Shown here: positions 1 through 64,000 of the stretch, piece by piece | How the letters are laid out: each line of letters begins with the position of its first letter | Position numbering within the stretch: the first letter of the stretch is position 1 | DNA from: a virus | Taxonomy: Duplodnaviria; Caudoviricetes | Length of the DNA stretch: 64,000 nt | Direction: 5' to 3' (one strand) | Virus record (IMG/VR): IMGVR_UViG_3300013383_000001 | Coordinates: 32,001-96,000 of that record | Position numbers and translations under genes: made by a program | The notes under the pieces: generated by a model | Told to the model about the DNA's origin: nothing | What the model saw: only the letters and a program-made list of their open reading frames with translations | Database searches by the model: none

Positions 1-2
1 TT

Positions 3-500
3 CCTAGTGAGATTACTTCAAGTAATGTTTCTTCAAAAGTATGCACAGATGTCATTTATAAATATCGAGGAATTGAAAACTTTTGGGGAGATTCACTTAT
101 AATAACTGATAAAGTTCTTGCTTACGGTCAGACATCAAATAGAGTAGTATTATATTATAATCCAAAATCTACTTCATACGAAGATCCAACAAACTACTCA
201 AATAACATAGCATACATAACTCCTTCTGGTACGACATATAAGTTTAATTATAATGAGTTTAAACAATTAAATGGAAGCAATCATTCATTGTTTCCCAGTG
301 ACACTTATGTCAGTTCGTCTTATTAGAAAATAGAATGGAGTTCAGGAACTAATAACGCAACAGTTGGATATTGTAATAATGTAAATAGTTATATGTTAGA
401 TATAAGATGTTCAGATTCAGTAACAAACGCACCTTCTAATGTGAATTTTACATCAGTGTATAGATCTATGGTAATACTTGATAAAGAACCTACATTATGA
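3..500 (+). CDS. 5'-truncated tail fibre/receptor-binding protein, C-terminal part (paralog of 7236..9077)
   Basis: Frame 3 is open except for an in-frame TAG at 324. It contains KYRGIENFWGD, similar to NRYRGFED in 7236..9077. TGA at 498-500 overlaps the next ATG (ATGA). Confidence 0.65.
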
Positions 501-1321
501 TATTAAATAATAAAACTTTCTCAGAAAGAAGACCTTTGAAGTATTATCATAAAGGTAATACATATACATATAACTTCAATATAGAAAAGGATACACAACC
601 TACATATACTGAAGTAGATGGTCAGATAGAAGTAGGATCTAAGAATGGATATTCTTATGTACCTATTGTAATTACATCTATAATAGTTCCTGATTATAAC
701 GAATGGGTTAAAGCAGTAATAAGAAAGTATATATCAGCTGAAGATGAATTTAAGTTGATCAATTCACACAATATGTACCAGCTGGGTGTTACTGATACTG
801 TAAAAGATTATCAAGAATACTTGGAACTTGTAGATTGGATTAAAGGTATTGTAAGAACAGATTTCAACCATCAATCTTCTGATAAGGTTAGTTCAGAACC
901 TAAACAATCTGATATAATTAAATTGATACAAATGACCATAGATACAATGGATTTAACTGATCAACAAGCATTATCTGTTAAATCATTATATCCTGAATGG
1001 GAATCGTTTATAGGAGAAACTATTCAGAAGGATACTAAAGTAAAATACGAGAATAAACTATTCAAAGTAGTTCAGTCTCATTTAGTACAAGAACAGTACC
1101 CTCCTTCTATTGAAACTGCTTCTCTTTATACAGAGATAGTAGAAGACCACAAAGGAACAAAAGATGATCCTATCCCATACCCTGCAGATGGTAATATGGT
1201 GATCTATAATGGTAAGTATTATTTAGAAGATAATATTCTTTATAAGTGTATAAGAGATTCAGGTAATCCGTTGTATGCTCAATTAAAGAATCTAGTAGGA
1301 ATTTATGTTGAATTAGCATGA
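497..1321 (+). CDS. Fibre-associated protein with C-terminal carbohydrate-binding-like (CBM5/12-type) repeats
   Basis: 274-aa ORF with no TAG. C-terminus LYPEW...KVKYENKLFKVVQSH...GTKDDPIPY...GKYYLEDNILYKC resembles short Trp/Tyr-rich chitin-binding-type repeats. N-terminus resembles that of 9070..9798. Confidence 0.6.
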   Translation: MILNNKTFSERRPLKYYHKGNTYTYNFNIEKDTQPTYTEVDGQIEVGSKNGYSYVPIVITSIIVPDYNEWVKAVIRKYISAEDEFKLINSHNMYQLGVTDTVKDYQEYLELVDWIKGIVRTDFNHQSSDKVSSEPKQSDIIKLIQMTIDTMDLTDQQALSVKSLYPEWESFIGETIQKDTKVKYENKLFKVVQSHLVQEQYPPSIETASLYTEIVEDHKGTKDDPIPYPADGNMVIYNGKYYLEDNILYKCIRDSGNPLYAQLKNLVGIYVELA

Positions 1322-1716
1322 GAAAATTACTTTTGATAATTCCTTTATTGTTTTTATTGGCAGCTTGTTCAGTTAAAAAACAAATTGTAGAAGTTCCAGT
1401 ACCAGTAGAAACAGTAAGAACAGAATATATACATGATACTAAAATTGATAGTGTCTTTGTAAGAGATAGTATCGATAGATGGATGAAAGGTGATACTTTC
1501 TATATATATAAAGAGCATACTAAATATAAGTATCTTTTTAAAACAGATACTTTGGTTAAGGTAGATAGTATTCCTAAAATAATTAGAATACAAACCACAA
1601 AAGAAGTGAAAGTAAATTATATTACTTGGTATTAGAAAACTCTAATGTGGATTGGCGCAATAATTTCATTACTTGTAATTGCATATATAATATGTAAATT
1701 AAAGAAATGGATATAA
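1318..1716 (+). CDS. Lipoprotein, probable unimolecular spanin (132 aa)
   Basis: Signal peptide with lipobox LAAC and a beta-rich middle. Reading through TAG 1633-1635 adds a C-terminal TM helix (LMWIGAIISLLVIAYIIC) and a basic tail, ending at TAA 1714-1716. Confidence 0.7.
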
Positions 1717-1761
1717 GTATATTTTGAGTTGTAGATCTATAATTAAATTAATATTTTTATT

Positions 1762-2706
1762 ATGGCTGAGTTAATAAAAATTCGTCAACGTGGTACAAAA
1801 GCAAGTTATCTTCCTGAAACCACACATAAAGATGTAATTTACTTTACTACAGATACAAATGAGATTTATCTTAATGGATAGGTTTATGGAGGATCTTCTG
1901 ATATAAATACATCTATAAATGAAACTATTAATACAGAAGTTGCAGCTCGTAAAGCAGTTGATGGTATTGATGGTAATACTTATGTTGCTAATGCAGAAGC
2001 AAACTATATATCTGATGCAACATCTTTAAATAATGCAGATGTAAAGTTAGACACAGCTATTAAAGCAAATGCAACTGCAGTAGCTAATGCAAATAATACT
2101 ATCTCTACAGTTAGTACTTCTGTTGATACTATTAATGGTAAGATTCCTGAAGGTGCATCTACTACTAATAAACTTGCTACTGCTTCTGATGTTTCTACTG
2201 CTATAAGTACTGCGACTGGAAATATCAATGATTCTATCAATTCAGTTAAAGAAACAGCAGATGCTAATAAGGAAGTTATTGATGCTGGTGTAGTTACAGA
2301 GATTACGGCTCTTACTAAGATTGATTCTAATTATGTATTGTAGTACACTACTAATCTTGGTACACAACAGATAAATTTCAATCAACTTGCAGTAGAGTTT
2401 ATTAAAGATGGGATGCTTGATAATGTAGAACTTGTTAAACCTTCTACTAAGCCTGAAGATTTCGGAGATGGTGCATTTACTGCTAATCATCAGTATCTCA
2501 AGTTTACTTGGAATACAGCAGGTTCTAAAAAGATTCTATATGTAGATGTAAATTCACTCGTTGATGTTTACACTGCGGGTACTGGTATCACTGTAACAAA
2601 TAATTAGATTGCATTTGATAGTACTAATTATAAGCTCGTTACTGTTGCAGAGTATAATGATCTTGTAACACGAATAACTAATCTCGAAACTGTTACTAAG
2701 TGGTAA
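1762..2706 (+). CDS. Putative fibre protein (314 aa, TAG=Gln)
   Basis: ATG 1762 to TAA 2704-2706, including track ORF 2413..2607. N-terminal KDVIYFTTDTNEIYLNG motif, Ala/Thr coiled coil and a YTAGTGITVTNN fibre-type motif. Confidence 0.65.
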
Positions 2707-2707
2707 T

Positions 2708-3430
2708 ATGAATCTTAAAATTGAAATAAATCCTAGAAGTTATAAAGTAATTTTAAAAGATTCTACACCTGTTGGACAAGATGGGTATTTTAGTGAAGAA
2801 GCTATAAATCCTATCGGTTACAATAGGTTTAAAAAATCGGATACTATTTCAATAATCAAGGTTAGCTGCAATAAATCTGAAGTATGTATTTAGAAAGAAA
2901 ATTCTACATACACAGAAATAGATCTTCCTGAAGATGGAAGATTCACTGTAAATTATTACGTTCTGCCTACCCTTGAGTGGGTAGAACGTAATGTTTCAGC
3001 ACTTGATTTATATGCGAAAGTATATTGCGCAGATTTAGATAAAATCTATCTTTATAAATTAGAAGGAGGTAAATATCTTAAAGAAGAGATTAAAGTAGAA
3101 GATTTTACAGATATAGAACATTCTACTTTATCTTATACTACTGCACAATTCTTTTCTATTATAAACACAAGAGGTTGTTACCTTGATTTAGTAAAAGATT
3201 TGTTTGAATCTAGAGCATTAACAGGTTGCTTTTCTAAATCTAATATTGATCCTGAGCTTATTTTCAAAAGAGATTTAGCGTGGATGACATTAAATATAAT
3301 TGAATATTTAGTAGATTTAGGACAATTAGAAGAAGCACAAAGATATATTACTATTCTTTTTTAGAATTGTAATGGTATTTGTAAATCTAAAAATAGTACA
3401 AGCAATGGATGTGGATGCTCTCAAAAATAA
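2708..3430 (+). CDS. Crassvirus structural protein with Cys-rich C-terminus, possibly a tail hub component (240 aa)
   Basis: Open with TAG=Gln, ending CNGICKSKNSTSNGCGCSQK at TAA 3428-3430. The functional assignment is tentative. Confidence 0.6.
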
Positions 3431-3596
3431 AGTTATAGATGAATATAAAGAATTTATTTGTAAAGTAAACTAGGGATATAGACCTGATTATGAATTTATT
3501 CTTGAAGAGATTTCATTCATAAACGATATGGATGATTTAGATAGTGAATCTATGTTATAGTATTATCTTAATAACAAATGGCGGATACAATCTTAA
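3405..3596 (+). CDS. Small hypothetical protein (63 aa)
   Basis: MDVDALKNKVIDEYKEF... with two in-frame TAGs. Overlaps both neighbours and fills the gap exactly. Confidence 0.6.
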
Positions 3597-5338
3597 CTCC
3601 TGGAGATAATACTCAGGATACTCCTACTACTTCTGTTTATTTAATAACGGATAACTTTTTAAGCGAATTTGAAACTGAAGCAGCTAAGAAAGCAGCTCGT
3701 ACTAATCTCAATGTATTATCTGCTGATGATACATATACTAAAGATGCTATTGAAAATGTAGCACTTACTGCAGCTAAAGAAGTTGTTGAAGATTATTCTA
3801 ATAGTGCAGAGTTTATAACTCCTGCAAAACTTGCTGATCAGTTAATTAAATACGCTAGATTAGATGGTACATATCCTTTTACCAAGCCTTAGAAAGGTGT
3901 TACTCCTATTTCTGATGAAGATTTGACTACTAAGAATTATGTCGATCTTCTTATAAAGACTTGCCTTAAATCAGAAGATAAATAGATAATTGTTGATTAG
4001 GTAAAGCAATTGCTTCGTAGTTATGCACAAACATCTTCTGTTTATAGTAGAAGTTAGACTTACACTAAGACAGAAGTAGATGAACAATTAAATAAGTATG
4101 CTAAATTAGATGGAACAACTCCATTTAAAGGTATACAAAAGGGTATTTATCCAAAGGTTGGTAATGATTTAACTACTAAAAATTATGTGGATGATGTGAT
4201 GAAAAATCACAATAATGAAGCAGATCCTCATAGTTTTTATTCTACATTAGCAGATCGTTTGGATAAATATTATACTAAAACACAAACATATCCTCGAGAG
4301 CAACTTTATACAAGAGATGAAACAAAAGATATGGTAAGTAAAATTGCTGAGTCTATTGTTGATTCTGTACTTAAAGATGCTCAAGATGTAATTATAGATA
4401 AAGCTGTAGAAAGAGTTGCCTATAAAGGAGGATATGTAAAGCAAGATGGGTCTACTAAAATCGCTAAACCTTAGAAGGGTGTAGCTGCACAAGATGCTAA
4501 TGACTATGTAGTATTAAGTCAATTAAAATAGGTAGTATCTGATGTTAGTAGTAATATCAAATCTATAAGTAATGTATGGAAAACAAGTGGTCCTTCGACA
4601 GTTGTAGTAGGCAACATTAAAGAAGGAGATACTCTTGCTAACGAATATACTTTACAACAGATTATGGATAAGATATTCTATGGTAAGTATATATCTATTT
4701 CTCATGATGGTGATTATGTTTCTTTTGGAGAAGCAGTTACTGTAACAATTTGTGCTTACGGAGGAATTGATAATGTAGATACTGCATACATTGCAGTGAA
4801 TGGTAAGAAAGTTATGGATATTGATCCTGAAACTTTAAAGAATGGATGCTAGGAAGTTAATATTCCTAACTCTGGTGATACGGAAATGAAAATTGAGTTT
4901 GTAGTAAAAGATAAGAACGAAGTGGAGCATAAGGATTATTGTGTTGTAAAAACATCTGCACCCTTATTTACATTATGGATTCCTTTCTGGAAGGCTACGG
5001 CAGATTTAAATTGGGATTATATTACAGATGCTATTACAAACGATTCGACGAATAATAAGAAGTGGGATATAAGTCCTAATTCAACATCTTTAAAAACTGC
5101 TATAGATTTCAGTTCTTCAGATGGGACTTTATATACTCCTGTGATATTGATTCCTGAGAACTATAATGATCTTGAATCACTTAATATCACAACTTAGATA
5201 TTTAACAAGTAGGCATTTGATTATGTGTCTATTCCTATTGAGATTCCTAATGCTGGTACGTTGATTTATAAAGTATATAAATTTAAACAAGGTAATGCAG
5301 CATTTCACTCTAACATACAATATACATTTGAATCATGA
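3578..5338 (+). CDS. Tail fibre protein with three internal repeats (586 aa)
   Basis: Joins track ORFs 3578, 4187, 4664 and 4886 in one frame. Repeats have the form Y-x-[RK]-x-DG...[PI]QKG...D(L)TTKNYVD. TGA 5336-5338 overlaps the next ATG. Confidence 0.75.
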
Positions 5339-5793
5339 CGAATCCTGATCAAATACTTATGAATAGTATTCTTGCATCATTCGCAAGAGGTGGTGGATAC
5401 CCGTTGGAAGCATATTCTGTTTTTAAAACAGAAGAAGCAATGAAGAGCTTTTATTCTGTTCCTGAGAATAAAGCTACAATGTATGCTGGTATGCTTAGAG
5501 TAGTTCTTGATGGGAAGTCTGCATCTGGAGAATCATTAGGTCAACAATTATGGTGGTGTATTGAAAACTCTAACGGAGAATTAGAATTACAATTAGTTCC
5601 TACTTCTGGAGTATCTCAACAAGATTTGCAAGTAGCAATCACCACTTGTAAGAAATATACTGATGATAAAGTAAATGAAACTTCCACAGGTGCGTTAGAA
5701 GAACGTATACAAGCACTTGAAGATAAATTAAAGAGCTATGATGAATTGCTAGCTCGTATGACTAATGTTGAGGAAATATTAACTTGGGAATAA
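5335..5793 (+). CDS. Hypothetical virion/fibre protein with C-terminal coiled coil
   Basis: 152-aa ORF coupled to both neighbours; ends LEERIQALE...ILTWE. Confidence 0.65.
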   Translation: MTNPDQILMNSILASFARGGGYPLEAYSVFKTEEAMKSFYSVPENKATMYAGMLRVVLDGKSASGESLGQQLWWCIENSNGELELQLVPTSGVSQQDLQVAITTCKKYTDDKVNETSTGALEERIQALEDKLKSYDELLARMTNVEEILTWE

Positions 5794-6407
5794 TGGAAAG
5801 TTATAATCAAAATACAAGAACAGTTTCTGGAATAGAAGCAAATTATAGACCTTTTTCTACACATGCTGGATTAATATATTTTGCAATAGACACTGGTAAA
5901 GTATTTTTTAATGGTAAGAATTATTCAGGTTCTGCACCTACAGAAATAACAATTGTAGATAAAGTATCTGATCTTAAATATACTGGCAATATTCTTTACT
6001 ATGTAAAATCTACACAAAATATATATAAAGCTATTAAATCAGGTAATAATTATACATTTAGTACTTTATCTGAAGAGAAGCCTATTAAATCAATGGTTAA
6101 CTTAGATAATAGAGAACTTAATGTATTTGATGGTAAATTCTTTAAAGATCCTAAGTATATTAAAGTAATAATGGATTCCAATAACAGTTTCACTACTACA
6201 GACGCTTTAAATCTAAATCAATATATTAAATACAAAGGTACTGTATGTAAGGTAACTGGCGTAAAGGATGGTAAAATTACTATTGATAATACTTTAAAAG
6301 TAAAGGAAAATCAAACTATTACTATTGAACTCGGTGCAATACAAGGCGAATCTATAAAAATACTTCGTGAAGGGAATTTGTTCGCAGAAGCAGGTTTTGT
6401 AATATGA
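5793..6407 (+). CDS. Putative fibre/adaptor protein (204 aa)
   Basis: ATG 5793 overlaps the upstream TAA (TAATG). GLIYFAIDTGKVFFNG matches the N-terminal motif of the 1762 and 7236 genes. Confidence 0.6.
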   Translation: MESYNQNTRTVSGIEANYRPFSTHAGLIYFAIDTGKVFFNGKNYSGSAPTEITIVDKVSDLKYTGNILYYVKSTQNIYKAIKSGNNYTFSTLSEEKPIKSMVNLDNRELNVFDGKFFKDPKYIKVIMDSNNSFTTTDALNLNQYIKYKGTVCKVTGVKDGKITIDNTLKVKENQTITIELGAIQGESIKILREGNLFAEAGFVI

Positions 6408-6775
6408 ACTATATATTAGGTTTACTCATTTTTTTAGCAGTTGTGTTTATTTGGAGTTTATTCTTTAGATATAAGAAGTTGGATTTGATTTAGAAAGAAA
6501 CTAATCAAGTACTTCACGCAAATGAGAAAATGCTTGATACTTTAAATAATCACATTGAGATGTTTCACACATACTATTTAGATGCTATTGCCAAGCGTAG
6601 ATAGGAAGCTGAATAGTTATCTAAAGAAAATAAAGAACTCTAGATTAAGCTATAGGATGCTCAAGATGAAATTAAAATACATGTAGAAACTATAGCAGAG
6701 TTATCAAAAGAATTAAAATAGGTGCGATGTGATGTGGAAAATTGTGTAATGAGGGAACCTAAAGACGAATACTAA
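6404..6775 (+). CDS. Membrane-anchored coiled-coil protein (123 aa)
   Basis: Absent from the ORF track because of several TAGs. N-terminal TM, coiled coil and C-terminal RCDVENCVMREP. Confidence 0.7.
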
Positions 6776-6777
6776 TT

Positions 6778-7233
6778 ATGTTAGATACTATTATAACAAT
6801 TATCTCTACTATTGGTGTTACTTTAGGAGGATGGAAAGGAGTTGAATATCTTATAAACCGAAAGGCTAATAAACGTATTGCAACTAGTTCTGCTGATAAA
6901 TCTGACATAGAGGTGGAGAAGGGTAAATTGGAAGTTGAGAATATACGATTTGAAGGATTACTTGAAGTAAATCTTAAGTTAAATCAACTTTTAGAATCAA
7001 AAACTGCACGTATTGTAGAGTTGGAAACTAAGTGTGATAGACTTATTGATGAATCCTTGCAGAAGGACGAAAAGCACAATAAGGAAATATAGGAATTAAA
7101 ATTGAAGATAGATGAATTAAATAACAAACTGAGAGAACAAGATGCTAAGATTGCAGCATTGGAATCTCAATTTGCTATAAAGAGATGTGATATTACTAAA
7201 TGTAATAAACGTACACCTAAAAATAATTATTAA
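6778..7233 (+). CDS. Membrane-anchored coiled-coil protein, paralog of the upstream gene (151 aa)
   Basis: N-terminal hydrophobic helix and coiled coil. Reading through TAG 7090-7092 gives C-terminal RCDITKCNKRTP and TAA 7231-7233. Confidence 0.7.
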
Positions 7234-7235
7234 TT

Positions 7236-9077
7236 ATGGCAGTACCTGAAATACCTAATATTAGAAAAAAGGGATTAAAGAGTGCTTATGCTCCTAATGG
7301 TGAACATAAAGATGTAATATATTTTGCAACAGATACTGGTGAATTACTTTTAAACAATGTACCATATGCTAATGATATTCCTGAAGGTGGCTCTGAAGGA
7401 TAGATATTAATGTATGCTGGACCTCGTTAGGTTAAATGGGCAACCATTGAAGGAAGTGATGCAGTTACTGAGAATACGTATGCATACGGTGTAGAATGGA
7501 CTAAGAATCAATCATCTCCTATTTTAACTCGTATCGGTAATCTTTCTTTACATAAAACTCTTCCTATTCAATCTAAGTTAAAAGGGTGTGTTGCTACAGT
7601 TGATGGATAGATAAAATATTGGCTTAGATACAATAACTGGTTTTTGAAAGAAACCAAAGAAGACAATATAACTGTCGATAGTCCTGAGTTTGCTTCTTCT
7701 AATGACTTAACCAAAATCAATATACCTGAAATTACTAATAAAGGTTATTACGTTGGAACTGGTGTAACATTAATCGATTCTAGCAATAACTTTAAAGCAG
7801 CTGGATTCATTAAAAGTGTCTCTGAAAAACAATTAGCAGGAGGTAAAAAACAACTCACTATTGAATGGATTAAAAATAATGCTACATCTGATTTCTTCAC
7901 AAATGGAGGAACAATGGTGTTAGGTTCTAATCTTACTGGCAAAGATGGTGTTGTTAAAGTATATGTTCCAGAGTTCTACATTAAATCGAAGAATGTAGGA
8001 AATAAGAAACAAGTATTAATCTCCGAAAAAAAGATTGATAGTAGTTGGGAAAAACAACCTGCTTGTTTGGTGGATGCTTATCACTGCACCTTATGGAGAG
8101 GTGAACCTAATTCAGAATCTGACTTTTATACAGACGGACTTGAAACAAATACACTTGTGTCTGTTTCACATAATTTCCAAGAATCTTATAAAGGTGGAGT
8201 TTATAATGGAGATAGTACTGGTAATACACATCCTATTAGTGATTCTTGTTATGCAAAACCTATAACAGGTTTGAGTAGAGAAAATGCACGTACTTATGCA
8301 CAAAACCAACGTGCAGAAGGAGGTAATGGACATCTTTTGACATACAAAGAATGGAAGAATATTTTCTATTGGTTGTATGTAATTGAGTATGCTAATTTTA
8401 ATGTAAAAGATGTATATAGTGCAGATATAGACGGATATAAAGCAGGAGGTTTATTTAGAAATTATACTATAGATTCATTTACTGCTTTAACAACTAAGTT
8501 TAGTATGCCTGAAATATTTGCTCAATGCGGATCAACTGATATATTTGCTAATACTTCGTGTTCTTCTAAACTTACATTCTCTGTAGATGATGTTTCGTAT
8601 ACACTTCCTATAAATCGATATAGAGGATTTGAGGATATTTGTATGGAGTTTGGTACTATGTTGGATGGTATTGTTATAAATGGTACTAATGCAGATAGTA
8701 CTTTTAATATCTATATAAATGATTCTTCAGATCAATCTGCTAATTCTGATGATGTAACATAGTTAACATTGTTAGGTGCTTAGAGTGGAGGAGAAGCATC
8801 AATTAAAGAATTTACATTAGGTGATACTGCTGAATTACTTCCATTAGATGCTGATTCATCTGCTACAGTGACTACACATAAATGTTCTTTATTTACAGCA
8901 GATGATTTCGGTCCAAGTGCAAATAAATATGGGATATATGTCTAGGGGGGATGTAAAAATATTGGTAACGATACAGGTTTAGCTACAATGGATTGTACAA
9001 CAGATATAACAGATCCTGATGTTTGGAGTTATGGATTCAGAACAGTTGTAAATATAGACCCTATTGAAAATGTTTAA
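7236..9077 (+). CDS. Tail fibre/receptor-binding protein with C-type-lectin-like C-terminal region (613 aa)
   Basis: Extends track ORF 7644..8762 both ways through TAGs. Motifs YGVEW..SSPILTRIG, VYVPEFY, LYVIEYAN, YRGFED and terminal GFRTVV are typical of Bacteroidota phage receptor-binding proteins. Confidence 0.7.
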
Positions 9078-9798
9078 TATAAATGATAGTGCCTTTGAGC
9101 CTTAGAAATTAATTGAACTCGATAACGGAGATTATATTTATAACTTTGATATAAAACCTTACAATAAGGTAAAAACCGTTATTGAAGATTTTGAAAAGAA
9201 AGAAATCACTAAAGTTAGATATAAGTATTATAGTGTAACTATTAAAGGTGGATTTAATGTTGCAAATACATACGATGCACTTTTAAAGGCATATTATGTA
9301 GATGACGATAAAACATTATATGATGCTTTAAATTCTCCGTCAAAAACATCTGAAATGGAGTCTATAGCATCTGACCTGTACGATCAAGCACAAATACTTC
9401 TTGGAGTTATTGCAGAACCTACAGAATTAGAAACCGCAAAGAAAAAGATGATTAAGCGAATAAACGAATACGATGTATCTCCTGATGTAAATTCATTCTA
9501 TTTAAATGGATTGCAAGTATGGTTAGATAAATCTACTCGTGTTGGTTTAATGAACTCTTTAAATATAGAGAAGTCCTCAGGCAAAACTTCTTCTACATTG
9601 TGGTTTGGTAATATTAAACTGGAGATCAATATAGATACTGCTACACAAATGTTAAGTTCACTAGAAATATATGCTTTACAATGTTATAATAAGACTGCAG
9701 AACATAAAATGAATGTAAATAACTTATTTAGTGTATCAGAAGTAAATTAGTACGATTATACAAAAGGCTACCCAGAGAAGTTAACCTTTAATGTATGA
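9070..9798 (+). CDS. DUF4376-like tail fibre partner protein (242 aa)
   Basis: C-terminal YDVSPDVNSFYLNG..WLDKSTRVGLMNS...LEIYALQCYNKTAEHK...YDYTKGYPEKL. The YDY..GYP end appears only when TAG 9748-9750 is read through. Confidence 0.75.
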
Positions 9799-10268
9799 GT
9801 ACTTTTTCTTTAATATGTTGGATTATATCTATAGTAATTTATATTGCATATACTGCATATACTTACATTAAATATAAGCCAGACTGTATATCAGAAACAT
9901 ATTATAAATTAAAGAAACCTTATATATTTACTATATGGCTTCTATTAATTGGAGTATTAATATTCCCTTCTTGGGTGGAAATTACTAATGAAAACTATTA
10001 GTTCTTAAGTTTTCTATCTGTAGTTTCTTTAGCTATAGCAGGATTTGCTCCGAATTATTTAAAAGATAATAGGGTAACACATATATGTTTTACTCTTTTT
10101 GCTGTAGTATTATCTTTAATTTGGAGTATGGTAATGACAAACCATATTATATCCCTTATAGCATTTATAATAACTATATTATTAATCGTAGGAAAGTCTA
10201 AGAATATAATATTCTGGGTTGAAAACTTAGCTTTCCTAAATATATACTTATCCATAATATTCAAGTGA
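9795..10268 (+). CDS. Polytopic membrane protein (157 aa)
   Basis: Five to six hydrophobic segments after reading through TAG 9999-10001, including ISETYY and FWVENLAF. Ends at TGA 10266-10268. Confidence 0.7.
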
Positions 10269-10294
10269 AGCCGGGCATTTTGCTCGGCTTTTTT
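10268..10294 (+). terminator. Rho-independent terminator
   Basis: AAGCCGGGCA-TTT-TGCTCGGCTT stem followed by a T run, directly after the stop codon. Confidence 0.85.
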
Positions 10295-10332
10295 ACTATG
10301 TATACTATTTAACATTTCTTAACATCAAATTG

Positions 10333-10363
10333 TTTGTGAGTAACCTACTCCAGTATAAATTTG
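10333..10363 (+). promoter_or_regulatory. Bacteroidota sigma-A type promoter (-33/-7)
   Basis: TTTG (10333-10336), 19 nt, TAAATTTG (10356-10363) matches TTTG-N19-21-TAnnTTTG. It lies after a terminator and before ATG 10451. Confidence 0.75.
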
Positions 10364-10450
10364 TTATGAAACGTTAACAATATATTGCAATATGTTAGAT
10401 GAATAAGTTTCAAAGATTATCTTATTTTTAACTTACAAATTTATAAAACA

Positions 10451-12223
10451 ATGAGTGAAACTAAAGTATTTGCATTTCCTGAATCAAATAATACAGGAAT
10501 GGACGCCGCTCTTTTAGCCAATCTCAATCGTAACAATGATCCTATGGCTGCAATGGCTATGATGAATGGTGGAATGAACGGAATGTGGAATAATCCGTAA
10601 ACAATGCTAAGTCTCGAACATTTAATTAAATTCAGTGAAATTTGGAACATTCCGGAATAATTCATATATTTGAATATAATATTAATCTAAAATTCAAATT
10701 TTATGGAAAATTGGAAAATTATTGAAGGAACAAACAATCACTATGAAGTTAGTAATTTAGGAAACATAAGATGTGATGGTCAATTGGTTAAGACAGAAAT
10801 TGAAACATCTGGATATGTAAAAGTTAGAATAAAATTGATTTTTGGGACAAGATGGTTTTCTCTTCATAGAGTGGTAGCTGCATATTTCTGCGAGAATCCA
10901 GAAAATAAAGAGCAAGTTAATCATATTGATGGAAATAAAGAAAACAACAAATCTGAAAATTTAGAATGGGTAACTAATACAGAAAACCAACGTCACAGAA
11001 TAGATGTTCTGAAGAAAAATTGTAAAGGAGAAAATAATCCTATGTATGGAATGTCTGGAGAAAAATCCCCAGTATTTAAAGGATATATTTATCAAATTAA
11101 TCCTAAAACTAACGAAGTAGTAAACAAATACGCAGGTAGCGGAGAGGCTGCCAGGGCAGTTAAAACTCAACCTTGTAGTATTTTAAAAGTTATCAATAAA
11201 CCAAATAGAACTTGTAAAGGATTTAAATGGACGAGATAATAAGCGGATTTAAAACCTCGTAAATTCACGGAAATTCCTAGTATTAGGACAATCTTGATCC
11301 AATCTTTATTAAAGATGGAGCAACGACTATTTAAATATTTAAATAAGGTTTAAGCAAATCTTAAATACGAGGGCTTTTCAATATAGAAAAGTATGATATA
11401 GTCTAATCTCTATAGTAATATAGAGAGAATATACAAACGCGGTATATTCATAATACAAAATGTTATTTACTTAGTGTGGATGATGTTTGCCCAGCGTATG
11501 TGGGGTAATAATTGGGGAAATGGTCAAGGAGCTCAGAATATTGAGATCTAGGATCAATTATCTGCAATCCGTGAACAAATGGGTACTAATCAGAATACTA
11601 GTCTTTTAATGGATGCGATTAAGGGTAACGGCACTGCTGTCGGTCAGCTCGCTGGTCAGCTTAATTGTGATTTCAATACTCTTAATTCAGCTATATGTGA
11701 TGTTCGTGGTGGTATTGATAGACTGGCAGGTGAAGTTGGATTTAGTGCAGAACGTGTTATTAATGCAATTAACGCAGGTGATGCTACTATATCTAGACAA
11801 CTTGCTGAGTGCTGTTGTAATACTCGTGAAGCTATTACTCGTCAGGGTTATGAGAATCAGTTAGCAACAGTCAATCAGACTAATGCTTTACAGAGTGCAA
11901 TTAATTTTGTTAACTCTTCTGTGGAGCGTGGTTTCTCTGCTACTAATTATGAAACTCAACGTCAGACGTGCGATATTACTAAGGCTATAGGTGAATCCAC
12001 TGCCGCCATTTTAGCAGGTCAGAAAGCCGCTGAGATGCGTGAAATGCAACGTGAGATACAGAGCTTGAGAGATGAGCGTACTGCTTATCAGATGTCAGCA
12101 TTGACACAGTAGCAAACTCAGAATCTTGTTAATCAGTTACGTCCTTGTCCTGTACCTGCATATATAACTTGCAATCCATTTGGATGTCAAGGTGATTATG
12201 TAACTTATAATGGTGGTTGCTGA
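10451..12223 (+). CDS. Intron-split coiled-coil protein of unknown function; join(10451..10598,11463..12223), 302 aa
   Basis: Splicing restores GMWNNP-F-IYLVWMMF in frame with track ORF 11579..12112. Contains LAECCC, long heptad repeats, C-terminal LRPCPVPAYITCNP and two TAG=Gln codons. Confidence 0.85.
10641..10672 (+). promoter_or_regulatory. Intron-internal Bacteroidota-type promoter for the HNH ORF
   Basis: TTTG (10641-10644), 20 nt, TATATTTG (10665-10672), 30 nt upstream of ATG 10703. Confidence 0.65.
10703..11239 (+). CDS. NUMOD4-HNH homing endonuclease with C-terminal NUMOD3/NUMOD1-like DNA-binding motifs
   Basis: Motifs WKIIEG..YEVSNLGNIR; HRVVA..F..VNHIDGNKENN..NLEW; KGENNPMYG; EAAR...KGFKW. 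Confidence 0.92.
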   Translation: MENWKIIEGTNNHYEVSNLGNIRCDGQLVKTEIETSGYVKVRIKLIFGTRWFSLHRVVAAYFCENPENKEQVNHIDGNKENNKSENLEWVTNTENQRHRIDVLKKNCKGENNPMYGMSGEKSPVFKGYIYQINPKTNEVVNKYAGSGEAARAVKTQPCSILKVINKPNRTCKGFKWTR

Positions 12224-12609
12224 TGTACGGACAATGGAGTAATTAGATGCTTGCTAGACGTTTTCCAATAAAACGTTTAAATGGTATTCCAATTATTAAA
12301 ACAATTTCAGTTGCGACCAATGGCAGTGTTGTAACTTATCAACTATGTCCTTGGCGATATAGACAGCTTCCCAATGAGGGATTGTTGTTAGTTAGAATCG
12401 CGCAGACACCTTCCGCTGGTGCAGGGTCTGCTGCATTTACAGTATCTTTAGAAACACACGCTACTCCATAGACAGGTTCCACAGGAACTCCTGTAATAGA
12501 CGGAGTAGGTGAGAATATTACATCTAACAAAGTAGTTACTGGGAATGTACTTTTAATGTATTTCAACAAATGCGATGGTATTTTCCAAGTACTTAATTCA
12601 GTTGAATAA
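12223..12609 (+). CDS. Hypothetical beta-rich protein (128 aa)
   Basis: TGATG coupling with the upstream gene; two TAG=Gln; TAA 12607-12609. Confidence 0.7.
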
Positions 12610-12623
12610 AAAATTTATAACGT

Positions 12624-13154
12624 ATGTTTCAGTCACTTAGAGTAAATCAGCAATTTTACATATTAACTAAAGGTCCATAGCCAAGATTAGATATAGGTAC
12701 TGTAACTTCAGTATCTGCTCCATAGATGAAGTTTCCTTCTCTTCCTCAAGGTTTAGGTGCGCAACCTGAATATATTGTGGATGTAACAGTGCAAGTAAAT
12801 GGTGCTACTCAATAGTATTAGAAGTTACCTGCTAATAAGGAGATTGCAGACTTCGGAGATGGCTTTGGAAATATAATAGTGTCAACGAGCAGAGATGCAA
12901 TGAATAGTGAATTAGCAACTCTCAAAAATAAATCAGAAGAACATATCAGAAGAGTTGATGAAGAAAAATAGAAAATACTAATGTATGAATCTATTTTACA
13001 ACAATTAAATCCAGAATATGCAGAAAAGTAGAAATAGGAAGCAGAAATAGCTAATTTAAAAAGTCAAGTATCAGCAATGGCACAATCCAATGCTAATCTT
13101 GAGAAAATGATGTCTTAGTTATTAGCTGAGATTAAACAAACTAAGGACGATTGA
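12624..13154 (+). CDS. Hypothetical protein, N-terminal beta domain plus C-terminal coiled coil (176 aa)
   Basis: MFQSLRVNQQFYIL...LNPEYAEKQKQEAEIANLK. Missed by the ORF track because of many TAGs. Ends at TGA 13152-13154. Confidence 0.75.
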
Positions 13155-13175
13155 AATATTTAAAACATTACTCTT

Positions 13176-13358
13176 ATGAAAGGTTATATCGAAATTAAAG
13201 AAGATGCATACGATGATACTATCGAGCATCTCCATCGCTTAAAAACTATTGCTTGTAAAATGATCAAGAAATTAGAAGAACATTCTGATATTTATGATGA
13301 TGAATATAATGAAGAGATGAAGTCACGTAGTCGTAGTAGAAATAGATACGACTATTAA
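13176..13358 (+). CDS. Small charged hypothetical protein (60 aa)
   Basis: Track ORF with an AT-rich leader, an acidic middle and an Arg/Ser-rich tail. Confidence 0.65.
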   Translation: MKGYIEIKEDAYDDTIEHLHRLKTIACKMIKKLEEHSDIYDDEYNEEMKSRSRSRNRYDY

Positions 13359-13366
13359 TAGATCTA

Positions 13367-13404
13367 AAGGGAGATAGGAGATTTTTCTGTCTCCCTTAAT
13401 TTTT
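13367..13404 (+). terminator. Stem-loop, probable terminator or processing site
   Basis: AAGGGAGATAGGA / TTCTGTCTCCCTT inverted repeat followed by AATTTTT. Confidence 0.65.
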
Positions 13405-13417
13405 AACATATACGATT

Positions 13418-13804
13418 ATGTCTTATAAAGAAGACTTCACAATATATGATATTAAACCTGAATATTTTGAGAATTATTTAAGGTATTATGGATCTCATTT
13501 CAGTAAGAAGTTATGTGAGTTTGCTTGTAATAAACTATTTGGTAAAATGGAATATGATAAAGATAAATTGAGAATATTACTACAAGCAAATATGATTGAT
13601 TTCAGTGAAATGGAAATGGACGATGCTGTATATATTGCAAATTGGTGTAAATATGTATTCTTCGGATCTTCTGTACCTGAAGAAAAACATATTGCATTAT
13701 TTATAAAAGATATATACGCTAAAGAAGAAGATCTTATATTTAATAGATTTATTGCAGATTGTGCTAAAAAAGGTATTCCTATTCAATGGGAAGAAATGAT
13801 TTAA
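13418..13804 (+). CDS. Bacteroidota phage hypothetical protein (128 aa)
   Basis: YLRYYGSHFSKKLCEFA...DAVYIANW...FNRFIADC..KGIPIQWEEMI, a pattern I recall from Bacteroidota prophage proteins. Confidence 0.75.
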   Translation: MSYKEDFTIYDIKPEYFENYLRYYGSHFSKKLCEFACNKLFGKMEYDKDKLRILLQANMIDFSEMEMDDAVYIANWCKYVFFGSSVPEEKHIALFIKDIYAKEEDLIFNRFIADCAKKGIPIQWEEMI

Positions 13805-13806
13805 GT

Positions 13807-13864
13807 TTTGTTAATTCCAGAAAATTATCTAACTTTGCGGCATAGGTAGTTTTCTGGAATTTTC
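13807..13864 (+). promoter_or_regulatory. Bacteroidota-type promoter embedded in a 19-bp inverted repeat (possible dual terminator/promoter)
   Basis: TTTG 13807-13810, 19 nt, TAACTTTG 13830-13837. Arms 13813-13831 and 13843-13861 pair with two G.U wobbles and are followed by T residues. Confidence 0.7.
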
Positions 13865-13947
13865 TATATGAAGACTATCGTAGTATATATTCTATTAATT
13901 AGATACAGATGAATTAATGATAGTTTGTGTATAAAATATATGAATTA

Positions 13948-14544
13948 ATGGATAAGAATAATTTTTTAATTGCTCTAGATGGCGGTCATGGGATCACAAC
14001 GCCTGGAAAATCAAGCCCCGATCTTCGTTTGAAGGAATATAAGTGGGCGAGAGAAATGGTTGATCTTTTAATTCAGGAATTTACTAAGTTAGGAATTAAA
14101 ACTTATAAAGTTACTCCTGAAGAAACTGACATCTCTTTAAGAGAACGTTGTAGAAGAGTCAATCAGATGTATAAGAATAATAAAAATATGATTCTAATAT
14201 CTGTACATTGTAATGCTGCAGGTAATGATAAGAAGTGGCATACTGCTAATGGATGGAGTGTTTATATTTCACAGAATGCTTCATCTAATTCTAAACGTCT
14301 TGCTAAAGATCTTTACGAACAAGCTATAGTAGAAAAAGTGCAAGGAAATAGATCTGTGCCTAAAGAGAAGTATTGGGTACAATCATTAGCTATGTGTAGA
14401 GATACACACTGCCCTGCAGTTTTAACTGAGAATATGTTCCAAGATAATAAGGAAGATGTTGATTTCTTACTCTCGAAAGAAGGTAAAGAGAAACTTGCTA
14501 GATTGCATGTAAATGGAGTATTGAATTATATAAATGGAAAATAA
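13948..14544 (+). CDS. Endolysin, N-acetylmuramoyl-L-alanine amidase (Amidase_3)
   Basis: LDGGHG, LKEY, ISVHCNA and VLTENMF supply the Zn ligands and catalytic Glu. ATG 13948 is preferred to the GTG at 13927. Confidence 0.92.
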   Translation: MDKNNFLIALDGGHGITTPGKSSPDLRLKEYKWAREMVDLLIQEFTKLGIKTYKVTPEETDISLRERCRRVNQMYKNNKNMILISVHCNAAGNDKKWHTANGWSVYISQNASSNSKRLAKDLYEQAIVEKVQGNRSVPKEKYWVQSLAMCRDTHCPAVLTENMFQDNKEDVDFLLSKEGKEKLARLHVNGVLNYINGK

Positions 14545-14782
14545 AATAAAAGAATTAGAAGAACGTATTGCTGCATTAGAAAAACCTAATAAAAATAGAT
14601 TGTTTGGTAGATCTTACACACAGTTAGGAGATTCTAATACAGATATTATACTTCTTACTAAGGGACAGATTAAAGTTAAATATGGTAATAAGTTTTTCGA
14701 TCTTATTAAAGATGGAAAAGTAAATGCTGATTTATCAGATATAATTAAAAGATTAGAAAAACTAGAAAATAAAGATGATTAA
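14534..14782 (+). CDS. Small hypothetical protein (82 aa)
   Basis: Track ORF overlapping the amidase stop; LFGRSY...LLTKGQIKVKYGNKFFDLIKDGK. Confidence 0.7.
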   Translation: MENKIKELEERIAALEKPNKNRLFGRSYTQLGDSNTDIILLTKGQIKVKYGNKFFDLIKDGKVNADLSDIIKRLEKLENKDD

Positions 14783-14808
14783 TCATTTTAAATAAATGTA
14801 CAATAGGA

Positions 14809-15771
14809 ATGGATGAATTTAATGAATTTGAGGAAGATTTTTCACAAGACACAACTACAACTCAAAATAATGAAGATGATGCACCGCATAGTGCAGTAGA
14901 GTATGATGATTCTGATCTAATCTCAGAACTTTTAAGATCTAAAGGTATTCAAGATCCCAGTCGCATTAAATTTGAAAATGCATCAGGACAGATTGAAGAA
15001 CTTGACTGGAATAGCTTAGATCCTCGTGAACAGATAAATATTCTCAATCAAGGAACTTCTGAAGAAGAATCACTTGATACCGATGAAATCTTGTTGCTTA
15101 ATGCAATTAGAAATAGTGGTCTCACGCCTAGAGAATATATGAATTATGTTCAGCAAGATACTATCAATCGTTATAATGCTACTAATAGTCAGCCTAATTT
15201 TATGATTGATAATTATACAGATGATGAGCTGTTCATGGCAGATTTTAAAAGTAGATCGAATGACATCACAGATGAAGAAGCTGTAGAAGCACTTGAAAAG
15301 ATTAAATCTAATCCTACTTTATATCAGAAGCAGGTAGATGCTATCAGACAGAATTATAAACAACTCGAATATCGTCAGATGCAGGAGCAGCAAATGGAAC
15401 AAAATGCTCAAAGGCAGCAACAGTATCAGCAGTACGCTAATCGTGTTGTAGATAGCATTAATGGATTTACTGATTTTTCAGGATATAGCTTAAATATGAA
15501 TGATGAAGATAAACAAGAAATATACGACTTTATTACTGGGTACGACGCGGCTGGAAACAATTATTTTCAAAAAGCCCTGAATGATCCAGATCTTCTCGTT
15601 AAGATGGCGTGGTTTGCGCTTAAAGGAGAACAGATGGTAAGGGATATAGACGCTTATTATCGTAAAGAGCTTGCGTCTTCCCGGTATAATAATAGACAAG
15701 ATGTTATTTATAAACCTAAAAGCAGGGCTAAGTCATCATCCACAGCATATATTGATGATGATTTAGATTAA
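14809..15771 (+). CDS. Acidic helical protein upstream of the MCP, probable scaffolding protein
   Basis: 320 aa, acidic with a Gln-rich coiled coil, in the position of the conserved crassvirus pre-MCP gene. No TAG. Confidence 0.65.
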   Translation: MDEFNEFEEDFSQDTTTTQNNEDDAPHSAVEYDDSDLISELLRSKGIQDPSRIKFENASGQIEELDWNSLDPREQINILNQGTSEEESLDTDEILLLNAIRNSGLTPREYMNYVQQDTINRYNATNSQPNFMIDNYTDDELFMADFKSRSNDITDEEAVEALEKIKSNPTLYQKQVDAIRQNYKQLEYRQMQEQQMEQNAQRQQQYQQYANRVVDSINGFTDFSGYSLNMNDEDKQEIYDFITGYDAAGNNYFQKALNDPDLLVKMAWFALKGEQMVRDIDAYYRKELASSRYNNRQDVIYKPKSRAKSSSTAYIDDDLD

Positions 15772-15787
15772 TTAATTAAATAAGTAT

Positions 15788-18700
15788 ATGTTAGTTGCAA
15801 ATTTTACTACTAAGTTGCCCAACATGGGCCAGACTAAGACTTACGAAGAGTTCTCTACATATTTAAATACAAAGCCCCATCGTCTCGGCGTTGTAGCTCG
15901 TATGTATCCCGAGAACACTCTTAATTATATTCTTGATGGTCTTCGTAATGTATTTTATAACGATGCTAAGGGTTCTAATCGTTATCAGCCTATTGACAGT
16001 TTGTTCTTTGAGTGGTCACTTGAGACCAATCAGATTAAGAGAATTGCATTTGCAAACGCTCCTGAACAGACTGGTGAAGGTGGTACTGATATAACCATGG
16101 CATTTACTGAGAATTGGTATCAGAAGTATGACATCTTCCGCATTGATGAATCTGGTCAGATGTGTATTGTACTTTCTCGTCCCATTCGTAAGCGTGATGA
16201 AAACCCAATGATTGTCTCGCTTATTATCTGCAACTAACATTAAATAAATTCTTTAAAATGCTGGGAAATCGCTAGACAACCAGCAGCGAGATTACAAAAG
16301 ATAATAACGTTCAACGACTAAGGGAAACCTATAGATATAATTTGAAAAATGGAATTACAATGAAATATATAGTATTTTTGACTAAGAATAATAAATCTAC
16401 AATTAATAGTATTAATAGAATCCTTATAGGAGTACATAAAACAGAGAACCCTGATATATTTGATGGATACCTAGGAGAAGGAGTAAGAGTAAATAAAGCA
16501 TCTACATTTATGTATCCCAAAACATCATTCCAATATGCAGTAAAGAAATATGGAGTCAAATCATTTGAAAGAATCACCTTATACATATATGATACTTTAA
16601 AAGATGCATATAATAAATATCATGAAATTGTAGATGATACATTTATAAATGCTAGTTATACATATAACACTAAAATATATAAGAAATATGCAGGAATGTG
16701 TGATTATCGTCCTGTTTATCAATTCAATTTAAAAGGAGAGCTTGTTAAAGAATGGAATTGTATAGATGATGTTTGTGATTTCTATTGTTATCCTAAATGG
16801 AGATTTTACTATGCAAGAGCATCTCGTACACCACTTCTTAATTTCTATTGGTCTGGAACTAAAGTATTAAATATAGTGAATCCAGATGATAAAAGTCATC
16901 CAGTACACATGTATAATAAGGATGGTAAATTGGAATTTTCTTTTGGATCGTATGAAGATTTTGGTGAATTTATAAATGCGAACATTAAAGAAATGAATGA
17001 TATTATTTATAAACATAGATTTATAAATGGGTATTATCCATCTAACAAACTTCTTGAATCATTTGCCCCGAAAGCAAGAAGGAAATATTTAAAAGAGTAT
17101 ATGTATGTCTATAATAAAGAGGGAGAGTTTGTTGGTAAATTCTTTGGTAAAGAAGTTATGACACCTATAGGCACTCACTCTTGGAAGAAGATAGAATATT
17201 CTATAGAGCATAATGATGGGTGGTTTAATGATTTCTATATATCTTTAAATGAAGTTGATTCAGTGCCAGAGAAGAAAGAGAAAGTAACATACATTGAAGT
17301 ATTTGATAAGTTCGGTAACTTTATTGAGAAAATTGATACAATCAAAGAAGTCAAAGAAAAGTATGGTATTACATCTGGTAAAATAAACAGAATTAAACTT
17401 GGTCAAAAACATTGGGGTGACTATATATTTGTATACAATCGTAAATGATATAGTCTAAAGGATTATTGGGAGGTAACAGTTCGTCTTATTGATAATGATT
17501 ACTCATCTATCCTTGACGATTCTGCATGCCAGCCTGGCATGACTACTACTTGGGTATCTGTATCAATGCCTGAGTTGCATGAGGAAGGATACACAAAGAC
17601 ACTTTCTTCATTTGAAAAGCATCGTAATTGCATTCAGACATTCCGTAATGACATTTCTTGGTCTTCACTTTATCAGGCGCAAGAGCAAGCATTTATGTCT
17701 ATTGCTGATGATAAGGATGCTTCTAAGTCAGATGGTGTATATAAGATGGTTAAGAAGGAGAAGGAACTTCTTGATAACTTCAATTATTCAATGAACGCAG
17801 GTCTTCTTCTTAACGTGGGTAACGTTGACGCACAAGGTCGCGCTACTATTTCTGACCCTGATACAGGTCGTAAGTTGATGATTACTGAGGGCGTTATTCC
17901 TCAGGTTGAAGCATTTGCTTCTAAGTACGTATATAGCGGTAAGTTCAAGCGTCAGATCTTGAATCTTATCCTTTCTAATATGGCAGAGAAGTCTGAGAAG
18001 CTCACTGGGAATCATTATTCCATTCTTTGCACTCAGAAGCTCTGGAATGATATTCAGGAGACCCTTGGTGAATATCTTGCCAATTTCCGTACCGATGGTA
18101 CATATATGTATTCTAAGAACGCCAACAAGGGTGACGGTGGCTATATAAAGGTAGGTGCTACCTTTAATACTTATGAGATTGCCGGTAAGAAAATTGCCGC
18201 ATAATAGTAAAATGTTATTATGATAAAAATTTATTAAATTGCTGGAAAGTTACGACTAATCAGCAGCTTATTTTAAATATAAATAAGTTCATCGACTATT
18301 TTAACAAATAAAGAAATTTAAATAATAAACATCTTATGGAATTAAAATATATAGTATATATTACTATTAACCTATGTAATGGAAAGTTCTACATAGGCGT
18401 GCATAAAACCAATCCAGATGTATTTGACGGCTACATTGGATGTGGGATTTATAGACCTAATGACGCTTGTAAAAAGTTCCCTTTTCATACAGCAGTGAGA
18501 AAATACGGATATGAAAACTTCAAACGTACAACTATAAAAATATTTGAAGGGACAGAAGAGGGTAGAAAACAAGCACTTGAGTTAGAAAGAATATTAGTAA
18601 ATGAAACCTTATTAAAAAGTAAACAAGTATATAACTCAGCACTTGGTGGACAGTTGGGATGTGAAAATACTTTTAAGACGGTATATATGTTTAGTTTAGA

Positions 18701-19555
18701 TGGAAATTATATACGAAAATTTAAAAATACCAGAGAAGCTGCGTTTTTTATAGATCCTGAAAACTTAGAAGTGACAAGACAAGCTATAAAAAATAATTGT
18801 AGAGGAATTACTACAAAATCTCATGGATATTTTTGGTCTTATAGGAAAGAGTTTGTAAAGAAGGATAATGAAAAATGGAAGAAAGTTGCACAATACACAT
18901 TATCTGGAAAGTTTATAAGATATTTCGATTCTGTTACTGAAGCTGAAGAAGAATTATCTTTAAACAGCATTAGTCAAGCGGTTAAAAAAAGATACCAGTG
19001 TGGCGGATACCAATGGAGATATTATGAAGGAGATGACAATAATATTGGTCCCTTAGTAAATGCTAAATCAAAATTTGGATCTTTACCCATTGATATGTTT
19101 GATAAGGATGGAAATTTTATTAAAAGTTATGAGTCTATAAATGAATGTACGCAAGAAAATCCTAATCTTGACAAAAGTCAAATAATGCGAGTTATTAGAA
19201 AAATAATTAAAACTCACAAAGGATTTAAATTTAAATTTAAAGATGAAGATATAGTCAGTTCTAATTCAGAATGAATTTTGTCTCATTTATACCTGATAAG
19301 TCACTTACTCGTTGGTATGGCAATAAGGGCTATGGTCTTTGCCTTGATTTAACTGCAGACAAGACTAGCGGTACTCCTGCTATTGCTAAGTTCTGTCTTA
19401 AGGGTCAGGAAGTCCAGACTAATAAGATCTGGGGTGTTGCTACTCGTTCAGGTGATGTATCTTCTAACGTAGCAGCAGCTAAAATGACTATGACGGGTAC
19501 TGCTGGTGTAGCAGTATTTGCTCCGTTTAAGAGTTTTATTATCTACGAGGCTTAA
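15788..19555 (+). CDS. Major capsid protein; join(15788..16198,17461..18186,19274..19555), 472 aa
   Basis: Spliced junctions give RPIRKRD-DYWEVTVRLIDNDYSS and FNTYEIAG-NFVSFIPD. The sequence resembles crassvirus MCP, shows highly-expressed codon bias and has no TAG. Confidence 0.9.
16199..17460 (+). mobile_element. Group I intron 1 of the MCP gene (1262 nt), ORF between the P7 strands (P8 region)
   Basis: P1: exon TAAGCGTGAT pairs with GTCTCGCTTA, with U.G at the splice site. P10: CCCAATGATT pairs with exon GATTATTGGG. P AATGCTGGGAA, Q AACCAGCAGC, R GTTCAACGACTA (16309-16320), S GATATAGTC (17447-17455), terminal G 17460. Confidence 0.88.
16360..17448 (+). CDS. Intron-encoded GIY-YIG-like protein with degenerate catalytic motifs and NUMOD1-like repeats
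   Basis: KYIVFLTKN...ILIGVHKTENPDIFDGYLGEG aligns with the intact paralog at 18336. Repeats of the form VYQFNLKGELVKEW. ATG 16360 is preferred to TTG 16342. Confidence 0.8.
   Translation: MKYIVFLTKNNKSTINSINRILIGVHKTENPDIFDGYLGEGVRVNKASTFMYPKTSFQYAVKKYGVKSFERITLYIYDTLKDAYNKYHEIVDDTFINASYTYNTKIYKKYAGMCDYRPVYQFNLKGELVKEWNCIDDVCDFYCYPKWRFYYARASRTPLLNFYWSGTKVLNIVNPDDKSHPVHMYNKDGKLEFSFGSYEDFGEFINANIKEMNDIIYKHRFINGYYPSNKLLESFAPKARRKYLKEYMYVYNKEGEFVGKFFGKEVMTPIGTHSWKKIEYSIEHNDGWFNDFYISLNEVDSVPEKKEKVTYIEVFDKFGNFIEKIDTIKEVKEKYGITSGKINRIKLGQKHWGDYIFVYNRK
18187..19273 (+). mobile_element. Group I intron 2 of the MCP gene (1087 nt), ORF in the P8 region
   Basis: The exon ends GCCGGT; IGS AAAATTGCCG forms P1 and P10 (with AATTTT). 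P AATTGCTGGAA, Q AATCAGCAGC, R GTTCATCGACTA (18287-18298), S AAGATATAGTC (19246-19256), terminal G 19273. Confidence 0.9.
18336..19274 (+). CDS. GIY-YIG homing endonuclease with three NUMOD1-like repeats
   Basis: YIVYITINLCNGKFYIGVH, ALELE and YNSALGG motifs; three YxLxGxxIRxFxSxxEA-type repeats. Confidence 0.9.
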   Translation: MELKYIVYITINLCNGKFYIGVHKTNPDVFDGYIGCGIYRPNDACKKFPFHTAVRKYGYENFKRTTIKIFEGTEEGRKQALELERILVNETLLKSKQVYNSALGGQLGCENTFKTVYMFSLDGNYIRKFKNTREAAFFIDPENLEVTRQAIKNNCRGITTKSHGYFWSYRKEFVKKDNEKWKKVAQYTLSGKFIRYFDSVTEAEEELSLNSISQAVKKRYQCGGYQWRYYEGDDNNIGPLVNAKSKFGSLPIDMFDKDGNFIKSYESINECTQENPNLDKSQIMRVIRKIIKTHKGFKFKFKDEDIVSSNSE

Positions 19556-19589
19556 TTGTCTTAATAGATAAATTAAGATATTGAAGATC

Positions 19590-19629
19590 TGGTGGAGGGA
19601 GCCTTAAAACCCTCTCTCCGCTCTATTTT
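19590..19629 (+). terminator. Stem-loop after the MCP gene, probable partial terminator
   Basis: Imperfect GGTGGAGGGAG / CTCTCTCCGCT stem followed by CTATTTTT. Confidence 0.5.
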
Positions 19630-19646
19630 ATGTAATATGAATTAAT

Positions 19647-20501
19647 ATGGCTAAAGTAACTAAATCAGAAATTGATCTTGATGAAGTAATTGTCTTGCGA
19701 AGTGTTTATGAGAAAGCGATCAATATGAAGTATTATATTCAGCCTTGCCGAGATAAGTTTGGTAACTATCCTCAGTGTGTAAAGTTTGTTGATGCGGCAG
19801 GTAATATGATTCTTACAGAGAAAGAAAAGGAACTTATCTCAGAGCATAAAGCAGTTTTCTTTCCTGAAAATCACATGTTTGAAATTACTTCTGGTAAAAC
19901 ATACAATCTCAATCGCTTAGAAGATAAAGCAGAATGGGATTGCATTAAAAATTGTAAGTTGATTGCTAAGAGCAGAGATGAACGTGATGAGAAAGGTAAT
20001 CTCTTAATTGACGGTATTCAGCCTACTGCGAATAAGGCAGGTGTTAATGGAATTGCAGAGCTTTACATTGATCGTCCTGGACTTGATACTCAAAGACGTG
20101 TATCTAAGAAAGAGCTTATACATAAAGCAGAATCCTTTATCTTTGATGATCCTCGTGGTAACGATGGTCGCTTGAAGATGGCTCGTATTCTTGGTAAGAA
20201 TATGTATAACCAGCCTGATGCTGATGTAAAGGATTTCCTTCTTAGAATCGCAAGCAAAGAGCCTAAGAAAATTATAGATCTGTATACAGGCGGAGATACT
20301 ACATTGCGTATCTTGTTTATTGATGCCAAGGAAAAGCATACTATCTATGTAAAGAATAAACTTTATCTTTATGGTGATAATATTGTACTTGGTGCAACCG
20401 ATGATGCAGTAATTGCGTGGATGAAGAATCCTACTAATCTCAAGGTTCTTGAACTCATTAAAAAGGATACATATCCCGACTTGTATAGTGCTGAAAAATA
20501 A
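19647..20501 (+). CDS. Conserved crassvirus protein downstream of the MCP (284 aa)
   Basis: Intact TAG-free ORF, syntenic with the crassvirus capsid module. Confidence 0.75.
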   Translation: MAKVTKSEIDLDEVIVLRSVYEKAINMKYYIQPCRDKFGNYPQCVKFVDAAGNMILTEKEKELISEHKAVFFPENHMFEITSGKTYNLNRLEDKAEWDCIKNCKLIAKSRDERDEKGNLLIDGIQPTANKAGVNGIAELYIDRPGLDTQRRVSKKELIHKAESFIFDDPRGNDGRLKMARILGKNMYNQPDADVKDFLLRIASKEPKKIIDLYTGGDTTLRILFIDAKEKHTIYVKNKLYLYGDNIVLGATDDAVIAWMKNPTNLKVLELIKKDTYPDLYSAEK

Positions 20502-20516
20502 TAGCTGTAAACAACA

Positions 20517-21620
20517 ATGACAGCCAAGCAAATGTTTGAAGCATTACTTACTGAGTTAAGTAAAGTAAATGCTCCTTCGATGTTGCTTCAAGATTTCAAC
20601 TACTTTATGAATAAAGCAGTCTATTAGTATATCAATAAAAGATATAATATTTATGATGTAAATCAATAGACTACTGATGATTTAAGGGTGTTAAAAGCAA
20701 CTGCTACAATTCCAATCGCTGATTCTAATTATAATACAGGATTTGTTAAAAGTGTTTCGTTTGACTTACCTGAAGATTATTTACACATGCTTAATTGCAT
20801 TTGTTTATATAATGTAACCAAACGAAATAAATGTTACAATCAAAATGATGACGTCCCCTTTGCAGCGAAAAGATTGACAGCAGATGCTTGGTCTATTATT
20901 ATAAATGACTATTATAACAGACCATTACCTTGGAGACCTTATTATTATATTCACAATGTAAACACTTCCAACGAGTTACCTACTAATCCGATGACTTCAG
21001 AAAATAAGTATGGTACAGATCCTACTACGGAAGAAAATGGTACTATAGAAACTGAGTGGATTATTAAATTAGATTTTACAACTAAAGATAATCCTAATCA
21101 AGTATTCGAGTTAGAAACTCCTGTAAAAAAAGAAGATGGCTGGGAGACGACAAAAGAATGTAAAGAATTAATTTCTGAACATGGTGATAATTATAAAGTA
21201 ATCACTAAAACTATCACTGAGTCAAAACCTGGTAATTTTAGGAGAGTAATTAATCTTACAAACTTCGATGAAAATCCAGTTTCCACAGTAGAAAGAGTAG
21301 CAGGTGTACGATATGGTAATCCTACTAAAGTACGTTGCGAAATACGTTATGGTAACGATATTGATACATATAAACTCAAGAAAGTTTACATTGATTATAT
21401 AAAAACACCTCAAACAATTAGACTTACTCAAGAGTAGGTTGACAAGATTGAAGACACATCACAAATACTAGAATTTCCTGATTATGTATGTTAGGAAATA
21501 GTTAATGAACTGGTTACTCTTGTGATGGAGAATACAGCAGATCCTAGATTACAAACACATATACCGATTACACAGTCTATAGCTAATCCAGCTCAATCAC
21601 AATAGGCTGCGCAATCTTAA
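20517..21620 (+). CDS. Putative tail ring protein (367 aa)
   Basis: ATG 20517 to TAA 21618-21620 through several TAGs. Contains NQQTTDDLRVLK, FDLPEDYLHML, IDYIKTP and LEFPDYVCQEIV. Confidence 0.7.
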
Positions 21621-21631
21621 TCTAAATAAAT

Positions 21632-22630
21632 ATGTTTAATTTCACAACTACACATGTAATTAACAGTAATTACGATCTTTCATCCAATACTCCTCTTTGG
21701 ATTCTTGGTACTGATACTTTCACTGTAAAGGGTGTAAATACTTTCAAGAAAGAGAATGTAGAAGCAGCTTATAAGGCAGCATATAACGATGCAGTAATGG
21801 CTCAGATCACTATTGACTTCTCAAAGGCTAAGATCAATGGTGCTGCTATTGAGGATGGTGAGGATATGCGTCTTTATATTCCTCTTTATCTCTCTACTTC
21901 ATCTGATCTTTCTTATTATGCTAATGACACCAACCGTAAGGGTAAGGTTCTTAGCGTAGACTTTAAGTACAATGCAGCTAAGCCCGCTGAAAGTCTTAAG
22001 AAACTTATTGACAAGTTTGGCTTGTTTAAGTTTGAGAAGGATATGGTAAAGGTTACAGTTCCTGAGGATACTAAGCTCGTAATTACCGCAACAACTGAGT
22101 TTCAACGTTTTGATACTCCCAAGCTCCAGTATTATGTAGCATCTGATGTTCCTTATAAGGATGGTTACTACGATGTAACTGATGGTAGCACTGTTACTGA
22201 TAAGCTCTTTACTATGGTTGATGGTCATGAAGCATTTGGTTCTTATGATTACATCCTCCGTAATATCAAACTTCCTACCCACGAAGCTACTCGTGCATTT
22301 GGTATCAACCAGCATGAGAATCCTGTTCCTGGGGCAAAGTACGATCAGTACATTATTCGCTATTGCGTAAATCGTGGTCCTCTTGGTCTCAACGCAGTAG
22401 GTGATCAAGTTAAATCTGAGACTACTCATGTATTCTTTGTAAATCGTAATATTGAAAAGAATACTACTGATAAGGATGCTTTCAAGGCTCTTGATGGCGA
22501 AGGTCAGCCTGATGCAACTGTAGAGGATGCTAATGTTGCTGATTTCGATTCTGCATTTAAGGCTTTTGCAGGTGATAAGCTCGAAACTTATACCTATAAT
22601 GCAAGTAAGAACAAGATTGAGAAATCATAA
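21632..22630 (+). CDS. Abundant structural protein, probable auxiliary capsid protein (332 aa)
   Basis: TAG-free, MCP-like codon bias, PVPGAKYDQYIIRY motif, followed by a terminator. Confidence 0.65.
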   Translation: MFNFTTTHVINSNYDLSSNTPLWILGTDTFTVKGVNTFKKENVEAAYKAAYNDAVMAQITIDFSKAKINGAAIEDGEDMRLYIPLYLSTSSDLSYYANDTNRKGKVLSVDFKYNAAKPAESLKKLIDKFGLFKFEKDMVKVTVPEDTKLVITATTEFQRFDTPKLQYYVASDVPYKDGYYDVTDGSTVTDKLFTMVDGHEAFGSYDYILRNIKLPTHEATRAFGINQHENPVPGAKYDQYIIRYCVNRGPLGLNAVGDQVKSETTHVFFVNRNIEKNTTDKDAFKALDGEGQPDATVEDANVADFDSAFKAFAGDKLETYTYNASKNKIEKS

Positions 22631-22635
22631 TTAAT

Positions 22636-22667
22636 AGGCGGGCGCAATCAAACGCCTGCCTTTTTTT
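22636..22667 (+). terminator. Rho-independent terminator
   Basis: AGGCGGGCG-8 nt-CGCCTGCCT followed by a T run. Confidence 0.88.
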
Positions 22668-22676
22668 CTTTTTATT

Positions 22677-23366
22677 ATGTATACAAAAGTAAACAAATTA
22701 GCATCAGCAGTTTATAATGACATAGTTTCCGGATTAAGAGGTTATCATCAAGGACTTTCTTTATCAATGGAATAGCTAGAAGATGAGATAATGATGATGC
22801 GGATGTAGGTATTGAAAGAATATTCTTTAAAAGGAATACTTCCTGTTAAAGATTTATATATAGCAATTAATTGCATAGAAGTTGATTGTAAAGATTTGGA
22901 AAGATGTAGATGTTTAGAAGACGAATGTCTTCATACACCAACAATGCATTTTGAGATCCCTCAACTTGTAAATGATTATGGTAAAGAATCTATTTAGTAT
23001 ATTGGTTCTGCTGATAGATAGCTTCCTTTTTCTTATTATACATCTTTAAATACATATAAGAATCATAAATGGCGTAAACGTGCAAAAAGTAGACCTTATG
23101 TCTGGATTGATACAACTCCTAATGAGAATGGAATGTATGATTGTTTTGTATTTAATGCACCATTATTAAAAGCAGTATCTGTGGTAGGCATCTTTAAAGA
23201 TCTGAGACAATTAGAAAAATATTCATGTTGTACTGAATAGGCAGATGATAATTTCTCATTTATAGATAATGAAGTTAAAGATAGGCTTACTAAACTGAAA
23301 ATTAATTATTATAGATCAATGCAAGCCCCTCTTAAACCTAATAATCAAGAATATACTACTGGATGA
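22677..23366 (+). CDS. Putative tail ring protein (229 aa)
   Basis: MYTKVNKLASAVYNDIVSGLRG...SMEQLEDE...VSVVGIFKD, open with TAG=Gln; ATGA overlap with the next gene. Confidence 0.65.
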
Positions 23367-24058
23367 ATAATTTTTATTATGCTCTCAGTTTATTAAACAC
23401 TATGTATGGTGTAGATATGGACGAGGAAGATTTTGCTGAAATTGCTTTAGTAGGTTGGAATTTAATAGGCAATAAACGTACTAAGCTATATAGAAGCTGT
23501 AAGACTTTTGAACCTTGTGAAAAAGAATATAAATTAGAATTACCTTGTAATTGTGATATATTAGAAGCAGTAACAGGTGATTTTGAAGATTTTGCTTTTA
23601 CTTCTGGAATAGATCCTGATGGAGTACCTCAGTCCTCAGAAACAGAAGAATATATAGAAGAACATAAAGCATTTAAGCAACCTTTGTATGCTAAAGGTAA
23701 GTTTATAAATTATGAAAGAGTAGGAGATACATTATATTTTACTCAACCAGTAAGAAAAGTAAATCTTTTATATAGAGGTTTAGTTGCAGATGAAAATGGA
23801 CTTCCTGAAATTACAGATTCGGAAGCATTAGCATTAGCTACATATGTTGCTTACATTAATCGCTTTAAAGAAGGATTAATGACTAATAATACAAATATTA
23901 TAAGTATAGGTAATGTATTAAAAGCAGAATGGGAAAAGAGGTGTGTACAAGCAAGATCTGAATTTAATTGGACTTAGAATGACTATGATGAAGTTCTTGA
24001 TGCAAAGTCTTGCTGGGATAGAAAAATATATAATAGAAGTTATAAATTAGAACGATGA
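23363..24058 (+). CDS. Putative tail tubular/ring protein (231 aa)
   Basis: Track ORF extended through TAG 23975-23977 to TGA 24056-24058. LELPCNCDILEAV and YRGLVADENGLPEI motifs. Confidence 0.7.
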
Positions 24059-25080
24059 AATTAGCAACAGGATGCGCATTAAATGTTAAGTAGTTGCTAC
24101 GAAATTTTCCTGTATAGAAATTAAAGTTTAGTTATAAGGTAAGTCGTGATAAAGGACTCCCTAATGGAAGAATAACTCTAATAGAAGATATTTTTACATA
24201 TCACTTCTATTTAGTCATAAGGGATATTATAGAAAATAATACTGTTTTTCATCTTCCTTTGGTTGGCAAAAGAAAAGCAAGAATAGAGCCTTTTACTTTT
24301 GATGAAGAAGCATTTAAGTTAAGGAGAAAGGCAGGTTATTGGGAAAATCTTGATTATATTGCAAGTGATTTCAAAATGTATGGAATATAGTTAGTATTAT
24401 GTGGGAATAGAACTCCTAGATACAAACGTATTTATATAAATAAAACATACGAAAATGAAATAGTATAGAATGTAAACAAAGGAATGACCTATGGAGGTGG
24501 TCATGATCGTAAGATAGATGATTACTTTGAGTCTGTTATGGATAAATACGATGGAATCACTAAACGAGATATTCGACTTATATTGAATTATTGTTGGAGA
24601 TAGTATTATATGTTTATAAGTCGAGGATGTGATATACTAATTCGTAGTAAAAGATTCATTACATACACAGGATACCTTAAACATGATTCTATTAAATGGT
24701 TTTAGTCATATCTTAGAAAACTTGCTTTAAAAATAAGATGGCTAAATAAAACTAATAAAAAGAAGAAATGGGACGGATACTATTATTTTGCACTTTCCAA
24801 CGATCAATATAAAGAAACATTCGGCAAAAATGAAAATAAAAAAGGAAAACGATTATCTAAATTCACATTTACGGATATATGGTTATATACTTACTATGAT
24901 GAATGTTCTTTAAGAAATGCAGGATATAAATATATTTGTAGACTTCCTTATCACGCATGGATTAAAAATTGCTTACATTTTGATAAACTAACCACAAGCA
25001 AAGCAGAACTTATAACTATTCGAGAACCTTTAAAGTTTAAAGATATATTAGTAAGTGAAAATGAATACGATCTTTTATGA
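24055..25080 (+). CDS. Basic protein, possibly a diverged IHF/HU-like crassvirus protein (341 aa)
   Basis: Absent from the ORF track but open with TAG=Gln, with ATGA overlaps at both ends. Lys/Arg-rich. Function inferred from synteny only. Confidence 0.6.
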
Positions 25081-28000
25081 AAAGAGATTACGCAGCTAAT
25101 TCATTTAATAAAGGAATGATAATGGATTTGAATCCATTATAGATGACTGATGAGGCAATGACCTATTGCTTGAATGGTACTATATTAACATATAATGGTA
25201 ATGAAAATGCTCTACAATGTGATATGGGAAACGGTAGAGTAGAAACTGCTGTCCTACCAGAAGGATATATTCCTATGGGAACATGTTCTTATGGGGGAAT
25301 AATATATATAGTATCATATAATCCTTTAAAGGATTTATGTCAGATAGGTTCATTTCCTTCACCAGAGAGAAATATAGATTCAACAGAATTAAGTCCTGCA
25401 GTATATGATTTAAAAGAAACTGATATAGTTAATAAAGATGTATTAATACCGTCTCATAAATTAGAGTTGACTACTGAAAATTTATCTCCAGGAGATAAAT
25501 TTATGGTAGTAGCTAAAGATTTAGATGGAAGATACTTATCAGATTACTATAATACTGATAATACTATTGGAGGATTTCCAGGATTATGGAAAATGCGTTT
25601 AGCATCAATAGAAGATTCTGGAAAAATAACATACTTCGATAATGTAAAATGGTATGATAATAAATACTATATAAAGGAAACTAACGAGGATTTAGAAAAT
25701 AAATCTGAATTGAATGTAGATGAATATAGATCTATAGTTAGTTCTGCGTACACTATATTTAAAAGTAAATCATCGGGTAAACTTGCTATAATAGTAGAAC
25801 CTGAGATGATTGATGATTTCAGTTGTTCCTATAGTTTGTATGTAACAACAAATGAAAAGACAAACCAAGTAGAATATAAGGTATATTTAAATGTATCGTG
25901 GAATACATCTGATGTAAATATAAACCCAAGTTGTATACATGTTGAAAGTGACAAGATTTCAGGTGAATTTGATTTAAATAATTCTTATAATCTTGATTTA
26001 GAACACACTGAAGATTCGTATAAATTTTTTAAGCAGAATAATGCTAAAATAAAAACTGCTACTTTTAATAAAGAACATAGTGTTGGTACAACTATAGTCC
26101 AACTAAATTGTTAGGAAATAGACCAAAAGAAGAAATTATATAAAATATATAATAATGGTGTTCCTACTAAATCGTATTATAGAGATAGTACATACTATTA
26201 TATAGATAGCGATGGGTCTTAGGTAGGTGCAGAAAAGCGTGGAAAATTCTATTTTAAAAGTAATAAGTTTGAGAATATATCTGATGATATTGTAAACAAT
26301 GAGTATGATACTGATGTTAGTATTCATATTGGAACACTTACAGATCCTAAAGGAATATTAGAGTTGAAAGTAACTCCTTGGATGCTTTCAGGTGCTATGG
26401 ATCATCTATCTCAAACTATAAAAATAGATTTCGATAAAGTAGGAACTGGAGAAATATCATTAGACACTTGGAGATATTATCAATATAGTGATACTTTACT
26501 TTTAAATTGGGGAATCGATGCTAATCCTAAACCAGGAGAAGATGTTAGTAAAGTAGTAATGACTTTCTATGATAATCAAGGTCCAGCTGCTTGTTATATT
26601 GCAGATGATTATACTTCTTATAATGGTAAATTCTTAAACTATATCAATCTAGATAGAACGTCTGAATATTACGATATTAGTAATATTTTAAATGATGGAT
26701 CTATTATAAAACATATAGGAAAGTAGATAGAAATCTAGGATTTTGAATTAAGTAATTATAAGGATCAGTTTGATAATCATACAATTCTTATCACATCTAA
26801 TGATGATCCTTTGAATCCTGAATTTGTAGAATATTCTGATTCTGTTAAAAGTTCTACTCACAAGTTCTGGGAAAATGATTCAGGTATTCTTTACAAGAAT
26901 ATTCTTTATCTTGTGAAGATAGATATGTATACTTCTCATCGGGATACATTTACGCAGACAATAGGAGATCCTGTAACCGCATGGAGATGGTTATGGACTA
27001 ATGGAATATTCAATGATCAATATGATACAGAACTTGATTTTAATGAACTACGTCCTGAATTAAATCTTCGTGTATCTGCACAATATTCTGGTACTCTTAT
27101 CCCTGAATCTGATGAATCAAATAAAATAAGTTATACTTTTTCTGAAAATTAGATTCCTATAGAGAAACGAATAGGAGATGTAGTTTAGAAGTTAAAAAAT
27201 GCTTATATTAATGTAGATACTGATTTATATTTTGAGGATAATTATGAAACCTTTTAGATAGATGCTGAATAGGTAAGTAATATTACAAGTAAATTTGCAA
27301 TTACTAAGGATATAGATAATAGAGGAAATATTAAATCTGATCCAGAAGAACCTACTTTAATTAGAGGTAATTCTAATGATGAAGTATTTACTCGTCCCGA
27401 AGGTATGAAGGATCATGCAGAAGTGTATATGAAAGTTTTTGGGATAAAACCAGTACCTGCTGAGCAAGAATTTGTATCTGCATATACAAATGACTCTGTT
27501 GTATAGGATGTTGATTGGTATAATGTTAAAAAACCAATGTCGTTTGAAGTAAATGCAGAAATCCATAATCCATATTTCTTATCTTCAGATGCAGATAAAA
27601 CTACATCTACAGTTACTACTATAAGACCTTTTATAAAGTATGAATCTGATTTACATAAGTACAATCTTCAGTTATTAAAAAAATATAACCCAAGATATGT
27701 TACTTTAATGGATTAGGCTATTGCTAAATATTGGAATGATTATTTTAATCACAACGGAGGATTAAATACAGAGCAATAGAGTATTAAAACTTACAAAGCT
27801 GTAGTTGATCCAACTATACCTCCAAGTCCATCTAAAGATATAGATGATCTTGTAAAACCTGATGAAAATTTCTCAGGATCAGGAGGATCAGGAGATTCTG
27901 AAAATACAGGTGTTGGTGGAACTGATGCACAAAATAGATATGGAACAATTACATTTAGAAATGCTCTTGTGCTTGGATTTGGTGATAATGATGGGAATAG

Positions 28001-29540
28001 TTGTTTTCGTGGTGCATATATCGCCTCTTTATCTAAACCTTATAGAGCTGGAAGTGTAAAACGTATATTATGTGAAAGTATAGGGGAAGATACAAAGTCG
28101 ATGTCATTAGATATGTTGACAAAAGACAAAGATGTTATAGAACAATCTAAAAAAATATCTCCGTTATTTTATCCTACATTATTTATGGCATTTTGTAGAG
28201 ATATAGATGGATTACATACTAATCAAGGTGGAGATAAATTTGAAGCAGACCTTCATATTGGTACTTATTCAAAATTAAAAGATACTAAGGATGATGATAC
28301 TTACAAAAAATTAAACATAAATACAAGTGTACATGGCAGGTGGCTTCCTAATTATAATGAAGATACTGATTCTTATCGAAAGGTATATAATGGAATTGAG
28401 AAAAGAAATGGATTCAGTCTTTACGGAGGATATATTGGGTGTACAACTACTAATGGAGTAGTTGTTGATTTTTTAAATAGACCTGTTAGTACATAGACAG
28501 AATTAATAGAATCAGACATGAACTCTTAGTTTCCTTGGGCAGATAGATCTGTTATGAATGTAGCTTCCGAGTTTGTATTAGGCTTGTTGGGATAGCTTTA
28601 TTATAAGGACAGATCTGAAGTAAGAGAGGGGTATCATTATAAATACTTAAATTATTTTGAAGATAGAGTAGTATCTTATGTTAAAGATATTCTTTATAAA
28701 CCTGTAATTAGTAATAAAGTAACTAACACTAATAAGTTACTTCTTCTTAGAGGATTAAAGTATTCAGATTATTTATCTTCAATTGCAACAAAGGCAAAAC
28801 TTCTTGCAGATAATGTGGACTATTCAAATTCTAAGGTTAAAATAAATCAATTAGTTACTAATATTCCTATTATTCTTAATTTTAACGTAACAACTCCAGA
28901 TATAGAAGATGGAGTTATAAATTGTCAAAGATGGGATATTGAGCAAGGTAAGTATATTGAAAATAGGATTACTTTGAATTTTGATTCTATCGGAGTTTAT
29001 AATGAAGAAACTCATGCAATGGAAGATATAACAGGATTAACGCATCCTTTATACTTCATGGAATATGTACCAGAAAGCATCGACAGAGAAGGAGGAGAAG
29101 AGAATACATTCTGCCTTAAAAAGATTAGACGTCCTATAAGATCTAATAAATGGTTAATTGATACAGATAAAATTGGGGACGATGGAGTTAAGGTGTAGGT
29201 ATATGATGTTGAGCATTATCCAGATTGGAAATTTTCTATACAAGAACTAATACCTTATTTAGAAATAAAAGAGAATACATTAAATATAAAAGATTCTATT
29301 TCTGATATAGGATTTATACAAAATTCTGTATCAACTTTTGTTTCCTCTTCTAATAAAAAGGATGATGATAGTGCAGAAGCTCGATAGGTTGACAGTTTAA
29401 CATTGTATGAATTTTTTAGAGATGAAACTAAAGAAATAATAAGGAGTATAGATAAAGACAATAATGTAACTTATACTGAAGATGAATATACTTTACAGCA
29501 ACGGTGGGATAGTAAACGATATAATACATGGAACATATAA
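25077..29540 (+). CDS. Large tail protein with a tail-stabilisation/muzzle-type N-terminus (~1487 aa)
   Basis: Joins track ORFs 25143, 26364, 26811, 27969 and 28815 in one frame. N-terminal NSFNKGMIMDLNP...GNGRVE...IGSFPSP. Confidence 0.7.
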
Positions 29541-32500
29541 CATCTTTATTTAACGGAACTACTAAGTTCTATGTGTAGACTAAACGTCTTCCACAAGAAG
29601 GAAACTTAGTATACGAATACAATCCGTTTCGTAATTATAGATTAGATGAGGATTTATATGAATACGAAGATAACTATTATACTCTTGGGGAACTTGCTTA
29701 GTTAGACATTATTCCAAATTGCAATATAATTGCTGCAGAAGATGATAAAGAACTTTCTATGAAGGAATTTAATGATCTAAACTATAATCCGTCTAAAAAT
29801 ATAACATATTTAATTTCTAAATACTCTGGGTATGTAACAGATAGAATATACACTAAGCGAATCTTGATAAGAAATATCTATAAAGAAGAACTTAAAAGAG
29901 CTTTACATAATTACTTTACACAAAATAAATTAAATGAGTGGTCTGGAGTTCCTGAAAATAAAACAGACCCTGTCCTAAGAGAAGCAGGTGAATTAGTTGA
30001 TTTCATAACACCTGAATTAGAATTTGATTTAGAACATCCTGTTAGTTTACTTCCTTAGAAATCATACGATAATTCAGTAAATCTTATTATAAATGATGGG
30101 AAAACATATCCTAAACTTATAAATAATAGATTTAGCGTTAAAGGAAGAAACCAGTATGAAATAATTGATCGTAAAGGAACTTCTGATACTAATATTTATG
30201 ATAGGGGTGAATAGTTTAAATCTGATACATCTCTTTATAAAATAACAGAGAAGTTTGCTAAGATTAAGCTGAAAGGAGTTTCTTATGGAGGTAATTTAAA
30301 AGTAGGAAACTATTTCTTCTATTTCAAATTAGCAGATTCAGATGGTAATGAATCTGACTTTATAGGAGAATCTGGATTAGTAAGTATATTCCTTGGAAAT
30401 AGTTATAAAACAGCAAGAACAGGAGAAAGAGATAATAATAGTTCTAAAAAAGTATCTTTCTACATATCTAATCTTGATACATCATATACATACATTCATG
30501 TGTACTATTCTAGAACATCTGCAGAAATATGGTAGAATAGTACTACAACGTATGCACAAATAGATAGAAAATATCTTATTTCTTCAAACGGAACATCTAA
30601 CATAGAAATAACTGGATTTGAAGAAGTAATAGATAAAACATTAGAAGATATAAATTGTTTCTATAGTATAGTTGAAAGTGCAGAAGCTCAAGAGCAATGT
30701 CAAAATATGTTGTTCCTAGCAAATGTATAGAAGACTAAAATTAATTATACTGAATTAGAAGATCTATCTTTAAGAGTACTTCCATATCTAAATGAAGAAG
30801 AATATAAGACTAAATTAAATCATAAATATAATTTACAAACAAATGAATTAGGTTATGTTGATCCTACATTCATTTATAATAAGACAGGATATTGGAATGA
30901 AGAATTATATAGATTTGGTATAGTCTATATATTAAATAATGGAGAATTGTCTCCTGTATTTAACATAAGAGGTGCTTTAAATATAAATTCAGACATAAAG
31001 TATTCTGATATACCTTTACGAAATAAGAAAGGAGTTCGTAATTATATTTAGTATGATGAAGAAACATATCAGTTAAAGAACAATACTAAAGATGATACTG
31101 AAAAAGTAACTGCTTCGTTTGAAAATTCAAAAGGTGTAGTCAGATTAACTTCTTTAAAAGATACTGATATAATTCATTCTTTTAAGTTTATAATATCTGA
31201 TGAAGTAAAGTAGGAAATGCAGAAATATGCACGAGGTTTCTTTATTGTTAGATAGAAACGTATGCCTATGTTACTTGTGCAAGGTGTTACATTAGGTATT
31301 GATAAACACTCTCGTACTCCGACTATTCCTACTGCTGGACCTATTTTAAGTAGTCAAGCAAGTAAATTAGAAAAAACTAATGTAGCAGTAGATAATATAA
31401 ACGGAGTAAACTATGTATCTGAAGGATTCCTGTCTAGATACCATTATTACTTCAAAAGAAAGAAGGGATCTATATGGAGTCAAATACTTAAGATAGGTGC
31501 GTTAGTTGTTGGCGCAGCAGCTTTAGCAGCCGCAGTTGTATTTACAGTAGGTGCTGCAGGTGCTGCAGGTGCTGTTGCTGGAGCGGCAGCAGCCACTGTT
31601 ATAGCAGAAGGTACCGCTTCCGTAGTAGGAGCATTGCCAGTGATTGGTATAGTAGCAGGAGCAACTATTGGTGCTACAGTTGTAGCTGCATCTACAGAAT
31701 CTATAGTATTAGCAACTAAGTCTGGGAAAACTACTTTAGATGGGTGGAGAACTAAAACACCATCAGGATTTACTAAAGAGGAAGAGGATGATTCTAGAAA
31801 GTTAACACAAGACTTTAAAGAAAGAATGATTATAAAAGATCCTTCTTAGAATGAAGTTTAGTGTATACTATCTCCTGAATACGAAACTAATATAGCATAT
31901 TTTAATACTATATTCTCTGGTAATACACATTATATATAGAGTGCTATAAGTTAGAATCAATTACAAATAGAATCTGAAGATGGAACTATAAGACCATATT
32001 TTGCGGAAGATTCTATATAGCCTAGACATTTCTATATAAAGGATTACTATGATAATACAGATAGATCTAATGCAGAATGTCCTATTATAGCAATGCAAGA
32101 TTCTTAGAAAGTAGGAGCAGTTGAGGATATTCTTTTTAAAGCAAGAGCAGGAGAAGCAGAAGAAGTATTTAGATATTTATCTGTTTCTACTGAACATTTA
32201 AAGAATACTAATAATGAGTATGCTACAGAGAATCTTGATAATGTAAAAGTAAATTCTGATATTATAAGAGGTAATTTTGGTCCATATCTTGGTTTTATAA
32301 ATGGAGATTTCAAACCTGCAGAAATAGTTAATATATATTTTCCAGGATATAATGAATCTTTAATTGAAGAGTATGCTTCAATTAGAGCAAATGATAAATC
32401 TCCTTTTAAAGCAGTTACTGAAAGAATATCATTTACAGACATGGATGATTATTCTAATCAATTAATATATAGTAATATTGATCAAGGAGAGAAAGAATAT

Positions 32501-35200
32501 ACTATTCATGTTTATAGAGGAGATTGCTTTATATGTCAAACCACTCATAGATTGAATAGGAACTTCAACGACCCATCAGTACTTTATAATGATTAGATAT
32601 TAGAAACTGATACATGGAGAGAACATTATGATCCTAAAGATGTAACTACATATTCTAAAATTAATCTTGGAGATGTAAATGCAATATAGATGGGAATGTG
32701 GGTTACTTTTAAAGTAAGATCTTCTTCTAATTTAAATCTTTGTACATTAGATGAATCTAATGTTGATGAGATAGCTATGTCTGGACATCCTAGAGGACAT
32801 TATCCACAAACTCCAATGTCAGTAGAAGGAAGTTATAAGATAGCAGATACTACTGTATACAATCAAGGATTTAGAAGTACTGTAGGAGAAAGAAATCATT
32901 TTGAAACTCCTGATGTTCCATATCTTAAAAATAGTTTCCAAACTAGAATAATGTATTCAGATATTTATGTAACTGACGCATTTAAAAATGGATATAGATC
33001 ATTCTGGGGAACTAATTATAGAGATTATACTAATCAATATGGTTGTATTATCCAACTTATAAATATACAAGATAACTTACTTTGTGTATTTGAGCACGGA
33101 ATTGCTTTAATACCTGTAAACGAAAGAGCAGTAGCAGCCCAAGGAGCAGGTGGTCAAGCATATATTAATACTTCTAATGTACTTCCTGAAAATCCTAGAA
33201 TTATATCAGATACATACGGATCTCAATGGAAGGAATCTATTATAAAGACTGATAGTTATGTTTATGGTGTAGATACTATTGCAAAAAAGATTTGGAGAAC
33301 TAACGGATCTAACTTTGAAATAATATCTGATTTCAAGGTTCAAGAATTTTTGAATTAGAATATATCTTTAACAGAAAGAGAAGTTACACCAATTATAGGT
33401 ATTAGAAATGTAAAATCACATTGGAATAAGTTTAAGAACGATGTAATGTTTACTTTCTATGATAATAAATATGATTTTGAAGAAGTATCTTGGAATTTAT
33501 GTTTTAATGAAGTATTAGGATGTTTTACAACATTCTATTCTTGGATTCCTTCTTATTCAGAGAATATTTATAATCAATACTTCTCGTTTGATAGAGATAC
33601 ATCTAAGCAAATTGCTAAGTTAGGTATTTCTAATTCTAACAATGATTTTGCAGATGGAATTACATTAAGCAATAATGTATTTAAGAATAATTCTTAGACA
33701 GTTGATGGATTATATAAAGTAGGAATACTTAGTTTAACTAATAGGAATCTTCCAGTAGGAGATGGAATAGAAATAGAAGAAATATTCACTTTAGAAAGAG
33801 ATTATCAATTAAATAATAAGAATTTTGAAATCCGTCAAATAGATGGTGAATGGTGGTTACTTTCTAAAGTTCCTGCATGGGAATTAAGTACTGAATAGTA
33901 TTGTAGAGTTATTGGTAATAGAAAAATATTAGATATAAATGATATAAAGGATTGGAAATCACATGTGAATGCTAGTTCTAAATTCATTTATAAGGATAAT
34001 ACTAATAGACGGAAAGAAATCTCTGGATTAGAAGAAGCTACTTCTCATAATAAAGTAATTACATATTTAAATATATCTTGCTCTATTACTGTAAAGAGAA
34101 CTTCTGAAGATGTTCCTTTTGCTGATGCGTATGCTAATGGATTTAATGAATACTATACTACAAATGCAGGATAGTTTAAGAGTAGAATTGCTATTATTCC
34201 TGAATATAATCTTCAGTTCTTAACTACTGATTTCTGGAAACATGGACAATCAGGAATTATAGATATTAAAGATTAGATATTACCTGCTCACTGGTATGGT
34301 CATCAACATCCTTTTGAGTTTGAGTTTGTAGTAAACAAATACCCTGATTCACATAAGATATTTGATAATCTGCAAATCATAAGTAACTATGCAGAACCTG
34401 AATCATTCCATTACGAGATTATTGGGGATTGCTTTGATTTTGCAAAAGATAAGGAAAATATGTATATTCGCCAAGAAGCAACTAAATAGTTATATTAGTA
34501 CAATGGATCTGATATTGTATATGATCATGACTATAAGAAACTTCATACAGAGAAACATAGATAGTTATTAGATGCTAATTACAATCCTATTATCGGATAG
34601 TACGATAAATCTACTATAATGCCATTGTTCTATTGCAGAGAAGATAGAATAGAGCATATACATGATCTTTACTTTACTTTAGAAAGTATTGATGGATCAC
34701 ATAATTATGATTCTTTATCAGGAGGAGAAATAGCTTATAATCCTACTACTAGAGAATACTCTATTATAAATCACGTTAAAGCAGTTAACATACAAGATCC
34801 TAAACAAGGAAGAATGTATGGTAATATGCATTATAAAGAAGATAAATGGCATATACAAATAAATCCTTTAAAAATAGTTCAAAAGAATGAAGAAGATTGG
34901 GGTAAGAGTGATTTTACCAATGATGCTAATCCTGATTTAATTCCTGTCGAATTATGGAAACTTCCAATACCTAACGAGAGGATTTCTAATGATACTGTTA
35001 AAGAGTAGATTGATTCTAAATAGATTGAATTACCTTTGGATTGGGATAATAGAAATATTGTTAAATGGGGTGATCTTGAAACCCAATGGACTGAAACCAA
35101 AATGAAAGGTAATTATATGAAAGTAAAAATAAGATATAAAGGAGACAAATTAGCAATAATACAATCCTTACGAACTTTATTTAGTGTAAGTTATGGCTGA
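29528..35200 (+). CDS. Tail stabilisation/muzzle protein (~1890 aa)
   Basis: Joins track ORFs 29759, 31262, 32690, 33446, 33965 and 34619 in frame. Motifs GYWNEEIYRFGIVY, YGSQWKESI, YGVDTIAKKIWR, FYSWIP and HKIFDNLQIISN. Confidence 0.75.
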
Positions 35201-36542
35201 TTTAACAACGCAAGTATCATCGTTTACTCCGTCATTTAATAATGTATTAACAGTTCCTGAATTTGACACATCTTCTTATTAGAATACATTACTTAATCTT
35301 GCATTAAAGGACACAAAGAACGAGTTTGGGTTTTTTGATTCTTTAATGAGTTTGCACAATCAAAGTTTTTAGAAACACATGCCGGGAATTACAAAACAAC
35401 AGGCAAAAATTAATCCAAAACCAACTCCTACAAAATTAGATCCAAAAATTACTTCTGCTATTGCTTCTGGAATGAACACAATAGGAAGTGAATTAAGTTC
35501 AATGTCTGGTGCATATAATGGTACTTACGGAGGACTCGCTCAAGGTGTTAATTCAGGGCTTACGACTGCAAGTTAGATGGTAGGACAATTTGTTCCTGCT
35601 GCTGGTTTAGCAGTTGGTGTCGGTAATATGTTTAATGGGTTAAGTAATTCAATATTTGGATCATTAGACAATGTAAATAAGACAGATGCAATTATGTCAT
35701 CAATCCCTGGATTAGGAGGAATTTATTCAATGTTTGGTAAAACTTCTGATACGTTTTCAATGGATAACTCTACAAGAAGTGCTATAGGTTCTAGTTATGG
35801 TGATACATATAGTACCTTAGATGATGCTTCTAAATTATCTGGTAAGAAGATGGTGTCAGGTCTTGGATCTGCTAATCGTAAAATTGCCACTGCTAATGAG
35901 ATGCAGAGTAATTTATAGAATATAAATGCAGAGAATAATCAACGATTAGATCTCTTAGAAGCAGGTAGTAAGTATAAGAGATTAAATCGTGATTTCAATA
36001 TGACTGGCGGATACGATTAGAGATACTCTGCTACTTTTAAAGATGGTGGAAAACTTGAAACTCAAGAAGATAATATTGAAAAGTTGTATTCTGATTTTAT
36101 AAAGGAATTATCTATACCTAAGAAACAAAAAGGAGGCACAATCGTAAAAGAAGTAGTTGTACCTGCTATAGTTAAATAGGTGATGATTCCTGCAATTGAT
36201 GATATTATCGAATATAAAGCAGGTGGTTAGTTTAATGTAATACCTGAAGGTGCTTTACATGCTCGTAAACACAATATGAATATAGATAATATTACTAAAA
36301 AAGGAATACCAGTCGTATCCGAATCAGAGGGTGGCGAATTAACTCAACAAGCAGAAATTGAGCGTAATGAAGTAATACTGCGATTAGAAGTTACTGAAAA
36401 AATCGAGGAACTTTATAAAGAATATTCTAATGAAGAAACTAAGAAATCAAGAAAGGATGAATTAGCATTAGAAGCAGGAAAACTTCTTACAAATGAGATA
36501 TTATATAATACTTAGGATAATACAGGAATATTAAATGAATAA
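35193..36542 (+). CDS. Virion cargo/ejection protein (449 aa)
   Basis: Gly/Ser/Ala-rich amphipathic region followed by FNVIPEGALHARKH...QQAEIERNEVI; located just after the muzzle genes. Confidence 0.7.
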
Positions 36543-39135
36543 GGTATATTTAATTCCGAAATATTAGGTCGGTGCTAAAACAGCATATAATGCGGCACGA
36601 GGGCGACGCAGACGACAACAAAACGATGTAGCACAAGGCCCTAGAACTCTTACAATGTCTCCCGAAGAAAGAAGAAAATTTGAGTAGGCTAAAAGGGATG
36701 AGCTAAAAAGAACACATAAAAAACAATACGAAAAAGAATATCAGAAAGCGTTACAACAAAAAATAGAAAAAGAAAGGCAAGAAAAAGAAAGAGAAACTAG
36801 ACATAGATTAGAAATTGGTTCTAATTTAATCAAAAATCTCAAACAATAGTTAGATGATTTAGGAGTTCCTTATAATCCAAATGCAAGTCTTGGGGAATTA
36901 TATGCTGCTGTACTTGATAATCAAGAAGCATTAACTAACTATTTACATGATGGTGTATATAATCCTGTGTTTAAAAGATTTGATGTTACTGTTAAACTTC
37001 CAGAAGAATACAAAAAGTTTTTAGATGCAGCAAGGGAAGAAAATTACTACCCTGGGTTTATGTAGGATTTAGAAAAATATGCCAACTATTATAGAAATTA
37101 GGATGTAGCAGGAGTATTACAAAATTACTCCGATTAGGATGTTGCCTTAAATGGACCTTACTTATTAGATGCAGCATACGCCCAAATGGGTGAATCCGCT
37201 GGAGATTGGGAACATCAAGCACACAATCCTGAAGGAATTTATTACGGAGACCCTGATAATTACCAAAAAGCAATGAAGAGTTAGTATGGCAAACAAATGG
37301 CTAATAGATCTTCTTTAGGAAATATTGGTAATTTATTCTCTCCAGGACAATGGGTTGGATGGGGTAGAGATATGGCTAAAGCTGGTGATTTTAATCCACT
37401 TATGTATCTAATACCAGGATATGGATTATATGAATTTGCTACAGATAGTAATGTTAGGCAAGCACTTTGGGATTCAATGCTATACGGTAATTCTGGATGG
37501 GCAACTGAGGATTTCGCCTTTCGACATCCACAAGCTGCAACTTTATTGAATATAGGATTAGATTTAGCAGTTCCTTGGGCTATTGGAAAAGGAGCGGGTT
37601 TAATAGCAAGAGGTATTCCTCGTTTAACGCCTAGAATTTAGGGGGTTGGAAGAAATATGTATAATTTTCTTAGGAGTGATCCGAGGACTGATCTTATGGT
37701 TAAAACTGAGATAAATCCTAACGCACTGACAGTTGATGAAATGGGTAAGATTATGGGCGGCGGTGATTATCTTTTTTCTAAAAGCACTGATGGACTCACT
37801 ATTAATGCTAACGATAAGATTGTTAGAACAGGAACAAACCAGAGACCGACAAATAAACAAATGACAAGAGCCGTTGAGACAGTGATCGATGATTATGCAA
37901 GTATACAAGAAAGATTACCTCAAGATCTACAAACGGAATATAATAATATTTTAAACGGACATTCCGAAATGTAGTAGGTTAAAGCTGCTAAATAGTTTAA
38001 TGAAAAAGCATCTGCATATATAATGGAGCATGCTCAAGATTTTGATGACGTATTATCAACAAAACCATCTCTCGCACCTCGTCAAACTGCAGAACCTACT
38101 GTAACTCCTAATAATCCAGTTACTCCAGAATCTACTACTTCGGAACTTCCTGCAAAAGCAGCAAGACCTACTGAGGAAGCACCTGCTCGACCTGCAGAAG
38201 AAACAAATGCTTCATACGAAACTGTAGAAGCAGAGAAGCCACAATCTAGCACTATAGAATATGGTGATAATTATAGAACTACTATAGACGATGATCTCTC
38301 AACAGAACCCTCATCATAGACAGGTGTTCCTGAGAATAATCCAAAACCTGCAGAGTCAGGAACTACTCAACAACCTTCATAGGCAGCTTCTTCAACTTCT
38401 GAATCTAGTCAAGCAGCTCCTACAGAAAGTACTCCTGCTAGAAGTGAGAGTGCTGCAAATGGAGAGAGTGCATCTACAAGTGGTAATACAGGTGAAACAT
38501 CTCTTGATAATCCTGGACAGAAATACGGATTAACAAAAGAACAATATGAGGATTATGTAAAATTGAGTGAAAAAGGTGGATTCCGACAAAGAAAACTAAA
38601 CCGAGCTGAAAAACTTAGATATGAGGATTATGAAGCAAAAGTAAAGGCTGTATCACAAAATGAAAAACCTAAACTCGCTAGTAAAATAAAAGGTATAACT
38701 CCTTCAAGAATTTTGAAAGGATATGGGAAAGCTGCTGCTATTGCTACAACAGTTGCAGCACCTATTGGGGCAGGTACTGCTGTAATTCTTGCAGGTAAAG
38801 ATGTTGCTACAGGTGTTTCTCCAGGAGACAGGTATAAAAGAGCAGCAAAAAAGGCTCAAATGGAAAATGAAATGGAAAACTCCAAAGTTAATATGGAAAT
38901 ATTAAATAAAACTAAAGAGTTAAACAAATAGGCAGAGGATATGCAAAAACAAATGGAGGCAATGCAGCCTAAAGACGAGATTATTGGTTATGAATATGAT
39001 GCAAACGGAAATATAATAGGACAACAAGTAAAAACGGCAAACGGAAATATAAAAGTTATACCTATTGCACCGATAGATACTACCAAAGTTAATCAAGAAT
39101 CAAAAGCCTATGAAGGTGAGTTTAGGCAAGAATGA
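36535..39135 (+). CDS. Putative cargo protein with hydrophobic segments and a Pro/Thr/Glu-rich linker (866 aa)
   Basis: Joins track ORFs 37297, 37657, 38023, 38563 and 38941 in frame; ends at TGA 39133-39135. Confidence 0.65.
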
Positions 39136-39661
39136 CTATAATGTCAAAGAAGTAACTTCTGAAGAGGATAAGAAAAAAGGATTACAAGGAGTTAAAGAAT
39201 TACCTAAAGATGAAGGTATGCTTTTTGTGTATGATCCTCCTCAAGAGGTCACAATGTGGATGAAAGATACACTTATTCCATTAGACATTATATTTATAAA
39301 TGATGATTAGGAAGTAATTAAAGTAGCTAAAGGAGAACCTAACGACACTTCTAAAATAACTGTTGATAATGTTAATTATGTGCTTGAATTAAATATAGAT
39401 TCAGGGGTTAAAAAAGGTGATGTTTTGGAATTTGAGGACGATGCTCCTATAATGAAGGTTCTTGCTCAAGATGGTTCAACACAAATGGATTTATGGGGTG
39501 GAGAACGTATTATATCCAGAGCAGAAACAAAAGTAATTATTCGTAAAGCTAAAAAGGCAGATGCTTCTAAATCAGATAATGATTATAAAACTTTAGGAAG
39601 GTATATTTTTAAAGTAATAAAAGGACAAGACAGTAGAGATGCGGAATATGTATCTAAATAA
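39110..39661 (+). CDS. DUF192-family protein with C-terminal extension (183 aa)
   Basis: GLQGVKELPKDEGMLF...MWMKDTLIPLDIIFI...YVLELN. Two track ORFs are joined by TAG 39308-39310. Confidence 0.8.
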
Positions 39662-39684
39662 TATAATATAAAACAATTTTAATT

Positions 39685-40002
39685 ATGAAATTTACACCTA
39701 TTAGAAAATTTCAGGATGGTGGTGCAATGGGAGCACCAATGGAGGAGCAAGCTCCTCAGGAGATGCCCGCAGAAGGAGCAGCTCCTCAAGAAGCACCTCA
39801 AGGTGGCGGTGACCCTTTAATGTAGGTTGCACAGCTTGCAATGCAAGCACTTCAGAGTCAGGATTGTCAAGCCGCTATGCAGGTTTGTCAGATCTTCTTA
39901 CAGTTGATTGAGCAAGCCCAAGGTGGCGGTGGCGCAGCTCCTGCTCCTCAAGGTGAGCCTGTATACCGCAGAGGTGGTATTTTAGTTCGTAGAAAGTGGT
40001 AA
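39685..40002 (+). CDS. Small Gln/Ala/Pro-rich putative cargo protein (105 aa)
   Basis: MKFTPIRKFQDGG...DPLMQVAQLAMQALQSQDCQAAMQVC...PVYRRGGILVRRKW, with one TAG, followed by a terminator. Confidence 0.75.
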
Positions 40003-40019
40003 TAGATGTCTAATCTTAG

Positions 40020-40055
40020 ATGGGAGTATGTTGTAAAAAATATACTCCCATTTTT
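40020..40055 (+). terminator. Rho-independent terminator
   Basis: ATGGGAGTATGTT / AATATACTCCCAT stem followed by TTTT. Confidence 0.8.
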
Positions 40056-40069
40056 AATATGAATATGTC

Positions 40070-42961
40070 ATGGCTAAAAAACAAACATATAAAAGAATTG
40101 GAGATGAGGTACTGTTAAGTGATTTTATAAATCTAGCAGATTCTAATTTCCAAGGTTGGCTTGATACAAGAGCTTTAAATAAAAAATAGAAAGAAGCTGT
40201 AACACAGCAATATTCTCGGATAATGAAAGAAATAGCTAAAGATCCTTCTTCCTTTGTCATGGAAGCAGGTAATAGCTTCAATAATAATTTCGGAGTTACA
40301 AACGCTACAGAAGGATTTGATGCAGCAGGGGCTGCCGTTGGATACATAGGTGAGATGCTTCGTAAAGTGAAAGCATATACTCCTGAAAACCTTTATAAAA
40401 AAGGAGATAATATGTTTACACAAGCAATGCAATCTAGGTTAATTGGCAATGATCCTAATGCGTTTTTAGCATTAGATGCCGCAGACGAAAACGGACATCG
40501 ATCTACTAAGAATAGAGATACTAAACTTATAACAGGGTTGACTGACATTTATAATAATATTGATTAGTATAGAGATTTTGATGATGAAGAAACTAAATAG
40601 GATTTCTTAAATAAGTTGCAGCAAACTATCAAAGAGTTACAGGATGGTGACCCATCTAATGACTGGTTCGCATTAGAAAGATTAGGTCTTCAAGGGATTA
40701 AGAAATTCTATTCAACATAGGATGAAATAGAAGAACCTGAGCCAGTAACTGTTCCAACAGAATCAAGTGAAGGTAGTGATGATTCTACAAGTGATAGTAT
40801 ATCTAATGATCTTGGTACTTTATTTAGCCAATTTGTAAATACTAGATACCCTGTTGGTAGAACTGCTCCTGATTATAATCTCGGAAAAAATAATTATAAT
40901 ACACAATTTAAAATAGATGATTTAGATATGCGTTTAGGAGCAGTTTCTAATGATATATTAACAAAGTTCTTTAAAGATTATATTGTTCATAGAGACAATT
41001 TTAATGTCAAAACATCTCTTGGAATTAGATCTATATATAGAAACGCAGCATCAGTATAGGACTATCCAACAGAATTATATTTAAATCGTCTTCTTAATGC
41101 GATGTATCGTAAGAATATGTTAATTAAATTAGGAGAGAATAGATACTTAGTTCCTGGAACATGGAGAAAGGATAATACAGTATACGTCTGGGACACTAAC
41201 GGAGGAGGATTAGGCACTTTGCAAAATGTATCTATACATAAGATTCCTTAGTACAGAAAGATAGTAGAGGATGAGTTCTTTAAAGAGCATCCTGAATTAG
41301 CATCAAAAAGAACAGATTCAAGTGTTGCTGAAGATTATCCTGATATGTTTGTAACTTCATAGAAAAAAGGTGGTGTGTTGAAAGGTAAAACTGGATTGGA
41401 TACTGAATTAATTAAAGCAGTAGATCCTATAATAGACAGAACTACTTCTACACTTAAAATGCCTAATGGAGTAGACTCTTTAGCACCTCGTAGGTTTGCG
41501 GAATTGAATTATGGATTAGATACAGGTAATTCTGATCCAAATGTAGGTAAGGTTGATTATTCTTATAATACATTTATTCTTCCTGGGTGGAGTTCTAAAA
41601 ATAGACATGATAATAGAACATCTTCTATTGGGAAAGATCCCAGCAGACCAAATATAATTGGATCATGGAGTTCACAAAATAATTATGCTAAATCTGGAAA
41701 TATTAAAAAGGATGTACTTGCATATCAATCTGCAAATCCTAATTTAACTGCACAACAGTTTATTGATCTTTATAATTCTAATGTTGATACACTTCGTGCT
41801 ACATCTAATACATTTAAAGATAAAGGATATAATGCTACTGGATTTAAATCACATTATAACTTATTTAATTAGATGTATGGATCTCGTGCTTCTGAATATA
41901 ATTAGAATGTTGGAGCGATGGGATCTCAAGATAATATATCTGATATATTAGGATCTACAATGTGGTTAAGAACTCCTCTTGCTTTTAATTCTGATAGTGA
42001 TTATTAGGATTAGAGAGTATTTCAGTTAAATGATGGCACTAAAGTAAGAGTTAATAATGATGGTAAACTTGAAATATACGATCCTGTATCCGATTCTATA
42101 GATAATGAAGGTAAGAAAATAAAGGAGCAAGCAGAACAAAGGAAGAATGTTTATGGTAAGGATACTAAGGAACAAGAAGAACCTACTTGGCAAGATAAAG
42201 TTCGTAATTTAATTCCTCAATTATTACGTTCTAATCGATTAGCAGATGCTTTAAGAACTAATAATCGAATTAGAGATATAGTAATGCCTTCATTACAACC
42301 TGCACTATTAGAACCTTACGATTTACATTCACCAGTGACTGGCGATTATTATTCACTTAAGACGGCTAATAATATGGCAGCAGACATCCGCAGAGAAGGA
42401 TAGAGGACAGTTTCATCTGATGCTTCATTAAATACCGCTAGAGCATTGCAAGGCGAATCACAGGCTTCTGATCAAGAAATAAAAGGACAACAGGTCGATA
42501 ATGCAGCTATAGATAAGTCACTTACTGAATCTCAAGCTCGTGAAGAAAAGAGTAGAGAAATTCGCAATAAGGTTGCTAATACCAATACTGCAAGTGTTAT
42601 TCAAACTAATCAACAACGTGCTTAGCTTGATGCTAACTTAGAGAAGCAGAATTGGGAAGCACGAGATAAATTCTTCCAAGAGCTTGAAAATAATATCAAT
42701 AAGAGTAATCTCGATAGAAGAGATATTAATCTTCAATCAGCTTAGCAGTTAGCTTTATCTGATTATGAAGAGGAAACTTATAGACTTAATGCAGGATATT
42801 ATGCTTGGAAAGCACAGCCTGGTAATGAAACTAAAACACCTCAAGATTATGATGCTTACACAGGTGGTCAATATATGACTGATTTACGAGATGCTTAGAA
42901 GAAATATAAACAAGCTGTTTTACAAGCATACGTAGACCAAGTAAATAGTACTTTAATATGA
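40070..42961 (+). CDS. Cargo/ejection protein, helical (~963 aa)
   Basis: Contains track ORFs 40223 and 41375 in frame; coiled-coil C-terminus; ATGA overlap at the end. Confidence 0.65.
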
Positions 42962-44880
42962 ATGTAATACCTAAATTTCAATAGGGAGGAGGGTTTTCCT
43001 CCCTATTTGTAACATATAATCCAGTTCCTCAACCATAGGCTCAAGCAGAAGCTCAACCTACGGCAGCATCTTCAGCAGAAACAAAGAAAAGTGAAGATGA
43101 TGGAATTACTAAAAAAGATATTGCACAAATGCTTGATAATATAGATGGATTACCTAGTGACATGTAGGCAGTACAAGCATCTCTTATTAGTTTGCTTACT
43201 TCACCAAGTATAGGTAGTTCTTCTGATATGTCTGTTGCTTATATGAACGCAATGACACAATTAAAAATTGCTAAGTTTAATAAGCAAGAATATGATAAAG
43301 CATATACTGCAGTATAGTAGAATGGAGGACTAGATGAACAAGCAATTACTGCATCTGGTACCTTAGTTGTTTTTAATAAAGATACTAATGGAATCGATGA
43401 AGTAACTGTTAATGAGTTTTTGAAAGATAAAGGAAAAACATATGGCACACTTACTAATTCCAACCTATTACAAATGAGAGCATGGCGTCCTGAGTATGTA
43501 AATAAAAATAACATATTAGGAGTTGTATCTAATGGTATTGGAATGAAAGAAATACACGAACTTGCATCTAAGATGATTGGTACATTGGGTACATCAGAGC
43601 AAGCAAGAGAGCAACTCAATATTAAAAAGGGTAGTGTTATTGCTCAAGGTTTACAAGTACTTAATGATGCTCAAGCACAAGCAATGATGACCGAGTATGG
43701 AATGTCGTTAGACGGTCTTTATAAAGCAAAGGTAATTACTAAAACACAGAAAGATCAAGCAGAAGCTGCTCTTAACTATGTTTATAGCATGCTTCCCACT
43801 AATGCAAGAACAATGCTTAAGTTAAGATCAGGAGATACTAAAAATCCTGATGCTGGTGCAAGAAAAATACTTGGTGCACTTGTTATGTCTAAAATGGATT
43901 CTACTTATGATCAATCTATAGACTATCTTGGAGGATTTGAGAAAGTAATGGGTAAAAGCAGTGGATCAAAGAAAGGTTCAGGATCTGGAGAAGACGGAGA
44001 TTATGATGATGGAATAGACGGAAAAGCAGGTCCATATACTGCTATTGCTCGTATGATTGGAGCAACAGATACTTCATTCACTTTAAATCCTGGTACAAGT
44101 TATCAGTTTACTGTGGATGGTAAAAGTTATGCATCTCTTCCTGATTATCAAGGCAAACCTGTCGGTAAGACCAGTCTTGAAAACTTACTTATAAGTGGAT
44201 TACAAGGTATTGTCACTAATAAAAATTCTATTACATTTGGTGATGTTACATTGGATGCTCAAGACTTTGATAACATTATGTACGATGGTCGTGGGGGTAC
44301 TCTTATTGTTGCTCCTACTAAGACTGATGCAAATGGTAGAAAGACAATTGACTTGGATGTATTAAAACGTTGGAAAGAAGCTAATGACGATCTTAAAAGT
44401 AAAGGTATTGATATTAATGACTCTTCTAAGATCAATGAAATATATAATGTCCTTCGATCACATAAACTTGAAGGTCTTGTAAATATAGGTGATAAGAAAA
44501 TTGACTATTCTAAGTTTGGTATGTTTATGGCAATTAATGCAGTTGCAGTTGCTAAAACAGATAGAGCTTAGGATAAATTTGAGAACAGTAAATTTGTTGT
44601 TGAATAGGATGATGACGATGATATTGTAGAAATGCTCAATAAAGCATTATCAACTAATGAGAAGCAAGATAATTATGAAGTAAAGACTGGCTGGTGGGGA
44701 GATGATTTATATTCTGGTGTAGTATATATACCAATTAGTAGTAATCCTTATCAATCAATGGTGGCAGAAGGACAAACGCCTAAGGAAAGTGTAGCACAAG
44801 CAAGAGAACATAATTGGCAAAGATCTAATAAGATGCTTTCGGCTCAAAAGCCTGATTCTAGTTTAATGAATAATAAATGA
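42958..44880 (+). CDS. Cargo/ejection protein (640 aa)
   Basis: Starts MNVIPKFQQGGG; contains track ORFs 43420 and 44632; ATGA overlaps at both ends. Confidence 0.7.
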
Positions 44881-47800
44881 AAGAAAACGATTATATATTA
44901 GCGAATATATTAAATCCTGAATTTGATAATTAGGATTTTAAAGAAGTATTGGGAATGGATATGGATAATACCTAGATCCTTCCTTATAATAGTTATGTTA
45001 ATAATGATTATATTAGATCAATAGGGGCATTTCAAGATTCAGATGGTACTTTTAATGAAGATAAATTTAAAAAATATTATCAAAGTGCTTTAGTAGGATT
45101 TCAAGACTTTAGTACTAATCCTTTAGTCGATGACAGTTTCGAGTATGGAGTATTTGATGCTTATCGTAAACCTGATTCTAAAGTAAAAGATCCTCAATTC
45201 CAACTTATGAGAGTGATGAATCCTAATCATGAGAGTATTGGTATTGGTGGAATAAATCAAACCGCAGAATCTCCTTTAACAGGTGCAGAAATTGCACAAA
45301 CACAGAAGATATTTGATTCTGCTACTGGAAAGTATTTGGATTATTCTCCTAATGATATATCTTTAACTAGTAATGTATTTGGTTGGTTTAAATCATTGTT
45401 TGATGATCCTTTAGTTAGAGCAACTTACGATGAAGATGGATTCCATAAAGATCCTTTCACCGGAGAAATGGTAGGACATAAGAAAGGAGAATATAAACTT
45501 AATGATAACGGTGAATATTTCTATGAGACTCTTAATGGTAGATCATTGATCGGTAAGGAAGTACTTTCTGCTACTGATATTCTTACTGTGGATGGTGAGG
45601 GATTAAATAAGTATGACTTTTTAGATTCTGACGATAAAGAGAAATCCATAATGGGGTCTCTTGCTAAAACTGCATTATTAGTAACCCCTTTGTTATTTGG
45701 AGGTCCAGTTAGTGCAACTTATAGTGCATTATTAGTAGCTAAGGAAATGACTAAATCTCTTCCTATGCTTCAAGGTATGTTATCGTCTGCATTTGGTGAT
45801 GGGAGTGATTCTAAACTTATAAACACTCTTGCAGGGTATGCCAATAAATTTACAATGGGTGTATCTGAACATTCTAAATAGAATGTATTTACTTGGGAAA
45901 ATACTATCAACCTTATGGGAGATGTTGCTCTTCAATGGGGGCAGCAGCAATATATTGCAAAAGCAATTGCTGATTTACAAGGATCTACAAAGAAAGTAAA
46001 GGCAGCAGAGAAAGCAGCTAAAGAATTTTATAAACTTAATACAGGTAAAGAAGCCATTGGAGAAGAATGGCTAGAAACCACAGTAGGTAGAATAGCTAAT
46101 AAAACTATTCTCATGCCTGCTAAGATAGAAGCACAAAATGCTTATAAACTTGGTGCAGATGCATCTCTTGTTTATATGGCGTTAGTTTCTAATGAACCTG
46201 TATACGAAGAAATGCTTAATCATGGAGCATCAAAAAGAGATGCAGCGTTAGTTTCATTTGCTAGTTCTGTAGGTATGTTCGGGGTAGATAAATGGGCACA
46301 TTTAGGAGAAATCTTCTTCGATGAACTTAAAAATGAATCAAAAATTGCTTTTAGAAATACTGTAAAAGATTAGATTGAGAAATCTATGGACTCTCTTACA
46401 GAGATAATTAAAAATCCTGAAGTAAAGAAGAAAACCAAGAACCTTATCATGAGAGGAATGGATATTGGTAAGAAAGCGGTTAATAAATTTAATGATGACT
46501 TAAAGAATCACACTCTTGGTTTCTTTGGTAAAGCAATTGGTGAAGGTTTGGAAGAGGTATCTGAAGAGTTTGTAACTGATATATCTAAGACCATCTACGA
46601 AGTAGCAGGTGAATATGATTCTAACTTCTTTAATAGATCAGGTATTAGAGACGTAGGTGCATGGGATAATATGCTCGAAAGATATAGCATGTCCTTAATA
46701 GGTGGTACGCTTGGTGGTGGATTATTCTACGGTGTAGGAGTTGTTAAAGGTGGTAACTTTAAAAGAGATAACACCAAAGATAATCTTATTAACTTAGTTG
46801 CAAATAATAAGACTAATGAATTACTTGAACAACTTGATAAATTAAGAGACCAAGGTAAGTTAGGAAGTACAACATTGTCTGCAACCAAATATGAAAACAC
46901 CAGTGACAATAAGCCTGTTTATCTCACTACTACTGATAGTGAAGATACATAGAATCAATATGTATATAATAGAATAAAAGAATCTATTCTTCAAATTGAT
47001 CAATTACTTAAATAGACAGGTACTAAATTGAGTGATCAAGATCTATTTAATCAATTAGTCCAAAATGAAGAAAGATTTACTTAGCTCTCTGAATTAGAAA
47101 AAGAACAATCATATCTTACACGTTATCAAGAAGATTTTCGTGTATTAACCAGAAAACTTATTGATGCTGAAAAAGATTATTAGAATGCATTAACAAGTGA
47201 GGATGGTACACCTGGAGGAAAGCAATTTGAAGGTGATGTTATTGGTGAAAGATATAAAACAGATGCGGCTCGTTTAGAGAATATTGCTAAAGCAAAGAAA
47301 ACAGTCGATGAACTTAGAAAAGCTCGTAATGATTTTGCTTCTGGTAAAGCATCACTTCCTTATTTGGAGAAATTGTTATTTACAATAACTCCTAATATTC
47401 ATAATGCTTTCATGTCTATGACATACGCTGCTTGGGTAAAGAATAATAAAGGAAAAGATGTACTTACTCTTACGGATTCTGAACATGCTACTTATAAACA
47501 AGAATATCTTCAATATAAGAAAGATAATTAGAAAGATGATATTGAAATGGCATATTCTTTCTTTAAATAGCTGTAGGAGTTAGTAAATCCAGAACTTAAA
47601 AATATTTCTGAGAAAGCTAAGGCTTTTAAAGAGAATGATGAAATGTTTCAAGAGTTATTTGGTAATGAATCTGTTTTTGTAAAGTATAAATTAATTGATT
47701 ATAATGGAAAATTAGAGGAAGAATCAGAAGAAGAATATAATAACAGGGATACTAAATTAGAAGGAGAAACGGATCAAGAATTTGAGGCAAGGAAAAATGC

Positions 47801-50800
47801 TCGTATAAATAAAATAGAATAGAACAATCTTCGTAATATAAATAAAATAAATGATTTTATACAAGAATTAATTGATAAAACTGGAGGAATTGATTTATCT
47901 ACATCTAGACAACTTGTAAATATTTTAGGAACAAGAAAAAGAGATCAAGTACAACGTGTTATTGATGATTATTCTGATGAACAAGCTGCATATAATGTTC
48001 CTGTTATATCTGAAATTATTAGACAGCTAAATGTTGATAATTATGGAAATATTACTAATATCAACGATATAATTGAGAAAATTGCATCACATGTATCTAG
48101 TAATAAAGCAAAAGCAATAGTGCTGAGTACTGATGACACTTTAGAGGATGCTATTGAGGGAATTACGAGTTTAATGTCCTACTCTAAAGAAGTATCTGAG
48201 GATGAGAAGGAGCAATTATTAAATAAATGGTTGCAAGATGATGATATGGTTGAGGAAATCGTATAGGAATATAACGCAATTGTCAATCAATCAAAACAAG
48301 AAGCAGCTGATTTAGTTCAAAGAATTTTAAAAAAAATTCAAAGAAATCCATTTATTCAATTCTTTGATATTGTTCGCAGTAAATTAATTGCTAATAATCC
48401 AATTCAAGCATTAATTTCTAAACTTCCTGTTAATAATCAAGAAACTATAGAATAGTTGCTTAATAATATGTATGAAAGAATGTTAGGATTAAGATCTAAA
48501 GAAGATTTTATTTTAACAGGAGAAGAAGAATCATCTATCGAAGAAGCAGTTAATGTTTTAAATGCCTTAAGTTCTTTGCTTGCGACATAGGTTGAAAATC
48601 CGTCAATATCCGATAGTTATGCAGCAATTATAAATGAATTTGGTAAGAAGTATAAAGCTGATGGATTTGAAGAATTAGTAATTTTAGATGATGATGTGAC
48701 AGCTACATTAAAAATGGAAATTGATTCATATCTGGAAGAATTAACTGGAAGCACATCATTATTAAATGTATCTAGTATCAATCAGGTTAATACTATACAG
48801 AAGTTGATAAATACAGATACTAATTATGCCAAATCTATGGTAGAATTTTTCCATGTAATTAAAAGTAGTGGAAATTTCAAGTTTGTTCATAATGGTACTG
48901 AATATGATTTGTTAGAAGGAATAGACCAAATCTCTGATGAAGAACCATAGGTTAAGTTGGCAAAAATAGAACATCTTTACTATACTAATCTACAAAAATG
49001 TTTACAAAACATGTCTTTTACAGAAGTATTAGACGCTTGTAAACTTATTAGTAAAGATGATCCTAGCTCTGTTCTGAAATTAGATGAAGTTTTAGGACAA
49101 AGAAGTATTGAATTAAATGAAAAATTTGAATTTAATTCCGTAACAGACTATCAAAAGTTTATATATTTATTAAGTATAAGTGCTTTAGATTCTGAAGAAT
49201 TTAACACATATGTAAGAAGTACATCGAATGATACTAATACCAATGGAGATCCTATAGTTCCTTTAACCTCATAGGAAGTAGTAATTCGTACTGGAATTGC
49301 AAAACTTAAGGATAACTCTATATTTGAGCAAGGTATTGCATATATTAAAGACCACATAAATAAATATTAGTTTACACACATAACGTTTATAGATGGTCTT
49401 GCAGGAACAGGTAAATCTTCTGTTTGTGCAAAGAAAATTATTCAATTTAAAAATACGGATTAGGTTTGGGTTAGTTCTAATACAGATGTACAAACAGATT
49501 CGATTCATAGTGCAATAGGAAAAGGAACAAAGTTTAATAAAAAATAGTTATTTGAAAAAATAATAGATCCTCATATCTATGAATAGTTAATGTCTGATTT
49601 AGATGCAGATAAAACAAATTCTGAATTATTTACATTCAAAACTGATCCAGATGGAAATAACTATATCTTAGTAAACTTTGATAAAATTACATTTAACAAT
49701 GTAGATGATGCTCCTGTTATTTTATTAATTGATGAAATCACTCACTTTAGTAACGCTGAATTACAAATACTAAATAAATTTGCGCAAGATCATAACGTAC
49801 AAATTATAGGGTTAGGTGATACTTATCAATCTGGATTTGAACACATTGGAGAAAATGTACAAAGACCAAAAGGATTTATGGTTAGATCTCCTAAGTTATC
49901 AATCTCATTAAGAGCAAATAACTCTTAGAAATTTGCAAATCTCAATAAAATTAAATCTTTAATAGATTTTGTATATACAGTAGATGATTCGAATGATCCA
50001 AAACTTGATTTATTCAAAAGAAAAGTAAGAGAATTAACTCTTCAAGTATATAACAAAGAAGAAATAAATGGAGATTTGATAACGGATACAATAACTGAAG
50101 AAACTGCTCGTAAATTAAGTGGATCAATTGCATACGTTGGAGATACAAATACAGAAGCATTTAACACTTTAAAGAGTGTTCACCCTGAGGTCAAAGTATT
50201 AAGTGTCAAAGAAGTACAAGGTCAAGAATTTGATAATGTTGTAATAAATATTGATTGGAATTATGATTTTAATCAAAATGCTTCCTATTTAGAATTTTTG
50301 CGAAAGTTATATACTATGATTAGTAGAGGTAGAACCAACTCTATTATAATAGATAATAATTTAACGCATATTATTCAAGGGAATGACATTTCTAATCGTT
50401 AGATGGCTGCTCCTAATTTGTAGAGTTCTGCAAATGTATTTATTGAATAGAAAAATATAATTTATAACAAATTAAACGTTCCTGTTCCTTCTCAGAATAC
50501 ACCACAGCAAGGAGATACTACACAAAATCCCTAGCAGGGAGGATAGTAGAATCCTCAATCACCTGCTCCTCAGGGACAGACACCACAGCAAGGAGGAACT
50601 GGTCAAGGTGGATAGAATCCTGCTGCGCCATAGCAAGGTGGTCAAACACCTCCTGCGTAGAATCCTCCTTCAACACCTCAAGGTGGATCTGCTAATAGAG
50701 TTGTAAAATATGGAAATTCAATATTTAATCCAAGTACTGGAGTAATTACATTTAATACTCGTGGTTTAAAAGATGCTAAAGATTCAAGTAAATACTTTAT

Positions 50801-53800
50801 AGTAGAACTTGATGATGCAACTGGTACTGGTACATATAGAATAAATCCTGATGCAATAGACTATATTAAGGGCGATATAGATGTATTCAGAGATACTAAT
50901 GCAGTTGAAATGGATACTGCTGGAGTTACTGCAAATAACATAAAAGATCTAAAAGATACACAGGTAGGAACACTTATAAAAGATGGGGATGGTTGGAAAG
51001 TTAATAAAAAACTTAAAGTAGAAATCATTAAAGAAGGAGTTCCTCCGACTACTCAACCTCCTATATAGAACCCTCCAGCTAGCCCGACCGTAAATCCTCC
51101 TACAACTGATCCTGAATCAACTGAATCTTAGGATAATTCAGGATAGGATCAAGGATTAACTGATGGTACTGGAGAGACACCAGCCCACAAACGCGATGTT
51201 GATGAAGAACCTGAAGAAGATGAACAAGCATTGATTGCTTAGATGGGTAATGACAATATGGAGGATAAATTAAAATCAGCAAATTTAGATGATAATTCTG
51301 AAAGCATTATCCAAGAAGGATAGAATAGATAGGAATCTGTAAAGTAGACTAATAGTTTCCCGATAAGAGTATACAGTGAAGTATCACTTAGTGGACTTGT
51401 AAAACAAGGGACTATTTCTTCAGGCGATAGAAAAAGAACAATATATAGAAAAGGAAATAATTTAAATAATCCTGGAGTTACACATTAGGATTTACAAATA
51501 TTTATAGATACTGACACTATAGATGGTAATAATTTAACTCCGTATGTAAAGCAACTACGTTTATTAAAATCTGCAATCGTTTATGAAAGAGAGTGGGAAG
51601 ATCTTCCTTCTAATTTCCGAGATTTTCTTTCTTCTAAAGGTATAACAAAACAGAGTTTTAATGAGTTAAAAAAGAATATACACATTAAAATTCGCAAAAG
51701 AAGAGATAGTGATCATCATATTGGTTGGAATGGACTTGAATCAGATAAACTAACTATAGGTGAATATGTTTATACAGTTGTTGCTCAAGTAACCCCTGAA
51801 GGATCAACTAATACTTTTGAAATAACATTGGGAGCATTAGCTAATCCTGATTCTTATACTGTTTCTGAATGGGCAAGAAGTAATGGTAAAGAAGAACAAA
51901 CTAAACAAAACATATAGAGTTATAAAACATTATTCGATAGCTTAACTCAATAGGCAAAACAAGCTATTGATCAAGGAGGTATACTTGATTTAGTGCCTGG
52001 AACTGTACAATTCTCAGGAACATCTTACCTTAGACATTATCAAGGCACTGGAGCAGAAAGAACTAGGGTTCCTGTTACAGATGTAGGTCATTATAGGGCA
52101 ACACATCCTTTTTAGGTGATTACCGAAAAACATATTATTGTTAATCAAGATGGATCGTTTGATTAGCCAAAAGGTAAAATTCCGTTAGGAGGAAAAACTG
52201 TTTTATTTGTATCGGACGATTTAACTTTAGAAGGTAAAGATTTATACGAATTATATATTAAACAAAGAGAAGCTAATAAAGATGGAAGAGTAAATCCTAG
52301 TTCTAAGAAGTATCCTATTAGAATGATAATTCTAACAAATACTGGTATTGCTTACACAGATTTCTTTAAATATGGTTATAACTATTCTACATAGCAAATG
52401 ATTCGTTTTCCTTTTGAAAGAGATTTTACTGGAGCAAGAATGATGACCGCCCTGTGGAATTATCGAGCATCTTTATATAATTTCAAAGAATATTTGGATG
52501 ACTTTATTAAAAAAGGAATTGAAGGTCATCCTGAAATAATATTAACGAAAGAGTTAATATTAGAAGCATTAAAAGAGGAAGCTAAACATTATGATGTTAA
52601 TACAGGGACATCTACTGTAGATGAAAATAATTAGTATTACACCATAATTAAAGCAATTAAAGAATTTAATGATTCCTTATCAGATAGTGTTCGACAATTT
52701 AGGCTTGGTTATTATGCCGAAGAAAAAGCATTTAATTCTCAAATTAGAGTACTAACTAATGCTAATAAAAATGGAAATCCTTTCTACGGGAAAATAGTTG
52801 AAAATAGTAAAACTCCTAATAAACAAATATTAGGAACTTATATATCTCCACAATCTTTAGATATGCAGATAAAATTATTGGATACATTAATGTCCACGAT
52901 AGAAAGTATTGAAATAAATGGAGTTCCTTTTAAATTAGTGGATAAAGATGGTAATATTTATGATAAAACTAGATATATTACTTATAATGAAGGATACCCA
53001 AATTCTGTATCTCAATTAACAAATTTAGTTAATCAAGAAACAATAACTGTCGATGGGGTTACAATAACTGGATTTAGTAAATCGTTCTTAAAACTACTTC
53101 CTCTTTTTCTGAAAGAAATAGAATTAACAGCACGTCTAGATAGGGGAGATAACACTATGGATGTAAATGGTGTTAAAGTTAATACAACTAACTTGCTTGA
53201 TACTTTAAATGAATATGCAAATGGAGAGCAAGGATATGGTTCTGATAATTTCTCTTTATATACTGAATTATTAAATTTAATATTTCATGGAAACGCTAGA
53301 GGAGATATTAGTAGAAGTACAACTCATGCTACAGATGCTATGTTTAAATATGGATTCTTTATAGATCCGTATGGTTCTGCAGTAATTGAAAATACAAACA
53401 AACAAGCGTAGTTGAAAGAGTGTACAATGTCTGATAAGATGTTTCTTATTGATGTTGAAGTTGACATGCCTGTTTTCTCTATTAGTCTAGGAGAAATGAA
53501 AAAAGCTATAAGACAAGCAACTTAGAATACTAATCCAAGTTAGACTGAACAAACTCCAGTAGGGGAGCAAACTCCACCAGAAGAATCAGCTTCAGTAGAA
53601 GAGTAGAATCCTCCTGCTGAGCAAACTCCTCCAGAATAGACATCTCCTACTACAACACCTACTCCTAAACGAGGTAGAAGAAGGGGTGCAAAAAATACTG
53701 CTGTTAGCTTTGAAACATTTATTAGCAATTTAGACGTCGATACTAAAGTTGCAGAACTTGGAAATATTACTATATCCGAATATTTAAAAGCATTAAATAA

Positions 53801-56800
53801 TGGAGAAGAAATAACGGATTTCAAATTAACTAAAGATGGAAATAAACTGATAGTCGATACTCCAGTAGGAAAATTTGAATTTTTCCTTGATATGGATAAT
53901 AATTTATAGGTAACTAATCCAATTAAATCTCCTAAAAAACTTGATCCATCAGATATAATTTCTACTACTCCTATTAACAATCCTGCTTATAATATTACCA
54001 AAACACCTCCTTTTAAAGCAAGATTTCAACCTCAAGGAGGTAGAGGTAAACTTATATATGCTCAAAGTGGTACTGGCAAGACTACTATCGCAGACAATGA
54101 AACAGTATTTGATTCTGATTGGATTAAAGCTAAATTGCTTGGAGTTCCCACTGAATTAGCAGGAACTGTAGAACATTTAATGTCTGATTATGTATGGGTA
54201 ACTGAGGAAGTAAATGGGGAAACAGTTAAAAGAAAAGTTCCTATTGAGTAGATGCAGCTCTTGAATAATCCAGAAGTAGCACAACAACATGCTGTTATAA
54301 TGCAGAAGTATGAAAATGGTATCGATCTTACTAATTCTGAACAGTTTGCAGAGTTCTAGCAATTATATCCATGGGAACAGTATGCTTTATTAAAGAAATC
54401 TGATGATATTTTTTACGTTGATGAAAGCACTTTAAGCGTTAGGCTTGATGGATCTAAGACAAAAGTATATGTACATGAGTATCTTGATGAATTTCCAACT
54501 AAAGGAGATATAGCAGAGCGTGCAATTAATAACATAGAAGCAAATAAAGGAAATGTATCTTTAATAACTAGCAATGGGATAAAAATTGACTTTAAAAATA
54601 TTAAATGTACTAAATACCCAAACGCTTAGTTCTTTACAATTGAATCAATAATTTCCGATCCTATTGCATCCTAGGAATATAATAAAGTTGTAGCTGCATT
54701 AAACTATCCAGATGTTAATTTAAGAAATATAAATGATGTACTTGAAGGTACTAAAATATGTAATATTTTAATAGATAATGAATCTGGTGTATCAAGCGAG
54801 GCTATTATTCCTGGTATGAAACCAATGCTAGAAAGTTATAAAGGATTTAGTAAAGTTTATCCAAACGGAGAAGTTGTTTCTAATTCATCAGAATCAAAGG
54901 TACAACAATGGATAAACGGAATACCTGCTGTTTCGGCTAGTGATGAATTTAATGTACTAGTTACAGTTCAAATAAATCAATTATTGGATCAAGGAATGAC
55001 TGTCCTTTCTACTAGAAATTAGGATATTGGTCAAGCGGATTACATTGTATATAATGAAACCGATAGGCAATCCAAAGATCGTACTGGTAACTTTGATAGA
55101 GGTAATTAGTATGATAGCACTGATGCTTGGTAGAAGTCAATGGACATCATTAATAAAGTACCTGATGATAGTAAAAAGTACGCATTAAAAGAAGGAGAAT
55201 ACTTAGGTCATGTCCTCTTAGAATCAGGATATGAGAACTTTAATATAACGTTAAATCGTATTAAAGAAAATAAAAATGTAGCCTAGGCGATTTAGACTTT
55301 TTTTGGTAATTTTGGAATAACTGTTGAAGAATACGGAGCAGCTGGATATAGTATTGATTATTTACAGCGTGTAATTCAAGGTATTCATGGAGAAGGGGAT
55401 CTTGTTGAAGGCGCAGGTGAGTTTATATCATTCATGATGCAATGGAATGAAAGAGTTAAACACATTATAGGACGTGCTGAGGAGCTTAAAAATCCAGATG
55501 GTACTAAATACTTCTAGGAGAGAAAAACTAAAGCAGGATAGCCTTATACTAAGTTTAATGATTTTGCATATAAAGACTTAAATAAAGCAAATTATTTTAA
55601 GATGCTTGGTGCATTAATTGATGCAGAATTAGCACGTCAATTTAATGTTATTAAAAATACAGATAATGTTTCTTCTGCATCATTAGAAGGATTAGCAAGT
55701 ATCGAAGATATAAAATCTATTATATCCAGTTTTGATTCTAAAGTATCTGATGATGAAGATCTTGTTGAAGAGATTTATAAATTTGTTCAATATGCTGCTT
55801 TTAATATGCTTGCTAATAATCAAGGAATTATATTGCAGAGTATTACTAAGCCTGGGGCAAAGATGGAAGGAAGGGTATATAAGGTAAATGTGGAATAGGC
55901 ATTTGATGAAAACCCATGGGAGTTTGAGATAGTAAAAGCTCTATCCAATACAGGAGTGGTATCCTTAGCAGGAAGTACAGCAATGGCAACACAAGGAGTA
56001 GTGTATAGACCTTTAGAGAATCCATTACATGATCTTGATTTTAATACATACGCAACTGGTAAAGTAAATTCTAACGAGGACGCAAAAGCTGAAGTTGATA
56101 AAATCTTAAATCAAGTTAGACAATCAGATATTCAGAATAGAAAGCATGTTAGAACCATGAATAATCCAAATAAAGAAACAGGTAATATAGATAATTACAC
56201 TGTTACATATTTGGTTTTAGCTGATGCAGATGGACGTACAATTCCTTCTGATTCGATTACTTTAGAACAAGAAGATTATGTTCAAAGAGGAGAAACCAAA
56301 AATGATAATACACACCAGAGAGTTATTGTCAATGGAGAAGTTATAGGGCATATTGTTAGAGGTAACATAACATTCACTAAGGCAGGCTTTAAAGGTAAAT
56401 TACTTGATTTCTTTGTACATCCTAATGGTGTAAAACTTTCAAATGGTACACAGCTTCATCCAAGAGAATATAATTATAAAGGAACAATTCTATTAATGAC
56501 AGATTATAGAATGGCTCTTGCAGCAAAACAAAGATGGGCAAGATTAAAAGACATTTTTGATTATAATAGATTTGTAAAAAACGAACAAGAACTTACTACT
56601 AGAATAGTTGAATCTACGAATAATAATAATTCAAAAGCAATAATAGATATGCTGAATGAAGTGGTAGGAAAAGTAACTATTAGAACAAAAACTTAGAAAG
56701 ATAAGGTAGTTTAGTTTATACAACTATTCTCAGAAGATCAAAGTATAGATAACATAAGAAACAATTGGAATAGTAAAAAAGAAGTTCGCGATGCTGTTAA

Positions 56801-56867
56801 AAGAATAGATGTACAAACATTCAATACTATAGATAATATTATTAATAACACAGTAAAAGATTGCTAA
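44877..56867 (+). CDS. Giant multidomain virion protein (~3996 aa) with SF1 helicase, second P-loop and nucleotidyltransferase-like domains
   Basis: Twelve track ORFs from 45207 to 56696 share one frame and end in TAG. Helicase motifs GLAGTGKS, LLIDE, GLGDTYQ, VQGQEFD and YTMISRG; YAQSGTGKTT at ~54058; LAGS...HDLDF...RLKDIFD at ~55960-56565. Confidence 0.75.
50492..50690 (+). repeat. Low-complexity coding repeat (Q-N/T-P-Q-Q-G-G) linker
   Basis: ACACCACAGCAAGGAG occurs twice, and variants put TAG, CAG or CAA at equivalent positions. Confidence 0.7.
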
Positions 56868-56868
56868 T

Positions 56869-59800
56869 ATGGGAGCATATTGTGAAATGCCTAAAAAATT
56901 CTTTGAAAATGAAGAATCTGTAAAGAATGATAGAGATATTAGTAAAATCACTTCTTAGATACAAGATATTATAGTAAATTCTGAAGAAAAAAATGTAGAC
57001 ACATTAGCTAATTCAATCAAGTCAATATTGTTTGACCAAGATAGTAATGTAAATACTGATACAAATGATAAAAGATTTGATACATCAATGCAAGCCCTAG
57101 GTAAATACCTAGGGTCTGTATTGAGTGAAATGGATATAGATAATTCACTCAAACAATCTTTAATATCACAATTAAAACCAGAAGAATTATCCGCATATCT
57201 TATTGGTAAAGCAATACCTGTAGTCGAATAGGAAGAAACTCCTTATATGGAAGATAATGAGAATATGCAAGGTGAGAAAGAAAGATTGAAAGAAACAAAA
57301 GATTCTATTATTGAATCTTTTTATAGTTATATTACTAACGGCAATGTTTATAGGCAAAGAGAATTTAATCTAGAATTTGTTAATTCTATTTTGACTACTA
57401 AAGGATAGAATGGATTAACTAGAGTAAGAACAACCCGTGATTTAAATATAGCTATAATTAAATTAAAAAATAAATGGTTCAAACTTATCAGTGATTTTGT
57501 AAAAGCTAATTACGAAGGAGATTTCACTGATGTAATGTTTGATAGTAATGGAAATGTTGTATCTAGCCATATATAGGTATTAAATAAGTTTTATAATTTA
57601 GTACAAAAGTATAAAGAAGATGGATCTTTAGAGCTAAAAGTACAAAACGGATGGGCTAATGCAATTAGTTATCAAGATACTGCAAATTCTCAATTCTTTC
57701 ATGTACTAAATGCATACGTTAACTTAGTTTACTTTGATTCTATTATTCAATCACTTGATAATACAGTATCTCTTAAACACTCGTATATGTCAGGAACTGA
57801 GTATAATCTTAATGATGGAAAATATGAATTTGGTAAGAATGAAGCAAACAAACGAAAAGGTTATCAAAATTCTGAACAACGTAATGCCGATAAGGATTTA
57901 GGTGCTTTTCCTAAATTAGTATTAAGCTCAATTCCTATAATTAGTTATGGTAGAGAAACTAGAGAAACTGTATCTCTTTAGTTATTAATGTATGCTTGGA
58001 CCCAGCTTCTAGATGCTCGATTTGATAAACTTCCTGCGGTTATTAAAGAGGCTTTATTAAATGCACACGGTGATCTTAACGAATATCAAAAAATATTTCA
58101 AGAGATAGCAAAGCCTGAAAGGAGGCAAATGTTCAAAGAAGCAGGTGTTTCGCAAAAAGCATACGATGTATTATACTCCGTTGCAAAAAAAGTATATGAT
58201 CAAAATAACCCAGAATCATACTACAATGTTGAAAAGTCTGTAGAAGAAAATGATCCTACTCCGTTAGGTTATTCTTTAGTTGATACTGTTAGTGCTGCTT
58301 TAAATAGATCTAGATCTGTTACATACGGAGAGTATGTTTATAATAGAGAACTTGGAATATACTAGTATAGAACTAAAAGAAAATACGCTTTAAGAAAGGA
58401 TTAGTTTAATATAAAGAATAATATTAATAATTCTATAGTTAGTATTCCAACGTCACAAAGAAAAATTATTAGAGATAAATGGAATTTTAAATAGGCTCTT
58501 TCTGATAGTGACTCAAATGCAAAAACTTGGAGTGGCTTTAAAATTACATTAAGTGATGGAACTGTTTTAACAATAGAAAATCCAAAAGGAGCTACAGTTC
58601 TAGATTCTTCAAGTGGTTCCTTAAGTTTTAATAGTGAAAATAAACCATTACATGAAATATTAACTGAATATTCTAAATATATTGCATTAGATGATTTAGA
58701 CGTACTAAATGCAATTATTAAAGGCACTTCGCTTAATGAGCATCAACGAATGTTTAGAGATATTCTGGAATATGTGGATGACTATTTAGGAACTGATTTT
58801 TTAACCATTGATGGCTTAAATACTATAAAAGTAATGACTGAAACAGATCTTGGGAATACTGTAATCAAGTAGTTACTTACAGCTGCATCCAAGTCACAAA
58901 TAGTTAATGAATTATATTATCAATTTGAATTAGCAGTTCAAGATTAGACATAGGAACAATATCAATCTATATTGGATTTTTATACATTTTTAAGTAAGGA
59001 GTATGTAGGATTTAGCAAAGCTAATTTAACTGATAGTAAATTTATAAAAGAAGTAGGTCGTTTGGAAGATGGTATATTCTAGTTATTTGCAGTAAGATAG
59101 AAAGATTTATGGGTTGATTCCTTTGCAAAGGCAAGAGCTATTGTAAGAGGTGCTGCTTTTAAATCTACTATAAATGACTTATCTAAAAATAAAGTTCCAA
59201 ATACAAGAGTATCTTTCTTAGGAGGAAATATTAGTTATTATATTAATAAGTATAAACGTTAGACAAGAGAAGCTATTAACAAAGAACTTACATATTTTGA
59301 AGGATCTTCTCAATTTACATCTCTACTAAATCTTATTAAAGATTCAAATCGCACACAGAAAACAGTATATGGTATAAATATAGATGATTTAGTTGGATCT
59401 ACTGAATGGGCTAAGGCTTATAACTTAATTGAAAGACTTGCTGAAAAAGATGGAACGTCTAAAACTCAAGCACTTGTTAAATATTTCAATGATAATGGTA
59501 AAGGACATACAGCTCAGATAATGAAAATTGTTGTTGAAGCAATGGAATTAGGAGTTAATGCTACTAATTGGTCATTATCTAAAATATAGATGATGCTTAA
59601 AACTTTAACAGACGAGTACTCAGGAATTGCGTATAATGTAATCGAAACTCTTGAAGGAGGTAAAGAACTTGCTTCTAAGATAAGAGGTGTAAAGGTTGTT
59701 GGATAGTCTTTTAATGGGTAGTTATTATTTGCAAATAATGATATTATAGAAGATTTTGTAGTAAATACTGACTCAAGCAATAGAAACAAGCGTGTAAAAC

Positions 59801-62800
59801 AAGTGAAAAAGATGACTGCCCCTGAGTTATTCTATTCTTCTATATTTGGCAACTTTTATTCTACTTATTATAGAAGTAAACTTGAATCGAATACATCTAC
59901 AAAGAGTAAAAACCCATTAGTAAATACAGTACTTATATAGCCAACTACATATTCTGATAAAGTTACACTTATCCAGTATGCTATAAATGTTAATAAAAAA
60001 CTCAATACTGGAAAATCAATATGGGAATGTAATAGTGATGAATTGATTGATTTATATTTATAGACTATAGGAAATTCCTATAAGAACTTATATAATAAAG
60101 TAATTGATGATTATTCTAAAATTATAGGAAGACCTGTAACAGTTTAGGATATTAATGACTATTTAAATTCTGGTAGAAAAATACATGAAATTGCTAGAGA
60201 ATTTTTTGATGCAGGAATGGAATTTCAAGAAAACACATATTATACTAAGATAAATGGTAAGTATGTATTTAATCCACTGCTTGAATATTATGCTAATGAT
60301 CTTTTCGCAAGCAAAGAAAACTTAGCAAGAAGATTCTAGCAATTAAAAATGGAGTTTGTAAATGAATTGATTAATTCAGGAGTAAACTTCTTTCTTAATG
60401 GAAATTACGAAGGTTCTGAAACTGAAATTGCAAAAATTATAAAAGAATTTGTAGCAGACTCTGCTAATACACAATATTCTGATGAACTAGAATTTAAATC
60501 AGATTGGGTAAGAAATGGAAAACTTATTATTGCTAAATAGAATGGATAGGCAGTAAAATGGGATCTATTAACATCTGTAGAAGGAATTGAACTTAATCCT
60601 TTACTTGAAAAATTCTTTTATACTGAATCGTTATTAGCTAACAATCTTCGTCTTGAATTAACAGGTACTGAAATCGGACATCCTATTAAAGCTAAAGTCA
60701 ATTACAATTAGGAGTTAACTACATTAGGAATAACCACTGATAATGGAGATCCTACTAATCCATTCTTAAATCTTAGAAATAAAAAGGGTAAACCTAAGAT
60801 TATATTTGGTCATCCTGCTATTGGTAAAACATGGGTTAAATAGAATAATCCTAAACTTGGAAATCTTTTCATTGATTGGGATGATGAATTTAACGTAGGA
60901 CGTAATAAATGGATTAAAGAATATATTGAAAAGAATGGTGAGAAATTACCTGGAGAAACTGCAGAAATAAAGAAGTAGAATATTCTGATAAATCCCTATT
61001 AGACTGATAATGATGGAAATTTAATTTATAAAGAATACGTAGACTTCTTAGAAAGTGAATGGACCAGAATAAAGAATAAAGCACAGCGTGAAGGAAAAGT
61101 ATTATTAGTATCTCCTCACTTCTTGTTGAGAAATCATGCAAGTGAGTTTGATGCTATAATAGATATGGATTATAATTAGTTCATCACAAAAGACGTTGAT
61201 AGAGGAAACTCAAAGACTTTAGAAAACGCAAAAGGATGGAAAAAAGGCATAGATGAATCTATTACACACGCTCAAACAGTTAATCCTGAGTTATAGACTT
61301 ATATGATACAGCAAGGAGAAACTTTATTAAGTCTGTTAAATGATGCAGACCAAACAGTTTCTATGGATCATATTAAAGATATAAATTGGTTAAGAGAGCA
61401 TGCTGCTAGTGATCCTAGATTGCAAGCATTGTATTATAAATTAATGCAGCAGTATGAATCTGTTGCTCAAGGTGCTTAGCTTAAACGTAATGTGATTATT
61501 CCTGCTACTCTTTAGTATCTATCTCTTGGTGTTCGACAAGGTGTTAGAAAAAAAGTAAAAGTAGCAGTAATTGAAGATGAACAATCTGAAGCATTTAACT
61601 TCCGTGGAGAAGTTAATTCAGGTCTTGATTCACGAGATGGTTCTGCAGATATAAATATGCTTGAAACTATTGCAGAAAATCAATCTCTGGAGAATCAAGA
61701 AGTAGGATTTGATAGAAAGCCTATATGGCATCATTTTAATCCTAATTTAGGAACTGCATCCTTAGTTAAATTTGCTGCGTTTACTGATACATCTGAACGA
61801 ATGAGACATCTATTGTCTAAATCATCTGCGTATAGAAAATTCAAAAAGATGAATGATAGTATTAAATGGGATGATTCAATAGATTTAGCTCAAAATATTG
61901 AAGATTATGAAACTACATTCTTTAATGATATTCTAAAGAAAGAAGAATTATGCTATATTCAAGATGGAACATATTATAAAATTATAGATTTTGGAAGAGA
62001 TGATTTTGGATATTATACAATAGAATGTAAAACAAATGAATTAGCTGATATTTCTGGAACAAGAAAGAAAGTATATCATAAATTCAATTCAAAAGGAGAG
62101 CACTTAAAGTTTAGATATGATTTTACCAAAGAGGATGGGGATTATGTAACTAATACAGAAGAAAATCTTGAAGAAAAGTTCCAAGGATTGGATGATATAA
62201 ATACATTGTTTAAACTATATAATGTTTTAGGAGGTATTTATACAGTAAATAGATCTACTGATGCAAATGGTGATGTTAAATTTGTTTTTAACAATAAAGC
62301 AGCGTTTGCTACTTCAAACTTTATGAACACAGTCGTTGATGAACATGGAGATTAGGTTCTTAAAGATTGTATGATTAGTTACTTAATTAATAAATCTGCA
62401 TTTAAAAATGGTGCAGCTAATATTAACCCTGAAAGTGCCTGGAGTGATAATTCTAAGTTAATGTATATTGAATTAGACACTGATGGTATTGGTCCTTAGA
62501 TGGATGCAGACCACACCATTGATGAAGCAGAACTTACCGAGTTCTCTCAGGTTATTGCAGCACTTGAAGCAGGAGGAAGACTTCACCACTTGACTAAAAG
62601 AGTTTATAATATACTTGGAAATCTAGCATTGGAAGCATCTAGATTAGAAATAGATGCTGCTGCAAGATATATTTAGGCAAGACAAAAAGGTAATCTAAAC
62701 TTAGAGCAAATTAAAAATTATATATATGATATTGTAGGTAGGGCTATGATAACAAATTATAGACCTATTGAAGGAAGAACAGATCTTTCTCAAAGTATAA

Positions 62801-64000
62801 TGTCTGAGTTGAAAAGAACTTTTAATTTTACAGAAGATCATTCCGATGATGCGTTTTGGTTGCCTTTAAGTGATTCTAATATTTATTAGTAGGCTGTTAT
62901 TGAATTTATATCATAGATTAATAAGAAATCTATTAAACGTAAGTATCCAGGATCTGGATGTGTAATGGTTCCTGGATATAATACAATGATGACTTATAAA
63001 TATGATGGTAAAATCGCTATGTTCTAGGATGTTTTCAATGAAGCTAGAAGCTCTGCATAGTCTTTTGATGAATCTAAAGAGAGCTATCCATCATATCAAA
63101 TAAGAGTAGTACAGGAGTTTTTAAAAGGGAAACAAGAAGCACTATATCAAAATGCTCCTGCAGTAGATACTACGGTGGATACTGAATTAACTTCTGCAAT
63201 ATCTAGATTTATACCTACAGATATTGTAGATATTGTAGATGCAAATAATAATCATATTTGTACAATCACTCTCGATTCAATTTATGATTATTATACTTTT
63301 AAAGGATATAAAAAAGGATAGAATTGGGATAAGAAAACTATCTTTGATTTTATATTACAAAAGAATAGGGAGCAACATCCTGAAAGTACATTAGAAACAC
63401 TCCCCACTAATTTAAAATTTGTAACTAATGTTACGAATCCAAGAAACTTAGCACCTGCTAGAATTACATTCTCTTATACAGACGTAAATGGAAGACAAGT
63501 TGATACAAATGTATTTGACACTGAAGAGGTTCGTAATAGCTTCTTATACGGTCAATCTCCTGAGCGTAGACAATCTATATAGCAAATGTTTGATAACCTG
63601 GATAAGGGACTTTATCACGAACATAAGGTATTTAATTTGCAAAATAAAGCGGCAGAACTTATTGTTTCTAATATGTATGCATCCAAATTTGGAACACAAA
63701 ATGCTTCAATGAAGGAAATATTAGAACAAGGTCCTAGCTACTTTGCTTAGTCTATTCCAAATCTTATTTAGGAATCTAATTATGCTATGGCATTTATAAA
63801 TTTCTCTGGAGAAAATACTTATATTTCTTTCTCTAAACCTCGTGTTAATGATGAGGATGCAAGATCTGTAAAAGAAATTTCTTGGGGAAATACTAAAACT
63901 ATTAATGGAAATGTTTTTTGTACAGATAAAAACGGAACTCCGTTATTTCAAATAGGATATTTATTACAACGTCCTGACTTAGATTTAAATGGTGATGAGA
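56869..64000 (+). CDS. Giant virion RNA polymerase protein, N-terminal part (3'-truncated, >2370 aa)
   Basis: Track ORFs 57028, 57787, 57988, 60349 and 61657 share a frame. KRNVIIPAT, RDGS, QMDADH, TEFSQV and IKRKYPGSGCVMVP resemble crassvirus vRNAP blocks. The catalytic DxDxD motif was not seen in the window, so the call rests on these blocks, size and synteny. Confidence 0.65.

Follow-up and report, generated by a model that had tools for sequence, protein, structure and literature searches.

Organization of the cassette

The window, that is, the whole 64,000-nucleotide stretch of DNA that was analysed, is a portion of a complete 166-kb crAss-like phage genome in which TAG encodes glutamine. 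It carries on its + strand a cassette of five co-oriented genes (g1 to g5), and the product sizes given in a first-pass annotation (302, 128, 176, 60, and 128 aa) were confirmed. The unit upstream ends at an intrinsic-terminator-like hairpin with a U-run (10267-10297, + strand), the hairpin of which (10267-10291) folds at -17.3 kcal/mol (z -6.0). The cassette is preceded by an exact match (10333-10363, + strand) to TTTG-N19-TAAATTTG, a pattern that we take to be the Bacteroides sigma-A-type promoter consensus. At the 3' end of the cassette lies a 19-bp hairpin (13807-13860, + strand; hairpin proper 13813-13860, -22.1 kcal/mol, z -6.1), which overlaps a promoter match of the endolysin gene. The proposal that the cassette is insulated by a terminator and a long hairpin is thus borne out by stable folding of both, and the proposed promoter of its own is present as a predicted, exact match. 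A further terminator-like hairpin between g4 and g5 (13367-13397, + strand; -19.1 kcal/mol, z -4.3), missed in the earlier annotation, sets g5 apart from g1-g4.

The promoter motif is more frequent than expected. Six exact matches to TTTG-N18-20-TAnnTTTG are present in the window compared to 1.6 expected, and six were reached in 0 of 100 shuffles. Within non-coding gaps, the full motif is found only before the cassette, before an ORF in the intron of g1 (10641), and before the endolysin gene (13807). The endolysin gene downstream, which has the same host-type promoter match (13807-13837), encodes an Amidase_3-type enzyme (13927-14544, + strand; phrog_435, E 3.8e-48) and lies outside the cassette, as does the upstream neighbour (9795-10268, + strand). 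The latter encodes a 157-aa protein with several hydrophobic helices (Kyte-Doolittle 19-residue maximum 2.35) that is a holin candidate; no Pfam or PHROG match was found for it, and its homologues are located upstream of the cassette in loci L010, L014, L019, and L020. Morons are recognized by a promoter and terminators of their own and by presence or absence between relatives, and the cassette has all of these features, the promoter being predicted.

The first three genes contain in-frame TAG codons (two in g1, two in g2, and eight in g3), and at 11 of the 12 positions homologues mostly have glutamine, in agreement with the previous suggestion that these genes need TAG decoding. The late + strand arm of the genome has 9-17 TAG per 1000 codons, compared to 0-1.3 per 1000 on the - strand arm; g1-g3 belong to the late coding class, TAG-bearing as is the entire late + strand arm.

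The first gene and its intron

Exon 1 of g1 (10451-10598, + strand) comprises 49 codons and the first base of codon 50, and exon 2 (11463-12223, + strand) follows a group I intron of 864 nt (10599-11462, + strand). The catalytic core of the intron (11214-11425, + strand) was found by a focused covariance-model run against RF00028 (57.6 bits, gathering score 50, E 8.6e-14), whereas a search of the whole window with Rfam, using gathering thresholds and fast filters, returned nothing. A T at 10598 ends the 5' exon, a G at 11462 ends the intron, and excision restores the reading frame. Joining 10598 to 11463 yields ...MWNNP-F-IYLVW..., which agrees exactly with P0010, an intron-less homologue of 302 aa that is 98% identical to spliced g1. 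The sequence comparison therefore indicates that g1 is split by a group I intron, with the predicted splice junction confirmed through P0010. The intron also contains a promoter-like site (10641-10672, + strand; motif match) and an ORF for a putative HNH/NUMOD4 endonuclease (10703-11239, + strand), with matches to PF13392 (HNH_3; 41.9 bits, cutoff 24.8), PF07463 (NUMOD4; 26.6 bits, cutoff 23.4), and phrog_59 (E 3.4e-33). The view that g1 is hidden by both an intron and TAG codons was accordingly upheld, and the need for splicing and recoding in expression is a direct consequence of the sequence.

The spliced 302-aa product belongs to phrog_16490 (E 4.8e-24). A short Trp-rich hydrophobic helix is followed by a Gly/Asn-rich stretch, a long helical region, and a Pro/Cys-rich tail that includes the motif RPxPxPAY, common to the copy in a Clostridium phage. 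A CCC triplet in the helical region (C166-C168) is invariant in at least 90% of 107 aligned relatives. In the predicted structure a helix covers residues 120-275, with pLDDT 93-98 at about 180-270; no significant global heptad periodicity was found in it in a shuffle test, which gives no support to a canonical continuous coiled coil. The hydrophobic core comprises 11 residues from residue 49, flanked by Gln and Arg (19-residue Kyte-Doolittle maximum 0.61-0.67), and in the copy in the window the segment appears too short for a standard membrane helix. In 16 of the 107 relatives the maximum is 1.6 or more, i.e. the segment is long enough for a true membrane helix. A fold search of BFVD with the g1 model was uninformative, as expected of a long helix. 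Membership of g1 among the class I viral fusion proteins, in particular coronavirus S2, was considered and not supported, since the match to Pfam CoV_S2 (17.1 bits, cutoff 40) is below cutoff; PDB matches to coronavirus S2 (E 8e-4 to 0.1) cover only an HR1-like, Q/N-rich helix.

Products of the downstream genes

The ATG of g2 (12223-12609, + strand) overlaps the stop codon of g1 (TGATG). Its 128-aa product, which is 99% identical to a recorded 128-aa protein (P0399), is predicted to be all-beta with a fold resembling a tail-fibre bead (AF2 model pLDDT 83.9, pTM 0.76). The best structural match is bead III of Pa193 gp47, with Z 5.5 and an rmsd of 3.5 over 91 residues, a score to be read against a noise ceiling that is typically 7-8. 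This bead was the top match in three fold searches (next best Z 4.3; Foldseek probability 0.94). In BFVD, the family of g2 itself came first, followed by many tail-fibre, receptor-binding, and hyaluronidase-fibre proteins (E 1e-4 to 1e-3, TM 0.4-0.5). Additionally, one g2 relative weakly matches a tail-spike PHROG, and a BFVD protein with a g2-like fold bears the label DUF7841.

The product of g3 (12624-13154, + strand; 176 aa, phrog_28898) has an N-terminal stretch followed by a C-terminal region with coiled-coil periodicity; its heptad periodicity was equalled in 30 of 2000 shuffles. The fast-evolving g4 (13176-13358, + strand) encodes 60 aa, of which the N-terminal part is acidic and the end Arg/Ser-rich. 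Profile searches of the loci detected g4 homologues only in L009 and L010, and elsewhere charged proteins of about the same size occupy its position. Finally, g5 (13418-13804, + strand; 128 aa) encodes a DUF7841 protein (Pfam 28.5 bits, cutoff 25.2) of phrog_38431 (E 7.7e-20). Pfam searches with g1-g4 gave nothing above cutoff, PDB sequence and profile searches with g1, g2, and g3 gave only coiled-coil or antibody noise, and feature searches of the ESM Atlas returned only viral clusters of the family itself. No signal peptide, lipoprotein signal, or hydrophobic N-terminus is visible in g2-g5; the first Cys is at residue 42 in g2, 27 in g4, and 33 in g5, and g3 is Cys-free.

Distribution, mobility, and genomic context

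Relatives of g1 are numerous: clustering at 50% identity gives 935 representatives at E<=1e-3, and clustering at 90% identity gives more than 5000. The gene order g1-g2-g3-x-DUF7841, often with a gene for a small HExxH protein after it, is found repeatedly in crAss-like, myo-like, and sipho-like contigs of gut phages. In local profile searches of 83 stretches (82 loci and the region of the window itself), g1 was found in 81, g3 in 59, g2 in 46, and g5 in 38, and their order never varied. Some lineages have g1 only, or g1 with g2 or with g3; for instance, Clostridium phages retain g1-g2 and viruses assigned to methanogens retain g1 alone. Predicted fusion proteins join parts of g1 to g2, g3, or g5.

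There are several signs of exchange. The cassette is missing from phage crAss001 but present at the corresponding junction of the closely related cr116_1. Similarly, g2 is 70% identical to its counterpart in L027-type contigs, but g1 and g3 are only 51% and 32% identical there; such exchange of g2 is what would be expected of parts that recognize the host. The module often has homing endonuclease genes beside it. By comparative genomics, the cassette is one copy of a widespread gene block that is horizontally mobile among unrelated gut phages. The initial idea of a self-contained, mobile, multi-component accessory unit is supported by the shared gene order in many unrelated phages and by the contrast between crAss001 and cr116_1. 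It had also been suggested that similar gene sets recur in gut prophages; this was not sustained, as a search of 185,579 species genomes gave only 13 loci, all on MAG contigs of 3-113 kb, with no integrated copy seen. Action of a diversity-generating retroelement (DGR) on the cassette was also rejected: the repeat pair of L009 and the reverse transcriptase of a relative lie upstream, at a tail gene, and no reverse transcriptase is present in the window.

In the myovirus-like contigs L011, L013, and L033, g1-g3 are flanked by a tail-fibre gene on one side and by the Neck1/tail-completion and sheath genes on the other, which is the slot of fibritin (wac) in the T4 gene order. In contigs of about 50 kb the module is directly 3' of tail-fibre genes, and in L029 it is 3' of a tape-measure/tail gene. 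In many lineages g1 is within about 1-4 kb of endolysin or holin genes (the window, L009/L010, the ~50-kb contigs, L062-type contigs, Dulem virus 42, cr116_1, and L070/L078). The order in the window is membrane protein, cassette, amidase, and in the ~50-kb contigs the HExxH gene overlaps a holin-like gene by 12 nt. In temperate phages with a short form of the module, g1 follows the endolysin gene and is beside the integrase gene, i.e. in a cargo slot, and in Clostridium perfringens phages g1-g2 are found among early-type genes. For comparison, gp29 of crAss001, a gene proven to encode a dimeric head fibre (PMC10172136), is part of the lysis cluster, between the holin and cell-wall hydrolase genes. 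Therefore, adjacency to lysis genes is no argument against a fibre. Among phage records, the 35 with gp29 and the 46 with g1 are distinct sets.

Possible functions of the cassette

A membrane-active effector, superinfection exclusion, or host manipulation, as first suggested, may apply, but what the predicted g2 fold and the contexts in myovirus-like contigs suggest instead is a structural role akin to that of a fibre. The cassette may most likely encode an accessory virion fibre of the whisker or head-fibre kind and the helpers for its assembly, a reading to which we give a probability of roughly 0.35. Under this reading, g1 would be a helical stalk attached to the particle by its N-terminal part, which includes the short hydrophobic helix and the Gly-rich stretch, and its conserved Pro/Cys-rich end would form an oligomerization or docking knot. 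The exchangeable head would be g2, as a beta domain of tail-fibre type, and g3 would be an adaptor with a periodic helical C-terminal region. Non-structural helpers would be g4 and g5 (DUF7841), to which other phages would add the small HExxH protein. Expression would be late and would involve the host-type promoter, self-splicing of the g1 intron, and reading of TAG as glutamine in g1-g3. The genes, the intron with its splice, the recoding, the synteny and mobility, and the predicted folds come directly from the analysis; presence in the virion, oligomeric state, binding partners, and the role of each helper are what we infer here. Several observations weigh against a fibre: the g2 fold match is modest (Z 5.5, below the noise ceiling of 7-8), the g1 helix has no significant global heptad periodicity, conserved cysteines are unusual in a fibre shaft, 16 of 107 g1 relatives have a segment of membrane-helix length, the promoter and terminators of the cassette are moron-like, and the module occupies a cargo slot by the integrase in temperate phages and has early-type neighbours in Clostridium perfringens phages.

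An alternative is a late envelope complex acting at lysis, in which a membrane-anchored g1 would span the envelope with its Cys-bearing helical ectodomain and, like an i-spanin or the large-ectodomain T4 holin T with its regulators, would aid or time envelope disruption with the neighbouring holin and endolysin. The frequent proximity of g1 to endolysin or holin genes is consistent with this, as is the promoter class shared by the cassette and the endolysin gene and absent before the capsid genes. The modelled g1 helix, at ~155 residues, would measure ~23 nm, near the width of the periplasm, and the Pro/Cys-rich end and conserved cysteines recall spanins. However, the 11-residue core of g1 is a poor anchor (0.61-0.67, with 1.6 reached by 16 of 107 relatives), g2-g5 have no visible lipoprotein signal or signal peptide, and the carriers already possess holin and endolysin genes. 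Members of the family are also carried by phages of Clostridium, which is monoderm, and by viruses assigned to methanogens that have no wall, and in L011 and L033 its genes are among neck and sheath genes rather than lysis genes. We consider such a complex rather unlikely. In a further reading, which is quite improbable, g1 would insert into a membrane; it would comprise a propeptide, a Gly-rich hydrophobic segment, a long helix, and a knot of Cys and Pro, a layout reminiscent of the fusion subunit in class I viral fusion proteins. With g2 and g3 it would form a late, envelope-spanning stalk-and-head machine, portable between bacterial and archaeal viruses, that could be the missing functional equivalent of spanins in Bacteroidota phages or a new kind of cell-surface structure built by phages.

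The cassette could also be a moron-type surface device, with the g1 stalk displaying the g2 head on the infected cell, where it would block superinfecting phages or mask or bind a receptor, and being exchanged between phages that share hosts. Its insulation by a promoter and terminators, its presence in cr116_1 and absence from crAss001, the cargo slot between lysin and integrase in temperate phages, the swapping of g2 among otherwise different phages, and the often adjacent homing endonuclease genes would all fit. Nevertheless, this is unlikely. Since g1-g3 contain in-frame TAG and are part of the late-coded arm, with the standard code in force they could be produced neither early nor from a silent prophage. 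Additionally, the membrane anchor of g1 in the window is weak, almost no copies occur in bacterial genomes, and no PADLOC defence model was matched; in PADLOC-DB 2.0, no family matched at E<=0.01 except for a 13-bit coiled-coil match of g3 to DruC. That the five ORFs are unrelated and merely adjacent, rather than one functional unit, is highly improbable. The confinement of g4 homologues to close relatives, the terminator-like hairpin parting g5 from g1-g4, and the lineages with g1 only or with g1 and g2 or g3 might suggest it, but the idea is largely refuted by synteny: g1-g2-g3-x-g5 is conserved over contigs of 27 to 167 kb with different virion types, predicted proteins join g1 parts to g2, g3, or g5, and a g2-like BFVD protein is labelled DUF7841.

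The module is very common, in viruses of Bacteroidota, in those of Clostridia, and in methanogen-assigned viruses. Should it prove to be an exchangeable fibre whose head can be swapped, gut phages, including crAss-like phages, would have in it a portable device for binding host or mucus, and their host range would be shaped by it. Should it be an envelope machine instead, it would close a gap in the picture of how lysis is completed by phages of Bacteroidota. In the copy in the window, one accessory operon combines three layers of phage-specific expression: a predicted host-type promoter, an intron predicted to self-splice, and TAG recoding, which is restricted to the late arm.

Comparison with known systems

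By HMM score, g1, g3, and g5 are members of phrog_16490, phrog_28898, and phrog_38431 together with DUF7841, families that are catalogued by name only; full-text literature searching with DUF7841 yielded no paper. Annotated copies of these genes are present in cr116_1, cr125_1, cr1_1, cr7_1, and others, and in the Yutin set of crAss genomes they are labelled 'spike protein/glycoprotein' or 'outer capsid protein/viral fiber'. The 'spike' label goes back to the similarity to HR1 of coronavirus S2, which is below threshold (17.1 bits, cutoff 40; PDB E about 1e-3).

T4 holin T with RI/RIII and the two-component spanins lambda Rz/Rz1 have a layout similar to that of g1, in which a short N-terminal part and a single hydrophobic segment precede a long helical part that bears Cys and a Pro-rich end, and the genes likewise adjoin holin and endolysin genes. 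In contrast to these, the g1 anchor is weak and the family is also found in monoderm phages and archaeal viruses; no outer-membrane lipoprotein (signal peptide and lipobox Cys) that might be a spanin partner is present among g2-g5. BclA of the Bacillus exosporium, with its stalk, is similar in that a stalk protein and a small beta head are encoded side by side. BclA is absent among the structural matches of g2 listed, and 0 of 34 g2 relatives match the BclA C-terminal domain (PF18573) at E<=0.1.

The Pa193 gp47 bead (residues 243-337, PDB 9b45) is the best structural match of g2, and the chain of gp47 in this entry is a fitted AlphaFold model (PMC11456595). The two share 11% sequence identity, and g2 is a free-standing protein of 128 aa rather than a domain of a long fibre. 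T4 fibritin (wac) and crAss001 gp21/gp29 differ from the cassette in that its head would be a separate gene with three or four helper genes alongside, and in three traits of g1: its Trp-rich hydrophobic helix, its CCC triplet, and the lack of a clear heptad periodicity. No cassette protein matches the fibritin Pfam family. Homology to gp21/gp29 was rejected, as tblastn gave no match and the gp29 and g1 records are disjoint; tblastn with gp21/gp29 found nothing in this genome or in cr116_1, and it is a weak control here since the crAss001 capsid and portal are also without a match. The crAss001 gp29 gene resembles the cassette in its position between holin and cell-wall hydrolase. Finally, fibritin and gp21/gp29 share the overall plan proposed here for the cassette: a small part for attachment at the N-terminus, then an elongated oligomeric shaft, and at the C-terminus a small domain.

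Sequence context and boundaries of the cassette

The window belongs to the record of a complete virus of 166,364 bp with terminal repeats. Its long frames all lie on the + strand and are open only if TAG encodes an amino acid, nearby there are genes for a phrog_5302 tail protein, an endolysin of the Amidase_3 type and giant late proteins, as well as a capsid region split by an intron, and in a close relative Crass_capsid adjoins the same cassette. Therefore, the phage is a large crAss-like phage in which TAG is read as Gln. Counted over the whole genome, the + strand arm (16–112 kb) has 9–17 in-frame TAG per 1000 codons and the − strand arm 0–1.3; a split of TAG between the early and late arms has been described for recoded phages (reviewed in PMC10136315). 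Twelve TAG codons are present in g1–g3, and 11 of these align with Gln in homologues. ARAGORN identified two tRNA-Arg(TCT) genes and one tRNA-Gln(TTG) gene, and no others, in the whole genome; none of these is a CTA-anticodon suppressor, despite sense TAG across the + strand arm. The capsid gene region holds two more endonuclease-type ORFs (16258–17448 and 18336–19274), the latter with homing-endonuclease PHROG matches.

The five genes of the cassette (g1–g5; 10333–13804, + strand) follow a tail protein gene, genes for a 244-aa protein and a 157-aa membrane protein, and a predicted terminator, and they precede the amidase gene. The first-pass annotation of this block, including its boundaries, promoter match, gene sizes, intron and need for TAG decoding, was right in every checked detail. 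The upstream unit ends in a terminator-like hairpin with a U-run (10267–10297) and the cassette in a 19-bp hairpin that is a predicted terminator (13813–13860), each with a z of about −6 relative to shuffled sequence; a further terminator-like hairpin is predicted to part g5 from g1–g4 (13367–13397). The predicted promoter, TTTG-N19-TAAATTTG (10333–10363), matches the Bacteroides promoter pattern exactly. Six exact matches to this pattern are present in the window versus 1.6 expected, and within non-coding gaps the full motif is found only before the cassette, the intron ORF and the endolysin; by sequence match, the downstream endolysin unit has the same promoter type as the cassette. The endolysin match overlaps the hairpin that closes the cassette, and predicted read-through termination and predicted endolysin initiation thus have DNA in common (13807–13860).

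g1 is interrupted by 864 nt in which RF00028 identifies the catalytic core of a group I intron (57.6 bits vs 50), and which also contain an HNH_3/NUMOD4 endonuclease ORF. The predicted splice from T10598 to T11463 gives a 302-aa product reading ...MWNNPFIYLVWMMF..., and an identical junction is found in an intron-less 302-aa protein with 98% identity to g1. Another exact match to the host-type promoter is found within the intron (10641–10672), 38 nt 5' of the HNH ORF, from which the endonuclease could be transcribed independently of g1.

Distribution of the cassette among phages

The same cassette recurs widely as a mobile module. Relatives of g1 (phrog_16490) number more than 5000 in 90%-identity clusters, with 935 representatives at 50% identity; hundreds were detected for each of g3 (phrog_28898) and g2, and g5 corresponds to Pfam DUF7841. 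Synteny was compared over 74 IMG/VR loci and eight annotated phage records. In iterative local profile searches of these and the window's own region, g1 was found in 81 of 83 stretches, g3 in 59, g2 in 46 and g5 in 38, and the order of the genes never differed. In about 40 loci (among them L037–L058, for instance L044 at 9482–10362) the module is fuller: g5 is followed by the gene for a protein of roughly 138 aa whose HExxH motif is invariant and whose end is rich in Cys. This HExxH gene is absent from the window's cassette.

The carriers include crAss-like phages (cr116_1, cr125_1, cr1_1 and others), contigs of 154–167 kb related to the window's phage, the non-crAss phage C3_41T2LP of Bacteroides uniformis, and contigs of 40–85 kb that are myovirus-like or siphovirus-like. 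Clostridium perfringens phages have g1–g2 only, and viruses assigned to Methanomassiliicoccales g1 only. Homing endonuclease genes are frequent neighbours. The block is missing from crAss001 and yet present in its close relative cr116_1, between gp30-like and gp31-like genes, where the cassette, within the compared cr116_1 stretch (L001, 3570–8242), stands in place of a 235-nt gap in the crAss001 stretch (L003, 25698–28270). This difference, and the shared gene order across unrelated phages, support the earlier proposal of a mobile multi-component accessory system; the genes clearly co-occur across loci, and none of them has sequence similarity to a known virion core component. In contrast, the suggestion that similar gene sets recur in gut prophages was not borne out, since only 13 loci were found in 185,579 species genomes, all on MAG contigs resembling binned phage DNA. 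Five g1-bearing phage-like contigs are in MAGs named as Firmicutes (L085, L087, L088, L090 and L092; Coprovivens, Wujia, Romboutsia, Christensenellaceae and Acutalibacteraceae), a placement that is probably a binning artefact and not evidence of host.

The window's g2 is 70% identical to its counterparts in L027–L031 and L035 (about 7700–8160), although g1, g3 and g5 are only 51%, 32% and 36% identical. On these identities, and in particular those of g1 and g3, the putative head gene g2 appears to have been exchanged independently of the rest of the module, in the manner of host-recognition parts.

Predicted protein features and possible function

The tentatively favoured reading of the cassette is an accessory virion fibre (probability about 0.35). 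In such a fibre g1 would form the stalk, g2 an exchangeable head and g3 an adaptor; g4, g5 and, in other loci, the HExxH protein would serve as helpers. The fibre would be made late in the window's phage. g1 begins with a variable part of about 45 aa, followed by a WNNP motif and a short Trp-rich hydrophobic helix, a Gly/Asn/aromatic stretch, and a conserved helical core bearing the motifs LNCD, CCC (a triplet invariant in at least 90% of aligned relatives) and QTC. It ends in a long helix and an RPxPxPAY...Cys-rich end, a motif that even the Clostridium phage copy retains. The AlphaFold model (107 relatives) has a helix at residues 48–62 and a single helix at 120–275, with a pLDDT of 93–98 over about 180–270. 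Global heptad periodicity is not significant in the g1 helix, and it is significant in the helical C-terminal half of g3. g2 is modelled as an all-beta domain (pLDDT 83.9, pTM 0.76), for which the top, though modest, match to a solved structure in three fold searches was the bead III domain of gp47, the tail fibre of Pa193 (Z 5.5 over 91 residues; next best 4.3; Pa193 structure: PMC11456595). No PF18573 domain (BclA C-terminal domain) was detected in 34 g2 relatives at E≤0.1, and BclA was not among the fold matches listed, so that a BclA-like assignment was not recovered for this clade. Among predicted viral structures, small proteins of the same family rank first, and the next matches are dozens of tail fibres, receptor-binding proteins and hyaluronidase fibres (E 1e-4 to 1e-3). 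g4 is a small charged protein, and the g5 sequence has no feature suggesting export. In four metagenomic protein predictions (P0286, P0302, P0331 and P0378), the N-terminal 175–205 residues of g1 are joined to a domain from g3, g5 or g2; these could be genuine fusions, deletions or errors of assembly.

The main rival reading, a late envelope complex associated with lysis, is possible but rather improbable. The module is recurrently close to holin and endolysin genes, the cassette and endolysin are of one promoter class, and the layout of g1 is spanin-like. The 157-aa protein directly 5' of the cassette (9795–10268) has several strongly hydrophobic helices and no Pfam or PHROG match, and is a candidate holin parted from the endolysin by the cassette. 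Similarly, contigs of about 50 kb have the order tail fibres, module, holin-like gene and amidase, with a 12-nt overlap of the HExxH gene and the next, holin-like gene. However, the anchor in the window's g1 is poor: its hydrophobic segment is 11 residues long with Gln and Arg on its flanks, and a segment that passes the usual transmembrane threshold occurs in only 16 of 107 relatives. Additionally, no lipoprotein partner was found, and members of the family are also present in archaeal viruses and in phages with monoderm hosts.

A moron-type surface or exclusion device would account for the insulated unit and for positions resembling cargo slots, as in temperate phages with a short form of the module, where it lies 3' of the endolysin and beside the integrase. 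It is nonetheless unlikely, given the late-only TAG coding, the near-absence from bacterial genomes and the lack of a PADLOC match. The functions suggested by the first-pass annotation (membrane-active effector, superinfection exclusion or host manipulation) are not favoured for this copy. The rest of the probability lies with functions other than these three.

Comparison with known fibre loci

Genomic position can also be compared with that of known fibre genes. In three myovirus-like contigs the module is inside the structural block, flanked by a tail-fibre gene on one side and by Neck1/tail-completion and sheath genes on the other, and in T4 the fibritin gene occupies this slot. In the close relative L009, a pair of 121-nt repeats (4170–4290 and 4340–4460, 84% identical) lies 5' of the cassette, and another relative has an RVT_1 gene at this position; together these are likely to represent a diversity-generating retroelement acting on the tail protein, of a type absent from the window. 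No match to the head-fibre protein gp29 of crAss001 was found in the cr116_1 stretch (L001, 3570–8242), and the 35 phage records that have gp29 relatives and the 46 that have g1 relatives are disjoint, which is weakly consistent with replacement of one by the other. In crAss001, gp29 is a proven dimeric head-fibre (PMC10172136) whose gene lies between the holin and carboxypeptidase genes, and thus the presence of a fibre gene within a crAss lysis cluster has an established precedent.

Follow-up and report, generated by a model that had tools for sequence, protein, structure and literature searches.

The window, a stretch of 64,000 nt, derives from a 166-kb gut phage in which TAG is recoded to glutamine, and it holds three exons of the major capsid gene (Table 1), the first two of which are separated by the group I intron at 16199–17460 that is treated here (intron 1). 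Exons 1–2 of the homolog L001 match phrog_11589 (major head protein, E 2.6e−11). No match was returned by megablast of the window against GenBank phages, a protein search with capsid exon 2 yielded two 'Bacteriophage sp.' records, both unannotated, and nothing else, and the capsid homolog gave no useful match in the PDB. According to the available part of Yutin et al. (2021, PMC7886860), Delta/Zeta crAss-like phages have genomes of 145–192 kb, TAG recoding and capsid genes split by several endonuclease-encoding group I introns. The phage of the window resembles them in all three respects and, judging by genome class, TAG recoding and split capsid gene, is probably of this intron-rich crAss-like kind; that part of the article describes neither intron RNA structures nor a P9-less class, nor GIY-YIG ORFs with degenerate catalytic residues. 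Many intron nucleases compete for the capsid genes of these phages, and intron 2 of the window carries an ORF that matches Pfam NUMOD1 (1.9e−11) and the homing endonucleases of phrog_314 (1.7e−23).

Table 1. Features of the split capsid gene, with positions counted from the first letter of the window
Feature	Position	Strand	Basis
Major capsid protein exon 1, 137 codons	15788–16198	+	ORF list; L001 uninterrupted over the junction; last nucleotide before the 5' splice site is U16198
Group I intron 1; length 1262 nt; IA-like core that includes P7.1; ORF lodged in the P8 loop; P9 absent	16199–17460	+	P/Q/R/S elements; splice sites from L001
P1: exon AAGCGTGAU (16190–16198) paired with internal guide GUCUCGCUU (16214–16222), U16198-G16214 wobble included; the intervening loop bears the P10 strand	16190–16222	+	Sequence; duplex −7.5 kcal/mol; homologous same-site pairing in L005, L049, L056
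P10 5' strand CCCAAUGAUU; partner at the start of exon 2 is the 10-nt GAUUAUUGGG (17461–17470)	16204–16213	+	10 bp, −12.6 kcal/mol
P3 5' strand AAUUC+UUU 16247–54; P4 UGCUGG 16259–64 / CCAGCA 16280–85; 2-bp P5 16269–70/16275–76	16247–16285	+	Sequence
P6, degenerate, 3 bp + 4 bp flanking a 2x2 mismatch	16286–16311	+	ViennaRNA on extracted segment, −1.5 kcal/mol
R element; P7 5' strand GACUA 16316–20; then P7.1 mini-hairpin AGG-GAAA-CCU 16321–30	16315–16330	+	
P7.2 remnant 16331–43, no stable hairpin; P3 3' strand AAA..GAAUU 16345–56	16331–16356	+	
P8 5' strand UUACAAU, takes in A and U of the ORF1 start codon; pairs with AUCGUAA (17438–17444), one A-C mismatch	16355–16361	+	
ORF1, 362 aa: GIY-YIG-fold N-terminal domain (F6, L22, Y87; E89, N103 kept) and four beta-beta-alpha-alpha-beta modules; stop TGA in J8/7	16360–17448	+	Family alignment; AlphaFold; structure match
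P8 3' strand 17438–44; J8/7 AUGAUA 17445–50; P7 3' strand UAGUC 17451–55; 5-nt tail UAAAG, terminal G 17460; no P9/P9.0	17438–17460	+	
Capsid exon 2 (242 codons), which contributes its initial 10 nt to P10	17461–18186	+	
Group I intron 2 (comparator), intact-motif GIY-YIG/NUMOD1 ORF 18336–19274, small P9	18187–19273	+	Junction EIAG|NFVSF set by L002, L003

The splice sites of intron 1 were taken from L001, which lacks an intron at this site and reads without a break as ...SRPIRKHD-YYWEVQVRLIDNN, so that the junction RKRD|DYWEV at 16198|17461 is fixed and leaves no space for a downstream P9. The earlier note had described an intron that ends directly behind P7, and this holds: the S element GATATAGTC (P7 3' strand TAGTC, 17451–17455) is followed by TAAAG alone before the exon begins at 17461, and the ortholog in L004 has an identical tail. 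The other two introns of the window, 2 and 3, keep a P9, as had also been proposed, in the form of hairpins after S (TTCT..AGAA and CTCTATA..TATAGAG). The 5' splice site is marked by the wobble U16198-G16214 in P1 and the 3' end by G17460 before exon 2, and we infer splicing from the exact restoration of the conserved capsid reading frame. P9 has been described as essential (PMC3873408, beyond which little literature on P9-less introns was found), which would speak for a mis-assigned 3' splice site with P9 located downstream or supplied in trans. Against this, the homology of exon 2 starts precisely at 17461, terminal G, reading frame and 10-bp P10 agree with this position, and at least 10 distinct introns from two sites (same-site and site-78/79 relatives) share the architecture, their tails of 5–9 nt invariably ending in G; the probability of a misplaced site, named earlier as a possible refutation, is close to negligible.

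Intron 1 is a genuine group I intron, very reduced and IA-like. Its P, Q, R and S elements lie at 16259–64, 16280–87, 16310–20 and 17447–55, the core pairings P3–P8 are present, and covariation among relatives was seen for P3 (ACUC/GAGU in L098), P4 (UGUGGG/UCCACA in L099), P7 (a compensated double change, GAUCA/UGAUC, in L094) and P8 (UUACUAU/AUAGUAA, UUAUUAU/AUAAUAA, UUGCUAU/AUAGCAA, UUACUGU/ACAGUAA). The P7.1 stem is fully paired in 24 of 25 distinct introns, with GNRA loops and many compensatory variants (GGG/CCC, ACC/GGU, GGC/GCC, GAU/AUC, and others), and it was this covariation that ruled out AGGGAA (16320–25) as the 3' strand of P3, which is found at 16345–56 instead. P5 is minimal, as noted earlier: 2 bp (TC/GA) compared with 3–7 bp among relatives. 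P7.2 and the ORF start are no more than about 30 nt apart. An Rfam search of the window, run at the gathering and at E-value thresholds, left intron 1 unmatched and returned chance matches only, because the 1.1-kb ORF inside P8 splits the intron; in relatives that lack the ORF but have this P/Q/R/S core, scores on RF00028 are 46–84 bits (59–84 bits when set against the gathering score of 50). A helix between the start and the end of the ORF (16363–73 with 17420–30) is perfect in the window but unconserved in the site-79 alleles, and it is not claimed as structure.

The earlier note had further coupled the loss of P9 to the catalytic degeneration of the encoded protein, and here the survey of relatives contradicts it. 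Same-site introns whose ORFs have intact YIVY, IYIG and E-x-E motifs also lack P9 and end in 8-nt tails (L005, L042, L040, L056), introns from which the ORF was deleted are likewise P9-less (L005:1527–1735 and the remnants in L040 and L051), and two introns with degenerate ORFs at other sites retain a P9 of 7–8 bp (L098, L099). P9 loss alone therefore needs no dedicated protein. It follows the insertion site and a long P10, independently of the state of the ORF: the P10 of intron 1 (10 bp, −12.6 kcal/mol) and those of the other P9-less introns (−6.7 to −11.9 kcal/mol) are stronger than those of the P9-bearing relatives (+0.3 to −3.8 kcal/mol), and across relatives a strong P10 takes the place of P9. 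The 3' splice site of intron 1, 5 nt past P7, is most likely set by its unusually long P10.

The protein encoded in intron 1 (ORF1) is intact, as reported before. Its AlphaFold model has a pLDDT of 86.7 overall and 92.3 over the N-terminal domain, whose best PDB match is the catalytic domain of I-TevI (1LN0; Z 8.2, rmsd 2.8 Å, 85 residues), followed at ranks 2–5 by other GIY-YIG nucleases including PD-T4-3, T4 EndoII and UvrC; on this model the domain is predicted to have the GIY-YIG fold and not that of LAGLIDADG proteins. It is about 40% identical to SegD-like genes of T4-like phages, and this genome contains no intact close paralog of ORF1. The NUMOD1-like repeats mentioned in the earlier note are borne out in part: four modules follow the N-terminal domain in the model and PF07453 is precomputed for many relatives, while the Pfam search of ORF1 itself gave no significant match. 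The family profile found no useful match among PDB sequences, and Foldseek with the whole ORF1 model was uninformative (multi-RRM proteins in the top rows, TM 0.12; I-HmuI at probability 0.51).

ORF1 belongs to a family of GIY-YIG ORFs specific to capsid introns, and it departs from that family at three motif positions (Y6F, Y22L and E87Y). The family has tyrosine at positions 6 and 22 in 110 and 112 of 121 members, so that the YIVF and ILIG of ORF1 are genuine and both off the consensus, and glutamate at position 87 in 106 of 121. The claim that the metal-binding glutamate is lost is only half right: position 87 is changed, and a second conserved acid, at position 89 (glutamate or aspartate in 109 of 121), is kept in ORF1 as E89; hhalign of the family against I-TevI gave a probability too low to map E75 onto either 87 or 89. 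N103, H26, K54, Q58, K62/63 and R71 are kept as well, and with E89 they make a residual or altered catalysis conceivable: ORF1 could still cleave as a homing endonuclease whose active site has been rewired, and in which the three substitutions are tolerated or compensated, for example by Tyr87 together with E89, N103 and the basic residues. F6 also occurs in otherwise intact members. The alleles that share the F/L/Y state (a group of six) are found at two insertion sites, which requires module recombination or some residual mobility, and they are mosaic between near-identical capsid backgrounds, as mobile genes are. The YIG-motif tyrosine, though, is required for catalysis in I-TevI and UvrC, and it is replaced in ORF1. 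Sister alleles carry K, C, Q, T or N at 89 together with Y, L or F at 87, hence no acidic ligand at either position, and both positions vary freely throughout the degenerate clade, unlike an active site. Retained nuclease activity is accordingly judged improbable.

A protein that no longer cuts could be on its way to loss. A dN/dS analysis, suggested earlier as a check, points to strong purifying selection and not to decay: between ORF1 and its ortholog in L004 (96% identical) dN/dS is 0.07 (N-terminal domain 0.065; dS 0.29), four other F/L/Y alleles give 0.18–0.26, compared with 0.08–0.24 for intact pairs, and the former catalytic domain gives 0.065–0.37. Such constraint is what a repurposed protein predicts and, judging from the coding sequences, ORF1 appears to be held by purifying selection independent of nuclease catalysis, as a maturase would be. 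A recent inactivation in the sense of the Goddard-Burt cycle, with the gene intact merely for lack of time, would agree with the replaced catalytic residues and with the known ORF-deleted remnants of related introns. It is refuted in practice, and we regard it as very improbable, given the 49 synonymous and only 18 non-synonymous differences behind the value of 0.07, the F/L/Y state common to alleles that are about 47% identical, and the dozens of deeply diverged degenerate clusters, all of full length although A+T-rich sequence favours chance stops. Among the closest clusters at 50% identity, about 20 combine degenerate motifs with full length (338–365 aa). Degeneration came about at least three times: well-supported branches force at least three changes of motif state and the best tree has nine. 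Constraining the F/L/Y group to one clade was not rejected (p-AU 0.56, lnL +6.5). Within that group the conserved N-terminal positions changed in nearly all members are only 6, 22, 87 and the variable 107, and 83 of 115 conserved positions are kept.

Where the ORF is degenerate, the RNA next to it is reduced too. The segment comprising P7.1 and P7.2 measures 27 nt in intron 1 and 5–28 nt in 13 of 13 lineages with degenerate ORFs examined, compared with 29–40 nt and a P7.2 of 4–9 bp in introns with intact ORFs, and P6 energies are −1.5 to −6.4 kcal/mol in most degenerate-ORF lineages vs. −6.3 to −13.0 kcal/mol in intact-motif relatives. Degenerate ORFs thus co-occur with a short P7.1–P7.2 and mostly also with a weak P6, in few lineages: the raw count of 10 out of 10 for a dead motif with reduced RNA is not statistical evidence, as about three independent contrasts lie behind the association, and the phylogenetically independent test of a dead motif against short P7.2/weak P6 comes down to a single contrast. 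Moreover, since P7.2 adjoins the ORF, it may merely travel with it during module recombination.

Phage introns are commonly regarded as ribozymes that need no help and whose nucleases are purely selfish. The descriptive parts of the explanation that we favour, namely a reduced P9-less intron with a strong P10 and a degenerate yet constrained GIY-YIG ORF, are jointly held with high confidence. Its further steps are that the ORF1 protein would no longer cut DNA but would be retained for a nucleic-acid-binding task, and that the likeliest such task would be to bind its own reduced intron RNA and stabilise the P3–P8/P7 core. A maturase-like role of this kind would account for the loss of peripheral helices beside degenerate ORFs. 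With its start codon in P8 and its stop codon in J8/7, ORF1 would have to be translated before the RNA folds. Taken as a whole, with the role of ORF1 included, the explanation is offered tentatively, at somewhat under an even chance.

Its main competitor keeps the loss of cleavage and makes ORF1 a DNA-binding protein that represses its own or capsid transcription, or that occupies the homing site, thereby blocking rival nucleases or provoking recombination. Repression of its own expression by way of the DNA-binding domain is documented for I-TevI (PMC3943268), the C-terminal region of ORF1 with its four modules is well predicted and conserved, capsid genes in these phages are beset by rival nucleases, and purifying selection is explained equally well. 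What a DNA-binder leaves unexplained is the strong constraint on the former catalytic domain and the peripheral-helix loss in the adjoining ribozyme; besides, an allele already occupied by the intron is immune to cleavage at that site. We consider this role rather unlikely, though less so than retained catalysis.

Compared with phage IA introns that carry nuclease ORFs (T4 td/I-TevI, SPO1 DNA polymerase/I-HmuI, Twort), intron 1 shares the P/Q/R/S core, the P7.1/P7.2 extension, a structural or metabolic phage gene as host, and an ORF that is looped from a peripheral helix (P8, as in SPO1) and whose ends overlap core pairings. It differs in lacking P9/P9.0, in the near absence of P5, P6 and P7.2, in its 10-bp P10, in a ribozyme of only about 190 nt and in the replaced catalytic tyrosines of its ORF. 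With I-TevI and Seg-type GIY-YIG endonucleases ORF1 has in common an N-terminal GIY-YIG fold and modular DNA-binding repeats behind the nuclease domain, but it has F6, L22 and Y87 instead of the Tyr, Tyr and Glu of 88–93% of the family, in a clade that varies freely there, and four tandem modules where I-TevI has a zinc finger and a helix-turn-helix. Its resemblance to the LAGLIDADG group I maturases (yeast bI3 and bI4, I-AniI, the Thermotoga 23S intron protein) consists in an intron-encoded endonuclease relative with degenerate catalytic residues that is under selection, in an essential gene, beside an RNA missing stabilising elements; the differences are the GIY-YIG fold, the host (a phage, where those maturases are organellar) and the merely putative maturase activity of ORF1. 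To our knowledge, group I maturases come solely from the LAGLIDADG fold and are mostly organellar, and we know of no GIY-YIG maturase.

If ORF1 is a maturase, it is of a new type, and if proteins like it help splicing, they represent an independent domestication of a homing endonuclease, one that lends itself to testing with an RNA of 190 nt and a protein of 362 aa. More speculatively, the whole radiation of GIY-YIG pseudo-nucleases in capsid introns of crAss-like phages might serve hyper-reduced group I ribozymes (about 157–190 nt, without P7.2 and often without P9) as obligate splicing cofactors in cis, and possibly in trans as well; this wider proposal, to which we give roughly one chance in three, would make them the first group I maturases outside the LAGLIDADG fold and the first in phages. 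Whatever ORF1 does, there is a natural P9-less class in which P10 probably assumes the positioning of the 3' splice site, and the results are relevant to how the capsid genes of abundant gut phages should be annotated. The 157-nt introns with neither ORF nor P9 are found alongside an F/L/Y ORF in the same genome, and they may have a helper in trans. Few natural group I introns are as small as those of the P9-less class and the ORF-less ones of roughly 157 nt, which makes both useful for ribozyme engineering.

The position of intron 1, a group I intron in the major capsid gene, was fixed with the intron-less homolog L001, whose protein is uninterrupted across the junction (...SRPIRKHD-YYWEVQVRLIDNN) and therefore places the junction in the window at RKRD/DYWEV (16198/17461). 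The S element (the 3' core including the 3' strand of P7; GATATAGTC, 17447–17455) is followed by TAAAG and then by exon 2, leaving zero nucleotides for P9 or P9.0. This junction also gives a U16198–G16214 pair in P1, and the intron ends with the expected G at 17460; a mis-called splice site was rejected. The earlier note had described intron 1 as P9-less with a minimal P5, and P9 as kept by the other two introns of the window; all of this held, with hairpins present after S in introns 2 and 3. One paper treats P9 as essential and regards introns that lack it as 'very unusual' (PMC3873408).

Intron 1 remained unmatched in an Rfam scan because of its 1.1-kb insert, and RF00028 scores 46–84 bits on ORF-less relatives sharing its P/Q/R/S core. 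The fold, revised with ~45 related introns, is that of an IA-like phage intron with a ribozyme part of ~190 nt. P7.1 and P8 covary extensively across the related introns, and compensatory changes in P3, P4 and P7 were seen in the homologous loci L098, L099, and L094. The L094 intron, inserted at the same site as intron 1, has a compensated double change in P7 (L094:121-132 / 1240-1252; GAUCA/UGAUC vs GACUA/UAGUC) and an ORF with F6/L22 and E87 kept, and may represent an intermediate state at this site. The P8 loop of intron 1 is occupied by its ORF (ORF1), with the A and U of the start codon paired in P8 and the stop codon falling in J8/7. The segment ACUAUAUAUUU (17420–30) is perfectly complementary to the ORF1 start (16363–73), a pairing with no conservation in site-79 alleles.

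Capsid gene exons and structural elements of intron 1 (window positions)
Feature	Position	Remark
Capsid exons	15788-16198, 17461-18186, 19274-19555	
P1	16190-98 with 16214-22	
P10	16204-13 with 17461-70	
P3	16247-54 with 16345-56	
P4	16259-64 with 16280-85	
P5		2 bp
P6	16286-16311	only -1.5 kcal/mol
P7	16316-20 with 17451-55	
P7.1	16321-30	3-bp hairpin, GNRA cap
P7.2	16331-43	nearly all gone
P8	16355-61 with 17438-44	

ORF1 is uninterrupted (16360–17448), and its translation (MKYIVF...RILIGVH) confirmed the reported YIVF and ILIG. More than 570 full-length relatives were found at 42–50% identity. In an initial set of 91 loci, 87 have ORF1-like ORFs flanked by exons of the capsid gene, and their insertion sites are numerous. 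Against the family consensus (YIVY / IYIG / K-E-x-E / YN) ORF1 carries F6, L22, and Y87 and retains E89 and N103. The model of its N-domain (pLDDT 92.3) best matches the I-TevI catalytic domain (Z 8.2, rmsd 2.8 Å, 85 residues), followed by other GIY-YIG nucleases, while the remainder is predicted to form four beta-beta-alpha-alpha-beta modules.

The suggested dN/dS check indicated that the gene is not decaying: ORF1 and its ortholog in L004 (96% identical) are separated by 49 synonymous and 18 non-synonymous changes (dS 0.29, dN 0.021, dN/dS 0.07; 0.065 in the former catalytic domain), which led us to reject neutral decay. For capsid exon 1 of the same pair dS is 0.18 and dN 0. The ratio is 0.18–0.26 in a second group with F/L/Y at residues 6, 22, and 87 (site 78/79; L009, L011, L092, L095) and 0.08–0.24 in pairs with intact motifs. 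With the motif columns left out, a tree uniting the six F/L/Y proteins was 6.5 lnL units above a free quick search (p-AU 0.56), and nearly all six are altered at conserved family positions 107, 221, 289, and 290 in addition to 6, 22, and 87. When 1.84 billion cluster representatives were searched exhaustively, the nearest clusters included ~20 with degenerate motifs, every one 338–365 aa long, with patterns including FLYQ, FLYT, FLLN, FFMM, FFYK, YLLE, YYAG, and YYYT. These gather in a well-supported clade (29/42 rows degenerate), and motif state changed at least three times as forced by strong branches, or nine times on the best tree. As the clusters are full-length and the changes repeated, catalytic loss with the protein kept is recurrent and long-lived. 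The data fit a domesticated pseudo-nuclease, and the general idea that a dead GIY-YIG protein was retained for another function is supported across a wider set than the earlier note proposed. Among the possible roles a maturase-like one ranks first, as a plausible candidate that would have its precedent in LAGLIDADG proteins (PMC3073962, PMC3943268) and would be in keeping with how far these ribozymes are stripped down; a protein that does nothing but bind DNA is less likely, and a nuclease still active after rewiring less likely again.

Tails of 5–8 nt after S were found at site 137/138 of the capsid, that of intron 1 (L004, L005, L040, L042, L049, L056, L094, L097; exceptions are L052, with 14 nt, and L050, with a proper P9 of 6–7 bp), and of 6–9 nt at site 78/79 (L009/L011, L012, L029, L035, L054). 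The P10 duplex reaches -12.6 kcal/mol (10 bp) in intron 1, -6.7 to -11.9 in other P9-less introns, and +0.3 to -3.8 in relatives bearing a P9 hairpin; in the simplest mechanism, an extended P10 would replace P9 in positioning the 3' splice site. The proposal that P9 loss created a need for the protein was not supported by the survey of homologous introns, where P9 loss does not go with degenerate ORFs: P9-less introns also harbor intact-motif ORFs or have lost the ORF, and L098 (FLLN) and L099 (FFYK) have degenerate ORFs, yet P9 hairpins of 7–8 bp.

The ORF-deleted P9-less introns (L005:1527-1735, L040 ~1979-2147, L051 ~1992-2183) keep the first 10–17 codons (MKYIVYL...) joined to the last codons, which form P8 and J8/7; L005 retains just MKYIVYLITNIKS*. 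They look like three independent deletions, all with P8 intact. ORF-less P9-less introns of ~157 nt, which would rank among the smallest group I introns found in nature, lie near the capsid gene start in L011 (~3522-3678), L009, L092, and L095 (P1 8 bp, P10 6 bp, P8 3 bp, tail TAAATG, no GNRA P7.1), with an F/L/Y-type ORF ~300 nt downstream in 4/4 genomes.

The P7.1–P7.2 region measures 5–28 nt in all degenerate-ORF lineages examined and 29–40 nt, with a P7.2 of 4–9 bp, in intact-ORF introns. P6 is usually weak with degenerate ORFs (mostly -3.4 to -6.4 kcal/mol, compared with a median of around -9). Phylogenetically independent contrasts between motif state and these RNA features numbered one in the first data set and perhaps three in the enlarged one. 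P7.2 is only ~30 nt away from the start of the ORF and for that reason may just be inherited along with it. Modular exchange does occur: L011:4001-5086 and L095:2501-3583 have an identical capsid exon flank (189 nt) and 97% identical intron 5' RNA, and only 37–68% nucleotide identity in the central ORF block (~aa 60-190), a pattern that indicates allele shuffling or a hypervariable module within the intron ORF.

The virus record is 166,364 bp long with direct terminal repeats. TAG must encode Gln in its large late genes (14–65 TAG codons per ORF, window 25077-56867; 65 in the 3996-aa ORF at 44877-56867) and replaces Gln codons within the capsid gene and intron ORFs of relatives (L001, L003, L005, L009, L011); the window's own capsid exons have no TAG. 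L001, spanning exons 1-2, matches phrog_11589 'major head protein' (E 2.6e-11). Stop-codon recoding and intron-rich capsid genes are described for crAss-like phages of 145–192 kb (Yutin et al. 2021, PMC7886860). The ORF of intron 2, in the same capsid gene, extends across the P7 3' strand and a small P9 (19248-19274), and its stop TGA (19272-74) straddles the 3' splice site (terminal G 19273). Intron 3 (10599-11435), also group I, has an HNH ORF (10703-11239) and a 7-bp P9, and resides in an unrelated gene starting at 10452.
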